From the NCBI GenBank assembly GCA_036867785.1, contig CP145421.1, positions 310,001 to 374,000 on the forward strand: a DNA stretch of 64,000 nucleotides. Reading direction: 5' to 3'. How positions within the stretch are numbered: the first letter of the stretch is position 1; each line of letters begins with the position of its first letter. Origin of the DNA: Plasmodiophora brassicae. Lineage: Eukaryota. The notes below the pieces were generated by a model that saw nothing but the letters and a program-made list of their open reading frames with translations, was not told the origin of the DNA and ran no database searches. Below are positions 1 through 64,000 of the stretch, one piece after another. The position numbers and the translations under genes are program-made.

Positions 1-1180
1 CCTTCCTGCACCCGGACAGCAACGCCAGCAGCGTCTCCTTCGTCGGACGCAGTCGCGCCTCCTGCATCGCGCCGAACGTGGCTATGGCCTTGTCCAGCAG
101 GCCATGGTTGCTGTACGCTGCAATCATGGCCGTGTAGGCGGGCGCGCTCGCGGCGCCTCTGAACAGCTCGTCGCAGGCGTCCAGGTTCATACAGAGTTCG
201 TACGACGACATCAGCCTGGTGACGATCGGGTCGCTGCCGAGCATTCCGGTTTCGCTGGCGTATCGGTGAAGCGTCGCCACAGCGGTGCCGTCGAACGCCC
301 GCCCGGCAGCGGTGATCATGGCGCTGAGCACGCCCGGCACGGCACCGACCTTCATCGCCCGGAACACGAGCATCATCAGAGGCACGTGCGTGGCCTTGGC
401 AAGGGCCACGAGCACCTTCTGGACAGCAGCCTGACGATCCCGGTTAGGGATCGTCAGGGTTTCCATCACGTCCAAGACGCGGACGGCCGATTCCAGGCGA
501 TGGTGCGCGATCAGGACCTGGACCAGGTGCCCGAACGGCGCGTGCTGACGAGGGAACCTGATCTGCGTCGAGACATCATCGTCCAGCATCTTCTCTGCAA
601 CGTCGGCCCCTTGCGCCGACCCTGATTCGGCGCAGCACAACGCGAACGACGCGAACAAATCCGGGCCGATCGTCAGGTTGCGCTTCAGGGCGTCGTCCAG
701 AAGCGGGAACGCGGACGAGGCGTCGTTCGCGACCCGGCAGAGGCTGACCAATCCGTTCAGTGCTGTCGTGGACGTATGAAGAACGTCGTGTTTCGAGTAG
801 AGCTCGAACGCGTACGCAACGGGTGGAGGTTTCGCTTTGTGGGAAGCGACGAGGAAGGCGGAGAACAGCGTGTCGATGGCCTGGGGGGAGAGGCCACCGC
901 GTGATACGGCCACGTTCATGACGTCGACGACCCTGGACGGGTCGTATCGCTGGCAGAACTGGAGCATCTGCTCGAAGAAGGCCGGGTCGAGCACGTGCTG
1001 GGAGCAGAGCACGCGCTGGAAGACGGCCCAGCCGTGCGCCGGGTCGCACCCGTCCTGCAGCAGGCGCATGGCCTGCGGGACGCTCGGGCGCTCCATGATC
1101 GTGGCGGCGTCCATGTACCGCAGACCCGGGGGTCGTCGACCGACGCGAGCGAACGCTCGAGCGACAGCACGCGCCGCCAT
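1..1180 (-). CDS. PLS-class pentatricopeptide repeat (PPR) protein with putative mitochondrial presequence, 3' end outside the window
   Basis: Uninterrupted ORF from ATG 1180 to the window edge (absent from the ORF track because it has no stop). N-terminus MAARAVARAFARVGRR. L/S/P-like motifs: VLSAMITAAGRAFDGTAVATLHRYASETG, IVTRLMSSYELCMNLDACDELF, AYTAMIAAYSNHGLLDKAIATFGAMQEARLRPT, KETLLALLSGC. Confidence 0.85.
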   Translation of the reverse strand, partial: MAARAVARAFARVGRRPPGLRYMDAATIMERPSVPQAMRLLQDGCDPAHGWAVFQRVLCSQHVLDPAFFEQMLQFCQRYDPSRVVDVMNVAVSRGGLSPQAIDTLFSAFLVASHKAKPPPVAYAFELYSKHDVLHTSTTALNGLVSLCRVANDASSAFPLLDDALKRNLTIGPDLFASFALCCAESGSAQGADVAEKMLDDDVSTQIRFPRQHAPFGHLVQVLIAHHRLESAVRVLDVMETLTIPNRDRQAAVQKVLVALAKATHVPLMMLVFRAMKVGAVPGVLSAMITAAGRAFDGTAVATLHRYASETGMLGSDPIVTRLMSSYELCMNLDACDELFRGAASAPAYTAMIAAYSNHGLLDKAIATFGAMQEARLRPTKETLLALLSGCRK

Positions 1181-1279
1181 GCCGCACCGGTCACCGTCTA
1201 AATCGAGTGCGACAATAACCGCTTTACTGGACTCTGCTGCTCGGATAGGTAATAGATACGCCGACGAAGGCTGCTGTCG

Positions 1280-2520
1280 TTACAGGGTCAGCTCCTCCGA
1301 CTGGTTATAGTACCGAGCCGGCAGCGGGACGACGTGGTGGGCGGGCACTTTGCGTTGTTTCGTCTCGTCGTCGGCGAACTGGAGCAGGTAGTGCCCTTTG
1401 TTCTGGGAGGCGACGACGACCAACCTATCAGGCGCACGTCGAGCGAGGCAGTCGGGACGACGCTGACCTTTTTCGGGCCGGAGACGACGACGGCAGGGTA
1501 GAAGACGGTCGTTTGCGGGAAGATGGCGAGGACCGTCTCGTCTTTCTGGAACTCGACGCGCCTCGTCAGCGGAACCTGTTCATCGGATGGCAGCAGCAGG
1601 ACGCGGTCGCTGTCAATGATGTAGTCCCTGGGCAGGTAACGCGCATGAGCACGTGTGATGGAAGGTATCGGCAGTACTGGGGCCACACTTGACTGTCTCC
1701 CGATTCCCCACGTCGTCTGCTTCATTGTCCACGACGGTGTATCGATCACGTTTCCGGTCGTAGGAGACCACCGACGCCAGAATCCACAGGTTCGGCTCCG
1801 AATGCTCGTCGATCAGAGCAGCAACGGCAGAACCAGGTTCGAACGGCGCGTCGTCTCGATGCGTCCATACATCGCTAAGCGCAATGTCAGCCGAGCGTTA
1901 TTGGATCAACAGCCAGCTACGTACTCATCAGGGCCTCTAGCCACTGCCGTGCCGTACAGATGGATCGGCTGGACCTTGGTGACCATCCGCGCTGAACATC
2001 ATGTGTCAACTCAAATCGGTGCATACAGACGCAGGTGCAGGCGGAATCGTTACGCGTGCGTGTTGACGACACTTTCGCCTGTATGATCGACATAATCTTC
2101 GCAGCACAAGCGTTTGCTGCCCTAGGCGCACGCCTCAGACTAACGTAGAATGACAGGTGTCAGACCCACCCCCGTACCGAAATTCTTCGGTACTCGCACC
2201 GAATGCCGCCAGGATCTGCTGCTTCATCGCTTCCGACGCCTGCTTACTCGTTATCGTTGCCGAGTCCGCCTCTGTACAATATTCCATCAGCGTTCTCACC
2301 CGTGGCTGTCTACATAGCACTGAGCCGCCGCAACCACCTTCCAGCGCCGTCTGGATCGTGTGCTGGGCGCGCTCGAACTCCGACTGCGCCTGCTCGCGAA
2401 TCGCTCGCAGCACATGCATCTGCCTGAACCAGCGTCGTTATGTCTGGCACGCGCGTCCCACCCGTCGCAGGGCGCGCACACTTACTCGGCGATGTTGATG
2501 TCATCGGCGGGCTGGCTCAT
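1280..2520 (-). CDS. SGF29: SAGA-associated factor 29-like tandem Tudor protein (multi-exon)
   Basis: ETVLAIFPQTTVFYPAVVV and GHYLLQFADD..KVPAHHVV match the SGF29 second Tudor domain. ATG 2520 followed by a GTAAG donor. TAA at 1280-1282. Confidence 0.8.
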
Positions 2521-2645
2521 GGTCTGTCGGCCGGCGCCGCGCCCGCTGCGGCCGGCGCGCTAAATGTGCCGTCGACAGAGAGCGAGTTGATGGCGCCGGC
2601 GGAGCCGCGGCTCTGTTTTCATTCTCATGACAACAAAGTGTGGCA

Positions 2646-3548
2646 TCAAGTGTCCAGCGGGTTCGTCCAGTGGTGGGCGGCGACGTCGGCCAGGGTGATG
2701 CGGGTGGCGGCGGGGCGCAGCATGGCGGATAGGAGGTCGAACGCGTCGTCGGAGACGGCAGGGTGCAGGTTCCAGCGATGGGCGAGCGCCTGCGGGCCGT
2801 CCCGGAGAAGGTGTTCGTGGTTGACGGCGCCCGACGACGTTGCGCGGTACGGGTGGCACGCGAAGAGAAGGCAGAACAGGCAGACGCCCAGCGACCAGAC
2901 GTCGGCGTCGGGTCCTTTGAAGCATTGCCCTGCGTACACCTCAGGGGCCATGTATTCCAGCTTCCCTGGACGCATCGAACCCTTACGGCCGCGGAAGTAC
3001 TCACCGAGCTGGAAGCGACGCGCCTGACCCAGATCGCATATCTTCGGAGCGCCGTCCTTGGACAGGAGGATATTCTCTAGGGACAGGTCCAGGTGGCAAA
3101 TCCACTTGCGGTGCAAAGCGGTCAGGCCCCGAACGATGCCCTGAAACACGATGCGAGCCTTCGACTCCGGCGTGGGCCCGTTCACCTGCAGGAGGTCCAG
3201 GAGGTCGCCGCCGGGGACGTACTCCATGACGATGATGTGCGTGCTACTGTCCAGAGTCAAGTGGTCGGCCAACTGCACGACGTTGTCGTACCCGCCGATC
3301 GATCTGGACAGCTCTGTCATCAGCTCGATTTCGTTGCGCGCATTCTCGCTGCACAAGGGCAGGTCGCGGCAGACGGTCTTCATCGCGAACAGCTCGCCTG
3401 ACAGCCTGTGCCGCACCAGGGTAATGCTACCCGATAGCGACCTGCGGATCCGTGCCACCTTGTCGTAAGTAGCTAGGAAATCGTCCTCGGGCGACAGCAA
3501 CGGCGACGATGACGACAGGCAACCTGGCGCTACGACCGCGCTTCCCAT
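2646..3548 (-). CDS. Ser/Thr protein kinase (CAMK-like, non-RD), single exon
   Basis: FAMK, IVMEYVPGGDL, HLDLSLENILL, KICDLG, GKLEYMAPE and DVWSLGV motifs. First plausible ATG at 3548. Confidence 0.9.
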   Translation of the reverse strand: MGSAVVAPGCLSSSSPLLSPEDDFLATYDKVARIRRSLSGSITLVRHRLSGELFAMKTVCRDLPLCSENARNEIELMTELSRSIGGYDNVVQLADHLTLDSSTHIIVMEYVPGGDLLDLLQVNGPTPESKARIVFQGIVRGLTALHRKWICHLDLSLENILLSKDGAPKICDLGQARRFQLGEYFRGRKGSMRPGKLEYMAPEVYAGQCFKGPDADVWSLGVCLFCLLFACHPYRATSSGAVNHEHLLRDGPQALAHRWNLHPAVSDDAFDLLSAMLRPAATRITLADVAAHHWTNPLDT

Positions 3549-3800
3549 CTTAACTCGGCCGTATCGAGTCAGGATTATGCTCTCGGCCAACGGACGCTCT
3601 CGGACCTTGGCGTAAGGCGTAGGTACGTCTTGTCTGGGTTCGTAGCGCATTTGATCAGAAGTTTCTGTTTCAGGCCAAAGCGAACGGGCAATATACCATT
3701 CGAGTGACCCGGGGTGGGCCAACCATGCACCCCGACACACAGTCGTGCTGTGCGCTGGTGTTGCCGGCTTGCTGGCCGCGTGCAGGCACGCAGGTCGACG

Positions 3801-6800
3801 ATGGCGACGACTGCTATGGAGCAACGATTGCTGGCTGAGCGCGAGTCGCAGCTTGCAAGGCTGCGGGAGAACCTTGTCAGTCAAGCACAACAGATTGATG
3901 GGGTCGCGGCTGGGCGACTGTCGCTATTCCGCGCTGTCGCAGGCGCTTGTACCGCCTCCAACCCTTTCGTCGGTGTCCTCTTCGCGGTCGCCCGCTATAT
4001 CGCTACCGCTGATGCCGATTCCGTACTCGACAAGGCACTAGACGAGTGCCGTTGCCGGCGCCAATCGAAAGCTGCCTTCGGCGCTTGGCGCCATGCCTTG
4101 CGCCTCGCCCTTTACGCTCAACGTCACGATGCTGAAAGGCAACGACGTTTGGCGCGAAACATTTTACTCCGATGGCGCCATCGCTATCGTCACCGTCTCC
4201 GCGTCGGCGCTGCTCTGCAACGGGCATTCAGGTAGCTGGGAGGCCTTCCCACTCGCAACCTGGCTGACATTAGTGGACAGGCTGGGTCGAAAAGCGGCGA
4301 TGCGGCATGCATTGCATCGTTTACGTTTCGCGCCCACGATCACGGTCGCGAATCCCGATGCACCGACCCGTCGAAAGTACCTGTCGCTTTGGCGACGGGC
4401 CGCGTTCCGGTTCCGATCGCGTTCGGCGAATGTTATGGGAGTGGCGCTAGCACGGCTGGAAGCGCAGTGGTGCCTGGCGCGGCACCTGTCAATGTGGAAG
4501 GCGGCACGCGAACGACGTCAGCGCATTCGTCGCGGTCTAGACCTCATCCGGAACAAGATTGAAAAACCTCGCGCGCGAACCGCTTTCCGACGTTGGCTAA
4601 CGTCCACCGTTGTCTGCCTGCGGAAACACGCCGACCTGAAACGTGTCACGCGACATCGCCGAATGCTACGCACGCTCCGAGTCTGGGTCGGCCATGCCGC
4701 ACACCGTCGCCGGTCCCGTTTGCTTATAGGCCGCATGTTGGGCCTGTCGCGTACGATGCCAGTACGGTACGCGTTCGCTCGTTGGCGCCAGGTGGCGTTC
4801 GCGGAACGGCACGCGGAGCGGCGCCGATACCTGTTGCATTCGATTGCGCGACGCATTGCGGACAGGAACCCGGTTCGTGTCGCATTCCAGACCTGGAGGC
4901 TGAACGCCTTTAGGAACAATCTGCCCGGCGTCGATACCGTCCCATTCGATATGTTCGCCTGCGTTGTACGTCAGCGAATACGGTCGAAAACGTGGTCGCG
5001 ATGGCGTTCTCGGTGGCTCCTGCGGCGCAGTGCTCGACAAGCTCTGAGCCGGCTCGTCAACGTCGCACGTATCGCGACGATGCGGCTGGCGCTGAACCGA
5101 CTACGAGAACGTGTCCTTTCGTCATCATCGGCCACAGTACTCTTCAAAGCGTTCCTTGCTCTGCGCTTGAACGTGAAGTTGAAGCGAACTCGAAACCGCA
5201 AGCTCGGCATGGCATTAGGTAGGCACCACCCCCGAGTGTATGAACAATCCCGTTCGCTTACCTGGCAACGCAGGACGCCTTGATGATAAAGAACGGGTTC
5301 GGAAGGTTCGTTTCGCGATGATGGCACTACGTCGGAACTACGAACTGGCTGTCTCTTCCGACCGTTTCCTCGAGCACAACCGTGTGGCCAAGCGCGCCTC
5401 TATGTTCCGGTCATGGCGTATGGCGACACTCCGTCGACGTCACATCAAACAAGCCCTTGCGAACGCATGCAAGCGCCTTCACCGTCTTCAGCTTTCGCAT
5501 GTGTTCAGCCGGATGAAACGCGTTGTATGTTGGCGAAGCGACGCAACAGGGCCCCTGACTAACGCTAGCGGGTGCAGGTTGCTGACCTTCGGCAAGAGGA
5601 TAGCAATGCGCGGCAACATGCCCTGCTATCTAGCCGCACGGTTCTAACAAAGACGTTCCATTGCTGGGCGCGCTGGCGCCTGGCTCGGCGTTCGGCTCGT
5701 CGCGTCATTACCGTGTTCCTATTGCAGTCGCGACGTTCCAAACTTCGGGACGCGTTGCACCAATGGGCAACGTTTGCCACAGGACGTCTCGCCGATCAAA
5801 GGCTACGCGCCAAGGTCGCTCTCTGGTTTATTTTCTGCCGTTCACATGGTTCATTCGAGCAACGTAGATGACGGAGGATCGTCGAGGAAGGCTCGGACAT
5901 CTGATGGTCATGTTCGCTAGGCACGATGAACGTCGTGCCTTGCGAGTTTGGCGTTCACTTGCCTCGTCGATGCGGCAGGCGGATGATAATGCTGATCGTG
6001 ATCATGCTGAAGCGACTGCGGCCGTGCTGGATGCATTCGTTCGGAGGCGACGCGCCTTCCTCGCCTGGCGTACCTATATCGCCCGACAACGTGCCGCAAT
6101 TGGAACGATCATCAGGTCGGCTTGTTCGCGGCTCGTCATCTACGACGGCTTCCTGACTTGGGGGGCTTTCTTAGGTTCGCGAAGGGCAAACCCAAGCCGG
6201 CTTGGAGAGTGTGGCGTTCGATGACAATGGCGGCGACAAAGGCGGACGCACAGCACGCCGCCAGCATTTCATGCGATCGCGCGCGTATCCGCCGTCATGC
6301 TCTGGCCTTGCTGGAAGCGTGGCGGTGGCAGACGCGTCGTCGTCGCGTAGCTAGGTCGGCACTGGCACGCGTTTTATACCGAAGATCGGTGCACCTTCGT
6401 CGAGACGCTTGGAACGAGTTACGATGTGAAGCCGTGCGCGCCCTTTCCGTTTCTAAGGGTTCCCTTGTGCAGGTGGAGATCTGTCATTTGGATGGATCGG
6501 AAACGCGAGGCGACCATAGAGACCCTGCTGATGGCCCAGGAACGTACGAGAAAGAACGCGATGGTTGTGGATGCGGTCCGGATTTGGGTGGCGACTGCTC
6601 GTCGGTCGCGACGCTGCCGGCACGCTGTGGCCCGTCTTCGTATAACGCTAACGGCCAGGTTCGCCTTGTTTGTTTCGTTCCATGCGCGCAATGACAGGAT
6701 TGTCTTGGCAACCAGGTGGTACCGGTTATGGCAGGCTAAGTGGCGCGCCGCGTTAATGGCGAACATCAAGCACCTAAAACGAAGGCACGCCATCGCCGAG

Positions 6801-9800
6801 TCCATTGTCGCCGGCGACGACGCCCGTAATAACAGGTTTGCCTGCGAGCATTGTCGGCCGGTTAGTCAGCATGCTAATACGTATGCCGCCAGACGACACA
6901 TGCGAATCGTATGGAACGCATGGGTCGGATTTATTGACGAATCACAGCAAAGGCGGGATGCTCTGCGTCGCGTTCTCAATAGTTCCTTGAGCGCCCAGGT
7001 CCGCTGGCAATGCCGCCTTTGGCCATGTTTGCGTTGACTCCACACACCAGATACTTCGATCCCTTCGTCGCTGGCGAACGACCGTCAACCACGACCGGAT
7101 CATTGACACCATGGTTCAGGCTTTTCAGGCACGCCGAAACACGAACATCGTCAGGTGTTGGCTACACCAATGGGTGCGGTGCCCCTCATTTCCCCATTGT
7201 CGCTGTCGCGTCATGTAACTTCATGCCGTCGTCCAGGTCAACGTATTGCGTTTGCACGCTAGGTGCCGGTACTTCCAGGCGCATGTCATTCGTCGACGTT
7301 GGTTGGCTAAATGGAAGGCGCGCTTGCACGGTCGTCGCCGTCGTCGAAAAGTGACGACGGTAGGCGTGGACGCTCTCCTGCGCCTACGACGTGTCTGGAA
7401 GGTCGCTGGCAACGCTGGCGAGCAGTTCGCAGTCGACTGATTGACATTCAGAGACGCATATGGGTCAAATGGCGCCAAGCCTATACGAGGCGGCGTCTTA
7501 TTGTGCGGGTTCTGACACGTCTCTATCGAGCGAAGGTTGTCGGGATTGCAAATCATTGCGCTGCTGTTAACATGCGATTCGGTCAGGTGTGGAAAGCGTT
7601 CATGACATGGCGTATGAACGTACTGAAGAAGACGGCGAGTGGGAGCCACACGCGAATGTCAAGTGTGGTGTCGACGCAAGACGTTGTCCAGCAGGTTCTG
7701 GATCGGTTATCGCGACGGTCCAGTCTTGCGTCCAGTGGCCCATCTGGAGACAATATGGACACGACCTCTTATCGTGCCGCGACGTATTCGCTAGGCGGTC
7801 TTGCACCCGCGCCAGGTCTCGATCACCAGAGGCTGGTGGAAAGACTGGCGTCGGTTACGAACCCGTTGCCTGACATCGACGAAGCCCGACCGAGGAATGA
7901 GCCTGAAGAGATGCCGCCGATAATATCCAGGATGAGTGTTGTCCGCGTTTCGGACGGGGATGACAATGTGGCATCGTTGCGATCGCGACGAAGTTCAGTG
8001 CAATTCCAAGACGATGTCCGTGTAGAAGACCATTCGCCGACAGGCACCCGGACTACGTTCTCCGACGAGCAGAAGGGCGTACAGAAACGCATTATGAAAC
8101 TGTGGCGCGGCGCGAACCTGTTCAACCTGTTCGCGCATTGGCGGTCGTTCGTCGCGGAACAGAAAGGGACACGCGAAAGGTCTTGTACTCATTGGACAAT
8201 GGAGACAGTCCTTCGGGTTGACGTAATTTGCAGGTTGGGGAAGCGTCTGTCGCGACTGGATGCCATTGCGAAATTCCGAGCTTTGCACCACTGGCGAACT
8301 TTCACCAAGGCGGCTGCTGCGCAATCGATCGTTGATGCTGTTGAGGTCAGATCAACATGGGAGTCATTGCGGCGGGTGCGACTGAGACTGCGGTGGCTGT
8401 TTAATAGGCGCGACGACGAAAGGAAACGATGGATCGGGTGATCCGCAACTGGAAGCTGAACCTGCAGCGCGTTCGCTTCAGAGTATGGGTCGACTTTGTC
8501 CACGAGTGCAAGACGCTACGACGGTGCCTGGCGAAGTTGGTTTGATTCTGCACTGGAACGAGTGGATACCGTTTGTAACGTTGCACGGTTTCAGGTTAAC
8601 CACGGGTGCCCTCGCACGGTCTTTGCGACAATGGCGAGCGGTCTCCAAGAGAGTCGCTCACGAACGATCCGCCGTTGGACGCGCCGTCAAACTCATACTA
8701 TCCGCTGCGAAACGATTCGCGTGGAAGCGCTGGACGTCAGTCCCGTTGCTTAGTCTTTCGAAGCCCCCAACTGACGCATCCGAATTAGGGCCATTGCGTT
8801 AGCAATGAAAGTCGAAGAGCGCATGCTCGAACAGGAACGGATGAAGTTGGCCGAGAAGGCGAGTCGGCGGTGGGCTCTCGATAGAACCTTCCGGAAATGG
8901 TCGCGGATGGCACTGTCTCGTGCTTGGCTGCGTCGCGTTCTTCATCACACTTTCACTGCGACTAGAACGCACACTCTGATGACAACAATGCGATCCTGGA
9001 GGGCAACCTGCATCAGAGAACGTCAAGTGGAGCACGAACGGAAGGTACCACCAGTATGGACGGCGTGATAATACCGCTTAGCGTAACCCATTTCAGATCC
9101 TGACACGCTTCATGCGATATGTGTGGAGGACGAACGTTGCTAATGGTTGGCGTTTCTGGCGGTCGTTTATCGACAAGGGTCGCATTCAAGATGCGAAGAA
9201 ACGCCTTCGGAGATCGCTGAATCACATGGCATCGAGCCTTTCTGCTGTTCTTGACCGGCACCGTCAGCAGATGCTGTTTAGGATCTGGATCAATAAGGCC
9301 CGGTTGCGGTACCGATTCCGAACACAAATGGAGCGTCTTCACCATCGCAGTTCATCTCGACAGCAGAGCATGGCGCTGGGAGTGTGGCACCACTTCGTTA
9401 AGGTTGGTTTCTCTAGAGATCAGTACACGTCTCATGGCTCAACACTGCATGGTAGGTTGCACGAGAGATGTCCAGCCGAGAAAACCTTATGCGAACGCGT
9501 GTCATGAGGAAGTTGATGTCGGGTCTTGTGCTTCAATGGGCGACTCGCACAAGAATGCGACGCGTACGGCAGTGGTTTCCACATGTACTCGGTGCTCCAT
9601 CTGAAACCTGCATTAGGCCGCCAAACGACACCTGGCCCGGTGCGCCCACGTTCGCAACAAGGTGCAAGTACGGCATGCATTGCAGTGTTGGCAAATACAT
9701 GTCAGGGAGAGCATCCATACCGCCCACACCGCTGGCATCGCGTGCCGAGCCTTGACCCGCTGCCTCATGATCCGCGCTATGCTTGTAACTGGCCCTCGTT

Positions 9801-12749
9801 GTTGTCGTCTTGGTCGCTGACATTATTTCTGCAGGCATGGCGGGCACATGCCCGTCGCACCACGAAGCTACGTCGGGCAGTAACTGTAGCCTGGAGAGCG
9901 CTGACGAAGCGATCCGTCTCATCCGCGTTCCATTATTGGTTGGCGCTTCCCTGTGAACCCTCGTGATGGGTCTCAATTTAAGGATTCAGGCGGGCGGCGA
10001 AATTCGTTATCGCAGCCTTGTACGATCATCGCGAACGTGCCCGTGGACAAAAGCGGGCGGCTGCCGAGCGCGTGTGCCGATGTCTGGCAGTGTGCGGCAG
10101 AAGAAGGTACCAGAGACATGATCGGTCCATTGAATAGACCGTCTAACGGTTCAGATTGGCCGCGAGCTCCATCCGACGATGGAAAGTGTTCATAGGCTAC
10201 GAACGGCACCGAGAGCATGCTCTACGAGTTCTCATCAAGAACCGAGGTTGGCTTTAACAATTCCCGTCCGATTTGGAACGTAATCAAACACCCCAGAGCA
10301 ACACGACAAGCTCGCTCTGAAATGCAACGTTCTTCGTGGGTTGAAAAAGGTCGTCTTACGAGCCCGGCAGGCACGTCTGTGCCGGTTGAGACGGCGCCGT
10401 AGTATCATTCGTCGCGCGTATCGCCAGTGGGTGAACCGGGCTGGCTTCCACTCGACAAGACGGTTATTTCTTATGGCTTGAACATGATGATTGGCGCAAC
10501 TGACGTTTGGAGATCCCTTCTAGAAACGCTGTCAAGTCCTGCCTGAGACGATGCGGACTCTGGGTGATGGAACGGGCGTGGTCGCAATGGAGATGGTATA
10601 TCGCCCACGACCGGCACATGCACGACATGGCGGCACGTCCACAATGCCAAAGAACAGTAGGTACTGCGAAGTGCAAAGTGAGATGAATCTGAACCGGTAA
10701 TGGACAGGAACGGGTACGCTTCAAGTCCTGGAACGCTTGGCGACGTGCAGTACACAGCCGTGGACACCTTCGTCGCACTCTAGCGTCGTGTGCAAATCGA
10801 TCAATGGCTATATCGATTCGATCGGCCTTCCAGTACGTCCCGCTGAGAACAACTGTGACGATATAAGTATGACATGGACAATGTTCAGAGCTCTACGGTT
10901 GAACGCGCTGGCGACCCAGTCCGCCCAGCAGGTCAATGACGTGCTGCGTGCCGCCCATGCGTTCCTGCAATGGCGACAGCATCTCCAGGAGCGACGTCTC
11001 CGCGCGCGGAACATGTCCTTGTTGCTAGCAAGAACCCGACTGGTGCCCTATTACGATTGTTTCATGTTGCCGAAACGTGCCGTAACCCGTTCTGCCGCAG
11101 GCCCGTCAATTCAATGCTTGGAAAGCGGTTGCCGAACGCGCGAGAGTTGCAGAACGAGAACGGATCCGCCGAAGTCGTGCTAGACGGCGAAAGACATTGC
11201 AAGTGTGGCGAACGCTTAGACTTGATTGTCAACGACGTCGTGAACGACTCCGTCATGTTCTGTATATCGGCGATCGTTTGGCGTGTCGGCGAGCCATGTT
11301 ACGTTGGCGGTCAGCGTCGAACGCCTCGCATATTGCCGACAAGGTCGCCACTTCTATGGCTGCTCACCGTTCTTGTCGTCATCTAGCACGTCGCGCGCTC
11401 GTCTGTAAGCTATGTGCCGGGTTCGGACGAACAAGGCTAGTGACTCGTGTGGAAAGGCTGGCGGAACCGGTGCATTCAACGGAACCGCGTCCGGCGAGGG
11501 TTGCAGAGGTTGGCCGGCCTGCTGACGAACGCCAGTCTTCGAAGGGTGGTGCACAAGTGGCGATACTCGATTGCGGTTGCCATTCGCCGAGGTACGATCG
11601 ATCGCACGTTTCGCGAGTTTACAGCCTGATCGACTGTGTGATCAGAGCGCTGGGTTGCTGACAGGCGGCGAAACTGGATGCGGGCGCTTGTAACAGATGC
11701 CTTCCTGGCATGGCGCCAAACTGTGCAGCGATGTCGGCAACTGTACAAAGTCGTGCAACGTTGTTGCCACCAGAGCTTTCATGCTCAGGTATTTCCCAAC
11801 ATGTCCTGCGATGGCGCCGTCTAACTCGATGCGTCAGACGCGCTGGGCGTTATCGAGATGGGTGCGTCTGCCGGCGAAGCCGGTACAAGTTGGTCCATTG
11901 CAGATACCCACGCCCCAGGAACCACCATTCCTGCTGGTGCGGCGATGGCGTCGCAATGTCATGGCGCTGCTTGTTCGCGTGTCGCTGTCGAAGTGGAGGT
12001 ACTGCTTCGTCTTGGCCCGGATCGTGTCGCTGTCGAAAGAGAAGTCGGCGCTGCTGCAGGCTAAGGACGACCTTGAGGCTGAGATTTCATCATCAACTGC
12101 TGCCATCGATGTCGTCAAATCGAACAACGCGCGTCTGCAATCCAAACTCGACGACCTGCAATCGCGAACCGGCCGTCTGCAGAGCGAACGCAACGGCCTC
12201 CTATCCAGGCTTGCTCTGGCGAACTCGCAGCTGAAGAAGGCTCTCGAAGAACAGGAGGCGTCATTGACAAAGGACGCCCACCAACGCCTAGCACAGCACC
12301 TAGCCGAGAAGGACGCCGCGCTGGCAGAAACGCTGCAGAAGCACAAAGACACGCTCCGGACCGAGCAGACTTTGTTGCCGCTGAAGCTCTGGCGCCTTCG
12401 TCGTCTAGTGCGGTATGTCCATGCATGGCGCCGTGTCTGGCAGCGACAGACGGCGCTTCGCAAGGCGGTGACGACCGCGAAGGTCCGCACATACCGTCGC
12501 GCACTTTCACGCTGGCGAACGTTCGTCCACGTTACGATGCGGATTGCCGTGGACCGCCTGGAGGCGACCGTGTCCGACCTGGAAGTGGAGCGCGAATGGG
12601 AAAAACACGAGATCGCCGCCCTCGAAGTGGACACAGAGAATTCCATGGGCCACGCCGACTATAGCAACCGGGTCCGGACGGAGCCGCCCAGCACCTGGCC
12701 CGACATCTACGATATCCTCGAACCTGTTCTGCAGCGCAAACCCCAGTGA
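3801..12749 (+). CDS. Giant Sfi1-like centrin-binding repeat protein with terminal coiled coils (many exons)
   Basis: About 9 kb of Arg-rich exons with periodic (A/F)xxW motifs (AFGAWR, AFRRWL, AFARWR, TFHCWA, ALHQWA, AFLAWR, ALSRWR). Frames switch at short GT-AG introns. Coiled coils at the N-terminus and at ~12030-12620. Confidence 0.75.
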
Positions 12750-12889
12750 TACGCTGCACGACCGCAAGGCGGAGTCGCCGGCTGGGGCGATGGCGCCTGA
12801 ATACACAAATCGCGTACGACTCGGTGAGACCGTCGCGTCGAGTCTCATCAGTCTTCTGTCCGCGTAACTACCTGCACCAGTCCATACCG

Positions 12890-24506: not shown

Positions 24507-27068
24507 ATGCTGAAGCTGCTGCTCGTGAGCACCGTCACCGTCCGCTGCTGGAACGGCGTCAAGGGGCAGGCGACGTGCGACGACGACCCGTGCGCGTATC
24601 TCGGCAGGTCGTGCTGCCGCACGTACCCGTGCGTTAACGCCAGCTCGACAGCGCCTGTTGTCGAGCTGGCAGTCGTCATACCGTTCGACGTCGTCGGGGC
24701 TCAGATCGCCGTCCAACTTGCCGTCGACCATGTCAACGGCAAAGGGGTGCTCCTTCCCGGCACGGTGAAGCGCGTTCGCTGGCAGAGCTCACGAGGCACC
24801 CCGCTGGGCGCCATCAACGCGCTGGCCTGCACAGCGCTTACAAACGCCACGATGTTGACCGCTAAGGTTCCCATGGTGATCGGCCCGATGTACTCTAGCG
24901 AGGTCGTCTCCGGTATGGCCCAGATGGCCAGCTTCATAGGCCTGCCGGTCATCGCGCCTGTCGCTGGATCCACGACGCTCAACGATAAGGTGTGCTGCCC
25001 CTTGCGCTCGGCCATTATATTTGGGCGCTGATTCGCAGCCAGGTTCTATACCGGACCGTGTCAAGGATGATAAATGACGATAGCCTGGCCGCGTTGGCGA
25101 TGGTCCACATCGTGCAGCATTTTGGCTGGAACACGGTCGTCGTCGTCTATTCGTCCGATGCACAATCCGTATCAGTCACGAATATCATCGTCGAGCAGTG
25201 CAAGAACGTCGGCATTTCGATCCTGTTCGCGCTGATCATCCAGCCGAATACGCTCCAGGACACGATGCAGCGTATCAAGGACAGCAACGTGCGCATCGTG
25301 CTCGCTCCCGTCAGTCTGCCCGATGGGCCCAGCGTGTTCCAGGCTGTCCACGCCGCTGGCCTTGATTCCAGCCAGTTCGTCTGGGTGGGCGGGTCACAGG
25401 TACGACGTCGCAGAGCAATACGGACAGGTCGAAGCTCAGGGTTGGCACGGCCCAGGTGTCCCCCTACATCACAACGGTGGTCCCTGCGAACTTGTTCCGG
25501 ATCTGGCCATACATCAACGCGTCCTTGCCAGACGTGCGCGATGTCACGACGGCCTGGCAGGCGTTATACGCATCGAACCCGAACATTACGTTTGGCATTC
25601 CAGTATGTACTTCGAGTTGCTTCGTTACGGCCCCGGTCCTCAAACGCTTCCCAGAAACCCGTCGACATCCAGTTCAACGTCTACGATGCGGTCGTCTTTG
25701 TAAGTCGGCCCGAACGCTCCCGGATCAACTCGTAACCTTGGCCTGCGTAGGGGTTCACTGTCCTGCACGAAATGCATCAAGCGGGTCTGCAATGGAACCA
25801 GACGTCAATCTTGAACGGGATCCGTTCAACGACGATGATGGGTACAACTGGGCACGTCCAGCTGAACAGCATCGGGAACCGCCTGGGAACATATGCGGTG
25901 TGGCAGTGTCAGAGACCCGTGAACGCCGCCCCTTCGACAACGCCGGGCACTTGGTTGAATGTGGCAACGCTAGGCGTAACCGTGCAGTCGTGGCAGGATA
26001 CGGACACGCCTGTGAAGTGGGCGGATGGGCGCGTGACACCGCCTGTGCAATTGCCCGAGATCCGGTCAGCGCGCCTGAGCGCGTCCGCCGGTGTTATATT
26101 GGCCCTCGTTGTGTTCTCATCTCTGGGATCCATCATGGCTATTGCCCTCCTCGTGTTCAATGTCTACCATCGAAACCTGACCTTCATCAAGATGTCGTCA
26201 CCCACGATCAACAACGGCATCATCCTGGGAACCATCCTGTCCTTCGTCTACATCATCCTGTCAGCAGCGCAGGAGAGCACGAACGATGTCTCGCAGATCG
26301 CCCAGCTCTGCTCGTCTCGTGTCTCTGTCCTCTGCATCGGATTCACCATGGCGTTTGGCGGCCTGGCCGCTAAGACCTATCGAGTCAGCATGATCTTCTC
26401 GGCCAGTAAGGAGATGAAGGTAACACCTTATCGACGTGTGAGGCAACCATCAGCCTGATGGTTCACGGATTCAGACCGTCCTGATCAAGACGGCAGTGCT
26501 GGTTCGCTCCGTCCTATTTCTGCTGGTTGTGGACATTGTGATCCTGTCGGTTTGGCTTGCAACGGATCCCCTGCAGGCCGGTTTCGTCCAGTTGCCATCG
26601 CACGACGATTCCGACTCGGTTGTACAACCATACGTCATCCAGTGTTCATCGTCGAAAATCGATACGTTCCTGGCCGTCATCTACATCTACAAAGGCGCGC
26701 TCATGATTCTAGCCGCCGCGTTCGCCTATCAAACCAGGAACGTGGAGATCCCGGCGCTGAACGATTCTCGGCAGATCGGACTGTCCATCTTCACATGCAG
26801 CCTGATCGCCGTCATCGTCGTCCCTGTCCTCGGGTTCATCAGCGCCGACCAACCGTCATCGTCCTTCGTCCTGTCGAACATGTCCATCTTCTTCGCGTCC
26901 GCGGCAACGCTGACCACCCTGTTCGTCCCGAAAATCTCGGCGATCATGGACGGCTCGGCCCAGGACAAGACGAAACGCCGAGGGCCCCTCGTGCCGAAAG
27001 CGATCACTCCCGCCCCCGCGTCCGCAGCTTCCCACGCAACGGACACGAACCCCGTTGAGAGCAAGTGA
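24507..27068 (+). CDS. Class C (GABA-B/glutamate-like) GPCR, copy 2
   Basis: Paralogue of 14260-16857 with the same domain order and intron positions, including a 45-nt micro-exon. Confidence 0.9.
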
Positions 27069-27285
27069 TGACATAAATTATTACACCAGAAGCACGCCGA
27101 ATGTTCAGCGGGATGTAGCTCACAGTCGTTGCCGCCGAACAATTTGCAGCTCCCGGTCGTTGCCGCCGAACGCTGTGAGTGAAACGAGCTGGAACAGTTT
27201 CCGCCACAAAAACGCTCCTGGTCGTGACAGGCAGCAGCCAGCCAGCAGGTGGTGATGTCATTTTGACGATGCCGTCGTTATCGCT

Positions 27286-28887
27286 ATGAGGCTGGGGTTG
27301 GTGTGGCGGCGCGTCCTGGTCGGTCGGCGGGCGCCGCGCCGGTGGCTGTCGACGTTGCGGGACGAGGTCGCCGACAAGTTCGACCTGGTCGTGATCGGCA
27401 GCGGGCCCGCCGGGCAGAAATGCGCCATCAACGCGGCGAAGATGGGCAAACGGGTCGCCATCATCGACCGGGGCCAAATGATCGGTGGCGTCTGCGTCCA
27501 CACGGGGACGATCCCGAGCAAGACCTTCCGTGAGGCGGTCCTGTACCTGACTGGATACAGGCAGCGCGGGTTCTACGGGCGCGATCACCAGGAACGCGAT
27601 GAAATCCTGTTCACTGATATCCTGGATCGCGTCAAGAAAGTCGAAGGCTGGGAGACTGAAATCATCCTGTCGCAGCTGAAGCGGAATAACGTCGCTGTTA
27701 TCAAAGGAACGGCCTCGTTCATCGACGAGCACCGGATCCAGGTCGACCACGACGTTTCCGTTGGCCCCGATGAGGTCGTGCACGAGAACGCCGTGATCGA
27801 GTTCGACCATGCGCTGATCGCGACAGGAACCTATCCGGCGCGATCGCCGCTGTATCCGTTCGACTCGAAGTACGTCTTCGACAGCGACACGATCCTGTCG
27901 GTAACGCCTGGGCGCGTCCCGAAGAACATGATCGTGATCGGCAGCGGCGTCATCGCCATGGAGTACGCGTCGATGCTGAACGCGCTCCAGGGCTCTCGCG
28001 TTACGATCGTGGACAAGGCGCCGGGGTTCTTGTCATTTGTCGACCAGGAGATCCTGGATGTACTTCGGGATAGCATGCGCTCTAACGGGGCGACATTCCG
28101 TCTGGGTGAGGTCGTGACCGGCGTTGACGTCAAGGACGGCCGCGTTCGCGTCACGCTGGAAAGCAACAAAGTCGTGAAGGGCGACGCGCTTCTCTATGCA
28201 GTCGGGCGGCAGGGCAATACTGCCGGGCTCAACCTGGAGGCTGTCGGGATTCCCACGAGTTCCCGTGGGCTGATCTCCGTCAACGCAAGTTACCAGACGA
28301 GCGTGCCGCATATCTACGCGGCCGGTGATGTGATTGGGTTCCCGGCGCTTGCATCCGTCAGCCAGGAGCAGGGCCGCATCGCATCGAACCACATGTACAA
28401 CATCCCGGTCGACTCCACGCACGCCATGTTCCCGTATGGCATCTACACGATTCCCGAGATTTCCATGGTCGGACAGAACGAGGCGGAGCTGTCCAAGAAG
28501 AAGGTCGCCTACGAGACGGGCGTGGCCAAATTCGATGAACTTGCCAAAGGCCAGATGCTTGGCCTGAAGGTGTCGCCGTCATATGCGTGCTCTGCGCGTT
28601 GCTCATGGGGTGTGTCGTGCAGCATGGGTTCTTGAAGGTCATCTTCTGCCCACACACGCGCAAGCTTCTGGGCGTCCACGCGATCGGGGAGAACGCCACC
28701 GAGATCATCCACATTGGGCAAGTTGTCCTGACCATGGGTGGCACGATCGACTACTTCAGGGATCACGTCTTCAACTTCCCCAGCTTCGCCGAAGTACGCC
28801 CGTTGTCCTCCGCTGCCACATGTCGTATCTCACCCATGCTGCCAGGCATATCGAGTCGCTGCACTGGATGGCATCAACCGACTGTAG
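27286..28887 (+). CDS. sthA: Soluble pyridine nucleotide transhydrogenase (SthA/UdhA-like) with mitochondrial-type presequence; exons 27286-28569, 28623-28793, 28846-28887
   Basis: FDLVVIGSGPAGQK, GGVCVHTGTIPSKTFRE (single Cys, CxxxxT), PYGIYTIPEIS, C-terminus FNFPSFAEAYRVAALDGINRL. Two GT-AG introns restore the frame. Confidence 0.9.
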
Positions 28888-28992
28888 ACCCTGTCTAATA
28901 GAATACCGAATCGGCAGCCCGGCTTCGTCTGCAGGATACTGTTTGATTGCTATTGATTTTAGGGATAATAAGAGTGTACGCAGTGTCATCGG

Positions 28993-30247
28993 TTAACCCA
29001 CTTTCTTCTGCCGCCATATCGCGTCCATGCTGGACCGCAGGACTATCCTCGGGATATCGATCATGAATGTCTTTGGGATCGCAGTCGATGTCGAGACGAT
29101 CCACCAGCCCCCGCGGTTCACGGTGCTGACGGCGCTCACGACGCCGTTCACCACTCTCCCCAGCGTACCGCTGCCTGCACAGCAACCACTCCAGTCAATA
29201 GCGATATCGCAGACTGCCGTTCGGTCTACCCGGGGAGGACACCGGTTCTGCCTCGCTGCCCTCGGTGATGGCGACACCCATGACCGCTTCGACCAGCATC
29301 TCCTCCAGTTTGCGTCTCTCGACCTGCGAATCATGCAACTTGACCTGTGTGTCGATCAGCTCGCGCTCCAGGGCTCTGGTGCTCTGTGGCGAGGAGCGCT
29401 CCTCCATATCCATCATCAACCGCTCGATGCTGGCGACATTGGTCCCCAGGCTGGCCCGACATTCTTCGACCTTCCTCAGTATCCGATCGTTGTGCTCTCT
29501 ACACGATCAGTCGTCTCAGGATCCATCCCTGACACGCTTCTGCGTCCCCGTCACGCCGACCTGATTTCCTGGCCGAGCCGAACCAGTCGCTGATGCCTCA
29601 TACGTCGTGCAGCGTGAACCCGCCTGCCGGTCTGCAGTACAAGGCGCATCTCCGCCTGAACCCGACGTGTCTCGCTCTGGATTGCATGGGCCAGCTCAGC
29701 ATCTGCCGGTCTGGTGAATGCGCCGTTGGCCCACATGGGGCACATTACAACTGACTGGCCAACCGCGCGTCAATCAGATTGCCGTTCAGGTCGTGCAGGT
29801 CGTCGTCGTGAGCCACGGCAGCATTCGACCGCACCGTGGAGAACCCGTGCGCGATCGCCTCCTTCTGGGCAGCGAAATCCTTCGCGGCGGTGCTGAGACG
29901 ACGACGGACGCGCTCACGACGGGCGACATCCTACGATTTTCTGGGCGGGCTCGCTGTTCAACTTCTCCAGCATATCTGCAAGGCGATCGTGAACGGCGTC
30001 GAGGACGACGTCTTCGTCGAAATCGTCGTCGATCGTATCGAACGGCACATGGGCGACCTGGTACTGGAACAGGCCCGTCAGCTGACGAATCCCCGTCCGG
30101 ACGTCGATCACGCCCTTGGCGATCTGGCACATGACAGGTTAACGGAGGCGATTCGTCAGTGTGTCTGGCGGCGCGAACCGCGGCGCGATCCATGTTCAGG
30201 TCGGGCGTGCTGGAGGCCGCCCGCTCGACGTAGGGCGTCGCTCTCAT
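28993..30247 (-). CDS. Hypothetical coiled-coil protein (multi-exon)
   Basis: Exons join in frame over short introns (IAKGVIDVRTGIRQL.., DFAAQKEAIAHGF.., ALERELIDTQVKLHDSQ). No family recognised. Confidence 0.55.
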
Positions 30248-30624
30248 GACTGTTTCCGCGTCCCCTGCGACTGACGATCGGGTCGGGACGTCGGATGCGC
30301 CCCCGTGATCCAGCCTGGAATAGTCCTCTCGAGCGGCCCTGACGCAACGCGATCCACCTCACCCCGCGCAGGGACGCGTCACAGGAACGGCCTCAGTTCG
30401 ATCATCGTCATGGGGCCTCCGTATTCACCCAGGTGGAATACGTACCACCGATACGTATTTAGTGTACGGCTCGCCCTCATGACAGCGTTTATGCGGCCCC
30501 TCGGGTCGGGGGCGTCTGATGCAACCGGCGACCCAGCTGGGAATAGATCTCGAGTATCGCAGGAACAGCGCCTCGCCACTGAGATCGATCGTCATGGGAT
30601 CTTCGGGTACCCCTTAGGTGCCTA

Positions 30625-31494
30625 ATGTCAACGCCGGCGAGCAGCAGTGCTCTGCTGTTCCTGGCCGGGGACCCGACCGCCGAGCCGGCTGCCCTGACCG
30701 CCGAGGAAGAACTGCGGCGCGAAGTCGACGAGCTGAAAAAGGAGCTGAAGTGGACGCAGGAGAAGCTTCAGGCGGTGACAACGTCGTTAAACGTCTGCGA
30801 GCAGGACAGGGTGGCGGCTTTGTCGCGGATCGCTGAATTGGAGAAATCGAGGCTCCCCGTGCCCGGGAGCAGCGGCCAGAAGATTGGCCTAGCGCAGCAG
30901 TTAGAGGCGCTGGCCCAGGCGTTGCATTCAGCGAGCGCCGAAGTCGAAGCCAACGAGATGGAGCTCCAGCTGGAGCGGCGTCGGCGGGAATCAGCGAAAT
31001 CCATCGCGGATGAGCTGATCCACCGCCTGACCACCAGCGATGCTGACAACACGGCCGGCGGCGACAATGTCGATGCGCATCAGCACCATCATGCTGCGGA
31101 GCGTAAGCCGAACCAGATGCCGACCGTTCCTGGACGGCGCACGCAGAAGGTGTCCAGATCGGTGAGGCAGCCGTGCTGGCATCAAGGTTGCCCATGGTGG
31201 CTGAAACGTTCCGTTTACATACAGAACGCGGCGACGGTCGACAAGGCCATCGAGCATCTCAAGTCCCGGTTCCAGCAGATGAACGTGATGATCCCGTTCG
31301 TCCGGGAGGACGACTTCACCTACAGGCTCGGCAGCGAACGCCTGTACATCCAGGTCCAGAGCGGGAAACTCGTCGGTACGCGCCGCCGTATCGTGTCGCT
31401 GTCTCCTGGACGTCGCCTGACTGACGATGGAAACGCAGTACGGATGGGCGGCAAGTTCATCGACCTGTTGCAGTGGCTCGAGACACGATACTAG
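30625..31494 (+). CDS. Coiled-coil protein with C-terminal GAS2/GAR-like microtubule-binding motif
   Basis: After removing the last intron: FVREDDFTYRLGSERLYIQVQSGKLVVRMGGKFIDLLQWL, resembling the GAR consensus YRFG..VRVGGGW..L.EFL. Confidence 0.65.
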   Translation: MSTPASSSALLFLAGDPTAEPAALTAEEELRREVDELKKELKWTQEKLQAVTTSLNVCEQDRVAALSRIAELEKSRLPVPGSSGQKIGLAQQLEALAQALHSASAEVEANEMELQLERRRRESAKSIADELIHRLTTSDADNTAGGDNVDAHQHHHAAERKPNQMPTVPGRRTQKVSRSVRQPCWHQGCPWWLKRSVYIQNAATVDKAIEHLKSRFQQMNVMIPFVREDDFTYRLGSERLYIQVQSGKLVGTRRRIVSLSPGRRLTDDGNAVRMGGKFIDLLQWLETRY

Positions 31495-31740
31495 TCGTGT
31501 CCGGCATTCGGCGGCCCAGCGCTGGGTGTCATCCCCCCCCCAAAAATACGAATTGGACTAAGTTGGCGTGGTGGCGACTGGCGCAGTTTTGCGTCCAGGC
31601 GGCTACAGCCGTACAAAAAGGATGGCAGTGGGGCCCGCTGGCTTTACAACTACAGCAGCGGCAGTCAGGGGCGGGGCGGAGTTTGCCGGCAGCTGCCAGT
31701 TGGAACGTGGAACGATTGGCAGCGGACGGCGCAGGGAGGC

Positions 31741-32942
31741 ATGGTGAGGAATAGGAGGCAGGTCAGGCGCCGGGACGCGCATCACAGAGTGGTGTCGGAC
31801 GAGGTCGTCCTGCTGGGCGACGGCACGCCTGTATCCTGGGCACGCGCGGCTTCGCGCTCCCGGGACGACGACGCACCCGGGCGCTCTGCCGACATGCCGG
31901 AGCGCTCTGACGACGATGGTGGTGCCGAGCAGGGCGGGCGTTCTGAGACGCGCTTGTTTGTGCCGCGGGGCACCGTGCACGGCAAACGTATCGACTGACT
32001 CCACGCTGTTGACGCAGATGGACAGCGATGAACGCCGACCAACTGCTGACTGTGTTCTCGTTCCTCGATGGATACAGGTCCGTATGGAGGTTGCTGGATA
32101 TGTCCCTGTGCTGACGCGGCTGGCTGCAGTATCGGGAGATGCACGCGCGTGTGCCGCGAATGGCGGCGGGTCAGCGAAATGCCCAGTTTATGGCAGATGG
32201 TGTGTAAGGCGGTTTTTGGTCCGCCGTTGCGCCTGTACAAGGCTCTCAGCTGGAAAGACGTCAGATCTGGTTTCCATTGTCGCGTGCTCCGCCCCGAACT
32301 GATACCGAGCCGCAGAAATTCCTGCATGACGCCCATCTTCGGTACGACGGCATCTACTGTCTTCAGGTGACCTACTGGGCGCAAGGTTCGGCACAGTCCA
32401 ACTACGAGCCGTTGAAGTTTTCGTACTATCGGTATTTGAGATTCTTTCCGAACCGAAAGGTAACGGGTTGCCCCCGCTGAGTGCCATCGTCTTCGGGGCT
32501 GACTTGCCCGCCTGCAGGTATGGTATTCTCTGATGAATGACCCTCCGCCGTTGGCGATCAATCGGTATATGGAGCGTCATCCAGGTGCAGGCGATCCGGC
32601 CATCTTTGAAGGTTTCTAAGTAGCGGTCACTGTCGTTGATGACGTTGACGTTCTAATTTGTAACACATAGGAGAGTACCGAATGAAGAGTTCGAGAGTGT
32701 CGTGCATTGTTGTCATGCGACACATGACAGCGGGCCTAAAGGTCGTAGTTCATTCCACGATACCAGGTACGTTGGCACCCGTTTGGTGTCGTAAGGAACT
32801 GCGCGCTCCTAATCGCCCATCGCCAGGCGCGTTCAATCGGTTGAAGTTCGTATCGTTAGTGTCGCTTACGAGCGACCGTGAAATCGGCTGCGAATTCCGC
32901 GTCCCCAATGCCCCATTTACCTTCATACACGTCAACTGGTGA
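31741..32942 (+). CDS. F-box protein, FBXO9/Hrt3-like (multi-exon; start uncertain)
   Basis: F-box LLTVFSFLDGYSIGRCTRVCREW..LWQMVC, followed by HLRYDGIY and YYRYLRFFP motifs. Confidence 0.8.
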
Positions 32943-32980
32943 TGGCCGGTGCACCCTAGATACATTAACATTTATCCCAA

Positions 32981-33729
32981 TCATCTAAGGGTAATGCTAT
33001 ACGCTGATGCGTATCGTAGTCGTCAGGAAGGTGAGCTGGGAGCTGCGGTCGAATCAAGGCACGGGTGACGCCACATTCCGTTACCTGGGCGCAGGGCCCG
33101 AGTTCTGAAATACGCAGAATGATATATCCCAGTTATTACAGCCAGCCCATTGAACACCGCCTCAGTCTACTGTTCAGCTGTGCTCAATCCCTGACGACGG
33201 CGACTTTATCCGGGAATTACACCAGTGATCATCGGACATGTTATAATTATTATCAGCAGGGACCTGCTCAAGCACAGCAGAGCTGTCGCAGGCGCTAATG
33301 TCAGAAACTGACGATCTCGATGCAACGCCAAACGTCACACTCCTGCAACGCGCCGAATGTTTATCAACAGGCAGAGCATTCGGACAGACCCAGATCAGGA
33401 ATGCTCTCCTGGACGCAAGAGACTACCGACAGGGGCGACTGCCCACCTGACATCATTCGACTAGCGCGCACATAACTGAACATGACTGCTGACGAAGTTC
33501 ACTTGGTATTACTCTTCCTCTCGTTATGTATACACGATGGAATGTTGCCGCAGGCGGGCCCCGGAAGAGACTAACAGTACTAGGCCTTACCTGAAACACA
33601 TATGATACACGATTGTAGACTACGTCCACGAAATTAAACGATCCCACCACTGTTTCTGCATGTATTGTTCTTCAGCTCAATGTCATGGGGATTGACCGTA
33701 CGGTGCACCGTGCCACATGTGGTAGCTAG
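32981..33729 (+). mobile_element. Candidate non-autonomous Helitron-like element
   Basis: Hairpin gtacgg-tgca-ccgtgc (33698-33713), 12 nt, then CTAG followed by T. Possible A|TC 5' end near 32981. The segment is less GC-rich and has no convincing gene. Confidence 0.35.
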
Positions 33730-33738
33730 TCTCCACTG

Positions 33739-34267
33739 AGGCTGCCGGTACCGGCGACCACCTGGAGGGTGGACGCGACGCTGTCCATCTTCTGGTACAG
33801 CGCAGCGAACTCGGTCAGCAGTGATTCCATGAACGCAGTGACCGCCGGCAACAACGCCTGAACAGGTTCTGCCGCGCCCGATGACGATGACGGTGCCGGA
33901 GCGAACTCCGTTGATTGTCGAAAGACGGGCTTCCTGACGATGTCAACGGATGGGCCTGTAACGGATCGGCATGACATAAGTCAACACACGCGAACCGACC
34001 AGTACGACAGCACACGTGCAGCACCAATGTCGCGGGCAACGACGGCGATAACGCCAACTGGACCGCCGCCGCCGCGGACGGTACGACAGCAGCAGCGTCA
34101 GCACCATCTGCACCAGGGGACGATTCTGGCGGGCCGCCAATGAACGCGGGGCGACGACGACGACGACGGCTGCCGCCAGCCAGAGCAGGCACAGGCGGCA
34201 GCATCGGTGTGGCCGACGACGATGACGACGACGACGACGAGGACAACGAGGACCCCGGACCGGCCAT
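33739..34267 (-). pseudogene. Truncated, internally deleted copy of the hypothetical gene at 40164-41616
   Basis: Same MAGPGSSLSSS start. Lacks the 208 bp equivalent to 40501-40708 and breaks off after VVAGTGSL. Confidence 0.65.
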
Positions 34268-34284
34268 GGCGGATAGCGAACTGA

Positions 34285-34499
34285 AGCTCCTGACAATGGT
34301 GCAGCTCCTGACAGTGGTGCAGCTCCTGACAATGGTGCAGCTCCTGACAGTGGTGCAGCTCCTGACAGTGGTGCAGCACCTGACAGTGGTGCAGCTCCTG
34401 ACAGTGGTGCAGCTCCTGACAGTGGTGCAGCTCCTGACAGTGGTGCAGCTCCTGACAGTGGTGCAGCTCCTGACAGTGGTGCAGCTCCTGACAGTGGTG
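34285..34499. repeat. 18-bp minisatellite (GTGGTGCAGCTCCTGACA) x12
   Basis: Head-to-tail copies, three carrying single substitutions, no spacers. Confidence 0.97.
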
Positions 34500-35052
34500 T
34501 GGACACCCGCCTGGTCAGAAGTGCCGAACCCCTTTACGTACGCACTGAACTGCAAGACGTGCGCCTGTCGGGCAGGGCAACCACCTCCCCCTAGCCCTGA
34601 TCGGCGGAGCGAACAGCACGTTCGAGCACGTTTCCGGCAATCATGGTCCATGGGAGAAATACCGTTTCCGGTCCGTTCCGATCTGGAGGTTGCTGACGAT
34701 CCGCATCGGAACGGCTGTCAACGACCACAGCCGTCCCTGAGTACTGGATCGGGTATGATCGTTGCCAGCGATCCAGATGCAGACCGCACATGGCCTTCTT
34801 GAATACCCGCTGAACGGTACTGGTCCTGCGGCCCCCCCACAATTTCAAGGGGTCCCACCTTCGTTCAACTCGGGCCGGCTATTCGGATGCATCTCCGGGA
34901 TCCCACCTTCCTCACTGTGGCTCGCGTGCCTGCCTGTGTAGTAGGAGTCTAACGTGACATACTGTGGACCGTCGGCCACACTGTCCAGTGCCAAGTGAGT
35001 ACAGCTAGATCGGCCGAGATATTCGTTATTCTTCAAAGTTGTCTGGGAACCG

Positions 35053-36487
35053 ATGGGCAACCAGTTGTGCGCGCCCTGGTCAAGCTTGCTGCGGCGGCGG
35101 CCGTCTCGTGCGGCGCCGTCCCGTCGACAGCTTCATTCTCAGCAGCATACGGGCGAGGTCAGCCAGCAGCCGTGCACCGGCCCTGTCGATGCGTCGCGCC
35201 TAACGCAAGAGGTACGCCCGGCACGTGTCACCGTTCTGACCCGGCTGACCGCAGCGGCAACCAGAACGCCGAGTTGCGCCGACGAATTCAGGATCTCGAA
35301 GCCGGCGTCGCACGTGCGCCTGCGACCCCGACAGCCGGCAGTCTGCCTCCTCGTCCGCCCCCACCGTTCGTTGCCGAGTTCTCATGCACTTGTGGGGCCG
35401 TCACTGATGGTGGTGCTGCTGACAGGGCCGCTCCTGCAGCGCCTACCCCGGCACCGGTCACCAGTCCTGGAGCAGGAGTGCCGCCTGCGCCCCTCTGCCC
35501 TCCTGTGCCGGCTGCACCTGCAGCGCCGCCTGCGCCCCTCTGCCCTCCTGTGCCGCCTGCGCCCCTCTGCCCTCCTGTGCCGCCTGCGCCCCTCTGCCCT
35601 CCTGTGCCGGCAGCGCCCCCGGCCCCGCCAGCGCCGCCAGCACCCCCGGCCCCGCCAGCGCCGCCAGCACCCCCGGCCCCGCCAGCGCCGGCAGCGCCCC
35701 CCACTGTGTCGGCGTCAGCAGCCGTACCCGGAGTGCCTCCTCCTCCTCCCCCTCCTCCGCCACCACCACCGCCTGCTGGACCGCCATGCGCCCCAGGTTC
35801 GTCAGCGGACTGCTCGCTGCGCCAATGCATGACACAGGCTGCGAGTAGGGTGCCCGCCGCCACCGCCACCACCAGCTCCCGCATGCGGTGCGGTTCGGCG
35901 CCCGCTTCCTCCTGGACTGAAGGCGAAGCCCGAGCTGCCAAAGCGCCAGTTGAGGAACCTTCACTGGTAAGCGATGTGCGCGCTAGTACCATCGCCCGTC
36001 ACCAGGTGACCGGCACGGGTGTCAGGACAACGATTCCCGTCCACGAGATCGCGGACACGATCTGGATGAAGCTGAACAATTCGGATCCTGAGCTGGACAC
36101 GGCGCTGTTCCAGCAAGCGTTCGCCACGGTCGCCCAGAAACCATCTTCGCTCGCTTCGGATCAGAAGCCCAAGGTCGGTGCGCATGTCGATGCGTTTCGG
36201 ATCTGGTCGACTCAGGTATCGGGACAGTCGGCTCCAGTACGAGCTGAACGCGTCAAGCTCATCGATTCGAAACGGTCGCATAACGTGGAACTGTCTCTCG
36301 GTATGTACCCGGGTGCCCCACCGGTCGTCGCTGACGAACCCTGGCGGCACGTTCCGCATAGCACGGTTCAAGATGAGCCCCGGCGAGATTCGCGACGCCG
36401 TCCTGCACCTGGACCAGGCACGTCTGAGCGCCCACCAGGTCGACACGCTCTTCAAATGCTGCCCAACGCAGCCAGAGATTGCTCTGG
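35053..36487 (+). pseudogene. Partial formin copy (N-terminus, FH1 and first part of FH2 only)
   Basis: Matches the minus-strand formin up to CCPTQPEIA, then the sequence folds back. The GNxLN region is absent. Confidence 0.8.
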
Positions 36488-36650
36488 TACGGTGTCAGCA
36501 TGACCTGGCCGTTGTCCGGTCAGCCGAGCTGCTGACCTGCTGACTGGACAACGGCCAGGTCATGCTGAATGACCACCGTACCAGAGCAATCTCTGGCTGC
36601 GTTGGGCAGCATTTCCAGAGGGTGCTGACCTGGTGGGCGCTCAGACGTGC
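36418..36650. repeat. Local fold-back palindrome (arms ~36418-36524 and ~36539-36650)
   Basis: The end of the formin exon and the start of the intron are repeated immediately in reverse orientation. Confidence 0.9.
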
Positions 36651-36732
36651 ACAGCATCAACGTTTCGCTTCTCACCTGCCACCGACTCCGAATCAACTTG
36701 GTTTCGTTCCTCGCGTGGCACCGACTGATCGC

Positions 36733-36986
36733 GTGTCGTGATCCAGTGGATCCGGCACCAAATCCCAATGCCGGGCGATTCGAGCGCCGAGCGCCGGGAG
36801 TTCCCAATGAACTACGAGAGCTTGCCGAGGACACTACGTGGTCTGGTAATTAACCTGAAGCCGCACAGGCAGACTGGGGCGACCGCCAAGTCGCTGCAGG
36901 CCTGCGCCTTTCTCCTACGTTGCCATAATGTGGCCTCAACGCATTGCACGCCCACCGCCTGTATTCGATCTGCGTACGTCAGGGTG
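36733..36986. repeat. Diverged, rearranged copy of 41338-41577 (first half direct, second half inverted)
   Basis: 36733-36848 resembles 41338-41453 directly. 36858-36986 resembles the reverse complement of 41452-41577 (shared GTAGGAGAAAGGCGCAGGCCTGCAGCGACTT). Confidence 0.85.
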
Positions 36987-39417
36987 CCCGTTTCCCGCCG
37001 CCGGACGTCGGTTTGGCCACATGAGACGCCCTCTCCGCCTGCACGTACGATTCCGCAAAGTCGTGCAGTGTCCGGAAGAGGGCGTCCCACGTGGCCTTTC
37101 CTGGCGTCCCGCCGTACCAGGCCGACACACGGCCGACGTCAGCCAGCAACGCGTCCACCTGCTCCATCAACGCTGTGGCTTGGCGCGCCTTAGCCGTCAG
37201 GAACGCCGACATGACGTCCTTGAACCTGTCCGTGCCGGATCGGGCGTCGTCGAACGCGGCGACCTGCGCCTCGACGCTCTTCATCTGACGGACCAGGTCC
37301 CGGCACTCGGCGACGCACGCGTCGCTGTCGACCCGTGACGCCTGTTTCGAACACGGCCACAGTCAGCGAATCAGCGACAGGCCAGCGCGCAGGCGGGCAG
37401 GCGATTACGCGCGCCAAACTGGCCAACTGCTGCGGGAAGGTGCCCACGCCGGGCGAGTGCTGCTGCACGTGCCGAACGATCAGGTGCAGGAGACTGCTGC
37501 CCGAGTTGTCCGTTGCCTTCACCGACACCAGCTGCCGGAGGGCGGCCAGCCGGAAACCATAGGCTTGCCCTTTCGGCGTGCCGCCGTTCAGCACGTTGCC
37601 GACCGCCAGGATCAGGCGCAGCAGCTGATGGAACCGGTCCGCGTGTTCCACGTCGTGCAATGCGGATTGCACCACGTCGACCTTGCGATGGGCCTGACAC
37701 CGACGCGTTAGCAACCGTCCAGCAATATTCGGGGGCAACGCGACGACACGGCACACACCTCCTGGTACAGGTCGTCGTAGCTCTGCTGGAACGCCCAGGC
37801 ACCGACGCGGTCGGCCACGTTCGGCACGTCTGAAAGGGCGAGGAACAGCTGCTCGGTCGCTCCCAGCATGTGGGTGTCGCCTTCGTACGAGCGGACCTGG
37901 ACGGCGATAGGTCAGCGACGACGTCGTCTGGCTGCTGACCGGACAACGGCCAGATCATATGCTGAATGGCCACCCACCATGGCAATTTCTGGCTGCGTTG
38001 GGCAGCATTTCCATAGGGTGTCGACCTGGTGCGCGCTCAGACGTGCCTGGTCCAGGTGCAGGACGGCGTCGCGAATCTCGCCGGGGCTCATCTTGAACCG
38101 TGCTATACGTACGGAACGTGCCGTCAGCTGGTTCGTCAGCGACGACCGGTGGGGCACCCGGGTACATACCGAGAGACAGTTCCACGTTATGCGACCGTTT
38201 CGAATCGATGAGCTTGACGCGTTCAGCTCGTACTGGAGCCGACTGTCCCGATACCTGAGTCGACCAGATCCGAAACGCATCGACATGCGCACCGACCTTG
38301 GGCTTCTGATCCGAAGCGAGCGAAGATGGTTTCTGGGCGACCGTGGCGAACGCTTGCTGGAACAGCGCCGTGTCCAGCTCAGGATCCGAATTGTTCAGCT
38401 TCATCCAGATCGTGTCCGCGATCTCGTGGACGGGAATCGTTGTCCTGACACCCGTGCCGGTCACCTGGTGACGGGCGATGGTACTAGCGCGCACATCGCT
38501 TACCAGTGAAGGTTCCTCAACTGGCGCTTTGGCAGCTCGGGCTTCGCCTTCAGTCCAGGAGGAAGCGGGCGCCGAACCGCACCGCATGCGGGAGCTGGTG
38601 GTGGCGGTGGCGGCGGGCACCCTACTCGCAGCCTGTGTCATGCATTGGCGCAGCGAGCAGTCCGCTGACGAACCTGGGGCGCATGGCGGTCCAGCAGGCG
38701 GTGGTGGTGGCGGAGGAGGGGGAGGAGGAGGAGGCACTCCGGGTACGGCTGCTGACGCCGACACAGTGGGGGGCGCTGCCGGCGCTGGCGGGGCCGGGGG
38801 TGCTGGCGGCGCTGGCGGGGCCGGGGGTGCTGGCGGCGCTGGCGGGGCCGGGGGCGCTGCCGGCACAGGAGGGCAGAGGGGCGCAGGCGGCACAGGAGGG
38901 CAGAGGGGCGCAGGCGGCACAGGAGGGCAGAGGGGCGCAGGCGGCGCTGCAGGTGCAGCCGGCACAGGAGGGCAGAGGGGCGCAGGCGGCACTCCTGCTC
39001 CAGGACTGGTGACCGGTGCCGGGGTAGGCGCTGCAGGAGCGGCCCTGTCAGCAGCACCACCATCAGTGACGGCCCCACAAGTGCATGAGAACTCGGCAAC
39101 GAACGGTGGGGGCGGACGAGGAGGCAGACTGCCGGCTGTCGGGGTCGCAGGCGCACGTGCGACGCCGGCTTCGAGATCCTGAATTCGTCGGCGCAACTCG
39201 GCGTTCTGGTTGCCGCTGCGGTCAGCCGGGTCAGAACGGTGACACGTGCCGGGCGTACCTCTTGCGTTAGGCGCGACGCATCGACAGGGCCGGTGCACGG
39301 CTGCTGGCTGACCTCGCCCGTATGCTGCTGAGAATGAAGCTGTCGACGGGACGGCGCCGCACGAGACGGCCGCCGCCGCAGCAAGCTTGACCAGGGCGCG
39401 CACAACTGGTTGCCCAT
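36979..39417 (-). CDS. Formin (FH1-FH2) with short N-terminus MGNQLC
   Basis: Polyproline FH1. FH2 motifs LRNLHWTTIP..TIW, LIDSKRSHNVELSL, LILAVGNVLNGGTPKGQAYGFRL, KATDN..SLLHLIV, LFRTLHDFAESY. Confidence 0.9.
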
Positions 39418-40903
39418 CGGTTCCCAGACAACTTTGAAGAATAACGAATATCTCGGCCGATCTAGCTGTACTCACTTGGCACTGGACAGTGTGGCCGACG
39501 GTCCACAGTATGTCACGTTACACTCCCACACAGGCAGGCACGCGAGCCACAGTGAGGAAGGTGGGATCCCGGAGATGCATCCGAATAGCCGGCCCGAGTT
39601 GAACGAAGGTGGGACCCCTTGAAATTGTGGGGGGCCCGCAGGACCAGTACCGTTCAGCGGGTATTCAAGAAGGCCATGTGCGGTCTGCATCTGGATCGCT
39701 GGCAACGATCATACCCGATCCAGTACTCAGGGACGGCTGTGGTCGTTGACAGCCGTTCCGATGCGGATCGTCAGCAACCTCCAGATCGAAACGGACCGGA
39801 AACGGTATTTCTCCCATGGACCATGATTGCCGGAAACGTGCTCGAACGTGCTGTTCGCTCCGCCGATCAGGGCTAGGGGGAGGTGGTTGCCCTGCCCGAC
39901 AGGCGCACGTCTTGCAGTTCAGTGCGTACGTAAAGGGGTTCGGCACTTCTGACCCGGCGGGTGTCCACACCACTGTCAGGAGCTGCACCACTGTCAGGAG
40001 CTGCACCACTGTCAGGAGCTGCACCACTGTCAGGAGCTGCACCACTGTCAGGAGCTGCACCACTGTCAGGAGCTGCACCACTGTCAGGAGCTGCACCACT
40101 GTCAGGAGCTGCACCACTGTCAGGAGCTGCACCATTGTCAGGAGCTGCAGTTCGCTATCCGCCATGGCCGGTCCGGGGTCCTCGTTGTCCTCGTCGTCGT
40201 CGTCGTCATCGTCGTCGGCCACACCGATGCTGCCGCCTGTGCCTGCTCTGGCTGGCGGCAGTTGTCGTCGTCGTTGTCGCCCCGCGTTCATTGGCGGCCC
40301 GCCTGAGCCGTCCCCTGGTGCAGAGCGTGCTGGCACTGCTGCTGTCGTACCGCCCGCGGCGGCGGCGGTCCAGTTGGCGTTATCGCCGTCGTTGCCCGCG
40401 ATATTGGTGCTGCACGTGTTCTGTCGTACTTGTCGGTTCGCGTGTGCTGACTAATTATGTCATGCCGCTCCGTTACAGGTCCATCCGTTGCCATCGTCAG
40501 CGCAAGAACGCTCGCCGGCGTCGTCGTCACCGGCGGTCCCGTTCTCGCCGTTGCCCTCATCGGCATCGTTGCCCGGTGCGCCCTCTCCGCTGACGTCGCC
40601 ATTGCCGGTGCCTCGTGTCCCTCGGCATCAGCAACAGCGCCGCCCATCGCGATCGGACCAGCTGGTCCGGTTCGGCGACCTGCTCTTTGCACGGGCGCCG
40701 GCGCTTTCGAAGCCCGTCTTTCGACAATCAACCGAGTCCGCTCCGGCACTGTCATCGTCATCGGGCGCGACAGAACCTGTTCAGGCGTCGTTGCCGGCGG
40801 TCACTGCGTTCATGGAATCACTGCTGACCAAGGTCGCTGCGCTGAACGAGAAGATGGAGCGCGTCGCGTCCACCCTCCAGGTGGTCGCCGGTACCGGCAG
40901 CCT
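37934..40903. repeat. Right arm of large inverted duplication (partner 33739-36524)
   Basis: Reverse complement of the left arm, with a 208-bp extra segment and a different minisatellite copy number. Confidence 0.95.
39968..40148. repeat. 18-bp minisatellite x10 (reverse complement of 34285-34499)
   Basis: TGTCAGGAGCTGCACCAC tandem copies. Confidence 0.97.
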
Positions 40904-41616
40904 ACCTGGGCAGCGCGCTGCCGCTCATGCGCCCGATATCGTCGGCGCCGGTCGCGCCAGGGGTTGCTGGACGTCGTCGTCGTCTGATACGGTCGAGGCA
41001 GCAGCAGAAAGAGCAGCAGCAGCGACGGCGTCTTCGTCAGGCACCCGTGGCGGGCGCGATAAGGTCACCGATGGGGTATTGCACCCATCGTGGCCGGCCT
41101 GGAAAGCGGCGGCTTACGCCTTCGTGAACGACCTGGACAAGGTCGACCTGACCGGCTGCGGGGAGACCCGTCGCCGGCGTGTCGCGGATGCCTGTTTCTG
41201 GCGGGACCTGCTGTTAACGCAGCGGTTTGCGCCGGACGGCAGGCTGCCGCCGCCGACGTTACCGCCGAGGCTCGCCGGCGGTTCGACTCTGCCCGAATGG
41301 ACCCGGCAGGTGAATATGTACTTTCAACGGGCGGAAGGTGTCGCGATCCGATGGATCCGGCGCCAAACCCCAAAGCCGGGCGATTCGGGCGCGAAGCGCC
41401 GGAAGTTCACCACGAACTTCCAGAGCTTGCGGAGGACGGTACGTGGTCTGGTACCCTGACGCAGAGCGAATACAGCGGTGGTCGTGCGGTGCGTTGAGGA
41501 CACGTCATGGCAGCGTAGGAGAAAGGCGCAGGCCTGCAGCGACTTCGCGGTCGTCGCAGTCTGCCCTGTGCGGCTTCCGGGTCCGCACGCGACAGAGCAT
41601 CTTCGCCGACGGCTAG
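40164..41616 (+). CDS. Hypothetical protein (low-complexity N-terminus, short coiled coil, Trp-rich basic C-terminal region), possibly element-associated
   Basis: ATG 40164, an intron near 40426-40478, the long exon ORF 40488-41459 and a likely intron near 41439-41476. Fragments recur at 33739-34267 and 36733-36986. Confidence 0.5.
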
Positions 41617-41741
41617 TCTGATCCCTGAACGGGGGCAAGAGTTCTCTCTGCGTCATTCTTGAGGCGATGCGGGACAGCAGTACAAGCGGCGCACCAGGAC
41701 TATGCTGATTTCACGAAGTCTAGGCTCTCCACATAGTAACG

Positions 41742-43396
41742 CTACAATACATCAACAGTAACATGAATTTGAAGTGATTTGATGAAGCATTCTTGCCATC
41801 TCTCACTAGAAGGTTTTCACTCTCTTCTTGACCTGTGTAGACCCTCAGTGAACCTCTCCCTGTGCTCATGGGAATTGATCCAGCGACTCACCATATTGGG
41901 ATGCCTACCTGATCCGGAAAGGCCATGGCACATAAAGTCGCTGGGTTTGCCCTCAGTGAACTTGACGGGAGCAAACGGGTCGCCTTTGAAGGTTCCAATG
42001 CCCCTCGCTGGACTCACAGCCAAATGACCAGACGCGGCGTGATCGTAAGCAACGGCAACGGTCGGATCAATCAGGATATTGCCATGCCCTGCCACCATGC
42101 CGAGGTAAGAACCACCGCAGTTACTCATGGCATTCCAATGGACGGCATACCTGCATTCCACATGTCTTTGCAGAACAATGTGCACTCCGAGGCCCGGCAC
42201 CCAGACGACTCTGACCGGAAACGGATGCCTTCGTAGAAGGGAGCCGCTTTGACGGCGATCATCCCATTCCAACAGCAGAACCTGTCGGTATCATTGGGAC
42301 CAACAAAACTAACAAGCCGCAGAGGTGGACGTATTTGCTTACACTGGAACGGGCTCAGACCGGAGGAGACGATCACGATCGTGCGTTCGACCAAAGAAGG
42401 GGTACATCGACGACAGGAAGTTGCCAGCCAAGTCAAGAGCAACCCACGTGTCGTAGAACGTGATCTCGGTGGAATACGAATGGTCCGGATCGAACTCGAA
42501 GTCCATCCCACATGCCATATCCGTCTCTGGGAGCGATACTCTTTGCGCCAGGCGAATCAAGTCCTCGGCGCACATGAACTGAATAAACCAATGTGAAACG
42601 GTGTCGTCGCAAGATCTGCGTGTCGGCCTACGTACCACATCATTCACGAAAAGCACGTAGTCAGCCTTGAACCCGGATTGCTTGGACTGGAACAAGGGCT
42701 CAAGCGCCTTGTTCCGTACACGAGCCAGGAAGTCGATCCGGTGTTCGTGAAGCAGACGACGCAGGTCGGACGTCACGATTGAATTGGACACGTTCTTGGC
42801 ATCAAGGACATCGGCGAACATGTAAAGCCACTCTTTGGACAGGTCCGTCGAGCCCGACTCGAATATGCTGACGTAGACGCGTGACGGGTCCCCGATTATG
42901 TCCACGACTCTGCGTCCAAGCCGGTTAGTACGCAGGGTTCATACCGCCCCAGAGCATCCGGATGACCTCTTGAGCTGGTGCAACAGGTGCGGAAGGGTCT
43001 TTTCGTTGTCGTGCACGTTTGCCGCTATGAAGTAATTGCCAGGCGGGATCCGCTGCGTAACATTCGTGTCGTACAAGATCGACTTGTAGCCGCACACGTC
43101 CGGTACTCGCCAGATCATCGGAGGTGTCCTCAGCAGCGTATGCCAGACTAGCAAGCCTGAGACCACTAAACCTGCAATCAGGTTGGAATCGCGCGCGCCG
43201 CAGCAGCGTCTCCGGACGTACAAATCGATGCAAACGTTACGATCCAGAGCGGCGAGATCAGTCGGCGGGACGCGTTCCGCACATTGGCGAACAGGTTCGG
43301 GGACGGATCCGGCGACCTGGACCCATTCCGGCGTTTGGTCAGCAAGGACGCGTACCCCGACGCCATCGGCGACGTGGTCGATGGGCCCAGCATCAT
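41742..43396 (-). CDS. Alpha-1,3-mannosyltransferase, CAP59/CMT1 family (GT69), type II membrane protein
   Basis: YFIAANVHDNE, VYVSIFESGSTD, RIDFLARVRNKALEPL, VLFVNDV, DMACGMDF, FYDTWVALD, CCWNGM, CRASEC. The 3' end is approximate. Confidence 0.88.
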
Positions 43397-44146
43397 CCCG
43401 GACGAAACACAGGCACCCGTGCCCCCCTCCCCCGACGACAACTTACGTTTGTCGCCTATGGGAGGGACGCGCCCACTTACGGAGTTCCCCCCAATTCTGC
43501 CACCGACGTCAGGAGCGAAAAACCGGCGACGGAACCGCGCCGCCCACCTGTCGTGCGGCATGGCGCAGCGGCGTTTCTGGGACGCACACTGTCGCACACA
43601 TCCGCGCCACCGTCACGCACGCCGTACTACCCGATACAGTTCCCCGTCGGCACATTTTTGGCAGCCGACGGGGCGAACGGGGCACGGTGCCCCACAGGCC
43701 GTCAGGCCCTGCCAGTCTGCCCAAATTATTTTTCACGTCCGACTGTCCGACGTCCGGGAACTCATCGTCGCATCGTGGCGACCGACGCGGGGCGGCCCCC
43801 CGGCGGGGAGACCTGAAATACAATGACCACCCCGATTGCGTGTGTTAGCTTGGAGCGCCGGTCGCGGTTGCACACGATGCTCAGGTAGCTGCTGCGGCAA
43901 GACCGTGTCTAGGTACTGTAGGTAGGTATAGAGCCGATCGGGCGGAGTGTGGCGGGCGAACGATGGGGTTGGAGGAGGAAGTCCGCGGAAATCCCCGTTG
44001 GCCACATCAGTCACACACACAGCGACACACACACACGCAGCCCCGAATTGTCGAATCGGATCCCGGCCACCGGCACACCGGGGGAGGGGGTTGCACCGCG
44101 TGGTGTCGGCCTGCCTACACAACAGATTGACGGCCGGCCACGAAGC

Positions 44147-45993
44147 ATGACGCTGAACGCGGCGCCGCCGTCGTCGTCCAACTGGCCGCACCCGCTCGAC
44201 GCCGTGTTCGACAATGGCAAACGCCGGCGGAAGCAGTACTTCCCCGAAGGCCTGCACGGCATGTACATGCTGAGCAAGACGGAGATCTCGGACGACATCG
44301 ACCTGATCGAGGCCGACGCCGACCGCACGGCGTTCGGCCACGCTAGGCGCAGGGCGTGCCGCGTCAATTCGTCCAAGGACGAGATGGACGTCGATCAGGA
44401 ATTCGGGTACGTTTCGGCGCATTGCAACGACTACGGCCGGGTACTGATCCCGTGCAGCGAGGCGGGCAGTACCGCCGGCACCCTGGCGGCGAACAAGGCT
44501 ACGAAACGCCAGCGCCTTCTCGATCGCTTCCTGGATGAGCACGGCATTCGCGACGACGCCCGGATCGAGCTCACCAAGGTATGCTGTGCGGACGTGGACC
44601 CTGCAATGAATGCGCTGAGGTGCATCGTGTCCAATAGGTACGACGGGCACTTGACGATACGCGCGACCAGATTCAATCGTTCCGCGATGGCATCGCGCGC
44701 CTGGAGCGGCAGCTGGGTACGCTTGGCATTATCCGGGTATTCAGCTGGGTCTGAGCCTGTGTCCCCGCAGCACAATGCAAGGTTGAAGAAGCGGCGCTGA
44801 AGGCGATGTTCGAGGAACGCCAGGCGGAGCAGCGGAAGACGGCCGCGGCGCTAGAGGAGGCGCGTCAGCAGTTCGAGGCGAAGGTGGCGGCCAGTGATAG
44901 CGATTTAGCGGACGCGGCTGCCCAGGTCCAGGTCCTGGAGCGCTTTGAGAAGGCCGCGCTCGCCAAGGACGCCAAGATTCGCGGCCTGGAGCTGGACATT
45001 GAGGCCCTGAAACGGGAACTGGCGGTCAACCAGGAAGGCAGGGGATTGAGGTCATCGGCTGCCGACGAATCGGATGACGTTATCGAGGTCGAAGAAGCGT
45101 CCGGGTCCGTCGGTGGCGCGCACCACAAGCCACCCACGCCGTCGGGCGTCGAAGCGTTCATCCACCAGTACACGAAGGAGCTCCACGATCTGACCGGCCG
45201 GCTGAAGGCGTCGTCCAATCGCATCCTCGAGTTGGAGCACGAGAAGTCGGACCAAGAGGGTCAGCTTCGTCTCGCCCGCGAACAGCTGACCGCAGTCGAG
45301 GAGGCCGCTAAAGATGCAACCGCGAAGAGCGCCAGCCAGGCCGCTGAGATCGAGTCGCTGCAGGAGGCCGTCTCTCGATCCGCCGCGGAACAGGAGAGCG
45401 TCAAGAAGATGGTTGAATCGCTGACGTACGACATTGAGATGGGCGCGGAGAAGATGTCGTCCTACATGATGGTTGTCGAGGCCGCCGAGCAACGCGCGCT
45501 GCGCGCCGAGGAGCGCCTGCATGAGGTTTTCCGCAAGGCCGCCGTCTTCAAGAGCGGCAACATTCAGCTGCAGAACAAGCTGGACCGACTCGTGACCGAC
45601 CATGCGGAACTGAAGGCGGCCAAGGACGCCCTGGTCGCCGAGCTGGCTGCTCTACGAGGCTCGGCGCTTGCCAGTCCCGCTGCCGGCCAGGAAGGAACCA
45701 CCGCCCACGACGACGCCGACTACGCCCTGAAGCGAAGCCTGCAGAACGACCTGCGCAACGTCCAGCTGGACATGGAGAGGTTATCCGACGAGCGCGATCT
45801 GGACGCAATGGAAGACGACGAGCAGGGGGCGGCAACAGCGACACCGTTAGCTGACGACGAGGTCTCGAACGCCGCGACAGATGGTGGCGTCATGTCCCTT
45901 GATGCCAGTGCGGCGGGTAACGCTGGGCACGGCAAGCCACACAGGAATGGTAGAGACGCGGCATCGCGCAGGCGCTCGTCGCGTGCCACCTGA
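44147..45993 (+). CDS. Long coiled-coil hypothetical protein (multi-exon)
   Basis: Short N-terminal exons splice into the 395-aa E/A/K-rich heptad ORF 44806-45993. Confidence 0.7.
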
Positions 45994-46599
45994 ACGCCGC
46001 TGTCCCGCGCATCCTTCCATTTCAGTTGCTATATAATGAATCCTGCTTGCGACGTTGCGTCCGATGTGAACGCGCGTGCGTCCCCTCAGTAGTAAACCGT
46101 GTGAGGACTTGTGGACGCTGCGGTCTTCCCACCAATAGCGCGCAGAATGATGCTTGCAGAAGCTTCGGCGTACATGTATGTAGGTCGTGAAGCCGCCCGA
46201 GACATTGGCAATCCCGGTGGAGATGAGCTCAGGCAGGAGGCAAATGCCCGGTCCTGTTCCGATCGGGAGGGAACCTCGCGATCCGATGCAGGATCGGCAC
46301 AAGCTGGAATAGGAGAGGGCAGAGCGACGGCAGACGCGCGTTCAGGAAGCCCGTCCAGCCAGGGGTGTGACCGCCCCGATCAGGTCGCCAACCAGGTCGT
46401 CGCCTACGGGCGGGCAGCGATGCCAGCGTTGCCAGGTGACGACATAGCAGAGGATGGACGCCTGAGGATGACGACGCCGCACAAGGCGTTGCTGTCAGTT
46501 GACGTCAACGCGTCCCTGGACGCACGCGTCTTCCGATTCAGTATAACCCAATTGTATTCCGAGATTAAATGTCCAGATCGAAGGCCAGCTCGGAAACGC

Positions 46600-48673
46600 C
46601 TAACCTACTCGGCCAATGGCCTGTTCGGCAAAGTATTTGACGTCTTGGTCAGGGTCATCCTGCCAGGCAATACGAGGTCATGCCGCCGTTCAGACACAGT
46701 CGGGGCAGACGGCATTGCGAACCTTGAGTTTGACGAGTGCAGGCATTATTTGGTCGCGCTTGATGGCCGTTTCAAACGAAGGCCCGATCGCCCCTAGATG
46801 CCGGGCAGCGCTAATTCGAACTGCGTCCATTCAATCAGCAGCGCAACGCGGACGACGTGATCGTGGGCAAAGTACCATTCGCGGTGGAGTCCTTCGCCGC
46901 TGCTGTGAGGATCCCCAGTAAGGTCGTGGACGAGAACGACGGCTTGAACAGTGGCGCGCATTCCACAACGATCTGGTGCGGAACGAGCCGGTGCAGGTAA
47001 TTGGTTCTGGATTCGAAGTGCTTGATAATTTCAGGGATCAGCTTGTTCTACACAGAGGGGCGACATGCTCAGCGAAACTTGAACGTCCCATACGCGACTC
47101 AGACACACACACACACCGACCTGACCCCATTCCGCGCCGAAGTTGGCAACCAGGAGCTTTATCTGAGTCGCCGCTGCTGTCCTGACCTGTGCAACCGTAT
47201 CGCACAGCAACCGCATGAGGATCTCATGGTACTTCTGCTCATAAACCGTAAGTCCCGCCGGCTTGGTCAGTACGGCAATCTTGCTGGCAACACCAAGCCG
47301 GATTCGCCACTGATCGTCGGATGTCAGAGCGAGGCGGACGACACGAGCCAGCGTGCGGCGCCGACCTTGGCGTCTGTCGACAGCTTTGCAATCGCCGGCG
47401 CCAACGTCGTTGCAGAATCGCTTCCCATGATAGGCGCGAGCAACTGCAGGTTCTCCAGGACGTTGCACCGGACGTCGTACGACTCGTCCTGCAGCATGGA
47501 CAGCATGATGGGCAGAAGCGTCGTCTGGGCCGCCTTCGGCTCGATCGTCGCCGCCAACGGCGCGACGATCTTCGCGAATGCGAACTTCGTCTCCTCGACG
47601 GCATCGCTGGCCAACGCTTTCGCCAGGGGCAGAATATGCTGTGTGGTCTGCGCCTGCCCAGCAATGCTCGCCACGTCGATCAGGCTCTCCACCATGGTCG
47701 TCCGGACGCCACTCTCGGGATCCTGCAGCAGCTTCTCCACGATCGCCATCAGCGACTCGCCGATGATGGCCGGCGACGCCGCCTTGCAGATCGCCGCGTA
47801 ATTCTTCGCCAGGTGCTTCCGGACGCGCCAGCTGCTGTCCGCGGCCGCCTCCTCGACCAGTGGGACCGACAGGTCCCTGTTGTTCGCCTGGTCGACGGTA
47901 TTGGCGATCTCCAGCGCCGAATCGACAATCAGCTGCCGAACGCTGTCCTGATCCTCCTCGCACAGCGCCCGCAGCGACTGGATCAGGTCGGCACGCAGGA
48001 ACGTGGCGCCGGCCAGGCCGCACAGAGGCGGCAGCGCCTGGAACGCCGCCTTCCGCACCATGGGCGTCTCGTCTATGCAGAGCTTGGCGGCGATGGCGCG
48101 CAGCGACGATTTGCCCTGGTCGGACACGACCCGCTTGTAGATCGGGATGATGAGCTGGGCGGACGAGCACCGACCCGAGAACCAGGCCGCGTTCGACAGG
48201 CGATCGCAGACCGGGATCAGCAATTCGGCGACCTGCGCTGGCGCCAACACTTCAGTGATGCGGGACGCGCCCCGCACCGCCGAATCGCGGATGCACGTTT
48301 CGTCGGCCTGCATTAACGCCTCGAGCATGGGCAGGACGCTGGCGGGTGGGACCTGAATCTCGGGGGAGCATAACTCGCCGAGCTGTTCCGCCAGGACCGC
48401 CAGGGCCTCGTCGGAGACGACCCGGTCGAACGTCTCCTGCAGGGGCGACGCGCCGGCGCACTCGGCGCCGCTGGCGGCGGCGGCCGCGTTGTCGGACGCG
48501 ATGTCCTCTGCGTTGCGCAGCGTGGCGTACTGGGCGAGCATGGGCAGCAGGTCGGTGCGGGCCCGGGCCGGGCCCAGGACCAGCGCGATCGTCTGCAGGC
48601 GCCGCAGGGACCCGAGCACGACCTGGATGTCGTCCGAGTACAGGTCCGTGCTCAGCAGCTTCAGCGGATCCAT
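46600..48673 (-). CDS. PPP2R1A: Protein phosphatase 2A scaffold subunit A (HEAT repeats)
   Basis: LGPARARTDLLP, WFSGRCSS, DETPMVRKAA, DQDSVRQL, DSSWRVR, KWRIRL, NYLHR, DPDQDVKYFAEQA. Confidence 0.92.
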
Positions 48674-48942
48674 CGTCGCCGACCGCCCGTCGACCGACGA
48701 CGACGACGACGCTGACTGGCGGCGGGCGCGGACCAGGTCACAGTGCTCCCTTCACCACCCTCACACACCTCTGCACAGCGCCGCGACCGCCCCAAAAATG
48801 ATCGGCCACGTTCTTTTTTTGAACCGCAGCGCGCGGCTCCTCAAGTCCATCCGGCGGAAGCCTTCCGGCGGAAATACGCCGCGGGGGGCGGGGTGCACCT
48901 CGCCAACGGACCGCTATTGGACTGATCAATGATCGTGCAGTC

Positions 48943-51900
48943 TTATTTCGTTTGGAGGAACGACCGGCACTCCTGGACGAAGAGGCGGGCGTTGTCCCGG
49001 AAGTGGAAGCGGTTTCGCTGGTCGGACCGGCCGGTGACGAGGACGTTGAAGCCGTCGGCGATGCGGGCGCGGGTGGGCTGGTCGGCGACCTGGCTGATGA
49101 AACCGTGGACGGAACTTTGGAACGCGTCGGTGTCCACCTGGATCAGAGGGTATAGGACGTCTGCAAGCGGGTTGAACAGGGCGTCGCTGGTCACGAGCAC
49201 GGTTAATGAGGGGCGACGATGCCGCGAACGACGTTACCTGATCTGCTCGAACAAAATCATCTGCAGGATACGCTGCTGGAACCTGGGTATAGAACCTGTC
49301 AGCCCTGGTGATATTTCTCGGCCGACTTCCAGCAGATAATCGGCCAGAGACTTGAGAGCGTGCAATCCAGCCAAAGTCACCCTAAGGCACGCACCATCCG
49401 TTATGTGTCACCGTTCGCAAACCAAGAGAGACGAACTTTTCTTGAACGGACGTCGACAGCGAGAACTCGATAGCATGGACGACAGCCTCCTGCTGCGCTG
49501 GTGCAATTATTGCAATTTTGTCTAGTAGCGACACACTGTCAAACCATCGGCAACGCAAACAGGGCGAACGTAGTTACCCGGGGACGAAACAATCAGCTCC
49601 GACAGCAGGTCGTATATCTTGGTGCACACAGAAGGGTGCTGCTGGAGAGATGACGGGGAAAGCATGGGCAGGAGCAAGCACAACCCCAGAAACGCCTGCA
49701 GGGTGGTAAGGTGGGGGTCCTTCGAAACCAATTGCGGTTCGCACCATACCGCATCCGAACCAACAGTAACTGAATCGGGACCAAAGTCGAACAGGTCTTT
49801 CGCAGCGCAGTGGTTGAGGAGGCAGAGCAATGCCTCGAAATAGTCGTCGTCATCATCAAACAGAGACGGACTGCCGTCCTGGGAGAACGCCTTGATCCGA
49901 TCGGCCTGAGTGGTGGAGAACGCGTTGATGAGACGCAGGCAGCCGCGAAAGAACCGAACCGCTCGATCGTGGTCCAGAAACGGCACAATTGCAACGGCAA
50001 CTGCGTTGAACATGGCCAGCAACGACGTCGTAGGTGTACAATGCTCAGTCACAACGAGGTCAATAACCTCGATAATGACTGGGAATGTTCTCAGGGAGCA
50101 CAAGCGACCTGAAGCAAGCTTGAGCACGGCCCATTACCAATTTTCCCTTAGGTACCCACCGGAACATTGAGCCATCCCACACAGGATATCAGCAACAATA
50201 TCGATCTGTTCATGACCACGATGCTGACACAGCCGCTTGATATGCGAGCACAGCATGTCGAAATGGCTGGCGACAGACGCCTCCAGAATGGAGACGCGGC
50301 TAACAGCTGAACGCAAGTTTTAATTAGGTAGCGGTAGCACAACAGCAGCACTCCTGTTTACATACCAGCAGACAGCATTACGAGTACCTCGCTTGGCACC
50401 GATAACGGTGGACTGTTCGAGAGCATACTATGAACAACAGACACGAATGATTGCCACCCATGCGACCGGGACAATATCGCTCTGAGCTAGAAGGCATTCA
50501 GAGGGGATAATTACCGATTTCATCGACAACGAAACAAACCGGTTGAATTGAGGTAAGCTGCAGAACCATCTCGGACGCTAGCTTGCTTGCATCGATTTCG
50601 GATTGCCAGATGAAGACGACACCGTACGAGAACTCAATGAGCAGCTCGACAGCCGACGTCACGAGCTCACCGTCCGATCTCAGCATGGCTACCAGAGCAG
50701 GCTTTACGGGTCTGTAATTGGAAGGTCAGTCTCAATCCGCAGGGTCATTCGCCCGGCGTAACAACCAGGAGCGTGTTTGAAGACCGACATTTTCGATTTC
50801 TGATAGGACGCAGGACTAAACATGAAGTAAGTCTTCGCAAGAAGGGTGCACGCCGACAAAATTGTCTGGATCACCAAGGGTGACAACGACGATCGCCCTT
50901 CTTCCGTGGACAGCATTCGGCATTGCATGTCAACGACGGCAAGCAGCGACCTGATTGCTCGATGAACTGGCTCAACAGGCTCCTGAAGAACGTTCTCTGG
51001 AATCAAGGACAATTCTCCTAACAACCCCGATGAGCACCAAGCAGTCAGCGCATTTGCAGGACAGACCAGGATGCGCCTCGTCTGCAAGGACATTGATAAG
51101 AAGGGTGGCGAGGATACAGACACGTTCGTGAGCATCGTCTGAAACAGGGGCGCCTGCAGCTTCTAGCAACGAAGCTGACAAGTGAGTCAGACAAACACCA
51201 GCACTTGGTCTCGCAAGCAGAGCAATGCTTCGAAGCTGACGGGAACGATTGCATGAGCAGAGCGAGCACACTGAAGACGTCAGTACGAACCTGTTCATCA
51301 TTGTAAATCAGGGACGACTGTAGGTGACAAAACTGTTCGTCAGGCTCTGAGTCGTAGTTCGCAGCTTGTGCAGCATCCAGACGATACTGAACGTATCTAC
51401 TTTTAGTCAGCTTAAACGAAAAGCAGAATTTTAGACACCACTGACCGATTGAAAATTGTTTTACAGCCCTCGGCGACCTTCGCATTCCCCGTTGGACTAT
51501 GGGCTAGGCAAACGGACCAGCAGTCAAGAGCAATATCGAAGGATTCGCTCATCCAGGTATCCAGCTGTGACGCCTCCGAGCACGAAGGGACAAGCGCTAA
51601 AGTCCTGAACGCACGGTCAGCACCCCACATCGTACAATAGTCGTCGCCAACCTGACAAGTTTCCAAGACCGTCCAAGAACGGGTCAGCATTTCCAGAGCC
51701 TTCGATCCTGACAAGGCTTTGGGAAGACAGGACGCGATGATACAGTACGCACATGTCTGAGTATAGGGATGAATCAGTCAATTCAAACGGCGAAGACATT
51801 GGATTTCCCGACCCAATACAGACTCTCCATCAGTTGCCTTGGTAGTCATTATGTCGTTCAACATCGTTAACATCCCCCTCACGATGTTCGAAACGTACAT

Positions 51901-53145
51901 TCGACGAGCGGCCCCGTCATCGTCAACGGGAAACACGCGACCTACAAACCGGTTAGCCAGTGCGTTGCCCGTTACGTATAAAAACGGAGACAGAACCAGT
52001 CAGAGAAGCGAGCTGGATGATCACCTGACGCACTAAACGGCAGTGTGATCCAGGTAGTCGCGCCCGAAACAGCCGACCATGCAGACTGTGCTGACGATCG
52101 TCAGCCGTCAGAGAGGCGCGTATTGCAACCAAGAAACGGACCTCGCGAAGAAGTCAATGATCGACCCCTGCCCTAGTAGGACCTCGCGCCATGTACGCCC
52201 TGGGCGAAAGGCCACCTGTCCTACTTCAGGCTCATTGCTTGGCGACACTGACTGCATACAGCGCAGTGCCAGCTTCTCAGTAGACAGAGTCTCTTCGAAC
52301 GACCACGACAGACATGCGAGAAGGACAGACAGCGCCTTCTCAACCAGGCGGAGTTCCTGATGGAAACTTAGAACAAGCGTACCGCTCTGCGGCGTTGAAT
52401 GACGAACATCAGCGGCATTGCTGTGAACCTGAAGCCAGTGAAGAAGGAGGCAGAACATCGGCTGTAGTACATGTCGCTCGAATGAACGATGGCAGACGAC
52501 GTGAGACTCCCAGCGCAAATTCAACGATGAACCGTGCCGTGAACTGAATTCCGTCACCAGCGAGTGCGACAGGGCCAACCCAATTCGCTAACAAGGTTGA
52601 CGTAAGTACCCGCTAAGCAACCGCGTTACGAGGTCCCTTACGTGACTAGTATGGTCGACGCTGCTCAGTAGATGTGCCAGCTTGTCGGTAAGAACACGCG
52701 CGCGTTGCTCTTCGTCGCGCACATCCCAACTGCGTTTGGCAACCACCGCCAGCATGTACGTAGCCTGGTTGAGGACTGGCGTACTGATCCATTCACAGCG
52801 AAGCAACTGCTCGACCTCGCGTTCGATCCTCCCGATCTCCTCACTGGACAACGACGCCCATTCCCTCTCCAGGGCATGCAACATCGTCGAAAGGCCTACA
52901 CAGGGCGCGTTAAACGTTACGCTTCTGCGACAGGCGCACGAGACAGTACATTGGAAGACGACCGTGGCACGAACGGACTCGCGCTGAGACCCAGCGGCGC
53001 TGCTGATCGCCTGGAAGCACAGCTGATATGGTCGGTGCGAGCGTTCCAGGTCGAGCAGCCATTGCCGAGCCTGCTGGCCGGGAACGCCGGCCGCGCCGCT
53101 GGTCGCGCACGCGGCCAGCAGCAGGTCGACACCGTCGCCCGACAT
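48943..53145 (-). CDS. XPO4: Exportin-4-like karyopherin-beta (many exons)
   Basis: Importin-beta-like N-terminus (ARQWLLDL..FQC..LEREWASLS..LAVVAKRSW), HEAT-like body, C-terminus FRDNARLFVQECRSFLQTK. Confidence 0.75.
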
Positions 53146-53348
53146 TTCTGCGCGCAACTCTGCAGCGCAGCGTCACGGCGCGGGCCGGCGATGATGCTCC
53201 CAGCTCAAACGTTGCGCGACGGGATCCTGCTCTTCTGGGAGTGACACTGAGACGCAAACGGTGCTGCTGCCATCGCGCGTTGCACGAAGTGCTCGCGTCC
53301 GGTTTGGGCTCCCGTTCACGCGATCTGACAGCAACTCGTTTCGTAGCC

Positions 53349-53404
53349 TGTAGACCGGACCGCCCAGCAAGGCAGCTCTAGGCCTTTGGGCGGGCCGGTC
53401 TACA
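53349..53404. promoter_or_regulatory. Imperfect ~23-bp-stem palindrome in a divergent promoter
   Basis: TGTAGACCGGACCGCCCA..TGGGCGGGCCGGTCTACA, lying between ATG 53145(-) and ATG 53580(+). Confidence 0.5.
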
Positions 53405-53579
53405 AGCCGGTGTTTCCGTTCCCGGAAACGTGCCTTCCCCGTATTGTCGTAGGAGCCAATATTGCTAGTCGGGTCGACAGGCGGGGGCGTCGTAAATCGT
53501 GTCCGGTTGACGATTTTGTGAACGTCGCCCTGTTCCGGGTCGTGTAGAAGTCCGTGGGCGCATTTGACGCTCGCCAATC

Positions 53580-55018
53580 ATGCGGGGAGGGCGTCGTGGA
53601 GGACACGGCCGCCCCGACGGCGGCAAGCGCCCCGCAAACGGCGGCCCCAGTGACCGTCGCGATCGTGGTCCGGGGCGCGGTGGCGCGCCATCGTCGCCTG
53701 GCGGGCGTGACCGACCTCCTTCCCGCGCGAAGAACGGCGCGACCGTTCAGATTGTCATCTTGGGTACCAAACAAAGGTAGAGCCTGTTCCCGCGCTGGAC
53801 ACGTCAATTTGCGGGATGTGACCCGGCGGTTGTAGGCAATACGCGGATCAGGTTGCTGACGAGGTTCGTTCCGCCGGGTTCTGGGTTGAAACGCGATACC
53901 TGGAGGGATACCCGTTGCGGGAAGTGATCAATCAGGCCGAGGACGAGGGGTCTGTATACATGTTCATTGTTGGAGTCGATAATGAGAGGGATCGCGACGT
54001 GTCGTTCAAGATCTTGGCTCCAAGTCAGCCGCCTATTGCACGCTTGCCGCTGAAGCGCGTCATCGAAGAAATGGTCGCGCATGATCGAACGTGTCGCCGG
54101 TCGTCCCGGTTCGTGGGCGAATTGCCACCGCCTGTGTCCCACCGTGATGCAGCGTCTGCAACGCCAAGACGCCAGTCTCCTCGTCGTGGTCGCCCGTCCC
54201 GGTCCCCGTTCAGTCGCCCACCGTCTCCCCGTCGTCGTGTGTCTCCGCCGCCGTCGTCGAGGCGACCTCCTTCCCCGCGAAGAATGTCGCCCCCGCCTTA
54301 TAGGAGAGTGCGAAGCCGTTCACCTCCTGCTCGCCTTCCCCCGAACGGTCGGTTTGATCAGTACCGGGAACGGGACGCGCCCCCGCACCGTTCGGACGAT
54401 TATCGCGACCGGGAGATGCCGTCTCGTTCGAGTGATTATCGCGATCGTGATTACCCGTCTCGGCCGACCGACTATCGCGACCGTGCCATGCCTCCTCGCG
54501 TCAGCGAGTACCGCGACCTGCCCCGTTCAAGCGACTACGGTGGCGCCCGCCAGGCGGCGTATCGTTCGCATGGCCCTCCTCCTCCTTCTATGCAGCCCTA
54601 CGACGACGTCCCGCGTCGTTATGAGGCTCGGGCGAAACCTGTTTCTCCTCCTCGTGGTGCTCAGGGCTACGCCAGGGGGTACGATCGCAGCTATGAGCGT
54701 CGCGACGTTGAACCGGCGGCGTATAGTTGCCCACCGATCCCTTCGCCGCCTGCGCTTGACAGGCCGTATCGTGCCCGGGCGCCAGGGTTCGATTCGCGAC
54801 GTGGCCTGTCGCCTCAGCGTGTGTCCGCGCCGCCTAGGCACATGGGGGCGCCGTCCTCGTCGATCGACGTGGCCGCCGTCTCTGACCTTCTTCGCACGCT
54901 CGACGATATCGACGGCCAGCCAGCGCCCGCCCCGACCTATGGTCGTGCGTTCGACCCGAACTTTGCCCCTCCCGCTCGCCGATACGACGTGCCACCTGCG
55001 CAGGCGTACCATCGCTGA
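53580..55018 (+). CDS. NCOA5-like protein (anticodon-binding-fold domain plus R/S/P/D-Y low-complexity tail)
   Basis: Spliced VQIVILGTKQRQYADQVADEVRSAGFWVETRYL..LREVINQAEDEGSVYMFIVG resembles the NCOA5/HGTP anticodon-binding domain. RSRSPP and DYRDR repeats follow. Confidence 0.65.
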
Positions 55019-55436
55019 GCGGTTTATCCCCTAAATCCAGAACCGGCCTGCCCGCGAATAAAGCCTGGCGGGGCACCTGCCGCGAACCCTTGCTTATACG
55101 ACACCTTGCCACCCATCATCACTTTGCCTTGACATCGCGTTGCCTGCCCAACCTTTGAAAACGCGTGACTCTCTGTTTCTATTTATGCAAACGGTAGCGG
55201 GCCACAGCGGCGACTGCCCAGCACCAACCCGACGGCTACTACCTCGATACGCTCGGCGATATTGTACCCTGCAGGCCTGATCATCTCTGTCTAATACCCC
55301 GTAAACTTCGATGCGCTGTGCCTATAGCGCATCCTGTGCCCCCTGTCCAAAAAAAGGCTTCGAACTTCTTTGCGACCACCGACGCCGCGGGCAGGTCGGA
55401 ACCACAGCATTGTCCCGATCCGACAGCAGACCGGCG

Positions 55437-55842
55437 ATGTCGTCCGTCCATGGTGAGATTGTTGTAGGGATCCAGATCGGCAACCGTGGACGCTGCTGTC
55501 AAGAGCACACCGTGTGCGGGTCTGTCCTGGAACCAGACAGCATTGTCCGGTTGCGCATTGTTCAAATCATTACTGGTAAGTCATCCCTAATTCGTCGACG
55601 ATTTAACGACAATGATATCCCCAGATGCGGGCAACACCGAGACGGCAATTGCCGTTTATCGTGTGAGGAACGGTACTGATCAATGTTTGGTGGGATTCCT
55701 GCCCCGTCATTACATTTAGAGAGCCAACCGATGCGACAACCGACTTGCAAGAGTTGTCGCATTGTACTCTCGCTCTGACAATGTGTACGACCGTCGACGG
55801 TCGCATTGCCATGGCGGCATGGCACGTTGTATCCTGCTGTAA
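55437..55842 (+). pseudogene. Two-exon Cys/His HIRAN-like gene with premature stop
   Basis: GRCCQEHTVCGSVLEPDSIVRLR..ETAIAVYRVRNGTDQCLVGFLPRHYI*. Intron 55576-55624. TAG at 55717-55719. Confidence 0.55.
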
Positions 55843-55853
55843 CGCCATATATT

Positions 55854-56188
55854 TGTTTATTCGGTATTTGTAAAATAGGGAAAATCATGGCTACGCCATG
55901 ACCTTCGGATCACTCCAGGCGATAGCTCTTGGATGGAGTACGTTCCCAGCCATTGCACCGCACTCGTTCAGCCGATCGACGTGGGTATCAACCGATCATT
56001 TAAGTCACGAATCCGGGATCAATGGGAGCATTGGGTACTGGAAAAGCCCATCGGTGACCCGTTGGATCCACCAACACGTCCCCAAGTGGCATCGTGGATA
56101 CTCCGTTCGTTGCAAGCTATCGCCTGGAGTGATCCGAAGGTCATGGCGTAGCCATGATTTTCCGTATTTTACAAGTACCGAATAAACA
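55854..56188 (+). mobile_element. Pogo/Tigger-like (DDE_1) transposase C-terminal fragment bracketed by a 74-bp inverted repeat
   Basis: YVPSHCTALVQPIDVGINRSFKSRIRDQW..PTRPQVASWI, then frameshifted VIRRSWRSHDFPYF. Inverted repeat 55854-55927 / 56115-56188 with 2 mismatches. Confidence 0.8.
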
Positions 56189-56972
56189 TCTCCCCCGGCC
56201 TGGCAGTGCCGGCCCATCACCTTTGTACTGGGTTCATCGCGCCTTGGACGATATCGGAACGGGGACGTGATTCGCTCGGACTTGTCGACTGCACTCTTGT
56301 CGTACCTCTTTCGCCATACCGCCTACGCCGGGGAGCCGACATACACTTGTTACGGGCCGTTCCTTTACCTCCCAGACGCTCAAGCGAGGCCCCTAATGGC
56401 TCTGGCACTTTGGGCTGCCTGATCAGTAAACACACCCCTTCAACATTTTCGGCGAACTGGGACCTTAGTACTGCTGACCAGCTAGGTCACTGGGGCAGCG
56501 CCCCAATCATCTCTGTCGAGCTGAACGTTCGTTCGCGGCGAACGCCTCCTGCCGCTGTGCAAAACCGTATGGTCGATACAGGTCGCGGCGAATCACCTGC
56601 GCGACCGAGCCCAACCCGTCTGCGCAGCGTGAACTACGCCGTTGCACCGTCGCGCGACTGTGCCCGGCGTCCGCCGACGTGATCCACCAAGCCAGGGCAA
56701 GACGGGGCCAACTCCGGCGACCCGAACCCGAAACGCATTGAACCCGGTGTGGCCGGTCGTGAGCGTGCACCGGCCTGGCGCGGCGGCTCGGGCCCGACTG
56801 GCGTCGGCTGATCACTGCACAGTGTGCATACCTACCCGTATACTGCTTCGGCATGTGATGTCCTTCAGGCAGCAAGGCGGGCGCCCCAGTTGGTTGGGGC
56901 TGAAAGTCTGCGCAATCGGACTGCGCGCCGTCGTCGTCGTCGTCGTCGATTGTTGGTCCGAGACGTCGCAAC

Positions 56973-57748
56973 ATGCGGACGTGGTTGCCGGTGTGTGCCG
57001 TCCTGGCGCTGGCGGCGGCGGCATCGCAGTGCGCTGCCGGCGCGGGCGACGACGACGAGGACATGTTCGATCACGACGAGGATAGGCTGGTGCCGCACGG
57101 CGACGTCGTGGTCGGGTCGGTGTTCACCGACGGGGCGATGAACGCCACCGCGCTGGTCCTCGGCGAACGGGTGCACGTCCTCGCCGTCGTTCGCAACAAG
57201 GGCAACGGCGACGTGGCCCTGACGGGGATCCAGGCGCACCTGCATAGCCCGTATCGCTATTCGCTGTCGATCCAGAACTTTTCTGTGATGCCCTTCGAGG
57301 AGCACGGCGACGTACCTCCGAGCCTGGCGCGTTCGTTCGAGTACCGGTGGGGCGTCGTGGCGCAGCGTCCTGTCACCCTCGTAGTGACTATGCTGTGCAG
57401 GTTCCGCCCCGACCCGTCCCTGCTGCCGATCAAGTACCGCCTGACGCTCGACGCCATGTACAACGTCGGCGGTCGCGCGCATAAAACATCGTTCTTCAAC
57501 GAGACGATCGTGATGGTCGAGCCTCCGCTCGACTGGAGCATTGCGACCGTCATTAAGGTCCCGCAGCGCAGCGTGCTCGACGCCAACGTGTCGGGTTGCT
57601 GACCCATCGCCGCCAGGTGTCCCTCGCGCTGATCGGCGTGTTCCTGGCGGCCATTGCGTTCTCGGCGGTGATGAAGGACAAGTCGAAAGCGTCGTCGTCC
57701 TGGGCGTTCCTGACCGGATCGACGTCGTCGCGCAAGAAGAAGCAGTGA
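56973..57748 (+). CDS. SSR1: Translocon-associated protein alpha subunit
   Basis: Signal peptide, acidic patch, IQNFS, SFEYRFRP, FFNETI..VEP, a single TM and a basic tail. Two introns. Confidence 0.85.
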
Positions 57749-57792
57749 CCAGCGATACAGCGGCCGATCCCCCGTAATTGACGACTCTGTAT

Positions 57793-60791
57793 TCAGGGTT
57801 TAACACTGGCCGCACGCTTCTTCGCCGTGCTCGCCGGCTTCGTCGACCGTCTTCGCGGCAGCGCCGTCACTCGTCGCGCCCGCCGCGCGTTCTTCTCGAA
57901 CACGCTCGGCATGGTCGTCGTCGGCCCGTCCGCCGCGTCCCGGTACCGGGCCATCCGCCGACGAACCATCAGCTCCTGCGCGTCCTTCATGAAGTTGCTG
58001 GGCGATGGCCCCAGCGTGGCGTTCCCGCGAACCCGCGTCGTCGCCACGTACGGCGATCGTCCCGGTTTCACCATCATCGACAACGTTGGTGACGACACGG
58101 TTCGTTGCACGCGATGCGCCCCAGGCCAGGCTTGCCTAGGCGCGCCGCCGCTCCCTGTGGATCCGTTTAGGCGATGCGCAACGTTCAACAGACGACGCGT
58201 ACGGCGATGGGCGGGGGCGGTCTCCACCGGGTTGTACCAGGACAGGATCAGGTCGATCTTCCTGTCGATCTCGGCCCGCACGGCACCGTCGACGCTGCTG
58301 GCCGGCGACTTGGACGCCAGCGACGCGACGAAGGCGTCCCAGGCGGCGCCCAGGGCGAAGTCGTTGTCGGACACGTCGATCAGGAGCTCGCGCTTGCCGA
58401 CCCGGGCGGCGATCTGCGGCAGGAACTTGGGCTGGTCGCGCCCGATCGCCTGGTTCTGCCGGAAGAACACGGCGGGCACGTCGCGATGCCCGCGCATCCA
58501 CAGGTAGATCGCCTTCAGCGCCAGCTTGCTGATGAAGTTGTCGGCCAGCACGATCAGCTGCACCGACGACTCGGTCGTGCAGACGTGCTTGACCAGCGTC
58601 AGGAACGCCTCGTCGTGGACCTGGTTGTGCGACAGGTCCAGGACGACCAGCTGGGCGTTGCTCTGCAGGAACTCGCAGAGCAGGCCGACGTGGTCGTCGC
58701 CCAGCGCGAGGTTCGACAGGTTAAGGCACCGGACCAGGTTGTGCACGTTCGCCAGCGCGTCCATCTGCGCCCCGCTGTGCCATGGCGGGTTCAGCAGCTG
58801 ACACAACCGCCGGAACAGCACCATGGTCGACGCTTCACAGTCCATCAGTAACCGGGCGATAACGCTCGGGCACCGGCACGCGCTTACGATGTGGCGCGGG
58901 CGCCGCCGTCGCTCGCGTTGCCTTCGGCTTCAGCCGCTGGAACCGCTGGGCGATCCGCTCGATGAGCTGGGCGGGCGACTCGCCAGCCAGATCGACGAAC
59001 ACCTGCTGGGAGATCTGCAGCCTGCCCAGCATGTGCTGAACGTTCGGCCCTAGGCCATGGTCTTTGCTGTGCAGCAGCCTGTTGATCGTCGCCTCGTCCA
59101 TCGGTGCGTCTTCGGCCGTTGATTTGTCGTCCTGTGGCTGGTGTTATGCAGGGGGATGGATTGTAGCTGAAGGCCCCAACCCGACCTTGTTCGTTAGCTC
59201 CTGAAGCTTACGAATGTACTGCTTCTCGCGTCGGCGCTGGCCGGCGATCTCGTCGTCCTTGGCGCGGATGACGCCGACGAGCTTGGCCTGGGCGGCCTCG
59301 AGCCGGGCGACCTTGTTGCGGAACTCGACCGTCGCTGTCAGCAGGTCCTTGACCTGCGTCTCGAGCTCGTCGACCCGTTTCTGGCGGACGCCGCTGGCCC
59401 CCTTCTGGCTCTGTAGCGCCCACTGCGCGTCCTTGTACTTGGCCATGACCTCCGACATCGTCCGCTCCTTGGTCTTCAGCAGGTCGATCAGTTTGGCTTT
59501 CACGCGCTCTTCCGCGATGAACTTTCGTCGAAACTCCTGCCCTGCAAACCTATATCGTCATCGTTCGTGCGCGCAAGTGCCGAATGCCCATCCAGACCTG
59601 TCAGTCGGAACGACGTCGCCTTCTCCTTCTCGTTGGTGACCTTCTTCTCCAGCTGTTTCCGAATACGGTCGTCCCGGTCAAGGACCTGTCACAAACGTTG
59701 CTGTCAGGGGCGAAGACGCCCGAGCAACACTCGCGAGGCGCGTCGTGCCTTCTGAAGGTTGTCCGCGCGCATCTCCAGCGTGGCGACCTTCCTGGCGGCG
59801 GCGTGCAGGTCCTCCTGGGCCTGGGCCTTCTCCTTGTCCATCGCCTCCAATTGCTTGATCAGGTGGAACACCTGCAAACGAGTGTGAACGTGGCCCCGCG
59901 GGTCTGCCGGTTTCGCGCGTACGAACCCTTTCGCTCATGAGCTTCAACTGCTCCTGGCTCTTGGTCAGCTCGCCGGTTGCATTCGTCGCCGTCGTCCTGC
60001 TGTCCTCCGCGGCCGCCCTCAGCCGCTCGTTCTCCACCGTCAGCTCCTTCACCTTCAGGTTCGTGTCGTCCAGCTCCTTGAGGACGACCCGGATCTGCTC
60101 CTCCTGCCTCGCCAGCGACTGGTCCAGCTTCAGGTTCTCGCTCCCGAGCTTGATGCAGTCGTTGGCCAGCTTCTCCGCTTCCGCTCTGGACCGCCTGGCG
60201 TTATCCTCTGCGCGTCCGCTTAGGTTGGTGGTGCCGCGCGGCCCACAAACCTGCAGGTCGTTACCTTCCTCCTGCAGCTTCTGCAGCAACTGCACAGCCT
60301 TCGCCTTCCATTCCTCGCGCTCCATCGTGCTCTCCTCGTTCATCTTGTCCAGCGCCTGCGTCAGCTTCTGCACCTCGGCGCGGTACCGCGAGTTCTCGAA
60401 GTAGATGTCCTGCAACTCGTCACGAGCCCGCTTCACTGCGCACGCGCCCATCTCGTCAACAAGCGCGTCCCCGTACAGGTCCTGCCCACCGCAGCCGACC
60501 TTCTTTCGTCAGGTCGGCCAAGGCGCCCTGTTGCACGCGCTGTTCGACGCCTTCGACGACGGCGCTAGTCTGCATCGACGCGGTCCTCTGCATGTCGGTC
60601 TCGAGGCGCTGCCGCTCCTCCTTCTCGGTCTTGAATTGGGCGAGCAGCTGCGCGTTCTCATTGGCCAGCAGCTGGATCTGCTCGTTCTTCACCTGCAACT
60701 CGTGGTGCGCCCGGACGAGCAGCGCGCGCGACTCGCTGACCTGCGCCTTGTAGTCGGCGGGCGTCACGCCCTCGGTCCGCTCCTCCTCCAT
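57793..60791 (-). CDS. Coiled-coil protein with C-terminal RI-like leucine-rich repeats (multi-exon)
   Basis: Coiled-coil exons splice in phase (GTAAG..GAAG intron near 58835-58888) to LNLSNLALGD, LDLSHNQVHD, IVLADNFIS, IDVSDNDF. Confidence 0.7.
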
Positions 60792-60948
60792 GCTGGACCC
60801 GACTATCTAATCGTCATCGTCCGACCCGATCATTGCGTTAGTGCCAAGACTATTACTGCTACCACCCACTCTCGGGGGGTACCTTTCCCGATCATAACCA
60901 GGACACAAATTGCATTCCATAATACACCCTGGGGATGGATGGTCCTGC

Positions 60949-64000: not shown

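Follow-up and report, generated by a model that had tools for sequence, protein, structure and literature searches.

Why does the genome of Plasmodiophora brassicae carry a gene that reads like a bacterial soluble transhydrogenase (SthA), and did the gene arrive as a contaminant, as a recent import or by an older route? To our knowledge, textbooks treat the proton-coupled NNT as the sole transhydrogenase of mitochondria and the soluble enzyme (STH) as bacterial. A preliminary description of the window (the whole stretch of 64,000 nucleotides analysed here, to which all coordinates refer) took the gene to be horizontally acquired and to serve NADPH/NADH balancing in mitochondria. Our overall reading, which we consider likely, is that the locus is a spliced nuclear SthA gene, that its product is probably a mitochondrial transhydrogenase, and that it belongs to an old, patchily distributed eukaryotic clade.

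The gene occupies positions 27286-28887 on the plus strand and consists of three exons, separated by introns of 53 and 52 nt, both of the GT..AG type and with a G+C content of 62%. The spliced coding sequence of 1497 nt encodes 498 amino acids, letter for letter equal to the public protein P0123, and is the single gene copy of SthA type in the P. brassicae window. The gene and its surroundings are laid out as follows.

24989..27068, plus strand: upstream neighbour, 3' part of a class C GPCR-like gene (ANF_receptor, E = 2.1e-19; 7tm_3, E = 9.1e-26; two ORFs)
27219..27285, plus strand: 5' untranslated region, minimum extent from the starts of spliced contigs (the true start is not fixable from contigs)
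27286..28569, plus strand: exon 1, codons 1-428, with the ATG at 27286 (translation P0001)
28570..28622, plus strand: intron 1, 53 nt, GT..AG, phase 0, skipped in contigs of four of four runs
28623..28793, plus strand: exon 2, codons 429-485 (57 aa, dimerisation domain; translation P0002; Pyr_redox_dim, E = 1.6e-13)
28794..28845, plus strand: intron 2, 52 nt, GT..AG, phase 0, skipped in contigs of four of four runs
28846..28887, plus strand: exon 3, codons 486-498 plus TAG (13 aa), aligned to the C-terminus of the solved structure 9n4y

The preliminary description had placed two spliceosomal introns near the 3' end, and assembled sequencing data agree with it. The stretch is contained in 20 of the 24 runs listed for it, of which we examined four, each from a separate study; none of the runs is registered as RNA, and the kind of library is a guess. 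In each of the four runs one contig spans the gene and lacks both introns, with joints that skip exactly 53 and 52 nt and, splice joints aside, with zero differences. These spliced contigs start at 27219 (X1), 27226 (X2), 27223 (X8) and 27272 (X13), i.e. 14-67 nt upstream of the ATG. Since the spliced molecule is found in four independent data sets, both introns and the transcription of the gene are confirmed: PBRA_007794 is a real nuclear gene that is transcribed and spliced. Reading through intron 1 gives a 449-aa ORF (P0003) that ends inside this intron; a gene call for P0003 also exists, on a Logan contig.

That the gene might stem from bacterial contamination or from a faulty assembly was considered and ruled out. 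Nothing speaks for it except the bacterial look of the protein, and its probability is practically negligible. Besides the two spliceosomal introns, removed in the transcripts of all four runs and rightly held against contamination from the outset, the class C GPCR-like gene, which ends 218 bp upstream, shows that the SthA gene lies in a eukaryotic genomic context. The G+C content is even over the window (0.51-0.66), and the same protein is encoded on a public contig of 1,123,131 bp.

By every sequence criterion that we tested the protein is an SthA. It scores 584.6 bits (E = 1.2e-175) on NF003585, the NCBIfam equivalog for SthA, which has a cut-off of 465; exon 1 alone yields 463.1 bits, and exon 2 yields 76.5 bits over model positions 392-448. 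Scores on all other NCBIfam models fall far under their cut-offs, the runner-up being the lipoamide dehydrogenase model TIGR01350 (337.4 bits, cut-off 408.8). Of the solved structures, the soluble transhydrogenase 9n4y matches best (E = 2.2e-101, residues 31-498 on 5-463), while the best lipoamide dehydrogenase structure, 2eq7, reaches E = 1e-60. Pfam finds Pyr_redox_2 (1.7e-56) and Pyr_redox (6.5e-20, residues 215-292), both carried by exon 1, and Pyr_redox_dim (1.6e-13); the architecture is that of a class I pyridine nucleotide-disulfide oxidoreductase, with FAD, NAD(P) and dimerisation domains. The motifs of interest are the following.

27397..27414, plus strand: FAD-binding GxGxxG motif (GSGPAG, aa 38-43), invariant in 10 aligned eukaryotic homologues and matching the motif of 9n4y
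27484..27522, plus strand: active-site loop GGVCVHTGTIPSK (aa 67-79) with one Cys, C70, by alignment to solved structures
27940..27957, plus strand: second dinucleotide-binding motif GSGVIA (aa 219-224), NAD(P)(H) site, within Pfam Pyr_redox 215-292
28770..28793, plus strand: FNFPSFAE (aa 478-485), which replaces the His-x-His-Pro...Glu dyad of lipoamide dehydrogenase, by alignment to solved structures

These residues set the protein apart from dihydrolipoamide dehydrogenase (E3, TIGR01350), which it resembles in superfamily and fold, as the above matches to the family model and to 2eq7 indicate, while it stays under the family cut-off. The active-site loop is GGNCTHLGTIPSK in the solved SthA 9n4y and GGTCL(R/N)VGCIPSK in lipoamide dehydrogenases; its first part reads GGVCVHTGT here, GGNCTHLGT in 9n4y and GGTCLRVGC in 2eq7, so that Thr stands in place of the second Cys and the CxxxxC disulfide of E3 is absent. 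The Cys residues of the whole protein are at positions 46, 70 and 437. The catalytic His of E3 is lost as well (FNFPSFAE here and FNYPTMAE in 9n4y, versus HAHPSLSE in 2eq7 and HAHPTMSE in lipoamide dehydrogenases). The C-terminal AEAYRVAALDGINRL (aa 484-498) crosses the junction of exons 2 and 3 and shares with 9n4y the conserved end ...AEAYRVAA..G.NRL. The identification as SthA in the preliminary description, and the two hallmarks it had named, a single active-site Cys and this C-terminal motif, are thus all found in the protein, and the family score, the match to 9n4y and the tree described below point the same way.

The likeness to bacterial SthA/UdhA (EC 1.6.1.1) comprises a full-length alignment, the three-domain flavoprotein build, the one Cys and the missing catalytic His. 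The P. brassicae gene differs in being a nuclear eukaryotic gene with two introns, and its product in having an Arg-rich N-terminal leader of 29-32 residues and a short insertion at about residues 155-175, which takes a variable form in other eukaryotic members. The membrane-bound, proton-translocating NNT/PntAB (EC 1.6.1.2), which mitochondria usually employ, has an unrelated architecture; the P. brassicae protein would be FAD-dependent and without proton coupling. A Pfam scan of the protein gave no matches to PNTB or to transmembrane domains, and AlaDh_PNT_C matched only weakly, at a Rossmann loop, with no stretch passing alone.

A protein with the fold and motifs of SthA might nevertheless do another job, as an oxidoreductase passing electrons from NAD(P)H to quinones or another acceptor, or as a diaphorase. 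The NAD(P)H-quinone dehydrogenase model NF005883 also matches (237.8 bits), the function of the eukaryotic members is a prediction from their sequences, and the insertion around residues 155-175 varies in the eukaryotic clade relative to bacteria. We find this improbable, however, since the score lies 120 bits over the SthA equivalog cut-off with the other models far under theirs, since the diagnostic residues are kept along a full-length alignment to a solved SthA, and since the protein is placed inside the SthA clade, apart from the lipoamide-dehydrogenase-type outgroup (100/100).

Because of the homology to SthA, we propose that the protein acts as a transhydrogenase in the manner of that family. 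It would be a homo-oligomeric FAD enzyme: NADPH (or NADH) would donate a hydride to the FAD, bound at GSGPAG, for onward transfer to NAD+ (or NADP+), with NADP(H) or NAD(H) bound at the second Rossmann domain (GSGVIA) and with neither a redox-active disulfide relay nor proton coupling. In passages of PMC4518329, STH is stated to need FAD and to have, as its generally accepted role, the conversion of surplus NADPH into NADH; the STH enzymes described there as biochemically studied are from Gammaproteobacteria, the proton-coupled transhydrogenase is the type described as widely found in mitochondria, and STH is discussed for bacteria only. In P. brassicae the mitochondrial matrix is the probable destination of the protein, given its leader of about 22 residues, rich in Arg. 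In the matrix the enzyme would bring NADPH and NADH into balance, most likely by turning surplus NADPH into NADH for respiration, and together with NADP-dependent dehydrogenases in the matrix it may bleed NADPH into the respiratory chain. Reverse flux would be possible at high NADH.

The proposed destination depends on the leader, which is the first feature of exon 1.

27286..27351, plus strand: predicted targeting presequence (aa 1-22, MRLGLVWRRVLVGRRAPRRWLS), Arg-rich, with no acidic residue and with a putative cleavage site

The first 25 residues of the N-terminus (MRLGLVWRRVLVGRRAPRRWLST) hold 8 Arg and no Asp or Glu, and the leader lacks the continuous hydrophobic core typical of signal peptides. 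The bacterial core starts at residue 30 (NF003585 profile position 5). The Arg-rich presequence that the preliminary description had pointed out is therefore an N-terminal extension absent from bacterial SthA, and it is common in the eukaryotic clade: of the 48 clade rows with a match to the FAD motif, 45 have the start of the motif at residue 27 or beyond (two further rows gave no motif match), compared with 5 of 72 bacterial-type representatives (bacterial median 7.5). An Arg at position -3 or -2 is the motif of the processing peptidase. The leader ends in R-W-L-S-T here, in R-L-L-S-T in Spongospora, in R-F-L-S-T in Clim (Corallochytrium) and in R-R-L-S-T in Phytophthora fragariae, and R19-W-L/S22 fits the R-3 processing consensus. 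Mitochondrial targeting is plausible from these features, and we regard import of the protein into mitochondria as reasonably probable.

The enzyme could also be a transhydrogenase outside mitochondria: translation from a downstream start, or an N-terminus that stays uncleaved, would leave it in the cytosol, or it might go to another compartment. The maximum hydrophobic moment of the leader (0.73 in an 11-residue window) is reached by 796 of 2000 shuffles and says little either way on an amphipathic helix. Three clade members (P0006, P0012 and one oomycete model) have no extension, and the C-terminal -NRL bears a distant likeness to the consensus of the peroxisomal targeting tripeptide. Since -NRL also ends bacterial SthA proteins (L001, L004, L015, L077 and 9n4y), it is a family feature and no targeting signal. 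The Arg-rich composition of the extension, its lack of acidic residues and of a signal-peptide-like core, and its presence in nearly all clade members also argue against a non-mitochondrial location, which we judge unlikely, though worth keeping in mind. Mitochondrial import remains our preferred reading.

Homologues of the protein are scattered across eukaryotes. The Spongospora subterranea homologue is 73% identical to exon 1. Oomycete homologues, 53-54% identical to the P. brassicae protein, occur in many species and fall into two length classes and two paralogues, with one EF-hand fusion, in contrast to the one copy in the P. brassicae window. EukProt contributes Nk52 and Clim, which we take to be Parvularia atlantis and Corallochytrium limacisporum, and there is a transcriptome entry, comp18467. 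Algal homologues come from Ectocarpus, Undpi1 (presumably Undaria pinnatifida), Ascophyllum, Hapterophycus, Nannochloropsis oceanica and Chrysoparadoxa australica; an MMETSP transcript and 'Rmarinus', which we assume to be Rhodelphis marinus, complete the set. The cut-off of NF003585 is passed by seven of the eight eukaryotic homologues scanned, the exception being a partial Ectocarpus model. Automatically annotated SthA-type proteins of oomycetes, brown algae, Nannochloropsis and Spongospora belong to the same clade as the P. brassicae protein, at 50-76% identity, and have N-terminal extensions. The nearest bacteria, with 52-57% identity in a genome scan and up to 59% among metagenome proteins, belong to Acidobacteriota (Terriglobia, Thermoanaerobaculia), Gemmatimonadota, Binatota, Krumholzibacteriota and Planctomycetota. 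A metagenome scan with the clade protein P0014 returned two distant relatives only (28-30% identity) and missed the contig from which P0014 itself comes, and a protein-atlas search aimed at the unnamed sister group of the plasmodiophorids (P0005-P0014, P0081 and others, on contigs of 12-235 kb) returned bacterial SthA clusters only.

The relationships among these proteins were analysed in three trees. The first (FastTree, 187 rows) was built from chosen named eukaryotes, 18 unnamed long proteins and representatives of 440-620 aa, fragments and long fusions having been dropped; its bacterial rows covered 18 of 80 bacterial loci and, from five genomes, 8 SthA and 5 lower-scoring paralogues. All eukaryote-type rows formed one clade of 50 with an SH-like support of 99. 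For the second tree (IQ-TREE, LG+C20+F+G4 with PMSF; supports given as ultrafast bootstrap/SH-aLRT), 69 rows were hand-picked from the 187, giving 499 columns, and the root was placed on four E3-like paralogues from the same bacterial genomes. A 100/100 branch set the 65 ingroup rows apart from these four. Within the ingroup, plasmodiophorids, oomycetes (both paralogues), brown algae and two opisthokonts made up a eukaryote-type clade of 26 rows (100/99), which joined 12 rows of Acidobacteriota, Gemmatimonadota, Binatota and Krumholzibacteriota together with 2 unnamed representatives (100/97). The third, a quick tree of 77 rows, was the second minus 11 rows (ten unnamed bacterial-type representatives, five of them on long branches, and the partial Ectocarpus model) plus 19 further homologues, named algae among them. 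Here the eukaryote-type clade grew to 43 rows (SH-aLRT 98), with brown algae, Nannochloropsis, Chrysoparadoxa and Rhodelphis included, and again joined a bacterial clade, of 14 rows (99). The trees contain no named Alphaproteobacteria or archaea, some of which may be among the unnamed representatives; and many of the rows counted as eukaryotic are unnamed metagenome or Logan proteins, assigned by their N-terminal extension and their position in the tree.

Inside the clade, P. brassicae pairs with Spongospora (100/100). The pair sits in a plasmodiophorid subclade of 10 rows (99/93), along with unnamed environmental proteins that have long Ser/Pro-rich N-termini, whereas both paralogues of the oomycetes fall into a second subclade of 16 rows (98/96), together with Ectocarpus, Nk52, Clim and relatives. 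Stramenopiles (88/82) and opisthokonts (86/87) are each held together weakly in the second tree. In the third, ochrophyte algae group with oomycete paralogue B (96), and the stramenopile rows do not resolve as one group. Plasmodiophorids stand apart from stramenopiles within the clade of the second tree, contrary to the organismal phylogeny, and strictly vertical descent is therefore not established.

The trees bear directly on the horizontal acquisition that the preliminary description had proposed. A recent, lineage-specific transfer of a bacterial sthA into plasmodiophorids, with introns and leader gained later, would agree with an identity to the best bacterial SthA (52-59%) as high as that to oomycetes, and with a shared habitat, since P. 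brassicae lives in soil, as do the bacteria that supply the closest named relatives outside plasmodiophorids. However, plasmodiophorids fall inside the eukaryote-type clade in all three trees, the plasmodiophorid pair lies neither within nor beside any bacterial group alone, and the leader motif R-x-L-S-T is common to the Corallochytrium and Phytophthora homologues, which makes such a transfer very unlikely. What the comparison with bacterial SthA and E3-type paralogues returned is a broad eukaryotic clade, which is largely the outcome that the preliminary description itself had named as refuting its proposal, and it speaks against an acquisition special to this organism. As judged from the trees, the gene is no recent or private bacterial import by P. 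brassicae; the bacterial origin, the part of the proposal that stands, holds at the base of the whole eukaryotic clade only, where the clade has one origin adjoining SthA of the Acidobacteriota type.

The topology agrees with a single old acquisition, after which the gene was inherited, duplicated and at times lost. It is compatible with inheritance and loss without establishing them, and it leaves room for some transfer between eukaryotes within the clade. We tentatively suggest, as a possibility short of an even chance, that an old eukaryotic clade of organelle-targeted SthA was acquired once, from an Acidobacteriota-like bacterium rather than from the mitochondrial ancestor, that it persists patchily in at least four groups (Rhizaria, stramenopiles, opisthokonts and Rhodelphis), and that it acts as an energy-independent mitochondrial NADPH/NADH valve that complements or replaces NNT. 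If so, some mitochondria could balance NADPH against NADH independently of the proton gradient, and the valve would serve lineages that include an obligate biotroph, the clubroot parasite P. brassicae. Such a valve would have a bearing on redox balance, lipid synthesis and oxidative-stress defence in P. brassicae, the oomycetes and other such parasites.

For the locus itself the result is modest: a real gene, correctly annotated, and no one-off transfer. An exact look-up found the protein to be identical to P. brassicae CEP00060.1, SPR00179.1 and UniRef100_A0A0G4IXL0; the UniRef name is 'NAD(P)(+) transhydrogenase (Si-specific)', and 'hypothetical protein PBRA_007794' is also in use. Public records thus already contain the gene with its exon structure and name, and the locus is an ordinary uncharacterised member of a known enzyme family. 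Among the papers searched we found no study on SthA-type enzymes of eukaryotes and no enzyme assay for any member of the eukaryotic clade; supplements to P. brassicae or oomycete genome papers, or to surveys of horizontal transfer, might list the gene. The eukaryotic SthA clade thus appears unstudied, and the point worth following is this leader-bearing clade across eukaryotes rather than the single P. brassicae gene. The one trace that we came across is from Nannochloropsis gaditana, where a single row of a proteome table gives a 'soluble pyridine nucleotide transhydrogenase' as a regulated protein.

Sister to the plasmodiophorid pair of SthA proteins, those of P. brassicae and Spongospora, is a group of SthA proteins encoded on contigs of up to 235 kb from ENA, JGI and Logan (P0005-P0014, P0081, P0150, P0151, P0197, P0407 and P0411, our handles for SthA relatives). 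In most of them the N-terminal region is rich in Ser, Pro and Ala and spans 60-210 residues.

Oomycetes have kept two SthA paralogues, of ~500-530 and ~545-560 amino acids (groups OOA and OOB). One further protein was noted together with these groups:
P0193, 746 aa, SthA protein

In at least one Phytophthora protein, paralogue B (group OOB) is fused to EF-hand domains (PF13499, PF00036). Because the soluble transhydrogenases (STH) of Azotobacter and Pseudomonas are modulated by Ca2+, according to passages of a review (PMC4518329), this arrangement is suggestive of a Ca2+-sensing fusion.

SthA-like domains also occur in longer proteins. In P0198 (757 aa), the domain occupies residues 301-755, with 51% identity, and is preceded by an N-terminal region of ~300 residues; the cluster to which this protein belongs has 9 members, all metagenome-derived. 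Seven proteins of 974-1499 aa (P0234, P0253, P0273, P0288, P0298, P0301 and P0308) contain a more divergent SthA-like domain, with 30-39% identity; in some of these proteins two stretches match. They may be fusions.

Within the window, the start codon of the SthA gene lies 218 bp downstream of the end of the following gene:
24989-27068, plus strand, class C GPCR-like gene (ANF_receptor ligand-binding region and 7tm_3)

On the other side of the SthA gene are ORFs on the opposite strand:
28993-29506, minus strand, downstream ORFs

The spliced SthA contigs of sequencing runs X1 (2707 nt) and X2 (2785 nt) continue for more than 1 kb beyond the stop codon, whereas in X8 and X13 the contigs stop 21-29 nt past it. 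The extension in X1 and X2 (28888-29000 and beyond) may represent a long 3′ UTR or, alternatively, overlap with a convergent transcript of the minus-strand ORFs.

Codon 64 of SthA (27475-27477) encodes Gln in the window and in the NCBI protein (…DRGQMIGG…), whereas P0003, the Logan-derived 449-aa ORF that reads through intron 1, has Arg (…DRGRMIGG…). The difference looks like a strain polymorphism.
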